Shown piece after piece: positions 1 through 64,000 of a stretch of 64,000 nt of DNA (position 1 is the first letter of the stretch; each line of letters starts with the position of its first letter). The stretch spans positions 1-64,000 of the forward strand of contig JBEKVV010000003.1 in the NCBI GenBank assembly GCA_049513715.1, given 5' to 3'. The notes below the pieces were generated by a model. It was not told where the DNA came from. It saw nothing but the letters and a program-made list of their open reading frames with translations, and did not search any database. Made by a program: the position numbers and the translations under genes. Origin of the DNA: Candidatus Bathyarchaeia archaeon. GTDB lineage: Archaea; Thermoproteota; Bathyarchaeia; 40CM-2-53-6.

Positions 1-239
1 AGTGGGGGGAACATGGTCTTCCCATTTATTACAGGGAAGGCTCCTGAAGCCCAAGATAATTCAGGCATTGGCGCAACGGCCGCAGGCGCGACAACGACAT
101 TGCTTTTGCCCGGAGGTATTGGCGGGCCAGCCCCGGCGTCAGCTCGTGCAATGGGAAGGCCTGGATAAGGATTCGAGATGGGTACTCCGAAAATAAGGAG
201 CAAACACGCGAGACATATGAATGGTAAGGCTCGCGTCAA
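1..239 (-). CDS. 5' part of a putative secreted protein, runs off the left edge
   Basis: Manual translation from TTG at 239: MTRALPFICLACLLLIFGVPISNPYPGLPIARADAGAG..., signal-peptide-like, no stop before base 1; not in the ORF track. Confidence 0.55.
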   Translation of the reverse strand, partial: MTRALPFICLACLLLIFGVPISNPYPGLPIARADAGAGPPIPPGKSNVVVAPAAVAPMPELSWASGAFPVINGKTMFPP

Positions 240-586
240 AACATGAAACCGAAGAACATTGGGTTCCGTTAAGTTATATTACTTATGACGTGTTGTGACT
301 ACAAAAACACGTGTGTAGCTTGAGGTGTACGCGGGATCAACCCTTTCTCGCTGCGGCCAAGCCTTTAAACCAATGACCTATGCTCAGAGGAAGTATGTTC
401 AGTACACGTACCGTGAAATGTCGATTAGGCACAAGGAACAAGTCGCGATCAGAAAACGCAGGTAGTGGTATAGCAGATTCGGGAGAGTGAAATCTCGCGT
501 ACCTAATCCTGCGACTGAGGTCTAGCTGAATAGAAGCCACAACTCTCCAAACCATCCGAACCGATTGAAGCCTAGCCCAAGCAGCC

Positions 587-635
587 ACCAAACGGTTTGC
601 CGCTCTTACGCACCAAACTACAATGTCACGTTACC
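587..635. repeat. Terminal inverted repeat of a second IS6-like element (element A; partner end not in window)
   Basis: Reverse complement GGTAACGTGACATTGTAGTTTGGTG...CCGTTTGGT matches 22 of the first 25 nt of the IR at 1570-1620, with the same two GTTTGGT boxes. Confidence 0.8.
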
Positions 636-643
636 CACTGAAC

Positions 644-660
644 GGTAACGTAACTTTGTC
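644..660 (+). repeat. End-like motif GGTAACGTAACTTTGTC (possible terminus of a degraded element C)
   Basis: Shares terminal GGTAACG with the IRs; resembles 4996-5015; lies ~75 bp before a transposase remnant. Confidence 0.45.
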
Positions 661-732
661 CTGGAGAGAACAGTAAAACTGAGAACTTTGAAATCTTTGA
701 CATTTGACGAAAATGGAACCTACTGAGAACTT

Positions 733-838
733 CATAACTATGTCAGGCCGCATGAAGCATCGAGAGGAAGAACACCTGCTGAAGTAGCGGGCATCGAAAT
801 CGAAGGCGAGAACAAAGTGGCTCACTTTTCAAAACGCG
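733..838 (+). pseudogene. IS6-like transposase 3' remnant
   Basis: HNYVRPHEASRGRTPAEVAGIEIEGENK then +1 shift WLTFQNA; aligns with the C-terminus of 2146-3267 (HNYIRPHEALNGKTPSELAGIQVKGKDKWLTIIQNA). Confidence 0.85.
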
Positions 839-840
839 AA

Positions 841-1209
841 CTTACGACTCGGCACCAAGAAAAGGCAAACAAGATTGCCAAACTAGAGGTTCTTAGAGGA
901 CAAATTAAAAGGAAGTACGGACCGGAAAATGTTTGGTTTTTAGAAAAGATTGATGGCTATTCTCGGTTAGCACGCGTGAATGGTTTCCTAGGGACTCAAG
1001 ACATAGCCTTTATCGGCCTGAACCCAAGTACCAGCAGATTCCCAACCAACGCTGACAAGTACTTCTACAGTCAGCTTCTTCGGCATGGTTTTGACGATGC
1101 TCATCTAAGCGATTTGGTCAAGATTAAAGCAGAGAACAAGAAGAATGATTTTGTGTGTGGTACTAGCGGTGCGGCCGGTCAAATTCTAAATGTGAATCAT
1201 GTCTATTGA
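841..1209 (+). pseudogene. Truncated uracil-DNA glycosylase superfamily-like ORF
   Basis: IAFIGLNPS motif-A-like and HLSDLVK motifs; C-terminal half absent; no clean start codon. Confidence 0.45.
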
Positions 1210-1561
1210 GCTAAACGTGATCGCTTAAGCGAAGCACGATTGGTTCCAGTTTGAACAGCCAGTCTTGGAGGATTAATCGCGGCCGACAAGAGGGAAAAAG
1301 CTCGTTAAGGGCTCCTTGTCAGCATCCATTCTGCCTAAAGACAGCTCAAAACGAGCCGAAAACCTGCTAAGTCGACAGTTCTAAACGACGGTGTGAAGCT
1401 AGCCCGAGGCTCCATTAAGAACCCATAGCTTGGTGAATAATCCTTAGGCCGTGTTCAATTCAAAATCCATGCTATGCTCAAATCGATAACGGTTTTTAGC
1501 GCTTAAATCGACATCGAACAATTCGGCATTTACCCAGCGTAACAACCAGCAATAAAGGTCG

Positions 1562-1569
1562 CTTTCGGC
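1562..1569 (+). repeat. Left 8-bp target site duplication CTTTCGGC
   Basis: Identical to 4236-4243; abuts terminal GG at 1570. Confidence 0.9.
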
Positions 1570-1620
1570 GGTAACGCGTCATTGTCGTTTGGTGTGGGAA
1601 GGCGCGGCAATCCGTTTGGT
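1570..1620 (+). repeat. Terminal IR downstream of the transposase
   Basis: GGTAACGCGTC-N6-GTTTGGT-N19-CGTTTGGT. Confidence 0.9.
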
Positions 1621-1640
1621 AAAACCGCCTTGGCATTGAA

Positions 1641-2110
1641 TCACTTGATGAGAAACGTGTAGAATATCATGAAGGATAGGAAGGCAATTATTCCTAGAAC
1701 CAAGAATGAAGCAATCTTGAACCCCGTTGGACCAGATAATGTGAGAGGTCTTCCCGCGATTACAGTGTAGCCACATTGCCGAGCTTGCTCTATTCTTTGT
1801 CGAAACTCTAATCTCAGTTCTTGTTCAATTGCCACCATCCTATTTACAGCAATTTCAGAGAACTGTTCGTTCCTCTTGATGAATAGAAGCCAAGAAATGA
1901 GTGCGACGGTCGCGGCAAAATCCGCGAATACAGGTATTAGGGGTGCATCTTCACTTGGCTTGCGATAGCGAGGCTACCCGTTACGGCCGCCAAACTTCCT
2001 CCGATTAGAATTGAGCCGAGTTGCCAGTTTAATGTAGTCAAGTGGATTGCATAACGGTTAGCTTCCCCGTATTCGATGAGTAGGCTTCTATGCCACTCTT
2101 CCACAGACAA
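1641..2110 (-). pseudogene. Frameshifted ~3-TM cargo membrane protein
   Basis: TTG 2110 MSVEEWHRSLLIEYGEANRY...NWQLGSILIGGSL...KMHP* joins LIPVFADF...WLLF...RMVAIEQEL if one base is added to the G4 run at 1940-1943. Confidence 0.6.
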
Positions 2111-2145
2111 ATGATACTCAGAACATGAATGGACATGGTCTTTGT

Positions 2146-3267
2146 TTAATTCTTTCTACTTGCGTTCTGGATGATAGTCAGCCACTTGTCTTTCCCTTTG
2201 ACCTGAATCCCTGCAAGTTCCGAGGGCGTTTTGCCGTTCAGGGCTTCGTGTGGTCGTATGTAGTTGTGGTAGATTTGCATACCTGAAAGAATCGGAGAAT
2301 CCGTTCTCTTTAGAGTCCGCATTACCTTTTCGCGCTGGCGTAGTTCTCCGTTGAAGCGTTCCATGCGGTTGTTGTTGCGATCTCCTGCTAGTCGTATGTG
2401 GCGTATGTGTTCTGTGCGATCTGCAACCTTACCCGTCCAGAACTCATACGAGTAAGCTTCATGGAAGTTCGCCGCGCCATCTGTGATGAAGGTTTTCGGT
2501 TTCTTACCCGCAACTGCTTTCCCAAGTGCTAGAAGTGGTCGGACATCTGCCGTGTACTTCGTGCTAGCGACTTCTTGTGCTATCCAGAATCGTGTTTGGT
2601 CGTCCATTAGGGCGTAGAGGTACTTGAGGTTCCCTTTCATCTTCAGAAACATCTCATCCGCGCGCCAAGTGTCGGAAAGTTGCGGCTGAATCTTCGACAG
2701 ATACTTCTCCATCAGGGTTGTGTACTTGTTAATCCACCTGAGAATCGTTCGTGGTGAAACCTCAACGCCAATCATGCGTAATGATCGGGCCGTGTTCCTT
2801 AGAGATTCACCGGAGAAGTACAACTGCATGGCTGCGGTTATGCCCTGTGGGCTATGCTTCATCTTCTCGAAACCAATATTCACCGTAAAGAATTTGCCAC
2901 ATGACTTACAACTGAATTTCTGAATGTCACCATACTTGTTGTGTCGAACACCCCACTTGATTATGCTCTCAGATTTGCAGAATAAGCAAGCGTGAATGTC
3001 AGTGATCGGCTCGATAACCCTAGCCTCGACCTCTTTCCTCACGGCTAGGCTAAGTTGGACAGCCCAAACGTGCTTGCATCGGACATTTCGATAGACGAAA
3101 TCGGGGCAAGTACACAACCAACCGCCTGTTCGTTTCTTTGTAACATCATACATGCCGTTACCTGACTGAGAAGTTACACGGTAGAACCGTTCTTCTAATC
3201 TCATGATTTGATTGGACTTCTCAGCAATCATTCGGCCTCTTTCTTCACGAGAGAGAACTTGAGCCAT
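2146..3267 (-). CDS. IS6-family (IS240-like) DDE transposase with N-terminal SWIM and Zn-ribbon domains
   Basis: SWIM CTC-x9-CKH; CLFC...CKSC ribbon; HTH SLRNTARSL; catalytic WRADE, ITDG, MERFN; C-terminal HNYIRPH. Confidence 0.93.
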   Translation of the reverse strand: MAQVLSREERGRMIAEKSNQIMRLEERFYRVTSQSGNGMYDVTKKRTGGWLCTCPDFVYRNVRCKHVWAVQLSLAVRKEVEARVIEPITDIHACLFCKSESIIKWGVRHNKYGDIQKFSCKSCGKFFTVNIGFEKMKHSPQGITAAMQLYFSGESLRNTARSLRMIGVEVSPRTILRWINKYTTLMEKYLSKIQPQLSDTWRADEMFLKMKGNLKYLYALMDDQTRFWIAQEVASTKYTADVRPLLALGKAVAGKKPKTFITDGAANFHEAYSYEFWTGKVADRTEHIRHIRLAGDRNNNRMERFNGELRQREKVMRTLKRTDSPILSGMQIYHNYIRPHEALNGKTPSELAGIQVKGKDKWLTIIQNASRKN

Positions 3268-3286
3268 ACTACTGCACTACGAGTAT

Positions 3287-3314
3287 TACGCATATGCGTA
3301 CTATTGATATAAAG
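3287..3314 (-). promoter_or_regulatory. Transposase TATA box (TTTATAT, 3308-3314) and 14-bp palindromic operator candidate (3287-3300)
   Basis: Perfect palindrome TACGCATATGCGTA between the TATA box and the ATG. Confidence 0.55.
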
Positions 3315-3382
3315 TTTTACCCATGTGGCTAAAGCAGTACCATTTCAGCACAACACATTAATACTACCATAATACACTAGGA

Positions 3383-3559
3383 ATGCTTGAGATGACTATG
3401 CCCGAAACTGAAAGCGTGAAAAAAGAAACGACCTCAATCAAGGTTGACCCTGATCGATGGAAAGAGGTCAAAATTGAGGCAATCAGACAGAACAAAACAG
3501 TTTCCGATCTGGTCATGGAGGCGATAGCCGAATGGATGAAAGCGCACCGAAAGAAGTGA
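3383..3559 (+). CDS. Ribbon-helix-helix (CopG/ParG-like) DNA-binding protein, 58 aa
   Basis: Manual translation ...KETTSIKVDPDRWKEVKIEAIRQNKTVSDLVMEAIAEWMK; below ORF-track cutoff; start could be 3392 or 3398. Confidence 0.8.
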   Translation: MLEMTMPETESVKKETTSIKVDPDRWKEVKIEAIRQNKTVSDLVMEAIAEWMKAHRKK

Positions 3560-4023
3560 CTGACGCGCACCCTGCGGACAAAGACAAGGTCACATGGGAT
3601 ACATGGTACCGCGTAGCGAGAGAAAACGTGATCTCCACTAAAGCGTCAATCAAGACTCAAATCGGCCTGTTAGAAGGCGTGGAACCACAGACCACGAATA
3701 TACCGATCTACGCGTCCGCTCTTATGGCAAGCACCGTGAATGTTCTCAAGCACAGTATGACCATCTATGATGACTTGAAGATCATTCTTGAAGGTTTGAA
3801 TTTTCAGTGGCAACAATTGTCAAGCCTTGAATCGAACATGAACACGAAAGTCAGAGTGTTGGAAGAAGCAGCAAGAGGTACTAGAAGCGACTTAGACGCT
3901 GAGATTGCGACAACTGCAAAAACGTTGTCAACAGTCAACGATTTCGTGACCCATTTCAAGCCTTTGCTTGAAGAACTTGAGAATGAACGACCAATAAGAA
4001 ACAAAACATTGGGGAGAAAGTAG
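3556..4023 (+). CDS. Coiled-coil hypothetical cargo protein
   Basis: ORF 3532-4023; GTG at 3556 overlaps the RHH stop (GTGA); helical heptad-like sequence. Confidence 0.65.
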   Translation: MTDAHPADKDKVTWDTWYRVARENVISTKASIKTQIGLLEGVEPQTTNIPIYASALMASTVNVLKHSMTIYDDLKIILEGLNFQWQQLSSLESNMNTKVRVLEEAARGTRSDLDAEIATTAKTLSTVNDFVTHFKPLLEELENERPIRNKTLGRK

Positions 4024-4028
4024 CCCTC

Positions 4029-4259
4029 ATGACCGAAAACTTCGATGATTCACTAAGGCGCATTCAAGACATTGGAACGAATATCCAGAAAATGCTCGAT
4101 GAGATCACAGGGAACGAAGTCATTGACGACTTCATTTACACCGAACAGCAAGAAAAGGAATGGCTGAACACCGTCCCAACCTTCACCAAACGAATTTACA
4201 CAGCCATACCCACCAAACGTAGACGACGCGTTACCCTTTCGGCGGTAACGTTACCTTAA
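4029..4259 (+). CDS. Small acidic hypothetical protein reading through the IR
   Basis: ATG 5 bp after the previous stop; stop lies outside the element. Confidence 0.45.
   Translation: MTENFDDSLRRIQDIGTNIQKMLDEITGNEVIDDFIYTEQQEKEWLNTVPTFTKRIYTAIPTKRRRRVTLSAVTLP
4185..4235 (-). repeat. Terminal IR upstream of the transposase
   Basis: Reverse complement GGTAACGCGTC-N6-GTTTGGT-N19-CGTTTGGT; same spacing as 1570-1620. Confidence 0.9.
4236..4243 (+). repeat. Right 8-bp target site duplication CTTTCGGC
   Basis: Identical to 1562-1569. Confidence 0.9.
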
Positions 4260-4901
4260 CGTCGGTTCCCTCTGCCTGTTACTTTCCGTCTGCTGACTGA
4301 AAATGGACAAGTATCCCTGAACCGATGTGACCTTCACATCTAACGGTACCCAACTAGCGTTGCTAATCTTCTCTCTTAGCCTTCCATCTTCAGTGATAAA
4401 ATAAGCGCACTTCTGGTAAGACGCTGTCGCAATCAAGATTGCATCATAAGTCTCTGTTCTCACTATGGTTCTCAGCTTTACGAACTCTCGAAAGTCATAT
4501 TCATCACCGACAAACGAAATGTACTCGTGCGGTGGTTTGAAGAATTCCTGAGTAAGATGCGCCAACTGCTTGACAATGTCTCCAACATCTTCAGCAGTTA
4601 GTTGAATTGCGTGCTCCTCACGTTGGAACAATTTCGCAGTAATTCCCTGCGAGTGCATCTTCTCTTCAACGAATTGATCAACAAGTACAGAGAGTATCTC
4701 TGCGTATGTCAATTGAGAAGTAGTCAGCATACCTTGAAGTTGCTTGTCGGTTCTTACGCGTTCCAACAGGAGATATGATGGAACATACCTAGCTAGAACC
4801 TGGAACAAGGCTTCTCTATCAACTTTAGCAGTTCTAAGAGAAGCGTCAATGAACACCCAGTTCGCTAAGACACTAGTGTCCAAGAATCCCGTAACGTTCA
4901 A
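4251..4901 (-). CDS. PIN-domain (VapC-like) nuclease
   Basis: FLDTSVL, AEI, YDAILIATA, FITED acidic PIN motifs. Confidence 0.85.
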   Translation of the reverse strand: MNVTGFLDTSVLANWVFIDASLRTAKVDREALFQVLARYVPSYLLLERVRTDKQLQGMLTTSQLTYAEILSVLVDQFVEEKMHSQGITAKLFQREEHAIQLTAEDVGDIVKQLAHLTQEFFKPPHEYISFVGDEYDFREFVKLRTIVRTETYDAILIATASYQKCAYFITEDGRLREKISNASWVPLDVKVTSVQGYLSIFSQQTESNRQREPTLR

Positions 4902-4995
4902 GGGCTTTTTCCCAAAAGGTCTTGCGTCTCTTCTTTCGACGCTTCTTAGGCAAAATCAGACCTCTTGGTTTACATGGTGTTATGATGTAAAAAGG

Positions 4996-5015
4996 GGTAA
5001 CGGTACCTTTTTGTC
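4996..5015 (+). repeat. End-like motif GGTAACGGTACCTTTTTGTC (possible terminus of degraded element D)
   Basis: Terminal GGTAACG; similar to 644-660; downstream of the remnant at 5833-6072 and its cargo, as in element B. Confidence 0.4.
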
Positions 5016-5154
5016 AGATTGTTTTTGAGCGGGTCCTATCAAATTCTAGGGGGATGATCTAGGCTGTCAAGTGTCGATCAAGAATCGGTTGATAAACACA
5101 TTTCATCGGTGCATGAGGTCGGGTATGCCTATCTAGAAAAACCTGACTACACGA

Positions 5155-5517
5155 TTACAATGTTACCGCAGCTTCGGAGCTTAATATGTCATTGATGATT
5201 CTTGTCGGTTCGTTTCGCAAGCGATGCCATCTTATCCCCGTATATAGCGCTACAATAAGAGAAAGACATGATGCCACAACAAAAATCGTCACTGTCACAC
5301 TAATTGGTTCGCTTGCGTGATACAATGTCGCAAGAGCAGCTAGCGCGGTGAAGAAGATACCTAGTGATGTTGTCATAAACCCGAAGTCTTGTGAGACGGA
5401 ACCAAACGCCTGCCTAAGAGATTCTAGCTTTTCGCCCGTGATTTGATAGATTTTGATGGTGGGCGGAGTTGCATACATGATTCTAGGTGCAGGTGCAACT
5501 GAAAAGTCGCCGCTCAT
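5155..5517 (-). CDS. Two-TM membrane protein
   Basis: ATG 5517 preceded by GGAGG; two hydrophobic segments; overlaps the upstream stop (ATGA). Confidence 0.7.
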   Translation of the reverse strand: MSGDFSVAPAPRIMYATPPTIKIYQITGEKLESLRQAFGSVSQDFGFMTTSLGIFFTALAALATLYHASEPISVTVTIFVVASCLSLIVALYTGIRWHRLRNEPTRIINDILSSEAAVTL

Positions 5518-5780
5518 GGATTTCTCTCCTCCACTATCTTCAGATCCGGAGTGGCAACACTTGAGGCGAACATTTCCAGATAGCCACAATTCCCACAGAT
5601 TAGGCAGAGTGCTGGCACTATCCTCGTGGGTATCGGAACTGCCTTCGGGGGGGTAAGAATTCCCAGCATGACATTTTCGTCGGTAACTAGCCATTTATTC
5701 TGATGACAAATCGGGCAATTCGGGCTTGCGCCTTTTTCTTTTAGTGCCGCGAAAAATCGAGTCCTCTACTCTTCAGTCAT
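5514..5780 (-). pseudogene. Zn-ribbon protein with in-frame TAG at codon 5
   Basis: MTEE*RTRFFAALKEKGASPNCPICHQNKW...LICGNCGYLEMF; TAG at 5766-5768. Confidence 0.65.
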
Positions 5781-5832
5781 TGGCACAGCCGTCAGCTCTT
5801 GTTACGTAGGAGTGCCATTGCCTCTTTAACAA

Positions 5833-6072
5833 TTACGAATTCTTGCGACTGTCAGTCGGTCGAACTGAAGCATTCTGGATTAGCGTGAGCCACTTGTTTT
5901 CACCTTCAACTTTGATTCCAGCGGCTTCGCTCGGTGTTTTTCCGTTCAATGCCATGTGTGGGCGCACGTAGTTGTGGTAGATTTGCATTCCTTTCAAAAT
6001 CGGTGTGTCTGCTCTTTCTAGAGAGCTCATACCTCTTTCTCTGTCGCGGATTTCTCCGTTCATTCTCTACAT
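5833..6072 (-). pseudogene. IS6-like transposase 3' remnant
   Basis: M*RMNGEIRDRE...PILKGMQIYHNYVRPH...KWLTLIQNAS; close match to the C-terminus of 2146-3267. Confidence 0.9.
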
Positions 6073-6206
6073 TTCTGTCTCTCGGAGAAGTGTAATATCG
6101 TTAAGCCGATTCTCTCTTTACCCAAACACGAAACCCGCGCCTCTCAGGACCGTTAGGATCCGCAGCGGTCATTTTCATCTTCTGGACTGATGGAACCGTC
6201 TGAAAT

Positions 6207-7556
6207 ATGCGATTCATACGGAGTCAGCGGGAAGAGGGAATTAGCGAGTTGCTTCCACGAAAGGGCGTATACGAGGAGCGTACTCGGGCATCGCGTGCAA
6301 TGTTCGAACGTGCATGTAAGGTTGAGCCGGCGGGTGTATCTTACAAGAACCGCTTTTTCGAGCCCTACCCATTCTTTGTGAAGAAATCCAAAGGAGCCAC
6401 AATCACTGACCTAGACGGCAATACGTACACTGACTACTGGTGCACGCACATGGCGATGATTCTAGGACACACGAATCCAACTGTAATGGAAGCCATCAAG
6501 CGTCAGGTGGAAAATGGGTGGCATCATGGCTTTGTCCATGAGCTAGAAGTAACTCATTCAGAGGCAATAGTAAAACATGTGCCGAGCGCTGAGATGGTTC
6601 GTCACGCGAGCTCTGGAAGTGAAGCCAATTTCTTCGCCGTGCGTCTAGCGCGAACTTTCACAAAACGCGCCAAAGTTGCCAAGTTTGAAGGAGCATGGCA
6701 CGGCGCATACGACCCCCTGCACATCGCGATGAAGCCCCCATTCGACAAGCTTCCTTCAGGGGGCATTACCAAAGGCTCACAACAGGACACAATTGTCGTT
6801 CCGTTCAACGACTTGGAGGGGTTCAAGAACCGCGTGAAAGGTGCGCGACTAGGGGCAGTTATCCTGGAACCTGTCCTGTTCGCTGGCGGATGCATTCCAG
6901 CTGATAGAGAGTTCGTCAAGGCGATGAGGGAATACTGTGACGATACGGGCGCTCTCCTCATCTTTGATGAGATTATCACAGGCTTTAGACTCGGCTTAAG
7001 CGGTGCACAAGGGCACTATGGCGTTGCACCGGATCTCACTGTCCTGGGGAAGATTATCGGCGGTGGGCTGCCCATAGGTGCCATTTGTGGTAGACGTGAT
7101 GTGATGGAACGTATGGATCACACGAAATACTCAGGCCCCGATTATGCCTATCATGGAAATACCTTTTCCGCGAACGCAATTACATTGGCTGCGGGGCTCG
7201 CGACGATCAATGTACTCGAGCATTCCCCAGTGTACGAGCACATTGACAAGCTGGGACATCTTGCGCGTGAAGAGATGAACAGGATCTTCCAAGATGCGAG
7301 TTTTCCAGCGCAGGCAGTCGGCATCGGTTCAATGTTTTGCATACACATGACAAACAAAAAACCGCTAACAGACATCAGCGGTTACGCGCATTACGACCAC
7401 GCCCAATACAAGAGGATGTTCAATTTCCTGCTCGAGAATGGCATAGTGATCCTGTTGCCTGAAATAATGCACGGCGGAATCAGCTATGCCCACACGGAGA
7501 AGGATATCGAGCACCTCACTCACACTATAGGGAGATATGTCAAGTCCGAATCGTGA
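6207..7556 (+). CDS. hemL: Glutamate-1-semialdehyde aminomutase-like class III aminotransferase
   Basis: DLDGNTYTDY, SGSEA, FEGAWHG, LIFDEIITGFR, LGKIIGGGLP; substrate and start codon uncertain. Confidence 0.8.
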   Translation: MRFIRSQREEGISELLPRKGVYEERTRASRAMFERACKVEPAGVSYKNRFFEPYPFFVKKSKGATITDLDGNTYTDYWCTHMAMILGHTNPTVMEAIKRQVENGWHHGFVHELEVTHSEAIVKHVPSAEMVRHASSGSEANFFAVRLARTFTKRAKVAKFEGAWHGAYDPLHIAMKPPFDKLPSGGITKGSQQDTIVVPFNDLEGFKNRVKGARLGAVILEPVLFAGGCIPADREFVKAMREYCDDTGALLIFDEIITGFRLGLSGAQGHYGVAPDLTVLGKIIGGGLPIGAICGRRDVMERMDHTKYSGPDYAYHGNTFSANAITLAAGLATINVLEHSPVYEHIDKLGHLAREEMNRIFQDASFPAQAVGIGSMFCIHMTNKKPLTDISGYAHYDHAQYKRMFNFLLENGIVILLPEIMHGGISYAHTEKDIEHLTHTIGRYVKSES

Positions 7557-7638
7557 TAGAAAGACAGACTTCGCTGTCTCTCGCCGGACCCGCTTTCAGT
7601 CATCGCGGATTCGGATTGATTATGCTGAGATTGCAAAT

Positions 7639-8412
7639 TCAATTGAAACTGCCAATGAAGTTCAGGGGCTTACTCACATTCCTTGCAAGCTGCCTCGCGC
7701 TGTGAGACGGGATTGCACAGAGTACAACGGTGGCGGGTCCAGCGGATTTCTTGATGTCTATGTTCAACAGGGAATTCAAACTGAGGCGCAGGTGAGAATC
7801 CTCCGCCATCGTTTTGGCTTCTTCGAATATGCCACGTGAACCAACTGGCATAAGCTCACGCACAAATGGCAGCTTGAGCATAGATTGGATGTCCTTGATG
7901 TCTGCGATTTTGTGAGCCCTTTCGGCGCTCAGCACTTCATTTCCCATGTGTGGAGTACCTACGGCGTAGAGCATATCTCCGCGTCTACACTGACCTACCC
8001 TCAACGAGCTCATGGTTGATAGGCCGACGACCGTGACACCCACCCCCGTTTCGTTCACGCGAAAGTTCTTCTCTGTACTTTGGATCTGCGAAACTGGAAA
8101 ACTCAGTGAGGCATGTCTCACCTCGTGGCTAATGCCCCTCAAAATTCCTAGTCCCGTAGGGTTAGGCTCAACGGTGAGCGTGCTCGCAACGCAAACAGGC
8201 ATGGCTCCCACGGATAGCACCTCCATGAGAGCTACTCTTGCAGTGAACTTCCCCACTGCATATCCACTCACCCTCACCTTGTCCAACCACTTGGGTCCAA
8301 TTCCACCAGCTGAATCGCAACCTACCACCATTACCCGACCCCAGCTTAGTCTGATTATGCGAACATCACGCCGAGTAAAGATACTCTTGACGCCCGAAAA
8401 TGCCGCTCTCAA
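7639..8412 (-). CDS. cblS: Alpha-ribazole kinase CblS-like (PurM/AIR synthase fold)
   Basis: CDSAGGIGPK, RVALMEVLSVGA, STEKNF...TGVGVTVVG, PVGSRGI; within the cob cluster. Confidence 0.75.
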   Translation of the reverse strand: MRAAFSGVKSIFTRRDVRIIRLSWGRVMVVGCDSAGGIGPKWLDKVRVSGYAVGKFTARVALMEVLSVGAMPVCVASTLTVEPNPTGLGILRGISHEVRHASLSFPVSQIQSTEKNFRVNETGVGVTVVGLSTMSSLRVGQCRRGDMLYAVGTPHMGNEVLSAERAHKIADIKDIQSMLKLPFVRELMPVGSRGIFEEAKTMAEDSHLRLSLNSLLNIDIKKSAGPATVVLCAIPSHSARQLARNVSKPLNFIGSFN

Positions 8413-8957
8413 AACCGCAACCGCCCTCTAACGCTCACGAATGCGGCACCAGCCACAATTGCATTGACGAGGGACGCGAAGAAAATGTAGGGAGAGAGAC
8501 TCAACGCAACCGGCCAACCCAACGTTGGCACGACAATCACAACGGAAAGAGTATTGATGGCCACACCAGCAAAGAGCCCAGCGACCATGCTCCACCTCCT
8601 CTTCACCGTGTTCACGAAGCCCATTGCTCCTCCAGCAGCCGCCAACCCAACCGCTATCGGGATGTGAAGTATTCCAAGTGGAAAACCATTAACGACAGAA
8701 GTTGCAATATGGCCGACCGCACACACCAAAGCTCCGTCCCACGGCCCAAAATACAACGCGGCAAAAAACCCAGGCGAGGAATCGAAAGCCACCGTCGGGA
8801 CCGGGGAAGGCAAATGCATGAATGAACCAATCACCGAGAGAGCTGAGAACACTGAGATACGAGCCCAACGCAAGGCCGCCGGCCCTCTTCTAGGGGCGCC
8901 ACTATGGGTTCGCGACGCGCCTTCTTGACTCTTGGAAAATCTTCTTGGCAAGGCCAT
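8409..8957 (-). CDS. cblT: ECF S component, alpha-ribazole transporter CblT-like
   Basis: TVAFDSSPGFFAAL, GHIATS..GFPL; adjacent to cblS. Confidence 0.75.
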   Translation of the reverse strand: MALPRRFSKSQEGASRTHSGAPRRGPAALRWARISVFSALSVIGSFMHLPSPVPTVAFDSSPGFFAALYFGPWDGALVCAVGHIATSVVNGFPLGILHIPIAVGLAAAGGAMGFVNTVKRRWSMVAGLFAGVAINTLSVVIVVPTLGWPVALSLSPYIFFASLVNAIVAGAAFVSVRGRLRF

Positions 8958-9531
8958 ACTCTGCCTGAGTATTTACATTGAGGATGAATTCGGGAGACTC
9001 AACTATGAGCACTTCTTCCTCAAGCATCGGTTCGTTGATTCTGGAGCCACGGATAATGTTCAAGCCAATTGGCGCAAGATCCTTCCCGCCGATTTGAAAG
9101 ATGTGCTGCGGTCTTACACCAAGCGTTTGAAATGCGTTGACCGGTGCCATTGCCGCTAAGGCGGGTTTACCAGAGGATAGGAATTTCGTTATTGCTTGGT
9201 CGACTAGCTTCGTGGTTAGGAACGGAAGGTCGGCGGAGACCACTATCGTGTCTTTCAACCCGAGCTTTCTGATAGCGTATCGCATATCGGGCACATAACC
9301 CTCACCCGGTGTTTCCACAACTTCCACGCTGTTCTCCTGGGCAACGCGAGCAGTCTGAGTAGTTCTGGCACTCGTTGCCACTACGATTCTATCGATTGAC
9401 TTCAATTTGCGTAACGCATCCAGAACCCACAGTAACATCGCCCTATTCTCTATCTCCAGCAGTGGCTTCTCTTTTGCAGTTTTCATTCGTGTGGCCGCTC
9501 CGCCAGCCATAACAAGAGCTGTCAAACCCAT
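8902..9531 (-). CDS. cobY: Adenosylcobinamide-phosphate guanylyltransferase
   Basis: MAGG-ATRM..EKPL, GYVPD, ADLP, NVNT; context. Confidence 0.88.
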   Translation of the reverse strand: MGLTALVMAGGAATRMKTAKEKPLLEIENRAMLLWVLDALRKLKSIDRIVVATSARTTQTARVAQENSVEVVETPGEGYVPDMRYAIRKLGLKDTIVVSADLPFLTTKLVDQAITKFLSSGKPALAAMAPVNAFQTLGVRPQHIFQIGGKDLAPIGLNIIRGSRINEPMLEEEVLIVESPEFILNVNTQAEYGLAKKIFQESRRRVANP

Positions 9532-10292
9532 CGCGAAGCCACCAGAATCACAACTAACGACAGAAGTCGAGTAATGTCGTTCGTTGCACCGATTACGTCC
9601 CCGGTTATCCCTCCGAACTGTCTTTCAGAAATCAAGAGAAGGAGCGCTGCTGAAAGAACCGCAGCAAGGGCGACGAGTAAACCGACACCTCGTAGAGTCA
9701 GAAGTGTGATTGTGAGGAGGAGAACTAAGCCGACACCAAGCTTGAACCATCGTCCTCTTTTCTTGTGCATCGCCTCTACGAACGGCGTATTCATACCTAT
9801 GTGAGCGGAATGGCCAGCCCACGCTAGAAGCAGCATGGCAAACTTTGCTGCTGCCTCAGATGCAACCAGACTCAGGATAACAGAACCTTGATTCAACGAT
9901 GATATGGAAAGCGCTGTCGCAAGTAGCACCACCAATCCCAAGCTGACCCCACCAGCTCCAGTAGCCGGGTCGCGCATGATCCTGATCTTGCCTTCGCGTG
10001 AGCCATGGAACATCACCGCGTCTCCAAAATCGAGCAGGCCGTCCGTATGATGCACACCGGTAATGAGCAGCAGGAATCCCAGTGTGAACGTTCCGACTAG
10101 CAGGGACGGGAGGAATGTAAAGAGCGCCCAAGACAGGGCTCCGCACATGAACCCAATCATCGCTCCGAGCAGTGGGTACAGGGGCATGTAATTGGCTGCT
10201 TGCTGGATTCCGTTCTCATCCATTCCGACCGGGAGCACCGTCAGGAAAGCCAGTGAATTTCTGAGCCCTTTGAATAGTTCCAACGGGTTCAT
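9522..10292 (-). CDS. cobS: Adenosylcobinamide-GDP ribazoletransferase
   Basis: FLTVLP, TGVHHTDGLLDFGD, MRD, GGITGDVIGA. Confidence 0.95.
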   Translation of the reverse strand: MNPLELFKGLRNSLAFLTVLPVGMDENGIQQAANYMPLYPLLGAMIGFMCGALSWALFTFLPSLLVGTFTLGFLLLITGVHHTDGLLDFGDAVMFHGSREGKIRIMRDPATGAGGVSLGLVVLLATALSISSLNQGSVILSLVASEAAAKFAMLLLAWAGHSAHIGMNTPFVEAMHKKRGRWFKLGVGLVLLLTITLLTLRGVGLLVALAAVLSAALLLLISERQFGGITGDVIGATNDITRLLSLVVILVASRWV

Positions 10293-10786
10293 CTGGCGTG
10301 TTTTCTAAGGGCGTGGGAGTACATGTTTGATGAGCAGCCTGCGATGAGCCCACCAATTGCATCGTTTGAAATCGGTCCGAGCTTGCTCAGTATTCCAGGT
10401 TTATTCTGATCGAACCTGACGAATTCGAAAATCCCTTTGGCTCCAGCTATGTAGTTGGCAATTGTCATTCCAAGCAATTCATCTGTAACGAGGCCGGGTC
10501 GGCCCATGAACCGCTCACGTGTCAAGTTGGGAATCAAGCCACGATACGCATCCTCTTCCGCTCGGTAGCAGGCGACCACCAGCGTTGAGACGTTGACATC
10601 TGAAAGGGCCTCTTTGAATTCCAACTTGAGTACGCATCTTGCTTTGGCCCTATTCTCTACGCCTGGGTGGGGAACAAAGAGTCGCAGGGCAGCCTCAATC
10701 ATGTCTTCCAATCCCACACCCTTACGCTCTAGATATGATTGCAGCGGAGGAACTTTGGATTTCCCCACGGTGCGACGGCGAGGCAT
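10289..10786 (-). CDS. cobZ: Alpha-ribazole-phosphate phosphatase (archaeal CobZ type)
   Basis: DVNV, DELLGMTIANYIAG.KG.F.F.RFD..KPGIL. Confidence 0.85.
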   Translation of the reverse strand: MPRRRTVGKSKVPPLQSYLERKGVGLEDMIEAALRLFVPHPGVENRAKARCVLKLEFKEALSDVNVSTLVVACYRAEEDAYRGLIPNLTRERFMGRPGLVTDELLGMTIANYIAGAKGIFEFVRFDQNKPGILSKLGPISNDAIGGLIAGCSSNMYSHALRKHAR

Positions 10787-10805
10787 TTGAACACCGGCAG
10801 AGTTA

Positions 10806-11393
10806 TTGCATGGCTGGATTATCCAGCCATTTAAACTATCCGAGGGCTACGTTCTGCAACTCAACTCCAAACAAGTCGCCTCAGTGTCGACACTTACAGC
10901 TATCGGTGCTGTGGCAAGAATTGTTCTTGCTGAGTTTGCTATGAGTTCCCCGCAACCTCTCTACGGGGTTCTGGTCAAGGTTGGTCTAAGTGAGACACTG
11001 GCCTTCATTGATGGGTTCGTCTATGGGCCCGCAATCGGCTTCTTGACTGGGTTCCTGATCATAGTGATTTCGGACATGTTCGTGCTACCCGGTCCATGGA
11101 CTCCATACATCGCGGCTATCATCGGCTCAGTTGGAATCTTTGCTGGAATTACTCGGCGTTTGATCTCGGAGCCGACGGTTAAGAAGTTGGTTGCTTGCGC
11201 TGTTGTGTTCACGTTGGCAAGCGAGTTGCTGCAGAATACATGGGTTGCCGTGTTCTTCAACGTTTCAATTATTGTAACAATCATAACCGGGATTCCGAGC
11301 CTGGTAACGGCGCTCGCCAACAATGTAGTCCTCTTACCTACAGTGGGGCTGAGGGTCATCAAGCATCTCCAAGATCGTGATTTGCAGCGTTGA
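10806..11393 (+). CDS. ECF transporter S component (possibly cobamide-related)
   Basis: GFVYGPAIG, ISD...GPWTP, multi-TM; divergent from the cob operon; start uncertain. Confidence 0.7.
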   Translation: MHGWIIQPFKLSEGYVLQLNSKQVASVSTLTAIGAVARIVLAEFAMSSPQPLYGVLVKVGLSETLAFIDGFVYGPAIGFLTGFLIIVISDMFVLPGPWTPYIAAIIGSVGIFAGITRRLISEPTVKKLVACAVVFTLASELLQNTWVAVFFNVSIIVTIITGIPSLVTALANNVVLLPTVGLRVIKHLQDRDLQR

Positions 11394-11568
11394 CTTAGTG
11401 ATTATTGGCGCTGCTTCAAAGTGGACGCAGGGCGCTCAGGTTAAACGAATTCCAGTCAAGACTGCTTGGGTAAGCATAGACTTAGCTGCTCTAGGAATCC
11501 CTAGAGAGTTACGCGGCATGATTGCCGTGTCGGACATTGGGCTCTGTCGATACCCACTACGCAGGAGC

Positions 11569-11880
11569 CTAATTGGCGGCGCTCTTGGGCGATTTTCGGA
11601 GGACCAGACCCAGCCACACTAGACCTACGAGTGCGATTACCACAGCGATTATTGTTAGAGCATTCGTCAAACCGAATGGGTTCCCGCCCGCGAACTGGCG
11701 GCTTCCGACAAAGGTTCCGTTGAAGTTCCGAGTGAAGTTTCCGTTGAAGTTTCCATTAGGACGAAACATCTCCCGAACAAAAAGGGCGCGTATGGCCCCG
11801 TAAATAGCGGAAATCGCCATGAGCACAACGCCGACCGCAGTGACTAGGTACGAGTACTTCATCTGCTGTTTAGCATCCAA
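11569..11880 (-). CDS. Two-TM protein with N-G-N-F repeat loop
   Basis: Two hydrophobic helices flank NGNFNGNFTRNFNGTF. Confidence 0.7.
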   Translation of the reverse strand: MDAKQQMKYSYLVTAVGVVLMAISAIYGAIRALFVREMFRPNGNFNGNFTRNFNGTFVGSRQFAGGNPFGLTNALTIIAVVIALVGLVWLGLVLRKSPKSAAN

Positions 11881-12079
11881 CTAACTACACCTTGTAGTTG
11901 CCACAACGTTTGGAGCAATATATAACGAATATGGACGAATCATCCCAGAGGTCAGACGAGCATATCTCTGTGTTGGGCGTCCTCATCGCCTTCTTTCCTG
12001 CGAGTCACATTTGGCGCCCTGCTCGGTTGAATGCGAAACCTATCAATACAGCCTTTCATCATGTTTCCGGTGATTTGAA

Positions 12080-13216
12080 ATGACATCTCCCCTGCCCCCT
12101 CCGACCCCAGAGCGCCAATCGCACCCGTTTCTAACCTACGATATGATCTACGAGATCCCGGAAGCCATCAAGAATACGTTGGAGAACAATTCCCGCAGCA
12201 TCGACTCGGTAGTAGGCAAGATGAAAGTGAAGGAAGAATTCTGCTACACAGGTTGCGGGACCGCATTCTTCTCCGCGATGCTAGGTGCTGAAGTGCTCTC
12301 ATTCCAGAATAGCAGAAGGTACGAGTGTGTCCAAGCTCTTGAGCTGGCCAACTACCACCACCCAGTCAACAAGAACACCACCACTATAGCGGTCTCACAT
12401 AGCGGCATCACGAAAACCACAGTGGACGCTCTACGATCATCAAAGAAGCAGGGCGGCTTCTGCGTTGGAATAACTCATTTCCCTGACCGCCCCATCTCCC
12501 AAGTTGCCGACGAAACGCTCATCGTGGGCAATGGGCCAGACCAATCGCGCTGCCACACAAAGTGCTATGTGTCCGGCGCCGCGGCTTTAACCAAAATTGG
12601 ACTTGAAATCCTAGCACAAATCAACGAAGGTGACTCGGAACGTCTGGAGAGGATTCGGAAGGAACTGGCAGAACTCCACCAAATGGCTGAACGGGTCCTT
12701 ACTTCAACAGATCAGTTTGCAAAAGGACTGGCTGAGAAGCATTCGGCGAAAAGGTCCTTCAATTTTGCGGGCGCCGGGCCAAACTACCCGAATGCCTTGG
12801 AGGCTGCGCTGAAGATCATGAAAACAAGCTACGTTCCAGCGCAGGGATTTGAAACGGAACAATTGCTGCATGGCCCCTGGGTGTCCTTGGATGAGGAGAG
12901 CGTCTTGTTTGTTTTGTCACCAAACGGGCCATCTCATCAGCGGAGCTTGGATTTGATTAGGGCGGCAACCAAGTTGGGATCTACTGTGATCCCAATAATT
13001 GGGCAGGATGATGATGAGATTGCTTCCATTTGCGGCAACGCATTCAGACTACCCGTGGTCGACGAGTATCTGTCACCGTTCCTTAGCATAATTCCGTTGT
13101 ACTTGTTCGCGTACTACATGTGCCTGCGGCGTGGGTACAACCCTGATTATTTGCGATACTTAACTCCGGCGTACTGGGGCGCCAGACAAATCGTGTTTCC
13201 GCCGGGCACGCATTGA
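12080..13216 (+). CDS. Double-SIS sugar-phosphate isomerase/deaminase family protein
   Basis: GCGTA, SHSG.TK, TKCY, ALEAALK, LLHGP, GYNPD. Confidence 0.88.
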   Translation: MTSPLPPPTPERQSHPFLTYDMIYEIPEAIKNTLENNSRSIDSVVGKMKVKEEFCYTGCGTAFFSAMLGAEVLSFQNSRRYECVQALELANYHHPVNKNTTTIAVSHSGITKTTVDALRSSKKQGGFCVGITHFPDRPISQVADETLIVGNGPDQSRCHTKCYVSGAAALTKIGLEILAQINEGDSERLERIRKELAELHQMAERVLTSTDQFAKGLAEKHSAKRSFNFAGAGPNYPNALEAALKIMKTSYVPAQGFETEQLLHGPWVSLDEESVLFVLSPNGPSHQRSLDLIRAATKLGSTVIPIIGQDDDEIASICGNAFRLPVVDEYLSPFLSIIPLYLFAYYMCLRRGYNPDYLRYLTPAYWGARQIVFPPGTH

Positions 13217-13225
13217 AGACTGGCT

Positions 13226-13516
13226 CTACTGACTTCGTTCTGCGTCTCCCCGCATCAGGGCGTTCAGCAAAACTGTTGGAAGTGTTGAGCGGTTCGCAAG
13301 TGTTGCGCCACCGAGCCGGACCTTCCCGTCAATTTCAACGACAGGAATAGTCTCCTTGTAGCGTTGAAACAGGTCGGCGTTGGTCGTAATATTCTCTGTG
13401 GAGATCTCAAGAGGGCGAGTGGCGGATAGTTTCTGTAGTTCTTCGATTACTTTCTCGCAGAGGTGACAGCCTTCCCTCGTGTAAACGACGACTTTGGTCA
13501 TGAAGACCTTCCCCAA
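13226..13516 (-). CDS. Glutaredoxin-like protein (DUF836 type)
   Basis: YTREGCHLC, IPVVEIDG. Confidence 0.85.
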   Translation of the reverse strand: MGKVFMTKVVVYTREGCHLCEKVIEELQKLSATRPLEISTENITTNADLFQRYKETIPVVEIDGKVRLGGATLANRSTLPTVLLNALMRGDAERSQ

Positions 13517-13559
13517 TCTCGCAATGGCACGTCAGTAATGATGACAAGTGCAACGGTGA

Positions 13560-13594
13560 TTAAAAAATCAAAACAATAGGAGAAGAAAAAGGGG
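13560..13594 (-). terminator. Oligo-T terminator after the TRAM gene
   Basis: Several T runs on the minus strand just after the stop. Confidence 0.5.
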
Positions 13595-13618
13595 TTTACC
13601 GGTGGGTCTTCCAGAGTC

Positions 13619-13825
13619 TTACTGGACGATTTCACCGGTTGCGAATCGTGGACCAACGGTGTTGATCTTTACCTTCACCTTATCGCCAGGTTTCGAGTTG
13701 GGGACAAAGACTACGAAGCCTTCAATCCTTGCGACTCCGTCACCGCGACGGCTAGTCTCTTTGATTTCAAGTTCGTATTCTTTCCCTTCCTCTACTGGCT
13801 TGTGGAAGGAACCTTCGGAGCTCAT
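13619..13825 (-). CDS. Single-TRAM-domain RNA chaperone
   Basis: KPVEEGKEYELEI...GDGVARIEGFVVFVP; GAGGTG SD before ATG 13825. Confidence 0.92.
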   Translation of the reverse strand: MSSEGSFHKPVEEGKEYELEIKETSRRGDGVARIEGFVVFVPNSKPGDKVKVKINTVGPRFATGEIVQ

Positions 13826-14000
13826 GCGTTTCACCTCGTCTTTTGGTTCAGCTAGTTCGTCGGCAGAAAACTCGCACGTCGGCACGTATGATTACGGTAG
13901 GACGGTCGGCTTCAGCCCAGACATAGCTTGTGCGCGTTTAGTCGTCGACGAGCCTAATAATCCTACCTAACATTGATGAGCGAAATTCTGAAACGAATCA

Positions 14001-14333
14001 TCATTTGTGGCGACGGTTCCTGCCGTCCCTGGTCTCGGTTCTTTGCCAATCCCTTTTCCTCTTCGACTCAATCCTAGTTCGCCCAGACCTAAAGGAATCA
14101 ACATCTCTACGATAACCCTGTATTTGTCCGTAGAAGTCTTGATAACCATTCTCGTCCTTCGAAAGCACAGATATCAAATCGTTGAGTTTCGTTCGCACAG
14201 AATCTGAGGCGTTTTCATCCCACGCACGCGAATACACTTCATAGGCAAGATGGAACTTGAAATCCTGAGGCCTGTCAATATCCAACTTGACGGGTGGTTG
14301 ATTTTCCGCGGGGGTTTCAGCCATGAATGACAT
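14001..14333 (-). CDS. Hypothetical protein with Arg-rich C-terminus
   Basis: Clean ORF, upstream TTAAATA, co-oriented with TRAM. Confidence 0.65.
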   Translation of the reverse strand: MSFMAETPAENQPPVKLDIDRPQDFKFHLAYEVYSRAWDENASDSVRTKLNDLISVLSKDENGYQDFYGQIQGYRRDVDSFRSGRTRIESKRKRDWQRTETRDGRNRRHK

Positions 14334-14599
14334 ACTCTCTCGCGCGGGATATTCGGACGGCCTTATTTAATTCGCCTAAAAGGACACGTTTCGGAACTTT
14401 CTCCCTGAGTTCTGAGATAAGGAACCTTTGTTTTCAGTCGAGAAAAACTTCGCAATCGTAAGTTTCAGTTTGGAAAGTTCCACGGTCAACCGTTTCTCTT
14501 CTATCAATCGGACTGCGTAGGAACCCTTTTATTAACTGGGGCGCCTCTGCGGTTCTCGCAACACTACCACTATACTTTCCACTCGGAGGTGAACAACGC

Positions 14600-14920
14600 T
14601 TGACAGAAAAACCACCAGAGAGACCCCCTTCCACCAGAGGCAACATCCCAGCCAACACTGTCCTCATCGGCCAAAAAGAACTCATGGCCTACTGTACTGC
14701 CATCGTAATGCAAATCAACAGTGGCACTAAGGAACTATCGGTTAAGGCACGAGGCCGCGTCATCTCAAAGGCCGTCGACGTAGTTGAGGTTTGCCGAAGA
14801 CGCTTCTTCGATGGCAAACTTGTGATCACCGGCGTCAACATAGGTACAGAAGTGCTAGGTGAAGAGGGCCAAACAAGAAACGTCTCCACGATCGAAATCA
14901 AAGTCGCCAAGAAGGAGTAG
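14600..14920 (+). CDS. albA: Alba DNA/RNA-binding protein
   Basis: VLIGQK, KARGRVISKAVDV, NVSTIEI; GGAGGTGA SD. Confidence 0.95.
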   Translation: MTEKPPERPPSTRGNIPANTVLIGQKELMAYCTAIVMQINSGTKELSVKARGRVISKAVDVVEVCRRRFFDGKLVITGVNIGTEVLGEEGQTRNVSTIEIKVAKKE

Positions 14921-15162
14921 AGACAAGACCGTGGATTGACCCAAAATTCCCTTTTTCCATGCTTCTTTTTCTAATGCACGCCTTTAATCACGATAATGAA
15001 GGTTTAAATGACAGTCTACCGTTGCGTGACTTCAACGAAGACCGCGTGCGGATACTGAGAAGTTCTGCACTGCGAAACTAGAACGCGGTTTACCCGTTAA
15101 CGAGGAAGCTTAGCCGTTCTGTTTTCCGAAAAGCGGTTTACGTAAGCAAGTGAAAACCACAA

Positions 15163-16332
15163 ATGAAAAAATTCGAAGACCTCCCCATATCGGGAGAAAT
15201 AATCCGCAGCACAAGGGAACTCGGATTTCAAGAGATGTTCCCAATTCAGTCTGCGGCAATTGGCCCCCTGCTTGAAGGCAGGGACGTGATAGGCCAAGCC
15301 AAAACTGGCACAGGCAAGACCGCGGCCTTCGGTATTCCGATGGTTCAAAGAATTAACGCATCAGAAGATGCAGTTCAAGGTCTCATTCTGGTTCCGACCA
15401 GGGAATTGGCTCAACAAGTTGCCTCCGACCTCAACAAGTTCGGTCGGTATATGTCGATCCGAACGCTGGCAGTGTACGGTGGCCAGCCAATATACGGCCA
15501 AATGGAGGCGCTTCAGAGAACAATCCACATAGTGGCTGGGACGCCTGGAAGAATTATCGACCATCTATCTAGAGGCACGCTGCTTCTTGATAGAGTAGGA
15601 ATGGTCGTCCTCGACGAAGCTGACCGCATGCTTGACATGGGCTTCAAGGACGACATTGACTTCATACTCCAAAGAACACCTTCAGAACGGCAGACTGCAA
15701 TGTTCTCCGCAACCATGCCCAACGAGATAATGGACATGGCCTCACGGCACATGTACAACCCTGAAAGAATACTCGTGAGTAAGGACGAGATAGCGCTCGA
15801 GGAAATAGAACAACTCTATCACATCGTCGATCCAGAACGGAAGTTCCAGGCCCTCTGCGGAATAATGGGCCAGGAGGCTGTCCAACGAGCCCTGATATTC
15901 TGTTCCACTAAGATCGGAGCGGACAGGCTTGAGAGGAGACTGAGCCGTGTACGAAGAGACGTCGCGGTCATACATGGAGACTTGACGCAACCTCAACGCG
16001 ACAGGGCACTAGAGAACTTTCGAAGAGGCCGCGTTAGATTCTTGGTAGCTACAGATGTTGCAGCGCGCGGGTTGGATATTGAGGGCATTTCACACGTCGT
16101 CAACTACGATTTGCCAAGGGACCCCCTGCTCTACTTCCACCGGATCGGCCGAACGGGTCGGGCTGGTGCTAGCGGAATAGCGGTGACTTTGGTGTCCCGC
16201 CGCGAGATGGGAGACCTAAGGCGAATTCAAGGGATGAGTAATGTGAAGATGCACGAAATGCGAGAGAATTTCGCCCCATCTTCCTTCCCACGAACCCAAC
16301 CCCCAGACTCCCAGCGACCATGGGGTCATTAG
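15163..16332 (+). CDS. DEAD-box RNA helicase
   Basis: AKTGTGKT, PTRELA, DEAD, SAT, HRIGRTGR. Confidence 0.97.
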   Translation: MKKFEDLPISGEIIRSTRELGFQEMFPIQSAAIGPLLEGRDVIGQAKTGTGKTAAFGIPMVQRINASEDAVQGLILVPTRELAQQVASDLNKFGRYMSIRTLAVYGGQPIYGQMEALQRTIHIVAGTPGRIIDHLSRGTLLLDRVGMVVLDEADRMLDMGFKDDIDFILQRTPSERQTAMFSATMPNEIMDMASRHMYNPERILVSKDEIALEEIEQLYHIVDPERKFQALCGIMGQEAVQRALIFCSTKIGADRLERRLSRVRRDVAVIHGDLTQPQRDRALENFRRGRVRFLVATDVAARGLDIEGISHVVNYDLPRDPLLYFHRIGRTGRAGASGIAVTLVSRREMGDLRRIQGMSNVKMHEMRENFAPSSFPRTQPPDSQRPWGH

Positions 16333-16389
16333 ATATTGCAAACATTCAATAGATGCGTCGAGCAAACCGCAGTTGTGAGAGTAGCCTAA

Positions 16390-16542
16390 ATGGGTCGTCG
16401 TCGTCAATTCCGAAACAAGAACGTACGTTTCGATATGAAGACAGTTGAATGCATTCGCTGCCACAAACTGATCAGGCTAGACGAGTATCAGGCACACCTG
16501 ACAACCTGTTCGGTGCCAGTGCCGCCCCCCGCAGTCCCCTGA
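16390..16542 (+). CDS. 50-aa basic C2HC Zn-finger protein
   Basis: MGRRRQFRNK...CIRCHKLIRLDEYQAHLTTC; manual translation. Confidence 0.65.
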   Translation: MGRRRQFRNKNVRFDMKTVECIRCHKLIRLDEYQAHLTTCSVPVPPPAVP

Positions 16543-16587
16543 AAGTGCCCCCTGTCCTTCTTCGCGTTCGTTGCAGCGGCATCCTGT

Positions 16588-17400
16588 TCAAGTACCGTTT
16601 GTTCCAGTTTGCTCGTGTACCACTGGATTCCGCAAGGTACCTATCCCCTCAACCTCCACTTCTACGACATCCCCTAGTTTCAAGAAAACTGGTGGCCTCC
16701 GAGTGAAACCAACGCCGGCTGGGGTCCCCGTCATTATCACGGTGCCTGGTTGCAGAGTCATACATCGTGATAGGTAGCTGACGAGATGTCGCGTATTGAA
16801 GATGAGGTCTTTGGTGTTGGAATCCTGCATCGTCGTGCCGTTTAGCCTGCAGCGAATGGGGCATGAATCCGGGTTAAGTTCGGTTTCAATCCAGGGGCCG
16901 AGTGGTGCAAAGGTGTCGAAGGATTTACCCCTCGCCCACTGTTTGTCAATTCGAAGTTGGCAGTCGCGAGCGCTCACATCGTTACCGCAAGTGTAACCAA
17001 AGACATAATCCAAGGCCTCATCCTCAGTGACGTTGTGAGCCCGCTTACCCAACACAATAACCAATTCCGCTTCGTAGTCAACCTCATTGGGCGCAACCTT
17101 CGGGAGGAGAATAGGTTGATTTGGCCCAGCGAGAGCGGTGTTTGCTTTGATGAATAATATGGGCGCTCTTGGAATAGGCTCGCGGCTCTCAATCGCGTGG
17201 GCCCGGTAGTTGAGCCCAATCGCCAAGATGTTGGGCGGCTCCACTGGAGCGAGTAGCTGAACGGCCTTAAGGTCTACGTGCCGATTGGCTCGCTCCCACT
17301 TTCCGAAAATGTCGCCTTCTATGGGCTGGATGATGGATGCGGACTCCAAAACCCCATAGCACGGTGCTCGGCCATCAACCACAAATCGAACAATCTTCAA
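16588..17400 (-). CDS. Fumarylacetoacetate hydrolase family protein
   Basis: GLNY, DYEAEL, NDVSARD, GKSFDTF, TGTPAG. Confidence 0.95.
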   Translation of the reverse strand: MKIVRFVVDGRAPCYGVLESASIIQPIEGDIFGKWERANRHVDLKAVQLLAPVEPPNILAIGLNYRAHAIESREPIPRAPILFIKANTALAGPNQPILLPKVAPNEVDYEAELVIVLGKRAHNVTEDEALDYVFGYTCGNDVSARDCQLRIDKQWARGKSFDTFAPLGPWIETELNPDSCPIRCRLNGTTMQDSNTKDLIFNTRHLVSYLSRCMTLQPGTVIMTGTPAGVGFTRRPPVFLKLGDVVEVEVEGIGTLRNPVVHEQTGTNGT

Positions 17401-17521
17401 TGAACTTCACGAGGCTGCGAGGCACACGACCTATTTGAAACTGACTCGACAAGGAGTAGTTGCCCGTAGGCTAGGTTGGCATATTCAAAATAACCCGTTC
17501 ATAGAGGAGAACTAAGGTTGA

Positions 17522-18520
17522 ATGGTGGGACGCTTATTGGCTCCGCTTAGCGAACTCGGTGAACTCGGCGTCATCCGAATCATGGAACGGCTCTTTGGGT
17601 CTAGCTCACGAGTGGCGGTTGGTTTCGGTGACGACGTATCGGCGGTGAAGCTTCCTGCCGGAAAAGTTGCGGTTCTGAAGACGGACATGCTGGTTGGAAG
17701 CACTGATGTTCCGCCAGGAATGACGATGCGACAGGCTGCAATGAAAGCTGTCGTGGCGAATGTGAGCGACTTGGCGGCCAAGGGAGTGAGGCCCCTCGCA
17801 GGGCTCGTGGCTTTGGGCTTGCCCCCTCGGCTAAAAAGAAGCGACATCACAGAGATTGGTGCTGGGCTGCGAGACAGTGCTAGAAAATATGGCTTCCCGA
17901 TTGTTGGCGGGGACACCAACGAATCTCGAGATCTAACGATTGCAATTGCTCTGTTCGCTGTAGCGGACAGACATGAGCTTGTGCTTAGGTCGGGTGCAAA
18001 GGTTGGCGACCTCGTTGCAGTCACCGGAGATTTTGGATCAGCCCCGGCGGGACTCAAGGCTCTGCTTGAAAGAAGAAAACGCCCCAAACAACTGCCCCGG
18101 TCGCTGTATGACGCAGTCTTCAATCCAATAGCCGAGTTGGAGACAGGAGTGAGATTAGCCGTTTCGGGAACAATTAGCGCTTCAATAGATTCCAGCGACG
18201 GGTTAGCGTGGAGCCTCCACCAACTTTCAGAGGCCAGCAAGGTGGGAATGGAGATCTATGACGTTCCAGTCAGCAGGGCAGCAGCAGAATTTGCTGATCG
18301 GTTCGGCTACGATGGAAATGATTTGGCGCTCTACGGAGGCGAAGAATACCACCTGGTTGTCACAGTCAAGCGTGGAAAGTTCATGGCTGCACGAAGAGCT
18401 GCGCGAGGAAACTTGAAACTGATCGGTGTCACCACGAGCAAATCACGTGGAGTCCGTTTGAAACAGATTGGTCGAGAACGCGGAATAGAACGCAGGGGCT
18501 GGGAGCACTTCAAACGATAA
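17522..18520 (+). CDS. thiL: Thiamine-monophosphate kinase
   Basis: GDD, NVSDLAAKG, GGDT, DSSDGL, GGEEY. Confidence 0.93.
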   Translation: MVGRLLAPLSELGELGVIRIMERLFGSSSRVAVGFGDDVSAVKLPAGKVAVLKTDMLVGSTDVPPGMTMRQAAMKAVVANVSDLAAKGVRPLAGLVALGLPPRLKRSDITEIGAGLRDSARKYGFPIVGGDTNESRDLTIAIALFAVADRHELVLRSGAKVGDLVAVTGDFGSAPAGLKALLERRKRPKQLPRSLYDAVFNPIAELETGVRLAVSGTISASIDSSDGLAWSLHQLSEASKVGMEIYDVPVSRAAAEFADRFGYDGNDLALYGGEEYHLVVTVKRGKFMAARRAARGNLKLIGVTTSKSRGVRLKQIGRERGIERRGWEHFKR

Positions 18521-18584
18521 CTGCCATGCGGGAAACTCATAACATAAATCGTAACAACGAGAATTGAACCTCAGTGAGTGTCCT

Positions 18585-19223
18585 ATGAGATTCAATGTGC
18601 CATACTATGCCCAAAGCTCAGACTTCAGCTGTGGGCCCGCCTGCATTCTGATGGTCATGAAGCATTTCGACCCCCGTCTGCGCTTGAGCCGCGCCTTAGA
18701 GTTCGAAGTATGGCGCCAGTGCAACATGATAGGGATAAGGGGAGCTGACCCGTACGGTCTAAGCGTTCCATTGATTGACGCTGGTTATGACGTTCGTCTG
18801 GTGACTCAATGGAGAAAAGTCATTGAGGCCGCTTCGTGGAGCCGAAGGCTGGTTAAGCATCACTTCACCTCCGAGGAGGCAAGATTGGGCTACTTCGGAA
18901 TCGATGAAAACAAGAGGCGAGCGTTAAGCCGCAACTTGCCGGTGGAGCACAAACGGCCAACAGTTCAACAACTCGTGCAGCGCGTCCACAAGGGTTTCGT
19001 TCCCATAGCCTTGGTGCACATGGGAGTGGTACACCGACTGAATATCCCTCACTGGGTAGTCGTGACCGATGCGGATGAGGATAAGGTGGTTTTCAACGAC
19101 CCGTATCCTCCCAAGGGACGGAAAGGGCTCAGGCTAAACCATGAGAAGTTTCAGAGGATACTCGACGACATTGGAACGAGAATTGGAATGAGCCCGTCCA
19201 TTGTCTTCGTTCGAAAAAGCTAG
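18585..19223 (+). CDS. Peptidase C39-like protein
   Basis: VPYYAQ...SCGPAC, PHWVVV, NDP. Confidence 0.85.
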   Translation: MRFNVPYYAQSSDFSCGPACILMVMKHFDPRLRLSRALEFEVWRQCNMIGIRGADPYGLSVPLIDAGYDVRLVTQWRKVIEAASWSRRLVKHHFTSEEARLGYFGIDENKRRALSRNLPVEHKRPTVQQLVQRVHKGFVPIALVHMGVVHRLNIPHWVVVTDADEDKVVFNDPYPPKGRKGLRLNHEKFQRILDDIGTRIGMSPSIVFVRKS

Positions 19224-19325
19224 GGCGATGTGTTCCTGCAATTACTCTACATGTAATCACTACTGAAAACCAGCAGTGCCCCTAAAAACCTCCAAAACGC
19301 CTGCGGACTCGCAGATGATTACTGC

Positions 19326-21035
19326 TTGGATTTGACAATTCGTTTGGCTGGGGAATCCGGCGACGGCGTCATCCTCGCCGGCGAGGTATTGGCATATACC
19401 TTCTCAAGGTCTGGGTTCAAAATCTTCACATTCCGAACCTATCCCTCATCAGTCCGCGGCGGGCCCTGCATGTTTCAACTTCGCGCCAGCGACTGGCACG
19501 CCTACTCCCAAGGCGACCTGCTCGACCTCCTTGTAGCGTTTGATACGGAAGCCGTCTCATCCCACACGAAGGACCTCAAGCCCGAAGGCGAAATGATCTT
19601 CGACGAAGACCGGACCCCGAAGACTTACTCATCACTGCCGAAGCATTCCTTTGGCGCACCTTTCACGTCGATCGCAAAGAACCAACTCCGTTTCGCCAAA
19701 GGCAGAAACATGGCCATAGCCGGATACGTAGCCGCCCACGTCGGACTCTCAAAGACGGTGTTGGAGGAAGTCATCTCAGAAAAGCTAGGGGGCCGGGGCG
19801 ATGAACTTCTTCAGAAAAACCTGGCTGCCATCAATTCGGGCTACGAACTTGCGCCCAGAGAAAAGAAGCCTCTGGAAACGCCAAAGACGCCCGGCCACAA
19901 AATGGTCATCTCTGGCAACCAAGCAATAGTTCTTGGGGCAATAGCGGCAGGCTGCCGCTTCTACGCAGGCTATCCGATTACACCCGCAGGCGACATCCTA
20001 GAAGGAATGGCTACCCTGCTACCAACCTTCGGGGGGACATTCTTCCAAGGCGAGGACGAGATCGCTTCACTCGGCGCAGCGATAGGTGCCTCATACGGCG
20101 GAACCAAATCGATGACCGCGACATCCGGGCCGGGCTTCTCGCTGATGACTGAGATGATAGGAATGGCGTCGATGGCCGAGATACCGATAGTAATCGTTGA
20201 CGCCCAAAGAGGTGGACCGTCTACCGGCCTGCCCACAAAGACGGAGCAGTCGGACCTGAACCATGCTCTGTACGCAGGGCACGGGGACGCACCTCGCATA
20301 GTGATAGCCCCAGGAAACGTGGAGGATTGCTTCTACCAAACCGTAAGAGCATTCAACCTAGCAGAGCGATATCAACTCCCAGTCCTACTCCTAACAGACC
20401 AATCACTAGCCCAGCTTACCGAGGGCATGCCCTTACCTGAGTTGGATGCGTTGGAAGTCTTGGCAAGGGAAAAGGCCGAGATTACATCTGAGGACGGGTT
20501 CCGACGGTACGCGGTAACCTACGACGGCATATCACCAATGTCGTTGCCAGGCCAGGCTCACGGTGAATATGTTGCGGAAAGTGTGGAGCATGATCAGCTC
20601 GGACGCCCCAATTTCACCCCGCATACTCATTCTGAAATGTCAGCCAAGCGCTTCCGAAAGCTTGAGACGGCTGCGAAAGAACTTGCCAACGACCCCCTGA
20701 ACGTCATGGAGCTTCCGGACCCGAAGGCGCAGCTCGGCGTCATAGGTTGGGGCTCAACCCAAGGCGCTATTCACGAGGCAATTCTGAAAGCGCAGGAAAA
20801 CTCGATTCACATTCGCTGGCTACAGTGCAAGTTGCTCAGCCCACTTCCCGAGACACAAATCGCCAAGTTCCTAGCCGGCCTCAAGAAAATAGTCGTTCCC
20901 GAGTTGAATTACACTTCTCAATTCGCCAATTATCTGCGTACACGTTTTGAGATTGACTCAGTTCCCCTAACCAAGACGGAGGGGCTTCCATTCACGCCTA
21001 GTGAGATCTTGAGGAAGATTCAGGAGGTAGCATAA
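19326..21035 (+). CDS. korA: 2-oxoacid:ferredoxin oxidoreductase alpha subunit (gamma-alpha fusion)
   Basis: YPITP, EDEIA, TSGPG, QRGGPSTGLPT. Confidence 0.93.
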   Translation: MDLTIRLAGESGDGVILAGEVLAYTFSRSGFKIFTFRTYPSSVRGGPCMFQLRASDWHAYSQGDLLDLLVAFDTEAVSSHTKDLKPEGEMIFDEDRTPKTYSSLPKHSFGAPFTSIAKNQLRFAKGRNMAIAGYVAAHVGLSKTVLEEVISEKLGGRGDELLQKNLAAINSGYELAPREKKPLETPKTPGHKMVISGNQAIVLGAIAAGCRFYAGYPITPAGDILEGMATLLPTFGGTFFQGEDEIASLGAAIGASYGGTKSMTATSGPGFSLMTEMIGMASMAEIPIVIVDAQRGGPSTGLPTKTEQSDLNHALYAGHGDAPRIVIAPGNVEDCFYQTVRAFNLAERYQLPVLLLTDQSLAQLTEGMPLPELDALEVLAREKAEITSEDGFRRYAVTYDGISPMSLPGQAHGEYVAESVEHDQLGRPNFTPHTHSEMSAKRFRKLETAAKELANDPLNVMELPDPKAQLGVIGWGSTQGAIHEAILKAQENSIHIRWLQCKLLSPLPETQIAKFLAGLKKIVVPELNYTSQFANYLRTRFEIDSVPLTKTEGLPFTPSEILRKIQEVA

Positions 21036-21037
21036 GA

Positions 21038-21865
21038 ATGGAAGCAACTGTGATAGGTGAGTATCGAACCGGTTACAACCCGAACTGGTGCCCTGGCTGT
21101 GGGGATTTTGGAGTTCTTCGATCGATAGGTATGGCGTTCCAAGAACTCGGCCTCAGGCACGAGGATATCGTCATGGTCTCTGGAATTGGGTGCAACGGTC
21201 GCTTCCCCCACAACTTCAAGACCTATGGATTCCACACACTTCACGGAAGAGTCCTGCCAATCGCCCAAGGGATTAGCATCACCCGGCCGGAACTCTGCGT
21301 GGTCGGTATCGCGGGCGACGGCGACGCGTTCGCAATTGGGGGAGGACACGTTCCACACGCTGCGAGGAGAAACCCCGACATAGCATACATAGTGATCGAT
21401 AACGCGATCTACGGGCAGACGAAAGGCCAACCGTCACCCACAACGCCTCTCGGGTTCAAGACGAAGATTACACCCACAGGCAACCGAGAAGACCCCCTCG
21501 ATATCAGCCAGTTGGCTCTTGCATACGGCGTGTCGTTTCTGGCGAGAGGTTTTCCAGGTAAGCCAGATCACTTGGCGCGGTTGCTTGCGGAGGGAATTAG
21601 GCACAAGGGTTTCGCTTTGATCCATGTCCTGAACCCGTGCCCCACATTCCACGACACATGGAAGGAATACATGCCCAAAGTTGTCGAAATAGGGCCGGAA
21701 CATGACCCGACCAACTACGAAGCCGCCAAGAAGCTGGTCGCGCCGCAGGAAAAGATCCCAATAGGCGTCATATTCAAACAGAACCGTCCAACCCTGGAAG
21801 AACGCGTCAAAGGCACACCCGTCCCGCAAGAGGACTTCAGGCAGTTCCTGAAAACGCTCCGCTAA
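21038..21865 (+). CDS. korB: 2-oxoacid:ferredoxin oxidoreductase beta subunit
   Basis: WCPGCGD, GDGD, YGQTKGQ.SPT. Confidence 0.93.
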   Translation: MEATVIGEYRTGYNPNWCPGCGDFGVLRSIGMAFQELGLRHEDIVMVSGIGCNGRFPHNFKTYGFHTLHGRVLPIAQGISITRPELCVVGIAGDGDAFAIGGGHVPHAARRNPDIAYIVIDNAIYGQTKGQPSPTTPLGFKTKITPTGNREDPLDISQLALAYGVSFLARGFPGKPDHLARLLAEGIRHKGFALIHVLNPCPTFHDTWKEYMPKVVEIGPEHDPTNYEAAKKLVAPQEKIPIGVIFKQNRPTLEERVKGTPVPQEDFRQFLKTLR

Positions 21866-22090
21866 AACCCCCCATCCCCAGCCTCCATGGCTGAATCAGG
21901 AAAACCGCAATCAATCAGTTTCCGTTAGCCATTCTCCTGTAAAATTTCACACTTCCACAAGCGACCTCATGACGGCATTTGCCGCGAATCAGTCAAAATC
22001 CATCACCGTGGTTGCTGTAAGGCATGGCGTTGAAGAGTTGCAATCAACCCTTATCGGGCGCCGTCGGCCGAGCTTTCAATGTGTTCGAAG

Positions 22091-22279
22091 ATGGTTAACG
22101 AACTGGTCAAGAAAGGCCTGGCCGTGTACCAATGCGAGCTGTGCGGTTTTGGTTACGGCGACATTGAAACTGCTGAGCGATGCGAGGAATACTGTGACAC
22201 GCACGGAACCTTCTCGCTTGACATAACGCGTAAGGCCATCTACAAGCCTCAAGTCCGGGTCATGTCTTCTGCGACCTAA
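22091..22279 (+). CDS. Small Zn-finger protein
   Basis: YQCELCGFGY...AERCEEYCDTH. Confidence 0.75.
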   Translation: MVNELVKKGLAVYQCELCGFGYGDIETAERCEEYCDTHGTFSLDITRKAIYKPQVRVMSSAT

Positions 22280-22293
22280 GGACTGCAGTCAGA

Positions 22294-22491
22294 TTATCTG
22301 AGTCCAATATCGCAGTGAAAACAGGGCGTGTATTCTGATGCCCCACAACGCGAACAGCGAGCGCACACTTTGTTCCAGTGACTGTAGCAGTTAATGCAAC
22401 GGAAATCTTGAGTTTCACCACGGAAACTCAATAGAATCGAGCTTGGAGTCTCAGGCGTAGCAGTAGCCAGCTCGTTTTGGCTATAGCCCAC
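22294..22491 (-). CDS. Small Cys-rich Zn-finger protein
   Basis: CINC, CSRC, CFHC; GGAGGTGA SD upstream. Confidence 0.6.
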   Translation of the reverse strand: MGYSQNELATATPETPSSILLSFRGETQDFRCINCYSHWNKVCARCSRCGASEYTPCFHCDIGLR

Positions 22492-22623
22492 GAGAACTCA
22501 CCTCCTTTGATGCCGATTTTACTTTGTGAGCCTTCATGTATGATGGTGTGAAGGTGCGCTCTAAACTTTTCGCCGCATTCAACCGCTTCATAAAGCAGGA
22601 GACACACAGCTTCAACGAGAAAT

Positions 22624-23475
22624 ATGCCGCTGGTTTATGTTTGCATTATGCCGCATGGCGGAGAAGTGATTGCAGACTTAGCCACCAAGTACACTGTCAG
22701 AAAATTCTCAAAAACTCGTGAGGGTATGCGTGAAGTAGCCCGACAGGTCGCCAGAAGCAGGCCAGACACCGTAATCATTGCAAGCCCACATAACCTTAGA
22801 CTGTGGGGCAGAATCGGCATTGTCACTGCTGCCAATTCGACTGGTCGCCTCCAAGCATCTCCTCGCAACCCTAAATCAGTCACCGTGAAGGCCAAATGCG
22901 ATGTCGAGCTCGCCAAGCAACTTCTCGAGAGAGCCCAAAGAAGGAATTTGCCTGTGGTTGGCGCCAATTATGGATCTAGCGAAGGCACGGCATCGGACTT
23001 GCCGATGGACTGGGGCACAATCATCCCTCTCTGGTTCATTTTCAAGGCATGCAAACGCAAACCAAGAATCGTCATAGTCACCCCATCCCGGGAAATCCCC
23101 CTCAAAGAGAACCATGCGCTGGGCCGCGTGATCGCCGACGTTGCGACGAAGAATCGGTCAAAGCGCATCGTGTTCGTTGCGAGCTCGGACCAAGCACATG
23201 CACACAGGAAATCAAGTTCTTTCGGTTTCAACAGGGCAGCGAGGGTCTACGATAACATCGTCCTCGACGCGATCAAGAACAACGACATTCAATCCATACT
23301 GAAGATTAGACCGAGCGTCATTGATGGCGCAAAGCCGGATAGCTTGTGGCAGATGGCCATTCTTGCTGGAATTGCGAGCAAAATCCCGCTACGTTCCCAT
23401 GTTTACTCATACCAAGTCCCAACTTACTATGGCATGATTTGCGCTGGGTTCCAGAGGGGAAGCCGAGATAGTTGA
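22624..23475 (+). CDS. Class III extradiol dioxygenase subunit B / MEMO-like protein
   Basis: MPHG, ASPH, DWGTIIPL, ASSDQAH, YYG. Confidence 0.8.
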   Translation: MPLVYVCIMPHGGEVIADLATKYTVRKFSKTREGMREVARQVARSRPDTVIIASPHNLRLWGRIGIVTAANSTGRLQASPRNPKSVTVKAKCDVELAKQLLERAQRRNLPVVGANYGSSEGTASDLPMDWGTIIPLWFIFKACKRKPRIVIVTPSREIPLKENHALGRVIADVATKNRSKRIVFVASSDQAHAHRKSSSFGFNRAARVYDNIVLDAIKNNDIQSILKIRPSVIDGAKPDSLWQMAILAGIASKIPLRSHVYSYQVPTYYGMICAGFQRGSRDS

Positions 23476-23478
23476 AGT

Positions 23479-24744
23479 TCATTGCTTCTGCCTGAGGTCG
23501 AAGACGCGCTGGGCTTTGCCCACCTCTGAACGTGGAAGGGTGCCCAGTGCAACCAGCTCCACGTCAGCGCTTATTCCAAGAACGGCCAGCAGGTCGCCCT
23601 GAACCTTCTTCAACAGAGCAGGGTCGTTCACCTTGTCCGCTGACGTTTCAACTTTCACTGCCAACCGGTCAAGCTCCTTGTGGGAAACGATGATCTGGTA
23701 TTGGTCGCCGAGGTCGGGGATGTTCATGAGAACGTGTTCAATTTGACTCGGAAAGACATTGACTCCGCCGATGATGAGCATGTCGTCGCTTCGACCCTTG
23801 ATCCGTTGGATCCGAGGGTGATACCGACCGCAAGCACACTCTTCCTCAAAGACCCTAGACAAATCCCTCGACCTGTATCTGAGCAGAGGCATGGCCTCGC
23901 GTGAGAGCATGGTGAAAACAAGCTCGCCCTCCTCACCGGGTTCTAGCACCTCGCCCGTGTCTGGGTTCACCGTTTCGACGAGGAACTCGTCGCCCCAAAC
24001 ATGCAAACCGTTCTTCTGCCCACACTCAATCGCCACTCCTGGGCCGTACAGCTCTGACATCCCGTAGATATCGTAGGCTCGCAGGCCGAACACATCCTCT
24101 ATCTTCCTTCGTGCCTCCTCGCTCCAAGGCTCCGCTCCGAAAATTCCCACTTTAAGGTTGAAGTCCCTCTTCGGGTCGTATCCGCCGGCGCGGCTTGCCT
24201 CGCACAAGTAAACCATGTATGACGGCGTGCCGGTGACCACTCTGGTTCGGAGGTCTTTCATTAGCAGGAATTGCCGTTTCGTGTTTCCAGAACTCGTTGG
24301 AACAATGGTTGCGCCTATCGCTCTTGCACCATAATGAAAACCTAACCCCCCTGTGAACAAGCCGTAACCAAACATGTTCTGAACGACATCGCCCTTCCTC
24401 ACGCCAGCCACATCGTATGTCCTTCCCATCAGCCTTGCCCAACGCTCCAAGTCTCCACGCGTGTATGCAACTACGATTGGCTTCCCCGTTGTTCCTGAGG
24501 ACGCGTGAAGGCAGTAGAGGCGATCCGCTGGAACAGCGAGCATTCCGAGTGGATAGTTGTTAATTAGGTCTGATTTTGCGGTGAGTGGAATCTTTGCGAC
24601 GTCCTCGAGTTTTCTGATGGATTCAGGTTTCAATCCAACTTGGTCGAAACGCTTACGATAAAATGGAACATTTTGGTAGGCATAGCGCACGATCTTGCGA
24701 ATCTTCTTCTCCTGAATCAGCCTGAGCTGTTTCAGTTTCAGCAT
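23479..24744 (-). CDS. paaK: Phenylacetate-CoA ligase family
   Basis: HASSGTTGKP, GYGLFTGG, DIYGMSE, GRSDDML. Confidence 0.92.
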   Translation of the reverse strand: MLKLKQLRLIQEKKIRKIVRYAYQNVPFYRKRFDQVGLKPESIRKLEDVAKIPLTAKSDLINNYPLGMLAVPADRLYCLHASSGTTGKPIVVAYTRGDLERWARLMGRTYDVAGVRKGDVVQNMFGYGLFTGGLGFHYGARAIGATIVPTSSGNTKRQFLLMKDLRTRVVTGTPSYMVYLCEASRAGGYDPKRDFNLKVGIFGAEPWSEEARRKIEDVFGLRAYDIYGMSELYGPGVAIECGQKNGLHVWGDEFLVETVNPDTGEVLEPGEEGELVFTMLSREAMPLLRYRSRDLSRVFEEECACGRYHPRIQRIKGRSDDMLIIGGVNVFPSQIEHVLMNIPDLGDQYQIIVSHKELDRLAVKVETSADKVNDPALLKKVQGDLLAVLGISADVELVALGTLPRSEVGKAQRVFDLRQKQ

Positions 24745-24906
24745 TTGCGCTGAACGGTCAAACAGACAGTGTCACTTCAACAATGATGAGTCGGATTGTG
24801 GATAAATGACTTGGCACATGTGTACCCCAATCTTGGAAAACAGCCGGAACGCCTTTTGTTATTCATTCCAGTTGGCTCGCGACAATAATCGTCCAATAAG
24901 AGGAAC

Positions 24907-25962
24907 TTGAAAGTGCTAGAGAAACCACGTCAGTTCGGAAATCTGATGACTCAGGTCATTCGCACGGATGCTTGCAGTTTCTGTGGGGCATGTATAGCTT
25001 CATGTCCACTTAACGTCCTATGGCCTGCAAATGAGAAGCCCACGATGATTGGCACTTGTATAATGTGCGAGATTTGCTACTACCAGTGCCCGAACATTGA
25101 GTTCTCGAAGGACGATGTGGAATCGTTCATGTACGGCCGCATTAGGCGTGCTGACGAGCCGATTGGAATCACGCAGGGAGTTTTCACAGGGCGAGCAATA
25201 AGAACGGACATTCAGGGTAAGGCTCAGGACGGAGGCGTAGTGACGGCCTTGCTTGCATACGCTTTGGATAAGAAGTTGATCGACGCCGCAGTGGTAGCAG
25301 GAAGAGATTCCAAGTGGATCGCAAAACCGGTCGTGGTTACGAAATCCGCTGACCTTGTGAAATACGCTGGCACGAAATATACGCCAAGCCCCACATTGAT
25401 TGGTGTTAGGTCAGCGATTGATGAGTATGCTAAGTCCAAGGTGGGAATGGTTGGGACCCCATGCCAGATCAGGGCTGCCCGAAGAATCCAGACCTCCCCA
25501 ATGGGTAACAGGCGTCTGGCACAGGCGATGAGCCTGACAATTGGGTTGTTCTGCATGGAAAGCTACGGCTACGATAGGCTAGTTGCTTATTTGGCTGCCA
25601 AAGGCATCGACCCCTCCACCATCACCAAGGTAGACATTAAGAAGGGTTCATTCATCGCCTGGAGTGAGGACAAAGAGCTCCTGCACGTTCCACTCAAGGA
25701 GATCGACGAGTACGTCCGCACAAGCTGCAAAGAATGCGACGATTTCACAGCCGAGTTCGCTGACATATCAGTCGGCGCAATCGGAAGCGCTGACGGAAAC
25801 TCCACAATCATTGCCCGCACTGAGAAGGGCTTGCAACTCCTCAAGGACGCAGCGAAGGAAGGGTACCTGGAACTTCGTGAACTAAAGCCAGACGGAAAGA
25901 CCATCCAAAAAGTTCTGAGCATGGCTCAGATCAAACGTGTAAAGAACGCAGTAAAAAGCTAA
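24907..25962 (+). CDS. F420 hydrogenase/dehydrogenase beta subunit (FrhB-like) with N-terminal 2x[4Fe-4S]
   Basis: Two CxxCxxCxxxCP motifs, QDGGVVT, GTPCQ, IGLFC, ADISVG. Confidence 0.9.
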   Translation: MKVLEKPRQFGNLMTQVIRTDACSFCGACIASCPLNVLWPANEKPTMIGTCIMCEICYYQCPNIEFSKDDVESFMYGRIRRADEPIGITQGVFTGRAIRTDIQGKAQDGGVVTALLAYALDKKLIDAAVVAGRDSKWIAKPVVVTKSADLVKYAGTKYTPSPTLIGVRSAIDEYAKSKVGMVGTPCQIRAARRIQTSPMGNRRLAQAMSLTIGLFCMESYGYDRLVAYLAAKGIDPSTITKVDIKKGSFIAWSEDKELLHVPLKEIDEYVRTSCKECDDFTAEFADISVGAIGSADGNSTIIARTEKGLQLLKDAAKEGYLELRELKPDGKTIQKVLSMAQIKRVKNAVKS

Positions 25963-26027
25963 AGCCACAGAACCGTACTACTGAGCTCCATCCTGCAGCT
26001 GAACTACCGCTGCAATGGCGAACCTAC

Positions 26028-26921
26028 ATGATTACTCAAGAGATTCTGTCAGAGGTAGCGGTTGAGGGCGCGAAGGATGAGCTTACGGATTATTTGGTGT
26101 ACAAGAAGCTCTCAACGCTGAAGATTGAGCGGAATGTCAAGCTCAAGAAAACGCTCGCGCGATTATCGGGCATGGAACGAAGGCATTACGTATTCTGGAA
26201 GGAATATTGCGACGGAAAAGAGGTTAAGGTCAGTAGTTTCCATGTTTACGCGGTTATTCTGATGCGGTTCTTCCTCGGCGTCACATTCGCCGTCAGATAC
26301 CTCGAGAGAGGAGAGGAACGAGTAATCAGAAGGTACAAGGAAGTTGCACACCTAATCCCCGCTAAAGGGAAGAAAGAGTTCAACCGGATGTTGGCGGATG
26401 AAGTAGAGCATGAGATGGATTTTGCCAAACAATTCGAAAGCCCCCACATCAGGTACATTTCCTTCATAGTACTCGGCCTAGCAGATGCTTTGGTCGAGAT
26501 TGCAGGTATTCACGCGGGATCATTGGGAATCTACAATTCTACTGAACTGGCGGGATTGGCGGGCATAGTTGCTGGCGCCGCCGCATCAATTGCCATGGCC
26601 TCAGCCGCATACGCCCAAGCCAAAACGGGCTTCAAAGGGTCCGCGGCACTTTCAGCAGCCTACACAGGAATTTCGTACTTCTGCACGGCCGTGATACTAG
26701 CGACCCCATATTTCCTCACAAAAGTGATGTTGAACGCCCTGTTCGCGTCCCTCGTCTTCGCGATCATATTGATTGGTTGCATCAGCTTCTACGGCTCCGT
26801 TATCGCGGACACGGTCTTCAAGAAGGATTTCATTGAGATCACTAGCATAATGCTCGCCGCGACCCTTGCACTCTATTTGCTGGGAACAGCGATACGGTAC
26901 TTCACCGGCGTGACGATCTAG
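26028..26921 (+). CDS. Rubrerythrin-VIT1/CCC1 fusion transporter
   Basis: ExxH pairs (ERRH, EVEH), LGLADALVE. Confidence 0.85.
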   Translation: MITQEILSEVAVEGAKDELTDYLVYKKLSTLKIERNVKLKKTLARLSGMERRHYVFWKEYCDGKEVKVSSFHVYAVILMRFFLGVTFAVRYLERGEERVIRRYKEVAHLIPAKGKKEFNRMLADEVEHEMDFAKQFESPHIRYISFIVLGLADALVEIAGIHAGSLGIYNSTELAGLAGIVAGAAASIAMASAAYAQAKTGFKGSAALSAAYTGISYFCTAVILATPYFLTKVMLNALFASLVFAIILIGCISFYGSVIADTVFKKDFIEITSIMLAATLALYLLGTAIRYFTGVTI

Positions 26922-27023
26922 AGTTATGAAGGGTCTATCCGGCTGATTGCGCCTAGGTGCCGTTGCCACTTAAATCCTTCAACAACCAGAATTCACCAAT
27001 GATACTGGAGATTTGAAGGTTCA

Positions 27024-27899
27024 TTGTCTGAGACCGAATTCAAACTGGACCCTGGAATGAAGATTGGACCCGTTTCTTTGAGAGTCAGGAATCCTAACCT
27101 CATGCTTGAATTTTACGAGAAGGACCTCGGTTTCAAGGTTCTCCGCTCCGAGGGCAACACATACGCCCTTGCGCCGCGCGATGAGACACAGCCAATTCTA
27201 ATTCTGAAGAATGATGCGAAGGCTGAAGTGGCCCCGCGTGATGCAGCGGGATTGTTCCATTTCGCATTACTGGTGCCTGACAGAAGAAGCTTGGCGGACG
27301 TGTACGTTTCTGTTGGGAATGCGGGTGTGATTTTTGATGGGTTTGGCGACCATCTAGTGAGCGAGGCGCTCTACCTTACTGACCCCGAAGGCAACGGGAT
27401 TGAAATCTATTCGGACCGGCCGAGAAGCGAGTGGAAGTTCGACGAAGGCGGCCAAGTGAAAATGGCCACTGAGCCGTTGGATATTGATTCGTTGCTAAAG
27501 GAGCGGCTTGGGGGACTGACCAATGGTCCACCATCAATGCCTGCAGGGACGAGAATAGGCCACGTGCACTTGAAAGTCACAAACCTCGAACGATCGATCG
27601 CATTCTACCAAGGAATGCTGGGCTTAAACCTGATGAGTTTCTGGGGCAGCGCCGCATTCCTTTCCGTCGGCGGCTACCACCACCATGTCGGAATGAACAC
27701 ATGGGAGAGCTTGGACGGAGATCCTATGAGACAGGATTATGCAGGCTTAGAGTACTTCACTATCACAATTCCGGAAGAAAACTTGAGACATTTGTCCTAC
27801 GGATTGGCGGACTCACCCTTCCTTCAGGGCCAAACACCCGACCAATTGTTCATCTCAGACCCGGATGGAATCGAAATCACCATCAAAACCCCCAGCTGA
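27024..27899 (+). CDS. VOC family protein, CatE-like
   Basis: GLFHFALLVP, DHLVSEALYL.DPEGNGIE, GGYHHH. Confidence 0.9.
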   Translation: MSETEFKLDPGMKIGPVSLRVRNPNLMLEFYEKDLGFKVLRSEGNTYALAPRDETQPILILKNDAKAEVAPRDAAGLFHFALLVPDRRSLADVYVSVGNAGVIFDGFGDHLVSEALYLTDPEGNGIEIYSDRPRSEWKFDEGGQVKMATEPLDIDSLLKERLGGLTNGPPSMPAGTRIGHVHLKVTNLERSIAFYQGMLGLNLMSFWGSAAFLSVGGYHHHVGMNTWESLDGDPMRQDYAGLEYFTITIPEENLRHLSYGLADSPFLQGQTPDQLFISDPDGIEITIKTPS

Positions 27900-27928
27900 G
27901 TTGTTAGGAATTATCTGAGAGTTTCGGA

Positions 27929-28300
27929 TCAGTTCTGGACTGTGTAGCAGCTCTCCCGGCATCCGAAGATTCTGTAACGCCTTCGGGCAACCCACTCGTA
28001 TAGACGCCGGGCTTGAGGGGTTTTGAATAGGTTGCAGACAAACGCGAAAGGTGTGAGAAGCCTGCAGACATCAGCAATGGCTTTCGGCCCAGCGTATACG
28101 GCACCATCGCCGACTAGGTACATGCGCCCTTGGAGGTCACTTGAGGTTAGGCCGTACTTGTTCCGGAACCCACGGTTGAGTTGTTGGTAGGCCACGTACT
28201 CGAATCGACGGCACCTGTCCAAACAACTAAGCAGCTTCACCACAGCAGCGCATAGGTTGCAGACCCCATCATAAATGAGACGCGGCCGCGGTTTCGGCAA
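27929..28300 (-). CDS. DCC family thiol-disulfide oxidoreductase
   Basis: YDGVCNLC, YEWVARRRY. Confidence 0.85.
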   Translation of the reverse strand: MPKPRPRLIYDGVCNLCAAVVKLLSCLDRCRRFEYVAYQQLNRGFRNKYGLTSSDLQGRMYLVGDGAVYAGPKAIADVCRLLTPFAFVCNLFKTPQARRLYEWVARRRYRIFGCRESCYTVQN

Positions 28301-28382
28301 AATGGAAGGCTTCCTAGAAGCTGCGAATCTGATTGGGATATGACTTCGCGTCCCTGACCCCTCCGAAGCGTCCGTGCAGAGC

Positions 28383-28547
28383 TCACTGCTTTTTTGTTAG
28401 GCCTGAGAATAAGGAATCGGTGCCCACCATTGGTTGGGGTGTGTACAGATGAGTGAATTTGCACTCACTGCAATAACCCATCCCACACTCCACGCAAAAA
28501 CCAATTGGCTTCTTGCCGCTACCGCATGGACACACTTCCGAACTCAA
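28383..28547 (-). CDS. 54-aa SEC-C/B-box-like Zn-finger protein
   Basis: MSSEVCPCGSGKKPIGFCVECGMGYCSECKFTH; manual translation. Confidence 0.65.
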   Translation of the reverse strand: MSSEVCPCGSGKKPIGFCVECGMGYCSECKFTHLYTPQPMVGTDSLFSGLTKKQ

Positions 28548-28638
28548 AGAACGCCACCAGTTCTGACTTCGAACCGCTACTTAGTTGAGGGTGTTTATGT
28601 TGTTTTATTTAACAGCCTTCCTTAATGCTTGGTAGGAG

Positions 28639-29100
28639 TTGGGATCCCTGCCGCTTGAGGAATATCTGAAATCAATGGGTGTTTGGTACAGGTTTGTTCC
28701 CAAACCGGAGACCGTTCACACCGCAGACGCATCCAAGGTTACCGGAATTGAGCTTGAAAGAATAACAAAAAACCTTGTCTGCAAAACCTTTGAAGGAAGC
28801 TACGCGCTGCTCATCATCCCAGGAAACCGAAGAGTGAACCTTCAGAAAGCCGCTCAGATTCTCAACGCACGAAACGTAAAGCTTCTTGGTTTCGGTGAAG
28901 CCGAATCTGTCAGCGGCTACCCACCCGGAGCAACCCCCTCAGTCTACCACAAAATGCCAATGAGAGTAATCTTAGACAAGAGCCTCACGGGTTTTGAAAC
29001 CATATTCTGCGGAGGAGGATCACGAGATTTGCTTCTTGAATTGAAGAAGGACGATGTTGTGAAGCTCAACAACGCAATAGTAGCGGATATTGTCGAATGA
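28639..29100 (+). CDS. YbaK/EbsC aminoacyl-tRNA editing domain protein
   Basis: ITKNLV, SGYPPGATP, CGGG. Confidence 0.88.
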   Translation: MGSLPLEEYLKSMGVWYRFVPKPETVHTADASKVTGIELERITKNLVCKTFEGSYALLIIPGNRRVNLQKAAQILNARNVKLLGFGEAESVSGYPPGATPSVYHKMPMRVILDKSLTGFETIFCGGGSRDLLLELKKDDVVKLNNAIVADIVE

Positions 29101-29198
29101 TGCCGGTGCGGGAGCCAAGTGTGACCGATCATATACGCCAACCACGTTTGGACTAATCTATATATGAAGACCGCATCGGACCGATCATCTCGTTCTCC

Positions 29199-30106
29199 AT
29201 GAAACTCTCAGAGATTAGTGGGATGAATTCTAAACGTATTGTTGCCGTACTTGTAACCTTGTTTGTGGTCGCGGGTGCAATCGTTGGATACATGAATCAG
29301 CTCCAAACTCCTAGTGCAGGCCCCGCTCCCCTAGGCATCGGTTATGAAATACCCGGCTCTGCCCAGTCCGCGGTCACTTTCTTGGCCACGACTTCTCCTG
29401 CCAAAGGAGTCCTCCCTGGAACGTATACGTCTTCATATGGTGACGCATGGTTGAGCTTCAAGCTCAACTGACTGTGCAGGTCGAAGATTCAAAATCCACT
29501 TCCACTATAATCATAACACTTGCATCATCCTTAGGCGGTTATGTGGCTGAATCATATTTTGACGAAGGCTCGTCAAGCTCGAACCTAGTTCTGCGCGTCC
29601 CACAAGAGAACTTCACGCTTGCGTTGAAGCAACTCGACGCTCTTGGCAAAGTAAAATCCCAGTCAATCTCAAGCAACGACGTCACTGAGCAATATGTGAA
29701 CTTGCAGGCTCAGTTGGGCGCATACAAAGCCGAAGAGCTAACCTTGCTTCGCATCCTCAACGCATCAAACACGGTCACGGATGCTCTGGCAACAGAAAAC
29801 GCAATTCGCGATGTACAGGCGCAGATTGATCAAATTGAAGGCACTCTTCTGGTAATGGACCGTCTCGTGGATTTTGCCACATTGAATGTTCAACTCATTC
29901 AACCGGCAGCGAGCCCAACGTTTGATTTCAACAATGCCATTCAATCCGCAATCCTAAGCTTCTACACGGTCGTGACAGGTATGATGATACTCGGCGCCTC
30001 AGTGCTACCTATCGCCATCGTCGGCGGTGTTGCGTACTATCCCTACCATCGATACTCCAAAAAGAAACAGAAAACGGCCGAGGCAAAGGTGAATGTCGGA
30101 AACTAA
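29199..30106 (+). pseudogene. DUF4349-like protein split by a frameshift near 29443
   Basis: N-terminal TM ORF 29199-29471 overlaps 29447-30106 (GGYV, LRVP, DVTEQY); one added base gives GDRMVELQ. Confidence 0.65.
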
Positions 30107-30752
30107 GAACGAGCTTGCGAAACTGAGAAGGCACCTTGCAATAGTCAACCTGATCCTGTTAGCAACGCTCGTTGTCGGGGCAGGAGCCACTCTCGTAACG
30201 CTGTACTTCGCGGCTTCGCCCACTATGGCGCCCCTTGGCGTTGCCGAAAACACCATATTGGGCTCTAAATCAACAACCGCATCAACTACCGAGACCCAAA
30301 CGACCCTTAACACGTCGTCAGAACAAGGACTCGGGCCCGTGCCGCTAACAATTGTCCAGATTCTGCCAGAAGCCTACGGTTACGTGGCTCTCTTCTCATG
30401 GACCGCTTTCTTCGGAGCGCTGATTTGGCGCGGACATATTCGCACAGTCTGGAGTAGAAGCCGTTTCAGTTACGACACGTTCAGGCTTCTAGTCCGAATG
30501 CGAGGAGCCCAAACACGCCTAAAGCTCATGCATTCTCTGAACGAGCCAAGAAACAAACTTCAACTCGCAACAACCTTGGGCATAGACTGGAAAGCCGTAG
30601 ACAGACACGTTCAAGTCCTGGAAGAGAAGGGCCTAATCCACACAACGATGACGAGCGGAACAGCAACCTTCTACGAAATTACTGACAAAGGAAAGACAGC
30701 ACTGGAGGTTCTCGAAGAACTGGGAACCCTCGAAACTGGGGAACAGGATTAG
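30093..30752 (+). CDS. Membrane-anchored winged-HTH regulator
   Basis: Two TMs, then MRGAQTR...PRNKLQLA...DWKAVDRH...ITDKG. Confidence 0.8.
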   Translation: MSETKNELAKLRRHLAIVNLILLATLVVGAGATLVTLYFAASPTMAPLGVAENTILGSKSTTASTTETQTTLNTSSEQGLGPVPLTIVQILPEAYGYVALFSWTAFFGALIWRGHIRTVWSRSRFSYDTFRLLVRMRGAQTRLKLMHSLNEPRNKLQLATTLGIDWKAVDRHVQVLEEKGLIHTTMTSGTATFYEITDKGKTALEVLEELGTLETGEQD

Positions 30753-30829
30753 GACGCAATCTTCGCTGATAGTTGAGAAGCACTTTCAATAGAACCATTC
30801 ACCCACTTCCCGTAAGGCTTGGGTGCCGA

Positions 30830-32149
30830 ATGGAGACTACTCACCGCCAAAAGTTACGCTCAGCCAAAGAAGCTGCTGAACTAATCAAATCAGGGGATCG
30901 TGTTGTCCTGGCCAACCTGTGCGCGGAGCCGCGCCTCCTACCAGATTCGCTGATGGATCGGGCGCCTGACATTCATGGCGTGAGGCTCTTTCAAATGAGA
31001 CCTCTTGGCGCCTTCATTCAGAGATGCTCCGAGCCTGGGATGGAGGAGCATGTGAAATGGGCAACCGCCTTCACTGGAGGAGTGGGACAGATCAACAGGC
31101 TGATCAAGGACGGGCGAGCAGACTTCTACCCTATCCCACTAAGCAAGATACCTTGGCTTTTCAGGTCGGGAACGTTTCGGCCGGATGTATTCATGGGAAC
31201 AGTATCGCCCCCAGACAACCAAGGCTACTGCAGCCTAGGCGTGTCAGTTGACTATGCACACGCAGCAATGGAAACCGCGAAGACCGTGATCGTGGAAGTC
31301 AATGAAAATATGCCCAGGACTGGTGGCGATTCCCTCGTTCACGTCTCTGACATTGACTATTTCGTTGAATCTGACGAACCCATCTACGAACTACCCCCAG
31401 CTGAGAAAACGGGCTTGGAGGAGAAGCTGGCGGAAAACGTGGCCGGCTTGGTGGATGATGGCGCGACCATTCAAATAGGTTGGGGCGCGGTATCTGAATC
31501 AATTCCCCCATTCCTGAAGGAAAAAAGGAATCTGGGGATGCACAGTGAGATGTTCCCAGCGAGCGCCGTCACTCTCGTTGAGGAAGGGGCGTTAACCTGC
31601 CAAAGGATGGCAATCAACAAAGGAAAAATCGTTTGCGCGTTCGCCGCAGGTGGCAAGGAGACTTATGATTGGTTGAACGAGAACTCAATGATACAGATGA
31701 AGCATCTCGACTATACGAACGACAGCAGGGTCATCGCCATGAACCATAAGATGACCACGATCAACGCGGCCCTACAGGTTGATTTGTACGGGAACGTTTA
31801 CGCCGACATGTTGGGGTTCGACCAATATTCTGGAGCTGGCGGGCAACCTGACTTCATCCTCGGCGCCCAGTTATGCCCGGAGGGGAAGTCAATCATCGTG
31901 TTGCCCTCCACCGCTTTGAACGGGAAAGCGTCACGTATAGTGTCACATCCATCCTTGACGGGAAACCCAAAAGCTCCCGCCATTCCAACAATTGCTAGGT
32001 TCCATGCGGACTATGTGGTCACCGAGCTCGGCGTTGCATCCCTGAAAGATAAGACGACCAGGGAGAGAGCAAAGGAGCTTGTGAAGATAGCGCATCCCGA
32101 CTTCATGGACGCCCTGTACACTGATGGACGAAAGCTAAACCTATCTTAG
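30830..32149 (+). CDS. Acetyl-CoA hydrolase / 4-hydroxybutyrate CoA-transferase family
   Basis: SLGVSVDY, EVNENMPRT, HSEM, GGQPDF, VVTE.G. Confidence 0.92.
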   Translation: METTHRQKLRSAKEAAELIKSGDRVVLANLCAEPRLLPDSLMDRAPDIHGVRLFQMRPLGAFIQRCSEPGMEEHVKWATAFTGGVGQINRLIKDGRADFYPIPLSKIPWLFRSGTFRPDVFMGTVSPPDNQGYCSLGVSVDYAHAAMETAKTVIVEVNENMPRTGGDSLVHVSDIDYFVESDEPIYELPPAEKTGLEEKLAENVAGLVDDGATIQIGWGAVSESIPPFLKEKRNLGMHSEMFPASAVTLVEEGALTCQRMAINKGKIVCAFAAGGKETYDWLNENSMIQMKHLDYTNDSRVIAMNHKMTTINAALQVDLYGNVYADMLGFDQYSGAGGQPDFILGAQLCPEGKSIIVLPSTALNGKASRIVSHPSLTGNPKAPAIPTIARFHADYVVTELGVASLKDKTTRERAKELVKIAHPDFMDALYTDGRKLNLS

Positions 32150-32213
32150 CCCTGTCAATCCATGAGCACGTCGCGACACGATTTGGCGTTGCTAATTCGA
32201 AACAATCCTTTTA

Positions 32214-32241
32214 TGTAGTCGTCATGTACTACACGACTACA
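32214..32241. promoter_or_regulatory. Inverted-repeat operator candidate TGTAGTCGT-N10-ACGACTACA
   Basis: Perfect 9-bp arms between a TTTTAT box and ATG 32243. Confidence 0.5.
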
Positions 32242-32242
32242 G

Positions 32243-32350
32243 ATGATCGAAATGGACTTCGACGGATTAGAGGAACTGTTCGACGAAGGCGCATACCAAA
32301 AGCATGAGCCCTTCGACCTGCGAAGAATCATAGCCTCACTCCTAATTTAG
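32243..32350 (+). CDS. 35-aa acidic peptide
   Basis: MIEMDFDGLEELFDEGAYQKHEPFDLRRIIASLLI; TATA-like box ~30 nt upstream. Confidence 0.5.
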   Translation: MIEMDFDGLEELFDEGAYQKHEPFDLRRIIASLLI

Positions 32351-32506
32351 AGTGAACCCGATAGCAACCCATAGAACAAGTCCTCAAAACCAAATACGAA
32401 GCTTCCATACAACCTGTCAGTACTTTCATCCTTCAGCTAGAAGCAGTTAACTTCTTCAGCTGATATTTATCACGCTGATAATCGGCCAGCTTTCTAGATC
32501 TGGAAC

Positions 32507-32758
32507 TCAGGCGACGTGACCGAACCTGAAGCTTGCTATGGCCCGGCAATTAGTGCAAGTCGCATAACCCAACTTGTTTACTGTGAACTTGCTCTTGGTA
32601 CCACACGCCTGACAGATCATCGTGAAGCCCTTCAATTTTCCAGAATCTGGGTCTACGGGCGGTATTCTCTTGGTGGCCTGTCTAGCGGCGACAGCTGTCG
32701 CTTGTTTCTGTTGTTCGTTCAGTTTGCGTACGTAGGATGTGGGGAGTTTGCGGGGCAA
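32507..32758 (-). CDS. Small Zn-ribbon protein
   Basis: CQAC...CTNC. Confidence 0.6.
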   Translation of the reverse strand: MPRKLPTSYVRKLNEQQKQATAVAARQATKRIPPVDPDSGKLKGFTMICQACGTKSKFTVNKLGYATCTNCRAIASFRFGHVA

Positions 32759-32772
32759 GAAGTAGGCCTAGC

Positions 32773-33081
32773 TTAGGCGAATTTGGAGATTAGGCCCAGC
32801 ACCCCACCTAGCAGAACCAGAAGCCCACCGATTCCGCCGCCAACAACGCCAATAATGATGAGAATTATGGCCCACACAAGCTCACTCGCATGCTTGGCAC
32901 CCACGATTGCGATGATACCCAAGATCAAAGGCACAAGAAGCCCTAACCCAAACATCATACCAGGCAAGAGCGACCCGAAGGGCAGGGTGTATTGATGACC
33001 CAGCAGACCAAGAAGACTAAGCAGAACCATCACGATTCCGCCGATCAAAGCCAAGTAATACGCTGCTTGATGAAGTGCCAT
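32773..33081 (-). CDS. Small Gly-rich membrane protein
   Basis: 3-4 TMs, GGLLVLLGG. Confidence 0.75.
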   Translation of the reverse strand: MALHQAAYYLALIGGIVMVLLSLLGLLGHQYTLPFGSLLPGMMFGLGLLVPLILGIIAIVGAKHASELVWAIILIIIGVVGGGIGGLLVLLGGVLGLISKFA

Positions 33082-33221
33082 GTTTGCCAAGTACATCAAC
33101 CCTAAATTGGAATTTTCAATAATCAGCCCTCTGCATCTTTAAGATTTGCGGCACATCTTCCACTTTGCAGCGCTCCTCGGTACGCTGTGTGCAAATGCAT
33201 TAAATAGTCAGGGGACGTGCG

Positions 33222-34709
33222 TTGGCACTCATGTCTAAGAACGCGTTCGTTCAGGATGTTCTCGAAAAGTACAAGCCCATCTGGGCACTTGACCATGCTA
33301 GTGGATTGCTTGAGTGGGACATTGAAACCTACATGCCCGTAGGCGCCTCGAAACCTAGGGGTTTCGCGCAAGCCCAGTTGACGTTGATGAAACAGGAAAG
33401 AGTAACGAACTTCGCCAGCCTCGTTGCGAAAGCTGAGAAGCAAAGTGACCTTACAGATTATGACAGAGGAGTTCTCAGAATCATCAAGCGGGATTTACAT
33501 TACTACACACGAGTGCCGCCGAGCCTTTTGGAAGATTTGCAGAGAACGGCCACGGAGGCGACAGTGGTTTGGAGGGACGCGAGGAAGAAGGCAGATTTCG
33601 GCAAGTTCAAGCCGTACCTGGAGAAGATTGTGGACCTGAAGCGACAGGAGGCAGAGAAGCTAGGCTACCAAGGGCATCCTTACAATGCGCTGATGGACCG
33701 ATTCGAGGAAGAACTCACAACCACCGACGTTGACAAGGTTTTCTCAGCACTCGTTCCCAATCTGAAACGAATTCTCAAGAAAGTCCTAGATGAGGGAAAA
33801 TACCCGACCAGCCACCCATTGGAGTCGGCCACTTATGAAGAAGCGCCGATGCGCCGGGTGAATGAGGAAGTTCTCAAAATCCTCAACATGCCCGAGAGAA
33901 CGTTCCGGATGGATGTTTCCACGCACCCCTTCACGGCGGGCATGGCGACGGAGGATGTGCGGATCACAACACGGTACGAAGGGAAGAGCTTCAAAGACAG
34001 CATGTACTCCGTCATACATGAATGTGGGCACGCGATTTACGAGTTGCAAGTTAATCCTGATCTGGATTACACGCCACTCGGCAGAGGATCATCGCTGGGC
34101 GTTCACGAATCGCAATCGAGGTTCTGGGAGAACTTCGTGGGAAGAAGCAGAGAATTCACAAAACTCGTCTACCCGACATTGAAGAAGAATCTCTCATTCA
34201 CTTCAAGCTATAGCGAGGAGGACATGTACAAGTACTTCAACACCGTGAAACCAAGCCTAATCCGCGTCGAAGCCGACGAGCTGACCTACAACTTCCACAT
34301 AGTCCTCCGCTATGAGATTGAAAAGAAACTGATCGGTGGAGAGGTGAAGGTTTCGGAGGCGCCGGCCTTGTGGAACAACATGATGGAAGAGTTCGTGGGC
34401 GTTCGACCCGAAAATGACGGCGTGGGGATTCTGCAAGATGTGCATTGGAGCGGCGGTATGTTCGGCTACTTCCCAACCTACTCCCTTGGAAACGTGATCG
34501 GCGGAATGATTTACGACCGAATCCAGAAAGACATTGACATCAAAAAGACCGTTGGCGCCGGCGACCTAGGACGCATCAAAGCGTGGCTCCGAGAGCACAT
34601 ACACAAGTTGGGAGCAACGTACTCACCCAAAGACCTGCAGCAACGTGAACTCGGCGAAACCTACAACCCAGAGCATTTGGTAAAGTACTTGGAACAAAAG
34701 TACCTCTAG
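33222..34709 (+). CDS. Carboxypeptidase M32 (Taq type)
   Basis: HPF, HECGH, HESQSR, IRVEADE, QDVHW, GYFPTY. Confidence 0.96.
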   Translation: MALMSKNAFVQDVLEKYKPIWALDHASGLLEWDIETYMPVGASKPRGFAQAQLTLMKQERVTNFASLVAKAEKQSDLTDYDRGVLRIIKRDLHYYTRVPPSLLEDLQRTATEATVVWRDARKKADFGKFKPYLEKIVDLKRQEAEKLGYQGHPYNALMDRFEEELTTTDVDKVFSALVPNLKRILKKVLDEGKYPTSHPLESATYEEAPMRRVNEEVLKILNMPERTFRMDVSTHPFTAGMATEDVRITTRYEGKSFKDSMYSVIHECGHAIYELQVNPDLDYTPLGRGSSLGVHESQSRFWENFVGRSREFTKLVYPTLKKNLSFTSSYSEEDMYKYFNTVKPSLIRVEADELTYNFHIVLRYEIEKKLIGGEVKVSEAPALWNNMMEEFVGVRPENDGVGILQDVHWSGGMFGYFPTYSLGNVIGGMIYDRIQKDIDIKKTVGAGDLGRIKAWLREHIHKLGATYSPKDLQQRELGETYNPEHLVKYLEQKYL

Positions 34710-34772
34710 CGGTGAGTGGCTGAGTAACCGTCTTCATCGGAGGACGACCACTCGAGCCGAAAAAGGGAGAGC

Positions 34773-35999
34773 CTATTCGTATTTCAGAGCAACTACTGCT
34801 TTCATTCTTGAAGCCCGTCGTGCGGGGTACAATCCTGCGAGCACTGAGATAGCGATTGGGAAAAGCAGCGCGAATAGTATCAGGTCAGCTGTGAATACGG
34901 GTTCTGTAGTAGATGCTCCGCTGCTCATTGGCCCGCCTCCCCCGCCTCCCATCGGCATCATGCCGCCAATGAGGAACGAAAGGAAATAGCCGAGGATGGT
35001 TCCTAGAAGCCCTCCAATTGCTCCGGTCACAACGGCCTCTGAGAGGAATATACTGAGAATCTGCCCGCTTTGGTATCCAAGAGCTTTTAGCACGCCTATT
35101 TCGCGAGTTCGTTCCATGACTGAGACGAACATCGTGTTAGTGATACCGACGGCGGCAACGAACAATGAGATACCGCCTATGGCTCCGAGAAAGACAGTCA
35201 TCTGTGATGAAACTGATTGAATACTTGATACGATCGAGCCTGCGTTCATCACGCGCACATTGCTTCCGTACTGACTTTCTATTGCTGCTTGAACGGAAGA
35301 GACTTCGTCAGCCGTGGTGGTTATCACGTAGAATCCTGAGTAGTATGACGTTTTCAGGAATAGTTGTCCTGCCTGCATGCTGATGAATATGGTATCGTCA
35401 ATGTTTGAGAAGAGCACACGCCCGTATGGAGATAATATTCCCTTGACTATGAAGGCCAAGCTTCCGCCGCCTGAAAGGGTCACTGAAACCATTTGATTGA
35501 CTTCTATCTGAACACTGGAACCCGTCGGAGCGGCTAGATCGCTACCTATGGCTGCTGCAGTCGTGTCGGTTTGGGTTGGATATGCACCGTCAGACAGTCC
35601 GATCCCCTTGTACAGGTCGGACAATTTGCTCAGATCAATGCCTTCGATTTCTCCTTCAATTGCAGTTCCGCCAACGGTAACCGTCGCTCGCGTGTCGTAG
35701 TAAGGAATTACTTCTGCCACCCCGGTGATTGCGGTCAATATTCTGACATCGTTTTGGGAAAGCTGGTATTGTGTCCGGCTTCCGCTGCTGAAGGAGCTGC
35801 TTGCGGAATTCACAACCAGCGTGTTCGCCCCGATTTTGCCCATTGATGCAGATATTCCTGCACTTAGCCCGTTTGAGCTTGCGATGAGCGCCACGATCAC
35901 CGCGGCACCAATCATGATACCTACAATGGTCAGTGCGCTCCTCATCTTTCTGTCCAGAAGGGCTTTGATAGCCAACCTGAAAACATCAGAAACGAACAT
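34773..35999 (-). CDS. MacB/FtsX-type ABC permease
   Basis: RSALTIVGI, SVMERTREIG, YPARRAS. Confidence 0.93.
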   Translation of the reverse strand: MFVSDVFRLAIKALLDRKMRSALTIVGIMIGAAVIVALIASSNGLSAGISASMGKIGANTLVVNSASSSFSSGSRTQYQLSQNDVRILTAITGVAEVIPYYDTRATVTVGGTAIEGEIEGIDLSKLSDLYKGIGLSDGAYPTQTDTTAAAIGSDLAAPTGSSVQIEVNQMVSVTLSGGGSLAFIVKGILSPYGRVLFSNIDDTIFISMQAGQLFLKTSYYSGFYVITTTADEVSSVQAAIESQYGSNVRVMNAGSIVSSIQSVSSQMTVFLGAIGGISLFVAAVGITNTMFVSVMERTREIGVLKALGYQSGQILSIFLSEAVVTGAIGGLLGTILGYFLSFLIGGMMPMGGGGGGPMSSGASTTEPVFTADLILFALLFPIAISVLAGLYPARRASRMKAVVALKYE

Positions 36000-36004
36000 G
36001 CCAA

Positions 36005-36730
36005 TCAGCTCGCGAATGCGTCGATCCTCTGAAACCGCTGGTCCTTCTCAACCATGCCATCTTTCAGAACAATGACACGGTGAGTTGCGCCTGAAACCTC
36101 AGGATTGTGCGTGACTATGACAAAGGTGGTGCCAATCCTCTTGTTCACTTCAGTGATGTAATTGAGCACCTCACGAGTAGTCTTGGAGTCCAAGTTTCCT
36201 GTCGGCTCGTCCGCTATCACAAGCGCGGGCTCTGTCACCAACGCTCTGGCAATGGCGACGCGCTGCTGTTCTCCTCCGCTCAGCTCGGTTGGGCGTTTAC
36301 GCGCCTTCTGAACTAATCCCACTGCACTAAGTAGTTTGATTGCTTTGATACGTCGGATTTTCCTAGGCATCGTTCTTGTGATGAGTGGCATTTCCACGTT
36401 TTCGATGGCAGTCAATCGGCTAATGAGGTTAAAGGATTGGTAAACGAACCCGATTTTTCTGTTGCGGACTTTCGCCAATTGATCATCAGATAGTTTGCGC
36501 AAGTCAATGCCATCAATCCTCACTCTACCAGCAGTTGGCCTGTCAAGAGTTCCGATGATGTTTAGCAGCGTGGATTTTCCACTGCCGGAAGGCCCAACGA
36601 TCGAAACTAATTCTCCGCGCTCTATCTTCACACTCACTCCTCCAAGAGCAGGATAGTCTACGTGACCGACTCTGTAGACTTTGGTGACTTCTGTCGTTTC
36701 AACCGACGGAACTGCTCCAGCAAGACCCAT
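36005..36730 (-). CDS. LolD/MacB-type ABC ATPase
   Basis: [26 protein letters not shown]. Confidence 0.95.
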
Positions 36731-36866
36731 TTTCAAATCACATCTTTCGCAATTCGTCGTTTGGCGCAGCTGGAGCGATTTAAGGGGGCGCCACTCGTGG
36801 TGTGCACCGAAGATGAATTCCAATTATAAGCGAATTAACTGCACAACGCGATCGCTGTGAAAGAAT

Positions 36867-37085
36867 TTGGCCCAGACATTCCACCCCCAAGAAGGCGATG
36901 GAAGGAAAGCAGATCAATTGGGCCTAGTAGGGATCTACACTTGTCTCCTATGCGAAGAAAGCTTCAGCACGAAAGTTGAACTGAAGCTGCATTATTGCAG
37001 CGCGCATTGGGAATGCATACCCGACTATGAAGGTGGCAAGAATATCCACCCGTCGTCTCACTTATCCCCCGACCCTGTGGACTAA
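36867..37085 (+). CDS. C2H2 Zn-finger micro-protein
   Basis: YTCLLCEESF...LKLHYCSAH. Confidence 0.55.
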   Translation: MAQTFHPQEGDGRKADQLGLVGIYTCLLCEESFSTKVELKLHYCSAHWECIPDYEGGKNIHPSSHLSPDPVD

Positions 37086-37139
37086 TCATAGTGAGATCTT
37101 GAAAGCGCTAAGTTATGCGCTTTAGGCTGAGAATCCACG

Positions 37140-38063
37140 TCATTGAACACGACTTGATTCTGCAGGTTCCATTTCTCTCAACAGACCAATCCTCCTCTTG
37201 AGGTTGGGGTGTTTGCTCAGAATCTCCAGCGTGCGTCTCTCACCATCCAAGCAGCATGCGAAGGTTCCAGCGATGTTCCCGGACGAATTGGCTTCCTGAA
37301 GCTTCGCCAGAGCAGAGATTAGCGGCCCAGGTCCGCCAATCAGAGCTGCCGCTGCCCTATCCGCAGTCAACTCGCGTGCTCTATAGAAAGCAGCTTCGAC
37401 TAGGTAGCTTAGAACTCTAGCGAAAAGCGCAATTTTGGCGACTGTTACAATTGATCTCAACGCGAAGTCCCTATTCTTGATGTGACAGATTTCATGGGCG
37501 AGGCACGCCTCAACCTCAGCAGGTTCGAACGACTCTAGGAGTCCTACGGACACGGCGATTGTATATGCGCGTCGCGTGCGAACTGTGAACGCTGAGGGTA
37601 ACCCAGAGTCCAGCAGAACGATTCCGGGACACTTGATTCTTGCACTCGCTGCGAGCCTGTGGGTCATCTGTATCAAGTCGTTCGCAGGTTTGGAGAAGGT
37701 CAAGTTGGGAAACGCCCGGAATAAGTCGAGTCTCGAGCGCACTAACTCAATGTAGAGCGCACCAAGAATGGCTGCGATTGCCCCCAATTCGGCCAAATGC
37801 AAATCCACACCAAAAAGCATCTGAAACAGCCAAACGCCGGGCGCATTGGCGTCTGGATGCACAAAGTAAAGGACGAACACGAATAGAATACACTGGACGA
37901 ACAGAACTCCCATAATTCCCATCAGAGCGAGAGCTTTGCGGCGGAAGTTGCGCGTTATGACAGAGACCAAGCCGAGCACTATGAAGAGAATCGCAACTGT
38001 GATCGGCAAGGGCGGGCCAACTAGAAGCCACGAGAGAATCACCAAGAATACTGGATTAATCAC
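37140..38063 (-). CDS. M48 (HtpX-like) membrane metalloprotease
   Basis: AHEICH, RELTAD, HP. Confidence 0.88.
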   Translation of the reverse strand: MINPVFLVILSWLLVGPPLPITVAILFIVLGLVSVITRNFRRKALALMGIMGVLFVQCILFVFVLYFVHPDANAPGVWLFQMLFGVDLHLAELGAIAAILGALYIELVRSRLDLFRAFPNLTFSKPANDLIQMTHRLAASARIKCPGIVLLDSGLPSAFTVRTRRAYTIAVSVGLLESFEPAEVEACLAHEICHIKNRDFALRSIVTVAKIALFARVLSYLVEAAFYRARELTADRAAAALIGGPGPLISALAKLQEANSSGNIAGTFACCLDGERRTLEILSKHPNLKRRIGLLREMEPAESSRVQ

Positions 38064-38119
38064 TTTCAGAGCACCTAGAAACGGCCTTCATTCAGGAGCT
38101 TCGTTCGATGTAGCTTGGG

Positions 38120-38506
38120 CTACGACTTTTCGTCGGGAAGAAGCTGCTTTTCTAGCGTATCTAGCTTTTCGAACCTGTCGCCCCACCGGGAAACGAATTT
38201 TCGTTGCTTGTGCCAAACGTTGAGAGACCACAAGACCGCAGCCAACGCTGCGAGTAGACCTAACAGATCAAACAGATTTGGTACAAAGAATGGAGGAGGG
38301 GGATGGCCAAATGGGGGCGGATTGAATGGAGGTGGCCCGAAATTCCCGAACACGAAGATGAGGAAACGTGACAGAAAGATCAGCAATACGATCGAGCCGA
38401 TGAGGTTCACCTTTGCTTGGAAGCGGAACCGCTTAAATTCTTTCGAAGCCTCCTCCAAGAACGCGTGAAGCCCACTTACAGGATAGTCGTCTCTCTTTTC
38501 TGACAT
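38120..38506 (-). CDS. Two-TM protein with Pro-rich loop
   Basis: TM-PPPFNPPPFGHPPPP-TM. Confidence 0.7.
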   Translation of the reverse strand: MSEKRDDYPVSGLHAFLEEASKEFKRFRFQAKVNLIGSIVLLIFLSRFLIFVFGNFGPPPFNPPPFGHPPPPFFVPNLFDLLGLLAALAAVLWSLNVWHKQRKFVSRWGDRFEKLDTLEKQLLPDEKS

Positions 38507-38576
38507 GGCTAACTACTTCCCAGGTTGTGGGAGAAGCGGGCTATAGGTCTAGTTCACCACAGGTGCATTTTCAGGT

Positions 38577-38900
38577 TCAGAGAATCGAAGGGAGCGTTTC
38601 TCTGAGCTTAACGTAAACATCCTTTCCCGCGGCGGACATGCGAATTCCTCCGTCTGATTCTTCAACAAACCCCTTGCCTTTCAAGTATCCTAGGTATTTT
38701 TGGAAGTCATCGTAGGATAGTTGAGTTGCATGCCGCCAGAGCGCCGTCCTAGAATGCGCGCCTGCATTATAGTACAGATATTCAAGAATCTCGAATCTTA
38801 TCTGCACCGGGGATTTTCTGCTTGGCCGCGGGGCCTTTTCGAGATCAGTCAAAGTGTCCGACTCTGCAACAGGCTCGGCTACCTTAGACAGCGAGGACAC
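38577..38900 (-). CDS. Winged-HTH protein
   Basis: EILEYL, LSYDDFQKYLGYL..KG, SAAG. Confidence 0.75.
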   Translation of the reverse strand: MSSLSKVAEPVAESDTLTDLEKAPRPSRKSPVQIRFEILEYLYYNAGAHSRTALWRHATQLSYDDFQKYLGYLKGKGFVEESDGGIRMSAAGKDVYVKLRETLPSIL

Positions 38901-39160
38901 TTGGGAAACGCAGCATAAAAGAAAGACCCAGCCACCCGACTGCCCACATACGCTGACCTGAATGAATCAAGACATCACCGTCACAAAATGGAAAACACGA
39001 GTAAGAAAAAAGAGGAATCGAAATCCTATCTGGAATCCACTAGAGTTTTCTCCTCATCGTATCGTAGTATGCGCCAACCTTCCAAGCCAAGTAGGCCCCC
39101 GACACAACGGATGCAAGTCCGAGTAAGAGTGGAACGGCCTCGAACAAGCCGAAGATACGC

Positions 39161-39505
39161 TCAGGTAGCCATGCTGAAGACTTGTTCTGGCGGCGGCCCT
39201 TCCATCGGTTTGTTGAGGTCGACACCAGTGACTTGTAGGACCTGTTCCTTGAACCAGACTTCGAAAGGTTCCTTTGATTTCGCTAGGATTTCGAACGACT
39301 TCGCCACGTCCGCCGCTTCATAGTAGACCAGAATAAAGGACCCCATGAGCGTTTTCTGAAGGTGCCATGACTCTTTTGTTATCCCAACACGTTTCAAGTA
39401 ATCAGCACACTCCTTTTGACGCACGTCCATGCACGCCTTCGCGAAATCCCTCCCCGCCTGCTCCTTGCCGGGAAGAACTGGAAAAGCACCACAGAAAGAT
39501 TGCAT
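39161..39505 (-). CDS. Hypothetical alpha/beta-barrel-like protein
   Basis: FPVLPGK...GITKESW.LQ...PFEVWFK...TGVDL. Confidence 0.65.
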   Translation of the reverse strand: MQSFCGAFPVLPGKEQAGRDFAKACMDVRQKECADYLKRVGITKESWHLQKTLMGSFILVYYEAADVAKSFEILAKSKEPFEVWFKEQVLQVTGVDLNKPMEGPPPEQVFSMAT

Positions 39506-39594
39506 ACGAATCACAGCAATAATCGAGGTTTTCAATATAAAAAACCTAGTAGGACTCACCCGCGACCTAGCACGTGCGTTAGGTTGTGAAGAAC

Positions 39595-40752
39595 TCAGTC
39601 GCCTATCTCAGAGAGCCGACCATTTGCGGCGGCAACACCCACGCCGTGCGTGAATTTGTATCCCTGTTCTGCGAGGCTGCCCTCGATTGCGGAAATTGTT
39701 GCTAGGATGTCGTTTCGGTTGACGTTGCCCATGTGGCCTACCCTGAAGGCTTTTTGACTCGTTGGGCCAAGGCCGCCCGCTACAACAATCCCGTACTTTC
39801 CGGCCATGGCTTTTCGGAAGTCCCAATCCCGCACGCCTTCTGGATAGTACGATACCGTAAGAGTGTTGGAAGACACGCTCTCATCACATAGGAGACGTAG
39901 GCCGATTGCGCGCATAGCGGCGCGAAACGCCGAAGCCAATCCGCTATGCCTGAAGAACCTCTTGGTGAGTCCTTCTGCGAGGATCATTTTGCAGCTGTCA
40001 TGGAGTGCGTAGATCATGTTCACGGGGTGGGTGGCGAAGTACTTCGTGGGATCCTCCATGATTGGAGCCCACCGTTTCAGGTCGCCATAGTAAGTTCCAA
40101 TTGGAACCTTCCGTTGGTCTCTCGTTTTCAGTGCGTTGGGGCCAAAGGCAACAATCGCCAACCCCGGTGGAATCGCTAACGCCTTTTGTGAACCAGTGAA
40201 ACAAACATCAATCCCCCACGCGTCCATCTGAAGATCCATGCCGCCAAGCGAGCAGACAGCATCAACAACGAAGAGGACCTTCTTCTCTTGAGCGATGGCG
40301 GCGAGTTCGTTCACTGGGTTTGCTGCTCCAGTGGATGTATCAACATGAACAACGAGCAGCGCCTTGTAACCTGCGCCTGAGAGCTTCTGCCGCACCTCAT
40401 CAGGATTCGCTGCAGAACCCCAAGGAACCTGGAGTTTGTCCACGGTGGCTCCTAGGGTCGTTGCGACGTCCGCCAGCCTTTCACCGAAATAGCCGCCACA
40501 AATCACTAAGACTCGATCTCCGGGCTCAAGGATGTTTGCCAACGCAACCTCGGAAGCCAGTGTACCCGTTCCAGCCAAGGGCAAAACAAGGCCGGTCGTT
40601 CCGAAGAGCTGACCTAGGTCCTTCAGGGTTTCTTTGAGTATATTTGCAAAGTCTACGCTAACGTGGGAGAGCGTTGGCCTAGCCAGGGAACCGAGAATCA
40701 GAGGACTTACATTGGTTGGGCCGGGTATCATTAGAAGAGCTCTTTCATCCAT
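39595..40752 (-). CDS. Class V aminotransferase (alanine-glyoxylate/serine-pyruvate)
   Basis: MIPGPT, VDAVCS, GSQKAL..PPG, FRVGHMG. Confidence 0.93.
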   Translation of the reverse strand: MDERALLMIPGPTNVSPLILGSLARPTLSHVSVDFANILKETLKDLGQLFGTTGLVLPLAGTGTLASEVALANILEPGDRVLVICGGYFGERLADVATTLGATVDKLQVPWGSAANPDEVRQKLSGAGYKALLVVHVDTSTGAANPVNELAAIAQEKKVLFVVDAVCSLGGMDLQMDAWGIDVCFTGSQKALAIPPGLAIVAFGPNALKTRDQRKVPIGTYYGDLKRWAPIMEDPTKYFATHPVNMIYALHDSCKMILAEGLTKRFFRHSGLASAFRAAMRAIGLRLLCDESVSSNTLTVSYYPEGVRDWDFRKAMAGKYGIVVAGGLGPTSQKAFRVGHMGNVNRNDILATISAIEGSLAEQGYKFTHGVGVAAANGRLSEIGD

Positions 40753-40927
40753 TCATTCTCACCGCAAACACCGATTACGCGACCGCGTAGCAGCGGAGAC
40801 TAATCTTCCTTCTTGTTCCCCACGCCGAGCGGACAGCCCGATCGGGCTTCTAGGAGATACATGATTCGTTCACATGATTCCTTCATATGCCCTTTATTTG
40901 GCTTGAACCAACTGCTGCCTGATTGCA

Positions 40928-42337
40928 ATGAAACGCCTAATCATACTCGCAGCGTTCCTCCTGACCTTGTCGGTGGGTATGTCAAGGTTTTTTCCGTCTG
41001 CCTCAGCCCAGGCTCCAGTTCCCGCGGAGTATCAGCAACTCTACTCGACTCTCAAGGGAACGTTGGACTCATACAACGCATACCTTGCTACGCTTAGCTC
41101 GCAAGCAAGTTATCCGGTGATCTTCGGCGCTGAGTTGTTGCCCGCGAATGGTAATAGGGGCACGCAATTGCTTGCGCCAACAACCATGCAAGGAGTCATC
41201 GTGAACCTCAACGCGCTCCGGGAGCTTGGTGTTCAAGGCGTGACAATCGCGATAGGTTTCCCGCTGTACACTTCCACCTTTCCAAATCATGATGAGTACG
41301 TTCAGTTCTATGAGCAGGTCGCGCAGGAAGTCAGAAAACGAGGTATGAAGTTGGACATTGAATCAGCAGTGGCATTCGCGAACACCCAATTCTCCACTAT
41401 CACGTTCAATTACGCGGGTATCACGTTCGACGAGTTCGAGGCGCAGGTGAGGCAGATGGTTACGGCGATTTTGCAGGACCTGCAACCTGACTACCTGAAC
41501 CTGGGAGCGGAGCCAGATACTATGGCCAAACTAACCGGGTTCCAGGAATTCAGATCGCCAACTCAGTTTGCGGCGTACGTGAACTTCATACTCGACGGCT
41601 TTCCTAGAGGCAACACGAAAATTGGGGCAGGAGTGGGCACATGGGGCAACCTCGGATACGCACAAACCCTAGCCAACTCCACCGCGCTCGATTTCATCGA
41701 CACACACGTCTACCCGATTGTTGGAACGGCATCACTCCAACAAATAATCACCATCAACAATATCGCGAAACAGCACGGGAAATGGCTGAACCTTGACGAA
41801 GCATGGTTGAGCAAGGTGGACACCCTTCAACCCACCAGCATAGCGGATAATGCAGAGAATTTCAGAAAGGACGTGTACAGTTTCTGGGCTCCCTTGGACC
41901 AAGAGTTTATGGGCACCATAGTGAAAACAGCGCAGCTTGAAGGAATTCAGTACATCTCCCCATTCTGGAGCACGTACTTCTTCGGATACGTCGACTACGA
42001 CCAAAACACCTCGACCATGTCCTACAACGACTTGACAACGCTCGACAACAGGATCGCCGCCCAAAACCTGCAGGCCGACACTTTCACAACGACCGGCAGG
42101 TTCTATGGCTCATTGGCAACGGGCACGACCCTATTAACAAGCACCACCACGCAAGAGATGCAAAGCTCAACTAGCAGCACAAGCAAGAAGCCTGCAATTC
42201 CAGCCTTCCCAATCGAAGCTATCTTGATTGGAGTTGTCGTTGGTGTGGTGGCAATAGTTCTGCTTCGACGGCGCTCAGCTTGGATCCCAAAGGCGAAAAT
42301 TAAGCTAGACTCTCTGGCATGCGTTGCTGTTGGTTAG
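40928..42337 (+). CDS. Secreted TIM-barrel glycoside-hydrolase-like protein with C-terminal anchor
   Basis: Signal peptide, LGAEPD, DTHVYP, LDEAW, Thr/Ser linker, IPAF-TM-RRR. Confidence 0.7.
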   Translation: MKRLIILAAFLLTLSVGMSRFFPSASAQAPVPAEYQQLYSTLKGTLDSYNAYLATLSSQASYPVIFGAELLPANGNRGTQLLAPTTMQGVIVNLNALRELGVQGVTIAIGFPLYTSTFPNHDEYVQFYEQVAQEVRKRGMKLDIESAVAFANTQFSTITFNYAGITFDEFEAQVRQMVTAILQDLQPDYLNLGAEPDTMAKLTGFQEFRSPTQFAAYVNFILDGFPRGNTKIGAGVGTWGNLGYAQTLANSTALDFIDTHVYPIVGTASLQQIITINNIAKQHGKWLNLDEAWLSKVDTLQPTSIADNAENFRKDVYSFWAPLDQEFMGTIVKTAQLEGIQYISPFWSTYFFGYVDYDQNTSTMSYNDLTTLDNRIAAQNLQADTFTTTGRFYGSLATGTTLLTSTTTQEMQSSTSSTSKKPAIPAFPIEAILIGVVVGVVAIVLLRRRSAWIPKAKIKLDSLACVAVG

Positions 42338-42338
42338 T

Positions 42339-42818
42339 ATGGATCGTAGATTGGTCGGCATCGTCTTGGTGGCTATTTTCCTTAGAGTCATCTCAACCGT
42401 TTTGAATGCTTGGAACCCCATCCCTCCTATCAACAACCCAATCGGGCAGCCTTCTGAGATTCCTTTGTGGTGGTCGGCCGCCAACTTTGGACTATTCGTC
42501 TTAGGGCTCGTCGTATCCGTGGTTTTGCTCTTCGGGGTCGTCTACTGGCTTAGCAGAGCTTTGGTTGCGAAGATTTCACTGATTGTGATTTCATTGGCCA
42601 TAGCTGCTGGCATCGCCGCCATCATAACGCCCTTCGTTTCGAACCTCGTTCAATTGGGCGTCTTAATTCCACAAGACCCTGCGGATCCCAGAACGCAGCT
42701 CTTCTGGCGTTTTCTTCCCCAGGCTGTGGTTTCAGGGTTTGTGAACGTGTTCCTTCTTACTCTAGGAGCAGTAGCGCTTCCTAAACTAATCAACTCGCCA
42801 GCCGCAAGAACTCCATGA
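42339..42818 (+). CDS. Four-TM membrane protein
   Basis: Hydrophobic ORF directly after the previous stop. Confidence 0.65.
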   Translation: MDRRLVGIVLVAIFLRVISTVLNAWNPIPPINNPIGQPSEIPLWWSAANFGLFVLGLVVSVVLLFGVVYWLSRALVAKISLIVISLAIAAGIAAIITPFVSNLVQLGVLIPQDPADPRTQLFWRFLPQAVVSGFVNVFLLTLGAVALPKLINSPAARTP

Positions 42819-42880
42819 CTTGATGCGATCGGTCATGTGGTTGAGTAAAGGATTATTGGTTACGTAGCCCGCGTGCCACG

Positions 42881-43924
42881 TTAGGTTAGTGCCACTACTC
42901 TGATTGGATTTTCCGAGCTGTCTTCTAGTATCTTGAAACCGCTGTTGATGTCTTCAAGCCTCACTCTATGTGTGACTGACCGCGAAAGATCTAGCTTTCT
43001 GGAATGAACTAGCTTAACCAGTTGAACGAGTTCTGTTTTCAAGTGGTCGTCTACGCCTATGATTTCCATTTCTTTTCCGATTATCGTTTTGTAGGGTGAG
43101 ATTTGCATTGATTTTGCGCCTATACCCACCAGCGCGAATCTTCCTCCTTTCCCTACGCAGTCGATACCTTGGCCTATTGTTTGATTCACGCCCACGAAAT
43201 CCAAGACCACGTCAGCGAGTTTTCCATCAGTGATCCTATGGACGGCTTTTACAACGTCCTGAGTTGAAGGGTTTACAGTTTCCCTTGCTCCGACCCGTTT
43301 CGCTTCCTTTAGTTTCCGAGTAGCTAGGTCGATGCCTACTACTGTTCCGGCTTTGAAGATTTTTGCAGCCAGTTGGACAGCATGTATTCCTAAACCACCA
43401 ACCCCGAAGACTACCACGGTGTCTCCCGGCCGTACTCGTGCTCTTCTTAGGGCATGGTAGGCTGTGGGAACGGCGCAGCCCATTACAGCGCCTTGGTCGA
43501 ACGGTATCGACTCAGGTAATTTCACGATGCTTCTTGCAGGTACGCGGACGTATTCGGCGAAACCGCCATCAACGTCCTTCCCAACCATCTGATACTTGAC
43601 GCAATAATTCTCTTGGTTGGCGCTACAATGTGCGCATCTTCCACAGCTTACGATGTAATGAACCAGAACCCGATCCCCTACTCGTAGGCCTTTGACTTTT
43701 CTTCCCGTTTTCGCCACGGTTCCAGCGATCTCATGCCCCAGAGTGAGTGGCAGCTTTCCAACGGGGGCGACACCTTTTCGGTAATTGATGTCCGAGTGAC
43801 AAATCCCCGCAGCTCTCACTCGTACCAGAACATCTACCGGGAGGATAACTGGGACAGGGATACGGTCTATGATGAGCTTTCTACCAATCCGCTGCAACCT
43901 AGCTGCGTTCATCGAGTCTGACAT
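42881..43924 (-). CDS. Zn-dependent alcohol dehydrogenase (MDR)
   Basis: GICHSD, GHE, CGRCAHC...C, GVGGLG. Confidence 0.95.
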   Translation of the reverse strand: MSDSMNAARLQRIGRKLIIDRIPVPVILPVDVLVRVRAAGICHSDINYRKGVAPVGKLPLTLGHEIAGTVAKTGRKVKGLRVGDRVLVHYIVSCGRCAHCSANQENYCVKYQMVGKDVDGGFAEYVRVPARSIVKLPESIPFDQGAVMGCAVPTAYHALRRARVRPGDTVVVFGVGGLGIHAVQLAAKIFKAGTVVGIDLATRKLKEAKRVGARETVNPSTQDVVKAVHRITDGKLADVVLDFVGVNQTIGQGIDCVGKGGRFALVGIGAKSMQISPYKTIIGKEMEIIGVDDHLKTELVQLVKLVHSRKLDLSRSVTHRVRLEDINSGFKILEDSSENPIRVVALT

Positions 43925-44248
43925 GGCAACAGTGCACGTTCGTCACAATCCGCACGCTCAGTATTATCATCACTGACGAAATAACAACGACAGACATCAC
44001 TTCACTGGACCCTATAAGTAGTGAAGCCGGTGCGGCCACTCAACGAATGTAGCGTGCCCCAAACGATTCATCCAAGCTCTATAGTGTGGCCTTCTGCAGT
44101 CGGCAACGGTTTCTGCCCCTTGTGAATGATCGAATGTCACTATTACGATGATCTCCGTTAGAGATTCTCGCGTGCCTTTTTAGTTTCTGGTAAATCATTA
44201 CCCAAAACCTAAAATCCAAACGTGCGACCATATAATAGCTGAAGAGCA

Positions 44249-44542
44249 TTGGTCACAGGTGTGGTTCTTGCGGGATTATCGGTCATTGGAATCGGTGCCC
44301 TTCTGATCGTTGTTGGCCTCGTTCTATTAGTCCAGGCTATCTTGGCAGCCGAAAATAGCCTTCGCGCGCAAGCTGCAGGAGTGGAAAAGAAGGGCGTACT
44401 AGGTGATGCCGCAGACCTAGTGAAGGCACTAAATGAGTTGATAAAAACTGTAGGCGTTGCACGAGGTGTGCCCCTAGCCGTCATAATTCTTGGGTTAATC
44501 CTAATCGTGATCGGAACGGGAATGCTTGCTGCGTCTGGCTAG
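44249..44542 (+). CDS. Small two-TM protein
   Basis: Two hydrophobic segments; start uncertain. Confidence 0.55.
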   Translation: MVTGVVLAGLSVIGIGALLIVVGLVLLVQAILAAENSLRAQAAGVEKKGVLGDAADLVKALNELIKTVGVARGVPLAVIILGLILIVIGTGMLAASG

Positions 44543-44653
44543 CAAGTATCATTGATAGTATCTTCAGTTGTAGATTTGCCGGAGTTCATTGCATAATAGG
44601 CGTCCCGTGGTGATTTTTCCTAGAGCGCCACACGCGCTGAGGCTGCAGGAATG

Positions 44654-44785
44654 TGGCGGGCCCGCGGGGATTCGAACCCCGGACCCCAGGCGTCTCCCGC
44701 TCATTGTGGTTTGAGCGTTTAGAGGGCCTGTGCTATAGACGCCCATTAACCCGTACCGGCACTATCCAGACTGAGCTACGGGCCC
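44654..44785 (-). tRNA. tRNA-Arg(UCU) with two 27-nt introns (44735-44761 at 22/23; 44692-44718 at 38/39)
   Basis: GGGCCCG acceptor stem, GCTC/GAGC D-stem after splicing, CAGGC/GCCTG anticodon stem, GTTCGAATC T-loop, A20, G73, encoded CCA; BHB-like pairings. Confidence 0.88.
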
Positions 44786-44847
44786 GACCGCCAACAGTAC
44801 AAACGATTCTTCCTTAAAACTATCGAGCGACAGGCGCTAATCCAAAA

Positions 44848-45084
44848 TCAGTACCTGAACACGTCTCTGTTATTCGCGGAGCTTCGAGGGCTATGCCGAA
44901 GTAGCAGGCCGCAGTTGGGGCACCTGAGTAAATCCTTCTGGAACGTCTCAGCGCATCTGCAACAATAAGCCACATGGTCATAATCGACTCGCTTAGGAAT
45001 TCGAACCTGACGGCGCACCGAATCTAGGATTTCTGTACGATCCGTCAGCGACTGATGTGCCAGCGTTTCTTCACTAGCTCTCAT
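44848..45084 (-). CDS. Small Zn-ribbon protein
   Basis: YCCRC...RCPNCG..LRHSPR. Confidence 0.7.
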   Translation of the reverse strand: MRASEETLAHQSLTDRTEILDSVRRQVRIPKRVDYDHVAYCCRCAETFQKDLLRCPNCGLLLRHSPRSSANNRDVFRY

Positions 45085-45147
45085 TTTGGTAACTTCCGTC
45101 GTGTGCGGCCCCCCATCTCACATAAAAACAGAACCTCGATTTGAAAA

Positions 45148-46380
45148 GTGGTAATTCCCAAGAGTGAAAACGGCCCCCCGCACAAATCAACCGAGCCACA
45201 ACAAGCTTCGCGCCCGCGGTTATCCTTGAAGATTGGTAAATCGAAAGCAACTTTCTCGCCACTGCTGACTATTGGGCACGCTGTGAACGATACTTACGGG
45301 AACATGCTGTCAGGTCTCTTACCAGTCCTCACCGTGGTCTTCTCCCTCTCGTACCTTCTAGCGGGTGTGGTGGCGATGGTTTACAACATTACGTCATCAA
45401 TTCTCCAACCCCTGCTGGGCCGTTGGTTCGACCGGACACAAACCACCTGGCTCCTAGAGGCGGGGTTAGTTGTGAATTGCGTCGGCATGAGCCTCGTTGG
45501 ATTATCCCCGAGCTACGTAATCCTCCTCTTCCTCATCGGAACCGCCGGCTTAGGATCCGCGGCCTTTCACCCCCCAGCATTCTCGTCTGTAATCAAATCT
45601 GGGGCCGGCTCGAAAGCCGGGGCATTGGGCATATTCCTATCAGGTGGAAACTTGGGTTTCTTCCTAGGCCCCGTTGCAGCAGGCATCCTAGTATCCTACT
45701 ACGGCCTGCCTGGAACAATGCTGCTGCTCCCAGTGGGGTTAGTGGTTGCAGTGTTGCTCCTGAAATTCCGAAAGCCGAAAGTAACCCCTGAAACCCAAGC
45801 AACTGAAGTTGGTGGGCCGGCAAACATTCGCTTAGTGGCCTTGCTCGCAGCAATCACAGCCTTCCGCACCACGACCATCTCATCAGTTTCCACGTTTCTC
45901 CCAATGTACTTCGTCACCAGAGGCGACACGCTCATCTTAGCCACGACAATCGCTTCGATCTGGTTAGGCGTAGGAATCTTAGGCCAACTTGGGGGAGGCT
46001 TCCTCTCCGACCGAATTGGAAGGCGCCCGGTGATTGCTGCATCCCTCATGCTCGGCTCACTCGCGTTCTACGGATTCCTAGCAACCAGCAGTTGGTTGTC
46101 AGCTATCCTTCTAATCGCCTCGGGCATACTCATCTACGCAAACTGGTCGGTCATCGTAGCAATGTCATCTGAGGCAGCACCCAGGCACATTGGCACCGTG
46201 TCAGGTTTCATGCTTGGGTTCTCAATAGGAGTCGGAGGCATCGCCGCTCTTGGTTTCGGGGCCGTAGCCGACCACTTCGGCCTCCACTACGCCCTGGTGT
46301 TCTTCGACGCATTCGCACTCGTGGGTGGCGCTGTGGCACTGCTGCTGCCCGCGCGAATACTCAAGACCACACCTAGCTAG
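45148..46380 (+). CDS. MFS transporter (Fsr-like)
   Basis: HAVNDTY, QPLLG..FDR, AAFHP, LSDRIGRR. Confidence 0.92.
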   Translation: MVIPKSENGPPHKSTEPQQASRPRLSLKIGKSKATFSPLLTIGHAVNDTYGNMLSGLLPVLTVVFSLSYLLAGVVAMVYNITSSILQPLLGRWFDRTQTTWLLEAGLVVNCVGMSLVGLSPSYVILLFLIGTAGLGSAAFHPPAFSSVIKSGAGSKAGALGIFLSGGNLGFFLGPVAAGILVSYYGLPGTMLLLPVGLVVAVLLLKFRKPKVTPETQATEVGGPANIRLVALLAAITAFRTTTISSVSTFLPMYFVTRGDTLILATTIASIWLGVGILGQLGGGFLSDRIGRRPVIAASLMLGSLAFYGFLATSSWLSAILLIASGILIYANWSVIVAMSSEAAPRHIGTVSGFMLGFSIGVGGIAALGFGAVADHFGLHYALVFFDAFALVGGAVALLLPARILKTTPS

Positions 46381-46387
46381 GCTCAAT

Positions 46388-49270
46388 CTATTCGACGAAT
46401 ATTGCGGCTCGGTACGGCTCAGCCATCTTCGCTCTACCTTTCGGATCGTACAGCGCAGCATCCTCCTCTCCATGCGCTTCAACTCCGATTTTCAGCTCCC
46501 TCTCGAAGAAAACTTGAGCTTCCCGCAGGGCTTTCGGCTCATCGAGCTCGCCGCCTTCCATCCTTCGCGCTCGCAAGTCTGCAGGCATAGTCCTAACTTG
46601 CTTGATGATTTTGGCGGCGAACTTCGGCAAGTCCTTTGGCGTAGGAGACTTTGCCGCGATCATCTCGCGAATCAGGCCATCCAATGTTTCAGGATGGGAC
46701 TGAGCACGTCTTAGGGCTTCAGTGTACACGCGCCACTTCCATTTCGCGGCTGTGTAGTAGTGAACCTTCTTTGGCGTAATCCTGGTTGTTGCGATGATTT
46801 CCTGAGTGTCCGCGAGCGTTGCCTCAACTAACTCCTCCAGCTGGTCAGGTTGGGGGTCGACTTTGGCTTCCTTAAAGCGAGGCCATTCAGCCTGAGCGAT
46901 GAACCCTTTTTCCCCTAACGCATGCCAAGCCTCTTCGGCGATGTGTGGTCCAAATGGTGTCAGAAGCCTAGTCCAAGCTGAGACAAACGCCTTGACTGTT
47001 GCGGAGTCGGGTTTTGTTACGCGCCGCTCATACCAACGTAAATCATTCCATAGATCATACAGTGCAACGGAGAGCGCTGTTCGGGTCTTCAGATGCTCCA
47101 TTGCTTCGGAGACGACTTTGGTTTTCGAGTTGATTCTGCCAACCAACCAGCTTTCCAAGTGGCCGTTCTTGGATTCACCCTCAGACGCTGCAGCATCCTG
47201 AACTAGGCGCAAGAACGCTTCTAGCCGGCCTTTGATGTCACGAACGTTCTCAGAGCGCCAATCAGGGTCATCCATACCCTCCGCGGCGAGTAGGCTTGTG
47301 CAGCGCACCGCATCCGCTCCACTGTCTTCGCAGGCTTTCCAGAGCGGGATGAAGTTGCCCAGCGACTTGTGAATCGCCCTGCCTTCCAGCAACATGAACC
47401 CGTTGACCCCGATGGCCTTCGGCCAAAACTTCCGCTCAAAGAGGGCCACATGGTGGAAAATGAAGAAAGTCAAATGATTTCCAACCAAGTCCTTGCCAGA
47501 GTTCCTTAGGTCAACTGGGTACCAGTAGAGGAACTCGTCCCGGATTTTCTTCAGAAGCCCCGTGCCAATCCCTGCTTGTTTCTCCAGTTGCCCGGGGTTC
47601 CCCGTTCCATAGAATATGAAATCGAAGATCTCGGGGATCAGTTGCTGCGCCTTGACTAGGCCTGCGTTGACGAACTTGCTGACCATGTAGTAGGCCATGT
47701 AGATCGTTGAATCGCTTAGAGTTTCCACGATCCAGTCAGGGCTCCATGGCAGCGGTGTGCCCAAGCCGGTCTTTCGGGCGCAAGGCCAGTCGTGCAACCA
47801 ATCGATTATTCCGTCAAACCAGCCCCTCGCTTCTTCAGGGTAGAAGGACATCTTCGAGACCGCATCATGAGCTCGCCCCTTCCACTCCGGGTCGGAGTAC
47901 TTCAGAAACCACTGGCCTTCCACAACCTTGGCAACACATTCGGTTGTGCAGCGGCAGACCACACGTTGTGGGAGTTCATACATGACGTCGGCTATGCCTT
48001 TCTTTCGATAATCGCTGACCAGGGATTGCTTAACGTCCGCAACTTTCTGCTTGGAGTAAGGTCCACAATTGTCTTTCAGAATTCCACCATGGAATTCTGC
48101 TCTGTAGATTTCTTTGGTGGCTTCGTCAGCTTTGGGATCATTCTGGTCCTTGATGTGCATGCGGTCAACAATCTCTAACGCAGGAAAGTCGCCGTAACCC
48201 TCCACTGAGATGACTGAGATGGGCTGAATTCCCGCCATGTCCTGTGGGCTAATGGAGAACTTCTCCAATGTTGACGGACTTCTCTGCACGTCCCTCAAAG
48301 CTAGCCAATCGAACGGCGCATGAGCTGGGACACTGTAAACCAACCCGGTTGCGTTCTCAGTGTTTACGAAGCTTCCGGGTAGGATTAGGAGTTGTCTGCT
48401 TTGGACGGCGTCGGTGCAGCGTTTGCCGATTAACTCAGCGCCCTTCAATTCCCGAACTACAGTGACTTGTTTCACTTGGTTCTGGAGCTTCGCGGACGCG
48501 GTCTTGCTGATGATCCACCGTTCATCGTTCACCTGCGCTTCCACATAATCGCCGTCCGGATTCACCCAGAGGTTCGTAACCCCGTAGATGGTCTCGGGCC
48601 TGAAGGTCGCGCATGGCAGGAACGTGTTGCCCATCTTGAACTTCATTAGGATGAATTCTTCAGGCCTAACACCTTCACCCTGCAACCTGTCCGCGTCACC
48701 TGTTGGGCTTTCGTCCTTTGGGCACCAGACGACTGGGTGTGTTCCTTTGATTACGTACCCTTTCTCCCGCAGCCTCAGGTACTGCCATGTGACGAACTGG
48801 TTGAACGCCGGGTTGAGTGAGCTCGTGTGGAATTCCCTGCGCCAATCAATCGACATTCCCAGCCGTTTGATGGCGTCTCGGTTGGCGTCTGTGTAGTACT
48901 TCGCCATGTAGACTGGGTCAACGAACTTCTTCAGGTCCTCCTCCGAAACTCCGTCCACTTCCCTGATGGGACGGATGAAGTCCTCGTCACCATTCTTGAT
49001 GCGTTCCGCCGCGCCCGCGACCGTTTTGCCCGTCCAATGCCAAGCCCACGGGTAGAGTACGTTGAATCCGCGCATCCGCATGTAACGCGCGTAGGCGTCG
49101 ATCCGTGCGGCTGTGAAACCGCTGCCAACATGCAGGGGGCCGCTCATGTACGCGAAAGGAAAAGTTACGAAGCATTTGGGCCGGGAGGGGTCGGGGTCGG
49201 ATTCGAATATCTTGGCTTTGGCCCATTCATTCTGCCATTTCTCATCGATCTGTTTCCAATCTAAGGGCAC
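46388..49270 (-). CDS. leuS: Leucine--tRNA ligase (archaeal)
   Basis: YMSGPLHVG, TFRPET, SVPAHAP, LSDSTIY, GKDL..NHL, KAEP.R-type C-terminus. Confidence 0.97.
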   Translation of the reverse strand: MPLDWKQIDEKWQNEWAKAKIFESDPDPSRPKCFVTFPFAYMSGPLHVGSGFTAARIDAYARYMRMRGFNVLYPWAWHWTGKTVAGAAERIKNGDEDFIRPIREVDGVSEEDLKKFVDPVYMAKYYTDANRDAIKRLGMSIDWRREFHTSSLNPAFNQFVTWQYLRLREKGYVIKGTHPVVWCPKDESPTGDADRLQGEGVRPEEFILMKFKMGNTFLPCATFRPETIYGVTNLWVNPDGDYVEAQVNDERWIISKTASAKLQNQVKQVTVVRELKGAELIGKRCTDAVQSRQLLILPGSFVNTENATGLVYSVPAHAPFDWLALRDVQRSPSTLEKFSISPQDMAGIQPISVISVEGYGDFPALEIVDRMHIKDQNDPKADEATKEIYRAEFHGGILKDNCGPYSKQKVADVKQSLVSDYRKKGIADVMYELPQRVVCRCTTECVAKVVEGQWFLKYSDPEWKGRAHDAVSKMSFYPEEARGWFDGIIDWLHDWPCARKTGLGTPLPWSPDWIVETLSDSTIYMAYYMVSKFVNAGLVKAQQLIPEIFDFIFYGTGNPGQLEKQAGIGTGLLKKIRDEFLYWYPVDLRNSGKDLVGNHLTFFIFHHVALFERKFWPKAIGVNGFMLLEGRAIHKSLGNFIPLWKACEDSGADAVRCTSLLAAEGMDDPDWRSENVRDIKGRLEAFLRLVQDAAASEGESKNGHLESWLVGRINSKTKVVSEAMEHLKTRTALSVALYDLWNDLRWYERRVTKPDSATVKAFVSAWTRLLTPFGPHIAEEAWHALGEKGFIAQAEWPRFKEAKVDPQPDQLEELVEATLADTQEIIATTRITPKKVHYYTAAKWKWRVYTEALRRAQSHPETLDGLIREMIAAKSPTPKDLPKFAAKIIKQVRTMPADLRARRMEGGELDEPKALREAQVFFERELKIGVEAHGEEDAALYDPKGRAKMAEPYRAAIFVE

Positions 49271-49276
49271 GTGTGA

Positions 49277-52048
49277 TCACTTTGTTACCATCACTTTCAA
49301 CGCGGCTTCAGCGCTCTTCAACACTTCATCCGCGGCCTTCAGGTTCGTTCCTCCACCTTGGCCGAAGTATTCCTTGCCACCGCCACCGCCGCCCACAACC
49401 GCAGCCAACTTCGATGCTAGTTTCCCAGCATGTACTCCCTGCGCAATCGCATTCTTACCTGCACCCACGAAGACTCTGGCTGAGTTCTTCAACAGCAGCA
49501 GAACTGTGACAGCATTTGAATCCCTCTCGATGATTCTGTTGTTCAAGGAGACTAAGAGGAGCTCATCTTCTTCACCGCGAGTGTACTTCGCTTCGCATAA
49601 TCGCACTTTTCCGACCATCTTGGAAGAGCTAAGTAATCTTCCAGCTTCGTTCTCCGCCCACTCCGCGGCTAATCCCTCCACTCTCTTCGTTAACCTCGTC
49701 TTTTCTTCGACGAGTGATTGCACGTAGTTGCCCACTTTGTCAATTGGTGCTTCCACTGTTGTTGAGATTCCTTTGAGCGTCTTTTCCTGTTCTTGGAACG
49801 CTCGTAGAGCCTGCGTTCCCGCAGCGAATATGATTCGCTCTACGCCGTCTTGAATGCGCTCGGTGTGGAGAATTTTGATTGTGCCAATCTGACCAGTCCG
49901 GGTGCAATGGGTTCCCCCGCAGGCCTCCACATCCCAGTCTCCAATCTTGATGATCCTTAGCTCCCTGCCGGGAACAACGCCCCCTTGGTACAACTTGTAG
50001 CCATACGCTTGCTCCGCTTTCTCCCTGGGCAGCCATTGCGATTCCACGGGTATATCTTGCAATGCGACTTCTGTTGCTAATCGCTCAATCTGCCTGACTT
50101 GATCGTCTGTGAGTCGTTCGTAGTGGGATATGTCGATTCGGCTCGACTCGACTCCCTTCTGCGCTCCTGCCTGCCAAGCATGCTGGCCTAGGACTCGGCG
50201 TGCCGCACCTAGAACCAAGTGTGTTCCAGTGTGGTGGCGCATCAGGCTCACACGCCTATCCCACTCAATAGAACCGCGGACAGTATCCCCCACGTTGGGC
50301 GCCCTTCCATCCAACTGATGAACCACAACGCGGCCCGCCTTTTGTGTGTCAACAACTTTGACGGGGCCGTTGCTGGTCTCTATGGTTCCGATGTCGCCTG
50401 GTTGGCCTCCTCCCTCGGGATAGAAACACGTTTGATCCAGAACCACGAACTTGCCATCGATGACAGCCAGCACTTTTCCATGAAACTCCTTCTGGAACGG
50501 GTCCTTGTAGTACAACGGCACTGTGTCCGGTAGCCCGGCCACTTTGTCTCTCAGCTTCTGTGAGGTTTCGGTTTCCACTTCTTCGTCGGAGGCACGTTTT
50601 CCGGACAGGTGCTTCTGCGCGACCATCCCGTAGAAGTTTCCAGGCGGGTTCGCTGTGACGCCGAGCGGTTCAGCGATTTCATTCACTATATCGGGAACCA
50701 TGCCCTGCGAATCATACAGCTCTACCAGAGTCTCCGATGGAACCTCTCTCAATCCCTTAGTTTTCAGGTCGGTGGCTATCTTCTTGACTAACTCTGATCC
50801 ACGTTCCAAGGTCCTTCGGTACTTGGACTCCTCGGACTTCAACTCCTCAGCAATCTCACTTCGCATCGCCTTCAGTTGCGGGAAGTCGTCGCCCCAGTAA
50901 TCGACCTGGGAATCCAAGACCTCGAGCATCTTGTCTTCAATTCCCAGTTGCCGCAACATTCTGTACGTTCGTCGGATTAGTAGGCGCGCTAGGTATCCTT
51001 CTTCGACGTTGGATGGAACAATACCTTCGGATAACAGAAACGCTATGACTTTGGTGTGGTCGGCGACTGCCATCGCGTTTTCAATCGGCACCATGGCTTT
51101 TTCGAGGTCTCGCCAATCCATCCCGACTCTTTCAGCAACCTTCTTCCTTGCGTCAATTCTGTCACCGCCGCGCTCTAGGTTCATGAAGCTTGAGTAAGGA
51201 ACCACTTTCGCCACGAGTTTCTCATCGTACTTGACTGAGGAGAGCTTGAAGATATTGTCCAACACTGGCCCATAGATGACTTGGAACGCGCTGGGTTTAC
51301 CTTGGCTCAGCCACGCCCACCGCTCAATCCCATAACCGGTATCAACGGTCCGGATTGGCAGCTTGACCAGTCGGTCGCCGTCCACCTTGTACTGCATGAA
51401 GACTAAGGTCGAGATCTCTAGGCCGGCGGATAGGCACTCGAGGTCTGGGCCTGCGTTTCCTCCACCTGACCAGAAGTGCTCTTTGTAGGACATGCTCTCA
51501 GACCTCAGTCCGAACTCTTCCGTCGCAAGTTGGTGATGGTAGCGAATCGTTTGGTCCATCCAGTAGATTTCCTTGTCAGGATAGTTGAAAGCGTGGGCGC
51601 CACCCATTTCGAACATTAGGTCATGCCGTCCCAATGTTGGACCCACGTTGTCGATGTCCGTGAACCTTATCGATGGTTGACTGACGACAAGTGGATTGGC
51701 GGGTGGAGGAACCGAGCCCTCGGTAACCCATGGTTGGAAATCGTAAATCGACGCCCCAACTAAGAAAACGTCGTCTCGCCAACGCGCAACGACAGGGTAT
51801 GGATTGATCCTCTGATGGCCATTTCGCTCAAAGAATGAAAGGAATAGTTCCCGCATCTCCCGGACGGAGTAAGGCCGTCGAGCTGGAGGTTTGCCTATAA
51901 ATGAATACTCAACGCAGGGGCTGTCCCCACAGTACCTTTCGTCGGGCTGTTGTGACCAGAAGTATGCTTTGCAGCATTCACACTGCCTCCTAGTGAACCC
52001 GTTCTCTTTGAAGAACGGGACCGCGAATTCCTTCTCATCAATTTCCAT
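49277..52048 (-). CDS. alaS: Alanine--tRNA ligase (archaeal)
   Basis: YPVVARWRDD, DTGYGIER, HTGTH, CGGTH, GGGGG. Confidence 0.97.
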   Translation of the reverse strand: MEIDEKEFAVPFFKENGFTRRQCECCKAYFWSQQPDERYCGDSPCVEYSFIGKPPARRPYSVREMRELFLSFFERNGHQRINPYPVVARWRDDVFLVGASIYDFQPWVTEGSVPPPANPLVVSQPSIRFTDIDNVGPTLGRHDLMFEMGGAHAFNYPDKEIYWMDQTIRYHHQLATEEFGLRSESMSYKEHFWSGGGNAGPDLECLSAGLEISTLVFMQYKVDGDRLVKLPIRTVDTGYGIERWAWLSQGKPSAFQVIYGPVLDNIFKLSSVKYDEKLVAKVVPYSSFMNLERGGDRIDARKKVAERVGMDWRDLEKAMVPIENAMAVADHTKVIAFLLSEGIVPSNVEEGYLARLLIRRTYRMLRQLGIEDKMLEVLDSQVDYWGDDFPQLKAMRSEIAEELKSEESKYRRTLERGSELVKKIATDLKTKGLREVPSETLVELYDSQGMVPDIVNEIAEPLGVTANPPGNFYGMVAQKHLSGKRASDEEVETETSQKLRDKVAGLPDTVPLYYKDPFQKEFHGKVLAVIDGKFVVLDQTCFYPEGGGQPGDIGTIETSNGPVKVVDTQKAGRVVVHQLDGRAPNVGDTVRGSIEWDRRVSLMRHHTGTHLVLGAARRVLGQHAWQAGAQKGVESSRIDISHYERLTDDQVRQIERLATEVALQDIPVESQWLPREKAEQAYGYKLYQGGVVPGRELRIIKIGDWDVEACGGTHCTRTGQIGTIKILHTERIQDGVERIIFAAGTQALRAFQEQEKTLKGISTTVEAPIDKVGNYVQSLVEEKTRLTKRVEGLAAEWAENEAGRLLSSSKMVGKVRLCEAKYTRGEEDELLLVSLNNRIIERDSNAVTVLLLLKNSARVFVGAGKNAIAQGVHAGKLASKLAAVVGGGGGGKEYFGQGGGTNLKAADEVLKSAEAALKVMVTK

Positions 52049-52169
52049 TAGCTCTTGTTCCTCCAGCCGACAGAGCAGAACGAAGCAGACTAACTAGAAA
52101 GCTATTTGCCCGCTCCCTCTGTCAGCGAGGTGCGAGCGCAAGGGCCTGAAGCAGAAGCAGATTCAACAT
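52049..52169 (-). promoter_or_regulatory. Candidate translational attenuator of alaS-leuS
   Basis: Leader ORF plus mutually exclusive helices overlapping the GGAGG SD (52060-52064). Confidence 0.55.
52122..52169 (-). CDS. Leader peptide MLNLLLLQALALAPR
   Basis: 7 Leu + 3 Ala in 15 codons, ending 73 nt upstream of alaS. Confidence 0.55.
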   Translation of the reverse strand: MLNLLLLQALALAPR

Positions 52170-52357
52170 ACCCGGCCCAACTCATCAGCATAGAATCGGC
52201 GTTTCAGCCAAATATACGTTATTGTGGAGCTGGATGCAGCAATGCCTCTGAAAGGCGATTCTGCCCATAATTTATCCACACTTCTATTCCCTTCGGCCTG
52301 CATTCGGGCCTATGCAGCCTTAATTCCTACTCTGCGATTCCTCTACTAGATGTCCCA

Positions 52358-53308
52358 ATGATCCACAAAGACGTGGTGACTGTCGTAGAGGACGTACGAA
52401 TCAGACAGATGAGAGGCGGAACCGTTGTCACACACGAGGCCCTTACCGCCCTTCGAACCGCAGCACTAGCCTCGACCTCAAAATCGCCCGAAGAGTTCAC
52501 CGCCGAGCTAGAGGAGAATGCAAAGTACCTCACCAATATTCGCGCCGCCTCAATCCCCCTAACCAACGGGCTGCGTTATGTGGTTAGTGAAGTTCAACAA
52601 GCCAAAAGCCGCGGGGCAACTATTCAAGAATTGAAGGAGGTCGTTTCCAACTCTTCGATGCGGTTTGATCGAAAGCTGGAGGAGTCACTTCAGCAGATTT
52701 CGGAAATCGGAGCACGCAGGCTGAAGGATGGAGACGTCATAATGACGCATAGCTACAGTAGCTCGGTCATCGCGATCCTGAAGAAAGCGCATCAGCAGGG
52801 CAAGCGGTTCAAAGTGTTCGTCACGGAAACTAGGCCTGAGCTTGAAGGGCAAGACGTGGCTCGTGAACTCGCCGCCGAAGGGATCGATACGACCCTGATT
52901 ATTGATTCTGCGGTCTCGCACTTCATTGAAGACGCAGACAAGGTGATTGTGGGGGCGGAGGCTGTTGCAGCAAACGGGGCGATTGTAAACAAGATTGGCA
53001 CGGCGACCATCGCAGCAGTAGCGCACGGCGCCCGTGTGAGAGTGTTCGTTGCCGCTAGCACTTACAAATTCAGCCCGGAAACGATGTTCGGAGAACTTAT
53101 CACCATAGAAGAAAGGTCACCGTCATTCGTGTCAGACCAACTCGAAAAGAAGAAGCTGCCGAACTTGAGGATCAGGAATCCGGCCTTTGACGTAACTTCT
53201 CCACAAGACATTGACCTAATCATCACAGAACGCGGAGTCATCCCACCCCAAGCCGCAATAATGATCCTCCGCGAACAAAAGGGCCCACTGATCTTCGCGC
53301 CCCAATGA
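52358..53308 (+). CDS. eIF2B alpha/beta/delta family (ribose-1,5-bisphosphate isomerase-like)
   Basis: ETRP, GAE...NG..VNKIGT, NPAFDVT, ITERG. Confidence 0.9.
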   Translation: MIHKDVVTVVEDVRIRQMRGGTVVTHEALTALRTAALASTSKSPEEFTAELEENAKYLTNIRAASIPLTNGLRYVVSEVQQAKSRGATIQELKEVVSNSSMRFDRKLEESLQQISEIGARRLKDGDVIMTHSYSSSVIAILKKAHQQGKRFKVFVTETRPELEGQDVARELAAEGIDTTLIIDSAVSHFIEDADKVIVGAEAVAANGAIVNKIGTATIAAVAHGARVRVFVAASTYKFSPETMFGELITIEERSPSFVSDQLEKKKLPNLRIRNPAFDVTSPQDIDLIITERGVIPPQAAIMILREQKGPLIFAPQ

Positions 53309-53440
53309 AAGCAAGCCAAAACAACAACTGCTTGCGATCATACTCTGATCGCTCCTACTCCGGTCGGGGAGTCTTGCTTATGTTTCCCGTGGAAGAGTAA
53401 CACTGCAGCGAATCCGGACGTAGTTGATAAGAAGATACGA

Positions 53441-53728
53441 TTAGATCCTGTCGATGTGATCTGCGGGAAATCCCAGCTTGACCAGTTCGTCTTTGACGCG
53501 AACTCGGTGGTCTCCTTGAAGGAGAAGCTCTCCGCCTTTGGTGGTTCCCCCTGTACCGAATCGTCGTTTAAGTTCACGACCAATCTCCTCCAGACGCGCG
53601 CTAGGGAGTCCTTGGATGATCGTGACCGGTTTGCGAAACCGTCTGAACTCCAGTCTGATGACGATACGAGCTTCGCTACGGTCAAGCTCCTCTAACGGGT
53701 TGTACCCAAGATCGTCTGGTTTCTCCAT
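53441..53728 (-). CDS. Translation initiation factor aIF1 (SUI1)
   Basis: KPVTIIQGL, LK...GTGGT, LQGDHR. Confidence 0.92.
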   Translation of the reverse strand: MEKPDDLGYNPLEELDRSEARIVIRLEFRRFRKPVTIIQGLPSARLEEIGRELKRRFGTGGTTKGGELLLQGDHRVRVKDELVKLGFPADHIDRI

Positions 53729-53934
53729 GCAAGGTCAAGCCGTAACAATATAGAGCTTATAATAAGAGATTTCTCCGTTGGCAACCAACCGCCATCCAAT
53801 GCCACCCTAGAATCAAAAGACACCCAAATCGCGAGAGGGATGAGTCTTCTCCACTTCTGCTCCGGGTGACGATGTCTGTGACTGGTTTCCTGGGCTGCCT
53901 CGTCACCAAATAGGCCCACAGCCTAACGTTAGGT

Positions 53935-54867
53935 GTGAATAGCAAGATGAGTAAGCGTGTTGTTTCCTTGGAAATACTGCAATCGCTGTCAGACGCAATA
54001 ACTGAGTTGGCAGACAAAATCGGTCCTTCCGTTGTCAGGATTAGGTCCGGAAGAGGCTTCGGCACTGGAGTGGTCTGGAGAGAAGACGGATATGTTCTCA
54101 CATGCAGTCACGTCGTGGGCAGGGCCAGCGCCGTTGAGATCGGTTTTGGAAAAGGTGAGAACGTTCAGGCTAAAGTGACTGGGCATGATCCATACTCAGA
54201 CATGGCCCTTTTAAAAGTCGAGCAGAATGGCTTGAAGGCAATTGAGCTCGGAGACTCCGAGCAAATCAAAGTTGGTCAACTCGTCTTTGCTTTCGCCAAT
54301 CCTTTCGGCCGACGCCCGAGCACCACATCAGGAATCGTCACAACCGCAAACGCCGCATTGGGATGGGGGCGAGGGTTCATGGAAAACATGATCATTACAG
54401 ACGCGCCGTTGAACCCTGGCTATTCAGGTGGCCCCCTGGTTGACGCATCGGGCAAAATGATAGGGCTCAACGTGGCCTACGCTAACTCTCGCGGTATCGC
54501 AATTCCAATCAACGCCAGCAAGATGATCATTGACAGCCTCATCCGTGAGGGTAGAATCAGAAGGGCACATCTAGGAATCATGACGGACACCCTAAGCTTC
54601 TCGCAGGATATCGCTAAACAGGCGAAGATAGAGCAAGAAGAAGGACTCATGATACTCGAAGTAGAACCAGACAGCCCAGCCAAGAAAGCAGGCCTAGTCG
54701 TTGGAGACATCGTCGTAGGATTCAACAAAGCACGGATCAGAAGCCATCAAGATCTGCACCGATTACTAACAAAAGACATCATCGGAAAACCAGTTGAGAT
54801 AGAAATCCTCCGAGCAGAAAAACTCGTCAAGTTAACGATTAGCTCCACTGAAGACGAGCCCTCATAA
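53935..54867 (+). CDS. HtrA/DegP-like serine protease with PDZ domain
   Basis: TCSHV, DMALL, NPGYSGGP, C-terminal PDZ; start may be 53947. Confidence 0.92.
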   Translation: MNSKMSKRVVSLEILQSLSDAITELADKIGPSVVRIRSGRGFGTGVVWREDGYVLTCSHVVGRASAVEIGFGKGENVQAKVTGHDPYSDMALLKVEQNGLKAIELGDSEQIKVGQLVFAFANPFGRRPSTTSGIVTTANAALGWGRGFMENMIITDAPLNPGYSGGPLVDASGKMIGLNVAYANSRGIAIPINASKMIIDSLIREGRIRRAHLGIMTDTLSFSQDIAKQAKIEQEEGLMILEVEPDSPAKKAGLVVGDIVVGFNKARIRSHQDLHRLLTKDIIGKPVEIEILRAEKLVKLTISSTEDEPS

Positions 54868-54962
54868 GAAGCCGCACGCTCAACCCACCCATTAGTTTAC
54901 TACTGCCACCAAAATTCTCGCCCTCACATCAGTGCATCCTCTGACACCACATCGCGGAGTGG

Positions 54963-55316
54963 TCAAGGGGCACGAACGAAATGAGGCATCTCATCCGGAA
55001 TTACTAGAGAGAGTTCGACAAACCCGCAGTACTCCCCTGCCTTGTACCAGGGTGTTTGGAATATCAGTTTTCGAACACCGTTCTTCTCTATTGTGTATAC
55101 GTTGGCCTGTCGTTTTTCCATAAGCTGCTTGAGTTTAGTCAGTGCAGCTTCTGAGTGGCAGTCAAGCAAATTGGTACCGATTAGTTCCCGACCGCCATCG
55201 TCCTTGAAGCCCTCCGCAGCCTTGGCGTTCATCTCTAGAATGATGCCGTCTGAATTGCACACGGTAATTGCGCCGGGAAATTCCTCTACCCACAAATGAT
55301 CTGCCACCTTGACCAA
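54963..55316 (-). CDS. Standalone PAS-domain protein
   Basis: ITVC..DG.I..MN, LIG.NLLDCH, YTIEK. Confidence 0.8.
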   Translation of the reverse strand: MVKVADHLWVEEFPGAITVCNSDGIILEMNAKAAEGFKDDGGRELIGTNLLDCHSEAALTKLKQLMEKRQANVYTIEKNGVRKLIFQTPWYKAGEYCGFVELSLVIPDEMPHFVRAP

Positions 55317-55410
55317 ATCGCTATTACTCCTAAGGAGAACTATCGTCGACGTCCTTAGAAGATTTTTGTTTCACTTCCAACGATGCCGCCCGGTTGCCCG
55401 GGGTCTTGTT

Positions 55411-55809
55411 TCATTGCGTTTTCGAGAAAGTCAAGGAAGCGGAGTTGATGCAGTAGCGCAGTCCAGTTGGTTCGGGGCCGTCGCCGAAGACATGGCCTAG
55501 GTGTGCATTGCATACACTGCATGCGACTTCTGTGCGTTTCATGAAGAAACTCCTATCGGACTCCGTTTTCACACTATTCTGCGCTATTGGGGTCCAGAAG
55601 CTGGGCCATCCAGTTCCAGATTCAAACTTACTTTCGGAACCAAAAAGTCCGTTGCCGCAACAAACGCATTGGTAGATTCCCTTCTCGTGATTGTTCCAGT
55701 AGGTGCCAGTGAACGGTCTTTCGGTTCCCTTTTTCCGGGCGACCCGATACTGTTCCGGGGTGAGTAGTTGCTTCCACTCCGCGTCTGTTTTAGTGACCTG
55801 TTGATTCAT
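55411..55809 (-). CDS. msrB: Peptide-methionine (R)-S-oxide reductase
   Basis: GTERPF, SGTGWPSF, HLGHVF, RYCINS. Confidence 0.97.
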   Translation of the reverse strand: MNQQVTKTDAEWKQLLTPEQYRVARKKGTERPFTGTYWNNHEKGIYQCVCCGNGLFGSESKFESGTGWPSFWTPIAQNSVKTESDRSFFMKRTEVACSVCNAHLGHVFGDGPEPTGLRYCINSASLTFSKTQ

Positions 55810-55899
55810 CTCTAAATCTCACATGGTTGAAGTAGGTCTTAGTCCTATCCCTTATTCGACATAAGTTGGATTCCTCGATCGAACGAGCTAGGTGAAAGA

Positions 55900-56349
55900 G
55901 TGGAACGCTTGCGTAAAATCTCCTGCGTGGCAATCGGTGTCTTGGCGCTCTCGGTTTGCCTGCCTTGGTTGACTGTGACCCTGAACCTATCTGAGATTGA
56001 GCGGGGAACGCAGCAGTATTCCATCCTCGGCGTTTCAATTACGACCCTGTCTCCCTCGGCCTCGGGTTCAACGTTCGTTTCCACTCCGTATTTTGTGGGG
56101 CTCTTCGATGTCCCTTACTTCACGTTTTCAGCGTTACTGCTTCTAGTTGCTTTGGTTTCCGGCCTGATCTCCATTGTGCTTAGGAAACCAAGATTGCAGT
56201 TGCTCGCTGCCGCTGCAGCTCTTCAAGGTGCCCATTTCTTGATGGACTTCGCGATCTCTAGGATATTCTCTGGAGTCTGCTCTTTATCTACTGTTAAAGC
56301 GAGGTACCCATCTTTCACCCGCATGATCAAGCTCGTGACCTTCTCGTAG
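55900..56349 (+). CDS. Putative membrane protein (3' end overlaps the convergent gene)
   Basis: TM-LPW...TM pattern; last ~125 nt antisense to 56223-56579. Confidence 0.4.
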   Translation: MERLRKISCVAIGVLALSVCLPWLTVTLNLSEIERGTQQYSILGVSITTLSPSASGSTFVSTPYFVGLFDVPYFTFSALLLLVALVSGLISIVLRKPRLQLLAAAAALQGAHFLMDFAISRIFSGVCSLSTVKARYPSFTRMIKLVTFS

Positions 56350-56579
56350 TTGACCACGACGCTTCCAACCGCCCCAGTCCACGGGCTCATGCGTTCACAA
56401 ATAGACGTAACGAGCAACGGGCCCATTTGCATGAATGAGTATTCCGCGTCCTCTGGCGAGAGGCTCTTCAACCCATCTCGCTGCTTCGCAAAGACAACGT
56501 CCCCGCGCTCGGACGCAAGGCCAACCCACCTGATTTTTGAGTGAATTTTGAAGATATCTTCCGGAGTTATTTCTGTCAA
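56223..56579 (-). CDS. Roadblock/profilin-like small protein (DUF6659-like)
   Basis: IRWVGL...G, R.GL.SL, YEKV. Confidence 0.65.
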   Translation of the reverse strand: MTEITPEDIFKIHSKIRWVGLASERGDVVFAKQRDGLKSLSPEDAEYSFMQMGPLLVTSICERMSPWTGAVGSVVVNYEKVTSLIMRVKDGYLALTVDKEQTPENILEIAKSIKKWAP

Positions 56580-57076
56580 TCCTTTGGCCTCGGAAGAATC
56601 TCACATCTCATTGCATTACTCTTTTCGTCGTAGGCCGCATTTCTAGCCTCAAAATCCCTACCGAGCAAAGCGCTCAGCGCCCCGCACCACCAAGAGAAGA
56701 GAAAGGATTTCGCGGCGCCGATAGTTCCTTTGACGCAGGGGTTGAATATTTCCAACAGAATTGGCTGGTCTTGTTGTTCGGGAAGCGTTACCGTGGTGAT
56801 TCCCACACCCGTCAATGAATCATACTTGATCAGCACGTCGATAAGATCTCTGACGGAGGAGTTCGGCCGCTCCTTGCGAAACAACTCAGTTTCCTGTTTT
56901 CCTCCGCGAAACTCAAGATTGTTTATGATGACATCTGAAACTGGAACGCCCACTAGGGAATCAAGATAGTTGCATAAGTCCTGGGGGGTGATGGCCAATT
57001 GGCGACGGCCCAAAATGCGAAGCTCGCCTTTCTCTTTGTCCCAGACGAGCTCGTCGCTCAAAGAACTCCACAACAC
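56576..57076 (-). CDS. V4R/4-vinyl-reductase-like protein
   Basis: GELRILGRR, TGVG, WWCGAL, RCEI. Confidence 0.6.
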   Translation of the reverse strand: MLWSSLSDELVWDKEKGELRILGRRQLAITPQDLCNYLDSLVGVPVSDVIINNLEFRGGKQETELFRKERPNSSVRDLIDVLIKYDSLTGVGITTVTLPEQQDQPILLEIFNPCVKGTIGAAKSFLFSWWCGALSALLGRDFEARNAAYDEKSNAMRCEILPRPKD

Positions 57077-57159
57077 CCACTAAGGAAACTTGCCTAATGA
57101 AGGTCGCGTTCAGGAATTACGAAATGGAGAACCTTTTCCTTCTAATGTTCATCCTCGAA

Positions 57160-57318
57160 TCATGTCTCTGTCCGGGCAGAGCGCTTACGTCCCGGAGACT
57201 CCGCGGCGAAGCTCCCTTGTTTTCCGCACCAAGATTGATGCATCTCGTACAACCGTTTCCCCTCCGCGTCGTTAGTGAACTTCGCGCCACATCGGCATAC
57301 AGTATATTCCTCGGACAA
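57160..57318 (-). CDS. 52-aa C2HC Zn-finger-like protein
   Basis: MSEEYTVCRCGAKF...YEMHQSWC; GAGGTG SD; manual translation. Confidence 0.6.
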   Translation of the reverse strand: MSEEYTVCRCGAKFTNDAEGKRLYEMHQSWCGKQGSFAAESPGRKRSARTET

Positions 57319-57498
57319 GGTCGGTAGCACCTCACAAAGCAGTCAAGGGTCAGAACCCTAATAGGCTGTATTAAGCTCACATTCTCCTTGGCTAAGCGGA
57401 GGAACGCAATTTGTTCGGCGCTTCCGCGAGAGGCGGTTATGTTGAGACGGACGACTCATAGAGCTCTAAGGACGATCGGCTCATAGAGGGAACAGAGC

Positions 57499-57888
57499 TT
57501 GGCGGTTTTTATCGTTCATGAACATTGGGCTACTGCTCACCATTTCGATTTTCGACTAGAGATGGATGGGGTGTTGAAATCGTGGGCTGTACCGAAAGGC
57601 CCACCTATAGCAAGTGGCATCAAGCGACTCGCTATGGCGGTGGATGACCATCCGCTCGAGTATGGCTCGTTCCAGGGGACAATCCCCGAGGGAGGATACG
57701 GTGCGGGCAAGGTCATAATCTGGGATCATGGAGACTACACGCTAAAGGAAAGAACCGCGCGGGTAATCCAATTCGAGCTTCACGGAGCCAAATTGAAAGG
57801 GGATTACGAGCTCTTGTATTGGAAAGAAGAGCGCGGCCGCGCCCAATGGCTCCTATTCATGCCCTCAAAGAAAGAGAAGAAAAACTGA
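57499..57888 (+). CDS. Standalone LigD 3'-phosphoesterase domain
   Basis: HEH.A..HFDFRLE..GVLKSWAVPKGP, DHPLEY, YGAG.V..WD.G. Confidence 0.92.
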   Translation: MAVFIVHEHWATAHHFDFRLEMDGVLKSWAVPKGPPIASGIKRLAMAVDDHPLEYGSFQGTIPEGGYGAGKVIIWDHGDYTLKERTARVIQFELHGAKLKGDYELLYWKEERGRAQWLLFMPSKKEKKN

Positions 57889-57911
57889 CCGACTTCAACG
57901 CAACACGCTAT

Positions 57912-58286
57912 TCAGAGCAACTCAATCCAAATTCCATTTGGATCTTTCACGTAGACCTCAGTTCCCTTAGAATCAGCCGGGCTAACAGCAACCCTGGCAC
58001 CTTTTCGAACCAATTCCCTGAAAGCATCTTTCACATCGTCAACTCGGAACGCAAGGTGGTCAAGCTCCTCGCCTTTAGAGTACTTCGCGTAGAATCTAGT
58101 TCTTGGGGGGTACCAGTTCAGTTCCAGCCTCTGAGGTGACCCGAGGCTTCTCAGGTGCACGTACTTCCCACCATGGGGCATTCGTCCTCTGCTGGTCACT
58201 TTCATCCCGAAAACCTTTGTGTAGAACTGCAGAGATTCGTGCATGTCTTTGACCCGTATGCCGGTGTACGTGAAACGAAATCTCAT
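57912..58286 (-). CDS. VOC/glyoxalase family protein
   Basis: YTGIRVKD, LELN, DHLAF.VDD, DPNGIWIEL. Confidence 0.9.
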   Translation of the reverse strand: MRFRFTYTGIRVKDMHESLQFYTKVFGMKVTSRGRMPHGGKYVHLRSLGSPQRLELNWYPPRTRFYAKYSKGEELDHLAFRVDDVKDAFRELVRKGARVAVSPADSKGTEVYVKDPNGIWIELL

Positions 58287-58352
58287 AGGCTCCCGCTCGC
58301 TGGGCTTGGCGTATAGATTTTATGCCGACGTGAGACGGTGGTCACTGATTGC

Positions 58353-59123
58353 TCACGTGCTCTTTTGGATGACGGCGATGTATACTCCACTCTTGCCGTC
58401 AAACGTTTTCGAAATTCTCCATCCGGTGCCCTTCAGTAATTTGCGCATCTCCTGTTCGGAAACGATAAGATAGTCGAACCAGGGCGTGGCATATGTCCGG
58501 TATCTGACTCGTATTCTCAGTTGACCAGACATTCTTCCCCGGCGCCTGTTGAATTGCTGATACTGTAGGTGGTCTTGGTTGGTTGTTTTGTACGGGTTAC
58601 GGCTTTCGGCTATGATTCTAGCATCGTCGCTGGTTATTCTATGGAGCCGCTTCAACAGTTGCTTTGCTTTCTTGGGGCTGCCGAATAGTCCAAAATTGTT
58701 CCCGAACATGATTATGGTGTCGAACTTTCCAAGTTCAGACCCAATCTCGGTAATCGACATTACTTGTGCGTTCTTCAATCCCCGAGCTTTGCAGACCCGT
58801 ACCGCTAGTGGAGAAACGTCGATGCCCAAAACATCGTGTCCCTTTCTTTGAAGGTGGAGCGATATTCTGCCTGCTCCGCAGCCGATGTCCAGAACCCTAC
58901 CTTTCACGTAACGTAATGCTCTCTTCTCCCTAGGGCTCCAATCTCTGTATCTCGAGAAATAGGCGGGTGGCCCAGAGGAGATGTCAACGAATCCATCGTC
59001 CCTTTCCACAATTTCCGAAGTGGGACGGCCACTTTTGAGGTAGTCGTACACCTCATGCCCGTATGCGTCCTGTTGGTCTTTCATCAAACTGAGCCATCGT
59101 TGAGCGCGACGGGAGTTCCGCAT
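58353..59123 (-). CDS. Class I SAM-dependent methyltransferase
   Basis: VLDIGCGAG, GIDVSP, FDT..MFGNN; start uncertain. Confidence 0.9.
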   Translation of the reverse strand: MRNSRRAQRWLSLMKDQQDAYGHEVYDYLKSGRPTSEIVERDDGFVDISSGPPAYFSRYRDWSPREKRALRYVKGRVLDIGCGAGRISLHLQRKGHDVLGIDVSPLAVRVCKARGLKNAQVMSITEIGSELGKFDTIIMFGNNFGLFGSPKKAKQLLKRLHRITSDDARIIAESRNPYKTTNQDHLQYQQFNRRRGRMSGQLRIRVRYRTYATPWFDYLIVSEQEMRKLLKGTGWRISKTFDGKSGVYIAVIQKST

Positions 59124-59216
59124 TTTTGTTTGGGTTATGAGCTTACGCTGTGGAATGAAGTGACAATGCGGGAATTTGTGAAGAAAAAGCGTAAGGAAGA
59201 AAAGATGTCTTGGAAT

Positions 59217-59510
59217 CTAGCCGAACAGTGCGCCGAGTCCTGCTAATGCCTCTTCGTCTTTCTTCTTTTCTTCTCCAGGTTTCTTCTCGTCCTTCTTTGC
59301 TTCTGCTGGGGCAGCAGCGGCTGCTACTGGTATTGCCTGCGCGGCCTTCAGAGCATCTTCGATTTTGATCTCTGATAACGCGGCAACCAACGCTTTGACT
59401 CTTGGTTCGTCGCTCTTGACTCCAGCGGCTGTTAGGACTTTCTTCACGGTTTCTTCAGTAATCTTTCCACCTGCTGAGTGGAGCAGAAGCGCTGCGTAGA
59501 CATACTCCAT
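59217..59510 (-). CDS. rpl12: Ribosomal stalk protein L12 (aP1)
   Basis: [11 protein letters not shown]...GLGALFG. Confidence 0.97.
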
Positions 59511-59562
59511 TTTTTCACACCGAATTTGATAGGGTTCCTCTGGTTACCCGAAAGCCCTCTTT

Positions 59563-60483
59563 TCAACCTTTTCCTTCGGCTGGTGCCTCGCTAGCTGCTG
59601 GTTGTGGGGGTGCGAGCGCTTCAGGTTTCACTGATGAAATTGCCGTTGAGAGAGCCTTCATGTTAGCGTAAGCCTTCCCAATAATGCGGTCCGATGTTTC
59701 CTTCGTGAAGAAACCAGACTCCACGCTAACCGCGACAGCTTGTCGGTATGCCTTTGCAATTATGACGGGGGCTGTCTCTGGAACCATGATGTTTGCCTCA
59801 ACTGCGATGCCGAGAGCGAGCCTAGCGGCAGATGAAAAGTCAGCTTTCATTTGGTCAAGGTCGAATGCGAGGTCTGTTGGGCCTAGCACGGAACCATTGT
59901 CGTATGCGTAAGAGAGTGAGAGTCCGGCTTCCATTGGTTTCATGCCCAACTTGGAAAGCAATGATGCGGTTTTGGTGGAGATGACATCGCCCTTACTCGC
60001 TACGACTGTATCTTTGGCTATGAAGATACTGCCGCCCTCGATGCGCGTCTGCACCTTAGCCTCGTTGAACTCACTAATTACAGGCCCAGGTTGCATGCCA
60101 GTGTTGCCAGCAGGGATCATGATATCGCTGCTTGCGACATCACCGCCCTTCGCGGGCACCCTGACTTTGTTCTTGTTGAGGAAGAGTATGAGCTCGAATG
60201 GGTTCATCTGAGTGAAAATTAGAACTTTGGATCCTGTCAATTGCTCAGAAAACTTTTCGATGTTCCGCTTCTCAGGAGACATCTTTTCTGAGGCTTTTCG
60301 CAAAATAGTGTTCTTTGTGACAACGAGGTCCGCTTTCCCTCGCAGCTTCTTGCGGATCTCCTGAATTTGAGAGGAACGAACCTTTTGCAAGTCGGCAACG
60401 GCGATGACCGGATATTTCTTCAGAAGCTTTGTGAGGTCGTCGAAGATCTCCCTTTTCCATACGGCTACCTGTTGAGTTAGCAT
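59563..60483 (-). CDS. rplP0: Ribosomal protein L10 (P0)
   Basis: WK, KNT, NPF, GNTG..PGP. Confidence 0.96.
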   Translation of the reverse strand: MLTQQVAVWKREIFDDLTKLLKKYPVIAVADLQKVRSSQIQEIRKKLRGKADLVVTKNTILRKASEKMSPEKRNIEKFSEQLTGSKVLIFTQMNPFELILFLNKNKVRVPAKGGDVASSDIMIPAGNTGMQPGPVISEFNEAKVQTRIEGGSIFIAKDTVVASKGDVISTKTASLLSKLGMKPMEAGLSLSYAYDNGSVLGPTDLAFDLDQMKADFSSAARLALGIAVEANIMVPETAPVIIAKAYRQAVAVSVESGFFTKETSDRIIGKAYANMKALSTAISSVKPEALAPPQPAASEAPAEGKG

Positions 60484-60490
60484 TTTTCTA

Positions 60491-61159
60491 TCACTTCGTT
60501 AGGCCAATTTTCACAGGTTTGCTCATGGTAGCCTTGACCAGGATTTCACCTACGTTCTTGATACCACGATCAAGCTTCTGCTCTATTCTGGACGTGACGG
60601 CTAGAATGTTCTCGGCGAGCTTATCGTCCGCCATGCCCTCCGTTCCCACCCGGCATTGGAGAACTGGTTGCTCCCTCATGCGGACGCGCACCATCTTTCT
60701 GTGGCCGGCGACGACTTGGTCGATTGCCGCGTTTGGTGGAACTGGGGTCGGCATCTTGCCCCTTGGGCCTAGAAAAGAACCCAAAGCCCTACCTACCAGT
60801 GGCATTAGGGGAGCTTCGGCTATGAAAAAGTCGTAATCCTGTGCTAATTTGCGGGCAGCCTTCTTATCCTTGCCGAGATTCTCCATATCCTGCCGACTCA
60901 CAATCATGTCTGCGCCTGCCGTTTTTGCCCTGGTGGCTAAGTCTCCGGAAGCAATCACGCATATCTTCAAGGACGTTTCCGGAGGGTTGGGCAGCGGGAT
61001 AGTTTCATTGATTCGGTTTTCAGGCTTCTTTAGGTCCACTTCGCGGAGCTTCACAACCAACTCTATTGATTGTGAGAATTTCCTCTTGGTCAGGTTCTTG
61101 CGTAGCTCACTAAGTGCCCTAGCGACTTCTTCCTTGGCAAGTGGCAAGTATTTGCACAT
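60491..61159 (-). CDS. rpl1: Ribosomal protein L1
   Basis: RKFSQSIEL, LGPRGKMP; true start may be TTG ~61147. Confidence 0.96.
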   Translation of the reverse strand: MCKYLPLAKEEVARALSELRKNLTKRKFSQSIELVVKLREVDLKKPENRINETIPLPNPPETSLKICVIASGDLATRAKTAGADMIVSRQDMENLGKDKKAARKLAQDYDFFIAEAPLMPLVGRALGSFLGPRGKMPTPVPPNAAIDQVVAGHRKMVRVRMREQPVLQCRVGTEGMADDKLAENILAVTSRIEQKLDRGIKNVGEILVKATMSKPVKIGLTK

Positions 61160-61282
61160 CTAGTCAATTTTCTGAGGGCTGTTTCCCCCTGCCTAATAAA
61201 AACGTTTTCAGCCGTGTTCCCTAGCTCAACACCTTCAGATTAATAGCAGGCGCTGCAGCCATTAGGCGAGGTTGTAAGTTCA

Positions 61283-61492
61283 TTGTCGGAAGTGAAACAG
61301 TACAAAATAACAGGCCAAATCAAGAAAGGAAAGACCCTGATTCCGTTCTCAGTGGAATTCAGCGCGCTCAAGAAAGAACATGCAATCCAGCGGCTCTATG
61401 CGGAGATGGGGAGCAGGCACGGGGCTAGGCAATTCGAAATCACAATCAAGAAAGTCGACGAAACACCCAAACCAGAAGAAGCTAAGGCGTAA
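61283..61492 (+). CDS. rpl18a: Ribosomal protein L18ae/LX
   Basis: YKITG...A.....LY..MGSRH. Confidence 0.9.
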   Translation: MSEVKQYKITGQIKKGKTLIPFSVEFSALKKEHAIQRLYAEMGSRHGARQFEITIKKVDETPKPEEAKA

Positions 61493-61495
61493 ACT

Positions 61496-61948
61496 ATGGC
61501 AGCCCCTCCGGCCAAACAAGAGGACCTTGTAAGGCAACTCGCCACAGAAATCCGCATATTGGAAGGGTCAGCCGGAGCTCTTCAATCAAGGCTGGACATC
61601 GTAAGGGCAGCGATTAACGAAATCACGCTTGCCCACAATACGTTGGACGGATTCAAGTCACTTCAGGAAGGCGAGGACACCCTGATTCCGATTGGGGCTG
61701 GTTCGTATGTTCGAATGAAGATCGCTGACTCGAAAAAACTGGTCATGGGAATAGGCGCAGGCGCCGCGATTGAGAAGGACGTCGATAGCTCTGTCGAGGA
61801 ACTGAAAGGCAGATTGCAGGAGCTGGATAAGGCTAGAAACTCGATTCAACAGCAACTTGAACAAACCTTAGCGCGCTATCAGCAGGACCGCGACGCTTTA
61901 GAAGAACTTCTTGGCCGGCAAGGGGCAGCCGCGCAGCCCGCAAGGTAG
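61496..61948 (+). CDS. pfdA: Prefoldin alpha subunit
   Basis: Coiled coils, LIPIGAGSY, GIGAG..IEK. Confidence 0.93.
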   Translation: MAAPPAKQEDLVRQLATEIRILEGSAGALQSRLDIVRAAINEITLAHNTLDGFKSLQEGEDTLIPIGAGSYVRMKIADSKKLVMGIGAGAAIEKDVDSSVEELKGRLQELDKARNSIQQQLEQTLARYQQDRDALEELLGRQGAAAQPAR

Positions 61949-62012
61949 AAGCCCCTCGATCCCAAATGCTACCTCTAGACGACGCAGATAGTTTTGGCTT
62001 CAGTGAAGGCCC

Positions 62013-62918
62013 GTGTTTGAGAAGCTGAAATCTGGATTTAGCGGCCTAGTCCAGAAGATTTCTCAGAAGGAACTATCGGACAAGGAAGTCTCGGAAATTC
62101 TCGACGAATTCTTGATAGTCTTAGCTGAAAATGATGTGGCGTATGATGTCGCAAGGAAGATCTGCGACGACCTCCGTGCAAACCTTCGGACCGTTGAAGT
62201 CCGACGCTTTTCCGATTCCACAGAGCCCGCTAAAGCGGTTCTGCGAGAGGTCCTTCTGAGTATTCTTAAGGGAAGCGGCGAGGAATCGTTCTTCAAGGTT
62301 CTGGACGAACGCAGAAGCGAGCACAAAGCTGCAGTCGTGCTTTTCGTGGGAGTCAACGGCACCGGCAAGACAAGCTCGATAGCGAAGATCGGCCACTTGC
62401 TTCTGAAAAGAGGTTTCTCTATGGTTATAGCGGCAGCCGACACCTACAGGACCGGTTCCATAGAACAGATTGAAGAGCACGCAAGGCGGATTGGGATCAA
62501 GACCATAAAACATGATTATGGCGGAGACGCGGCGGCGGTGGCCTTCGACGCCGTCAACTATGCCAATGCACATGGCACTAACGTTGTCTTAATCGACACG
62601 GCCGGCAGAATGCAAACCAACAAGAATCTTCTGGAGGAGATGAAGAAGATCGCTCGAGTCGCCAAACCTGACCTAACGATTCTTGTCGTCGACGCCTTGA
62701 CTGGGAACGATGCTGTTGAGCAGGCTAAGAAATTCTCAGAATCAGTTAACATTGACGGCGTTATTCTGACTAAATTGGACGCTGATGTCAAAGGGGGCAG
62801 CGCAATCTCAATGGCTGCAATCATTGGGAAGCCGATTCTTTTCGCTGCTGTAGGGCAGAACTACGAGGATCTCATCCCATTCGAACCTAATGACATGGTT
62901 TCCAAGATCGTCTCTTAG
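62013..62918 (+). CDS. ftsY: SRP receptor FtsY
   Basis: GVNGTGKT, DTYR, DTAGR, TKLD. Confidence 0.97.
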   Translation: MFEKLKSGFSGLVQKISQKELSDKEVSEILDEFLIVLAENDVAYDVARKICDDLRANLRTVEVRRFSDSTEPAKAVLREVLLSILKGSGEESFFKVLDERRSEHKAAVVLFVGVNGTGKTSSIAKIGHLLLKRGFSMVIAAADTYRTGSIEQIEEHARRIGIKTIKHDYGGDAAAVAFDAVNYANAHGTNVVLIDTAGRMQTNKNLLEEMKKIARVAKPDLTILVVDALTGNDAVEQAKKFSESVNIDGVILTKLDADVKGGSAISMAAIIGKPILFAAVGQNYEDLIPFEPNDMVSKIVS

Positions 62919-62930
62919 AGTCGAGTTTGT

Positions 62931-63737
62931 TTGGTTGTGCTTGTAATCGCGTCGCGACGCGATCCCGCTGCACAAAACATTGCCGCTGAATTGGCAAGAA
63001 TGAAGAATTTTCAAACCGTGGAAGGCACGGATGGAAGCCTTCTCCAGGCGGGGAATGTTCTTCTGAAGCACGTTGAATCCGATGGGATTTACACTGAGAA
63101 TTTGGGCGTCGATGTGAAACCTGACGCTGTTATCTTTGCTTCCCGACACCGAAGTGAAAGCAACGAGCCCACATTGACCGCGCACTGGACTGGAAATACG
63201 ACTTCGCGAGCTGATTTCGGTGGAAAGCCCAAGAGTCTTTCCTATACGGACCCTGCAAGACTTCGTACAGCTTTGCTGGCGTTGGATGAAGCTCGTGAGG
63301 CTCGGGGGTTGAATTACGCTGTGACGCTCGAAGCCACACATCATGGCCCAACGGAACTGGGCGTACCAACCTTGTTCGTTGAGTTGGGGAGCACGGAGAA
63401 AGAATGGAACGATAACAAGGCGGCTGAAGTAGTTGCTGAGGCAATTTGGAAGACAGCAACCGCACCTCTCCAAGGAAAAACCGCAGTGGGGTTTGGGGGA
63501 GGACACTACTGCAACAAACAGTGCATCGCAATACGAAATGAAGGGTACGCGTTTGGGCACATATTCTCCAAGTACTTCTTTCAAGAATACGATGAAGCCA
63601 CCGTGCAGCTTGCCTTCGAACGAACTATGGGCGACTGCCGGACAGCGGTTCTCGACTGGAAGGGGGTCCGCGGCTCAGAACGAAGCAAGCTACTTGAAAC
63701 GTTGAAGGGAATGGGCGTCGAGATTGTTCGAGTTTGA
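62931..63737 (+). CDS. dtdA: D-aminoacyl-tRNA deacylase (archaeal DTD2)
   Basis: SRH.S, H.TGN, EATHHGP, ELGS, GGGHY. Confidence 0.93.
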   Translation: MVVLVIASRRDPAAQNIAAELARMKNFQTVEGTDGSLLQAGNVLLKHVESDGIYTENLGVDVKPDAVIFASRHRSESNEPTLTAHWTGNTTSRADFGGKPKSLSYTDPARLRTALLALDEAREARGLNYAVTLEATHHGPTELGVPTLFVELGSTEKEWNDNKAAEVVAEAIWKTATAPLQGKTAVGFGGGHYCNKQCIAIRNEGYAFGHIFSKYFFQEYDEATVQLAFERTMGDCRTAVLDWKGVRGSERSKLLETLKGMGVEIVRV

Positions 63738-64000
63738 TTCAAAGAACGCTCTTGGTTCGCTGAGTGTTTCGATGGGGCCAGTGCTGGGGTGGTAACGGTA
63801 GGATTTCTTGCATTGTTTGCAGCTGTAGCGGCCATGTATGCTTTCAGGGTTGAACTGGAGGGGTTGGTTGCAGGTTGGGCATTGAGCCTGGAACCCCAGC
63901 TCATTTTCCTGAATATCTAAAACCTGTTCAGCTAGGCTTTGGAGTAGTTCGCAGTTCCCGCCACATCTGCAACGGGGCGACGAATCAATCAGTTCTCGCA
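63690..64000 (-). CDS. 3' part of a multi-CxxC Zn-finger protein, runs off the right edge
   Basis: Manual translation ...CRCGGNC...CPTCNQPL...YSCKQCKKSY; TAG at 63690-63692. Confidence 0.55.
   Translation of the reverse strand, partial: RELIDSSPRCRCGGNCELLQSLAEQVLDIQENELGFQAQCPTCNQPLQFNPESIHGRYSCKQCKKSYRYHPSTGPIETLSEPRAFFESNSNNLDAHSLQRFK

Follow-up and report, generated by a model that had tools for sequence, protein, structure and literature searches.

The window, a stretch of 64,000 nucleotides from a Candidatus Bathyarchaeia archaeon, carries near its left end an intact transposon, element B, among remnants of related elements. The leftmost of these is the right end of element A (587–635, reverse strand), about 80% identical to the right end of B; positions 1–586 hold no transposase. 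It is followed by the 8-bp spacer CACTGAAC (636–643), which lies between two family ends and is presumed to be an old target duplication, and by the remnant of element D (644–816, forward strand), in which a short end runs directly into the 3' portion of a transposase gene (658–816). An earlier interpretation made without database searches (the sequence-only reading) had placed the terminus of a decayed element at 644; the remnant is there, but its end is weak (score 7.9). Neither the other end of A nor a partner copy of CACTGAAC for A or D was found in the assembly.

Element B spans 2666 bp (1570–4235, reverse strand) between imperfect two-part inverted repeats (1570–1623 and 4182–4235). It is flanked by two copies of the target duplication CTTTCGGC, a promoter-proximal one at 1562–1569 and a distal one at 4236–4243. 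Its transposase of 373 aa (2146–3267, reverse strand) combines a SWIM finger, an IS1/IS1595-type zinc ribbon, a helical segment and a DDE_Tnp_IS240 core, and is headed by a putative promoter (3287–3313, reverse strand) with a TATA-like box at 3307–3313 and a 14-bp palindrome at 3287–3300. Divergent from it lies a ribbon-helix-helix-like gene of 58 aa (3383–3559, forward strand), for whose product the palindrome is a possible binding site; in many relatives this slot is occupied by small regulator-like genes. The cargo ORF of B (163 aa; 3532–4023, forward strand) has no match in Pfam or NCBIfam and a homologue at locus L113. The contigs of four DNA runs, each a possible source of the window DNA, contained neither a circle of B nor an empty allele.

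On the left of B, a TATA-like box, TTTATT (1551–1556, reverse strand), lies 5 bp beyond the duplication and reads away from the element. Downstream of this box is an operator-like palindrome, GTTAC-N5-GTAAA (1529–1543, reverse strand), a motif of the kind found at the chaperone and protease genes of this genome. Here and below, "promoter" and "operator" denote predictions from sequence and position. The 250 bp downstream contain the start of no ORF longer than 26 aa, and the box would be an orphan or relic promoter. To the right of B follow a right-type end (GGTAACGTTACC type) of the older, decayed element C (4244–4300, forward strand), with the PIN-domain cargo gene of this module (216 aa; 4251–4901, reverse strand), an isolated family end (GGTAACGGTACC type; 4996–5040, forward strand), a cargo ORF of 179 aa without a Pfam match (5155–5694, reverse strand) and a transposase 3' remnant (5866–6072, reverse strand), which is 71% identical to that of B and reads towards the ends at 4996 and 4244. 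The palindrome formerly singled out at 4244 is no more than the first 12 bp of an ordinary family end (profile score 21.6). The motif at 4996 was correctly taken as the end of a further decayed element, but it takes part in no 8-bp junction, and its outer 8-mer differs from the duplication of B. No tRNA genes were found in the window.

The pattern CGTTACC-N8-GGTAACG has exactly two matches in the window, at 629–650 (spacer CACTGAAC) and at 4229–4250 (spacer CTTTCGGC, the distal duplication copy), and none of 100 shuffled windows contained any match with one mismatch allowed. The two junctions of one geometry described in the sequence-only reading are therefore present, and CTTTCGGC is the target duplication of B, as had been assumed. 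Throughout the genome, GTTACC-Nk-GGTAAC (k = 0–30) occurs four times at k = 8, three times at k = 3, and not more than once at each other spacing. Across 23 genomes of the genus, these sites are spaced by 8 nucleotides in 37 cases (13 genomes) and by 9 in 14, against 13 for a reversed-pattern control; since 5 of these 13 lie in the present genome, the single-genome 6-mer count is weak. Among relatives, 99 of 101 back-to-back junctions have a spacing of 8 bp, and about 9 of 84 join unlike end types. A loxP- or dif-like recombination site was rejected as an explanation of the repeat-N8-repeat structure, as both arms run on as full transposon ends.

The B transposase shows the conserved residues D204, D263 and E303/E313 and matches PF13610 with 49.2 bits (cut-off 27). 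Its best NCBIfam match is NF033587 (IS6), with 103 bits, below the cut-off of 125; the IS256 model reaches only 17.6 bits, which speaks against the Mutator-like (p-MULT) type. An alignment-based structural model (pLDDT 82) matched only DDE/integrase cores with an RNase H/integrase fold, and these barely covered the N-terminal part. A single-sequence fold attained a pLDDT of 36, and a PDB sequence search gave no match.

Members of the IS6/IS26 family are typically compact elements of 0.7–0.9 kb (up to 1.8 kb), with the transposase as sole gene and near-perfect terminal inverted repeats of 14–20 bp that start with GG. B and its relatives share with them the DDE_Tnp_IS240 core, IS6 as best NCBIfam match, GG...CC ends and an 8-bp duplication, the last found for B and 120 distinct elements. 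The ends of B likewise start with GG and match at 12 of 14 positions, but beyond this they continue for about 50 bp in all, forming imperfect two-part repeats. In contrast to the compact single-gene format, the elements measure 2.0–8.1 kb and enclose regulator-like and cargo genes within one pair of such long ends, and the 373-aa SWIM and zinc-ribbon transposase falls below the IS6 cut-off. According to a review of the IS6 family (PMC7986276), which treats IS26, IS257, IS6100, the tIS ISDsp3 and a zinc-finger clade h, some long members carry an N-terminal zinc finger, and ISDsp3, with its passenger gene, is the only such case given there. B and its neighbours belong to a family of archaeal IS6-related cargo transposons (2–8 kb, GG...CC ends, 8-bp duplication). 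The ends on both sides of the junctions come from this single SWIM/Zn/DDE family, and its units stack at exactly the duplication length with varied cargo, both as the sequence-only reading had held.

For the survey of this family, 191 transposases were collected, of which 71 could not be assigned delimited elements; the remaining 120 elements underlie the counts below. Loci L110–L112, being identical to the window, were excluded. In 52 of the 120, no other end is touched, and in 36 of these 52 a TATA box is found about 5 bp past the duplication (controls 2–18%). Considering all flanks free of an abutting end, a TATA-type word occurs at an offset of 2–8 in 81 of 147, with a sharp peak at 6–7, compared with 1–7% in shifted windows. 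When an end is present on one side only (n = 43), the other side is a TATA word in 40 cases and something else in 3. Ends lie on both sides of 25 of the 120 elements, many with an intact transposase. For 16 of the 120, including a copy of element X at C2:73001, the pattern used detected no TATA word and no neighbouring end, and the targeting is therefore a preference. The arrays are polar. Where their termini share the junction spacer, 42 are of the TATA type and 8 are not (4 of these 8 being missed ends), and an intact transposase is found in 35/39, 14/27 and 0/6 elements by rank from the promoter, intact counts being inflated because the loci were fetched by full-length transposase. Insertions occur in both orientations relative to the promoter (42 versus 32), and the promoter is left intact, facing away. 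Its downstream genes, known from the 32 of 46 ORFs scanned, include hsp20, thermosome, HtpX, TBP, TFB, RadA, EF-2, SUI1, rpS8e and rpS24e.

These observations bear on the proposal of the sequence-only reading that the family recognises its own terminal motif as a target and, in the manner of IS30 and IS911, inserts at a distance of 8 bp. Targeting of inverted repeats is established for IS30 (PMC9333248), and the 8-bp spacing of the junctions, the elements with ends on both sides and an intact rank-4 copy in the L033 array all agree with such a model. It would, however, expect both sides of a founder to be filled, whereas an end is paired with a TATA word 40 times and with anything else only 3 times; 52 elements adjoin no end at all, some junctions join unlike ends, and the copy of X at C2:73001–75748, with 0 differences in 2748 bp, has no GGTAAC beside its duplication, a situation that the sequence-only reading had itself named as refuting. 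The fixed spacing, brought out by the scan of genome and relatives that had been suggested as a check, is the duplication length and is accounted for by re-use of one site. IS30 and IS911, as treated in PMC9333248, likewise yield end-to-end junctions with a fixed spacer, but their target is the end itself and the junction serves as a reactive intermediate. In the present family the spacer is a shared duplication, one array terminus is a promoter, and no end need already be there, on one side or the other, for insertion to occur. Own-end targeting is thus very improbable as the main mechanism, although it may operate as a minor second route. In L033 the rank-4 copy is identical to the rank-1 copy and inverted, which, in this one case, is consistent with intramolecular replicative transposition; replicative cointegrate formation and targeted conservative fusion are traits of the IS6/IS26 family. 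Random insertion followed by survival of only harmless intergenic copies is hardly credible: the targets do adjoin important genes in a gene-dense genome, but selection gives neither a register of 1–2 bp nor repeated use of the same 8 bp, nor the occupation of 11 of 11 hsp20 promoters by different elements.

Promoters probably set the insertion site of these elements, which lies upstream of them at a fixed register, the stacks arising by re-use of this one promoter-defined site. As seen in the sequence, about 5 bp separate the duplication from the TATA box, which places its border at the upstream edge of the BRE. As its promoter-proximal copy keeps the distance to the TATA box, the next insertion would take the same 8 bp and push older elements outward, giving the order duplication–old–duplication–new–duplication–TATA; geometry and polarity are observed, and the order of events is deduced from them. 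Re-use of the same 8 bp makes ends abut at exactly that distance, and recognition of ends becomes unnecessary. Known IS26 targeting joins two copies in a conservative reaction, whereas here a fresh duplication accompanies every new element. The words "TATA" and "SWIM" do not occur in the main text of PMC7986276, where the promoter passages concern hybrid promoters and not targeting.

The closest functional match is offered by TnGBS/ISLre2 (p-MULT3) and ISKra4, which PMC3942029 describes as inserting 15–17 bp before the -35 box and leaving the promoter intact. The fixed distance upstream of a promoter recurs here, with the TATA peak at offset 6–7 and real genes downstream. Those elements, as portrayed there, use Mutator enzymes at bacterial sigma-A promoters and are mostly oriented, whereas the present family has an IS6-like enzyme, archaeal TATA/BRE targets, both orientations, polar stacks and a regulon preference. 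For an archaeal element, ISH6, the same article merely suggests an AT-rich preference. The ruler is most likely the promoter-bound TBP–TFB complex, given the fixed register and the analogy with Ty3, whose DDE integrase is tethered to TFIIIB/TBP and positioned within a few bases by the TBP-containing initiation complex, with harmless insertion as the outcome (bioRxiv 10.1101/2021.07.27.453949). Ty3 is a eukaryotic retroelement at Pol III genes, and its tether is solved according to that source; here, the element is a DNA transposon with a presumed tether. A predicted complex of the transposase with host TBP and the TFB core, folded without alignments, scored 0.00 and counts neither way.

It is unlikely, but less so than own-end targeting, that the transposase needs no host protein and itself reads the TATA box, or the bendable shape of that box, together with the GTTAC half-site in the branch of B. 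The target classes do track transposase clades (an operator clade, a 4-member radA clade and pairs on one promoter), the enzyme has extra N-terminal zinc domains, and the GGTAACG end shares 6 of 7 bases with the host half-site GGTAACA. On the other hand, TATA words differ while the register stays, 8 elements of the operator clade without GGTAAC ends are also found at operator promoters, and short SWIM-less IS6 elements show TATA association at a different offset. In this last group (90 loci, 23 delimited and 67 not; a stricter threshold had given only 2 loci), a TATA word was found in 1 of 23 at offset 2–8 and in 11 of 23 at offset 8–14 (shifted windows 0–17%), the word list and window having been widened after the first result. 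As a post hoc lead, these elements appear to insert about 10 bp before TATA boxes as well. The SWIM finger thereby lost support as the targeting domain.

The branch of B, whose elements end in GGTAAC, goes by its predicted targets to promoters of a heat-shock type and would be limited to those bearing the host operator GTTAC-N5-GTAAC. This operator was found at the TATA flanks of 28 of 28 intact GGTAA-ended elements, against 9 of 48 other elements, and at 36 of 37 when all GGTAA ends are considered; the 37 operator flanks include 26 hsp20 sites that are orthologous between kindred genomes and hence not independent. Operator targeting falls in one transposase clade of 62 rows, which includes 11 elements with other ends. 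In the present genome, 11 of 13 operator palindromes lie at a chaperone, a protease or one winged-helix gene. As each genome offers only a handful of operator promoters, the branch of B stacks far more often than the other elements (49/53 versus 19/67).

At the hsp20 promoters examined in the genus, an end stands at one register and the operator is rebuilt in 11 of 11. The upstream operator would be split by the cut, and its displaced half-site would be replaced by the element end together with the duplication, restoring the operator after every insertion; the restored sequence is seen, and its function is surmised. None of the hsp20 promoters in the genus proved to be empty, and the native upstream half-site was therefore derived from sister genera (spacing 1–2 nt) and from one genome that shares the 4-nt spacing (L250). 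In sister genera, two native operators flank the TATA box at 17 of 19 loci. At B's own site the operator is present downstream of the TATA-like box, yet it is not rebuilt by the insertion. Recognition of the end motif as a target, claimed earlier, finds no support, but the motif does correspond to a host operator half-site, from which the operator is rebuilt at hsp20.

In archaeal heat-shock regulation as described in PMC9133787, HSR1 uses the operator CTAAC-N5-GTTAG, and Phr blocks RNA polymerase but does not displace TBP/TFB. The likeness lies in a palindromic N5 operator that hsp20 shares with the regulator's own gene; the Bathyarchaeia motif differs from that described in its sequence and in its occurrence in pairs around the TATA box. 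A candidate repressor (G000, C1:164578 region) is a protein of 250 aa that gave a weak winged-helix match and matched no named family; its gene sits behind operators and upstream of hsp20 among sister genera. Such a repressor might bridge the GTAAC half-sites of the ends and the operator and so deliver the transpososome to its regulon, as the operator at 36 of 37 flanks and the half-site character of the ends would allow. This is very improbable, a little more so than own-end targeting, given that the TATA box sets the register family-wide, including at promoters without this operator, and that clade members without GGTAAC ends occupy the same promoters.

The sequence-only reading had further likened the locus to an integron-like gene-collecting hotspot. 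Integrons and CRISPR arrays grow in a polar manner at one end, regenerate their target at each step and hold varied cargo. Unlike these, the present arrays have no dedicated integrase or att sites: an integron has a tyrosine integrase, attI/attC sites and a promoter reading into the array, whereas here each unit is its own DDE transposon with duplications. The comparison fails on expression, since the host promoter is directed outward.

The literature searched, to which ISfinder, Filee et al. 2007 and paper supplements did not belong, contained no promoter-register targeting in archaea or in the IS6 family. Tentatively, and as a serious possibility rather than the expected outcome, these elements may form an archaeal DNA transposon lineage that measures its insertion site from the basal transcription complex and has specialised on the heat-shock regulon of its host, its ends having evolved into operator half-sites. 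Insertion at hsp20 would then restore the cut repressor site and keep both host regulation and the target. Across the genus, a polar array that collects genes would result, its outermost operator now coming from a transposon, and targeting at the promoter register would be a feature of archaeal IS6 elements in general, including the short haloarchaeal type. The picture shifts from a self-targeting transposon to a safe-harbour strategy at archaeal promoters, a counterpart of TnGBS/ISLre2 and Ty3, and in the heat-shock branch the element end would double as a host operator half-site. An apparently undescribed heat-shock regulon of Bathyarchaeia, with a candidate repressor, is thereby exposed, and insertion sites would mark promoters base-exactly in uncultured archaea. 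If the short haloarchaeal-type IS6 elements behave alike, the mechanism would be testable in a genetic model (Haloferax) and may provide a tool for promoter-directed, non-disruptive integration.

The window contains two, and only two, copies of the motif CGTTACC-N8-GGTAACG, at 629-650 and 4229-4250; 100 shuffles yielded none. Both back-to-back junctions described in the sequence-only reading are thus present. A profile trained on 240 family ends and run over positions 1-8000 found six ends: 635 (minus strand), 644 (plus strand, weak), 1570, 4235 (minus strand), 4244 and an isolated one at 4996. Because the profile calls ends on either side, each junction represents two family ends placed back to back. 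The palindrome at 4244 is an ordinary family end. The intact element B (1570-4235), flanked on both sides by the duplication CTTTCGGC, encodes a 373-aa transposase (SWIM, Zn-ribbon and DDE_Tnp_IS240), cargo, and an RHH-like gene divergent from the transposase. The nearest relatives found for the window's transposase are in Bathyarchaeia records. Of the neighbouring elements A, C and D only remnants survive; transposase 3' fragments lie at 658-816 and 5866-6072. Transposase promoters, in the window (3287-3313) and in relatives, combine a TATA-like box with element-specific repeats on either side and are adjoined by a small divergent gene, which is RHH-like, AbrB/MazE-like or of no recognised type. 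Judging from these sequences, each element likely has its own private repressor-operator pair there.

Contig C3, in a genome of 2.79 Mb, begins with the window. Contigs from four runs, possibly this DNA's own source, cover 98-2599 and 2596-7000 without conflict. Positions 1-176 match the end of contig C2 in reverse complement (93% identity), and other assemblies also break there. Short GGTTCTGTTAAC-ended MITE-like repeats lie near many contig ends of this genome (C1:872324-872687, C4:449, C5:136, C5:221599, C6:110204, C7:92772 and C8:90311) and probably explain the breaks.

Loci of relatives were fetched by transposase anchor, not by motif. The 191 distinct near-full transposases yielded 120 distinct elements with limits set by GG...CC repeats plus an 8-bp duplication, and 71 could not be delimited; a previous pass, free of assumptions about end sequence and duplication length, also gave mostly 8 bp. 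Another end is abutted at offset 0, directly beyond the duplication, by 93/240 flanks, and the 8-bp spacing holds at 99/101 back-to-back junctions, so stacking is general. Flanks without an abutting end carry a TATA-type word at offset 2-8 in 81 of 147 cases (peak 6-7; shifted-window controls 1-7%). The box faces away from the element, and insertion orientation is free (42 vs 32). Among the genes downstream of the box are hsp20, thermosome, HtpX, TBP, TFB, RadA, EF-2, SUI1, rpS8e and rpS24e (32 of 46 ORFs scanned, eight of these without a family).

A separate transposase clade (L081, L083, L091 and L096; SH-aLRT 98) inserts in Nitrosotalea and Nitrosopumilus at radA promoters with a GGTAC-type palindrome; two loci were confirmed as RadA, and the other two contigs are cut. 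The present genome also holds a decayed stack upstream of a tfb gene (C9:845-1900, 8-bp junction at C9:1858), a 7-bp junction (C3:118261), and a pair of GGTAAC ends (C2:124089-125964) that has an 8-bp duplication and lacks a transposase match. Cargo of the 120 elements comprises 554 candidate ORFs in 398 clusters (341 singletons, many of them probably spurious). Most of the 100 scanned lack a Pfam match; those named include DNA methyltransferase, restriction genes, NYN, RelA/SpoT, DUF4145, DUF3800, SocA, a ClpP-like protease and four proteasome-subunit-like ORFs.

The stacking had been attributed to recognition of the element's own terminal motif. Element X, present in this genome as two identical copies of 2748 bp, speaks against this. 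The copy at C2:146968 adjoins an older end across its own duplication, its free flank being the hsp20 promoter, and that at C2:73001 has no end motif on either side. Own-end targeting would also fill both sides of a founder, but elements with one abutting end have a TATA flank opposite in 40 cases and another flank in 3; the remaining classes are TATA plus other (31), two ends (25), neither (16) and two TATA flanks (5). Nor is a neighbouring end needed, since 52 of the 120 elements touch none, and 36 of these have the TATA word. Unlike end types meet at about 9/84 junctions. The feature first noticed is therefore real, and its interpretation partly wrong.

The arrays are polar. An intact transposase is present in 35/39 modules nearest the promoter, 14/27 at the second rank and 0/6 at the third; at rank 4 there is a single intact copy. 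All spacers of an array have the same 8 bp, save two mismatches at ranks 2 and 3, and 42/50 array termini sharing the spacer have a TATA flank. The P values obtained here are overstated, because the genomes are kin with orthologous hsp20 sites, and anchoring the retrieval on a full-length transposase enriches intact modules.

In the branch with GGTAAC ends, which includes B, the target is narrower. TTAC-N5-GTAA (once as an N7 variant) stands about 19 bp past the duplication in 28/28 TATA flanks belonging to intact GGTAA-ended elements, compared with 9/48 in other elements. The 226 GGTAA ends in total divide into 141 that abut an end, 48 with other flanks and 37 with a TATA flank, 36 of the latter having the operator motif. 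In this genome, the palindrome occurs 13 times, twice beside element ends (one being B's flank) and 11 times at genes: hsp20, htpX, three for the thermosome, one 250-aa winged-helix-like gene and two that their motifs mark as putatively DnaK-like and Cdc48-like. The motif belongs to the host, since two operators surround the TATA box of the promoter common to the winged-helix gene and hsp20 in 17/19 sister-genus loci. The 250-aa gene (C1:164522-165330; L229-L247 in relatives) lies behind GTTAC-N5-GTAAC operators, has a weak C-terminal winged-helix match and is predicted to be co-transcribed with hsp20 in sister genera; its product is a candidate heat-shock repressor of these Bathyarchaeia. The operator resembles that of archaeal HSR1, reported as CTAAC-N5-GTTAG, in position and N5 form (PMC9133787).

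In the transposase tree, operator targeting falls in one 62-row clade (SH-aLRT 92), with three more rows in a second. Of the 62 rows of the former, 51 are GGTAA-ended; 8 of the 11 others hit operators, so GGTAAC ends are not required. Stacking is more frequent in the GGTAAC branch (49/53 vs 19/67 of other elements) because targets per genome are few.

At hsp20, insertion also rebuilds the operator. In the genus, each of the 11 promoters read bears an element end at one register, contributed by different elements; in every case the end's GTTACC, together with the duplication and the base after it, makes up GTTAC-N5-GTAAC immediately upstream of the TATA box. The TATA-plus-operator pattern within 260 bp was found in 0/46 loci of other genera; L250, whose genome belongs to another family, lacks an end and carries a native upstream operator with the same 4-nt spacing. 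Overall, the operator is rebuilt by 27 of the 37 TATA-flanked GGTAA ends, hsp20-type promoters accounting for 26; neither window spacer rebuilds one. No empty hsp20 allele was found in the genus. Either the ends were shaped by selection for site repair, or the host took an end as a half-site.

In the window, B would be the newest, promoter-proximal unit of a stack growing rightward from a TATA-like box (1551-1556) and operator (1529-1543), with C and the 4996 element as older, decayed members. No gene lies downstream of this site, which is therefore probably a relic promoter. Positions 1130-1520 are a patchwork of short pieces recurring at C1:300280, C3:86143, C6:66500 and C9:19722, so the locus looks like a mobile-element graveyard; one piece resembles the flank of a tRNA-like attachment site. 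The 629-650 junction is part of another, older stack; the anchor of that stack has been lost or lies past the contig end.

The sequences themselves show a fixed register, insertion in either orientation, shared duplications, polarity, a preference for operators and the rebuilding of operators. We infer the order of insertions; TBP-TFB would serve as the ruler for the register, and a rebuilt operator would preserve repression. Phr reportedly blocks RNA polymerase and leaves TBP/TFB bound (PMC9133787), and we therefore conjecture that repressed heat-shock promoters could hold a long-lived tether.

Insertion at a fixed distance upstream of promoters is also described for the bacterial TnGBS, ISLre2 and ISKra4 (PMC3942029) and for Ty3, through TFIIIB/TBP (10.1101/2021.07.27.453949). 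TATA and SWIM do not occur in the main text of the IS6 review (PMC7986276), and a search of mostly non-subscription literature, including PMC6640164 and PMC3119063, found no report of fixed-register promoter insertion in archaea. Short SWIM-less IS6 elements, the intended negative control, have a TATA-like word at offset 8-14 in 11/23 delimited cases, a post hoc pattern; SWIM is thus unlikely to be the sole determinant. The pattern is that of 697-bp elements (L275-L364, class of genome G113; GC 56%, probably haloarchaea), with the word about 10 bp past the duplication; a 745-bp group has it in 0/4. The promoter-register habit may thus be wider among archaeal IS6 elements. The family of B behaves as a promoter-targeting transposon that is related to IS6 without being a canonical member.
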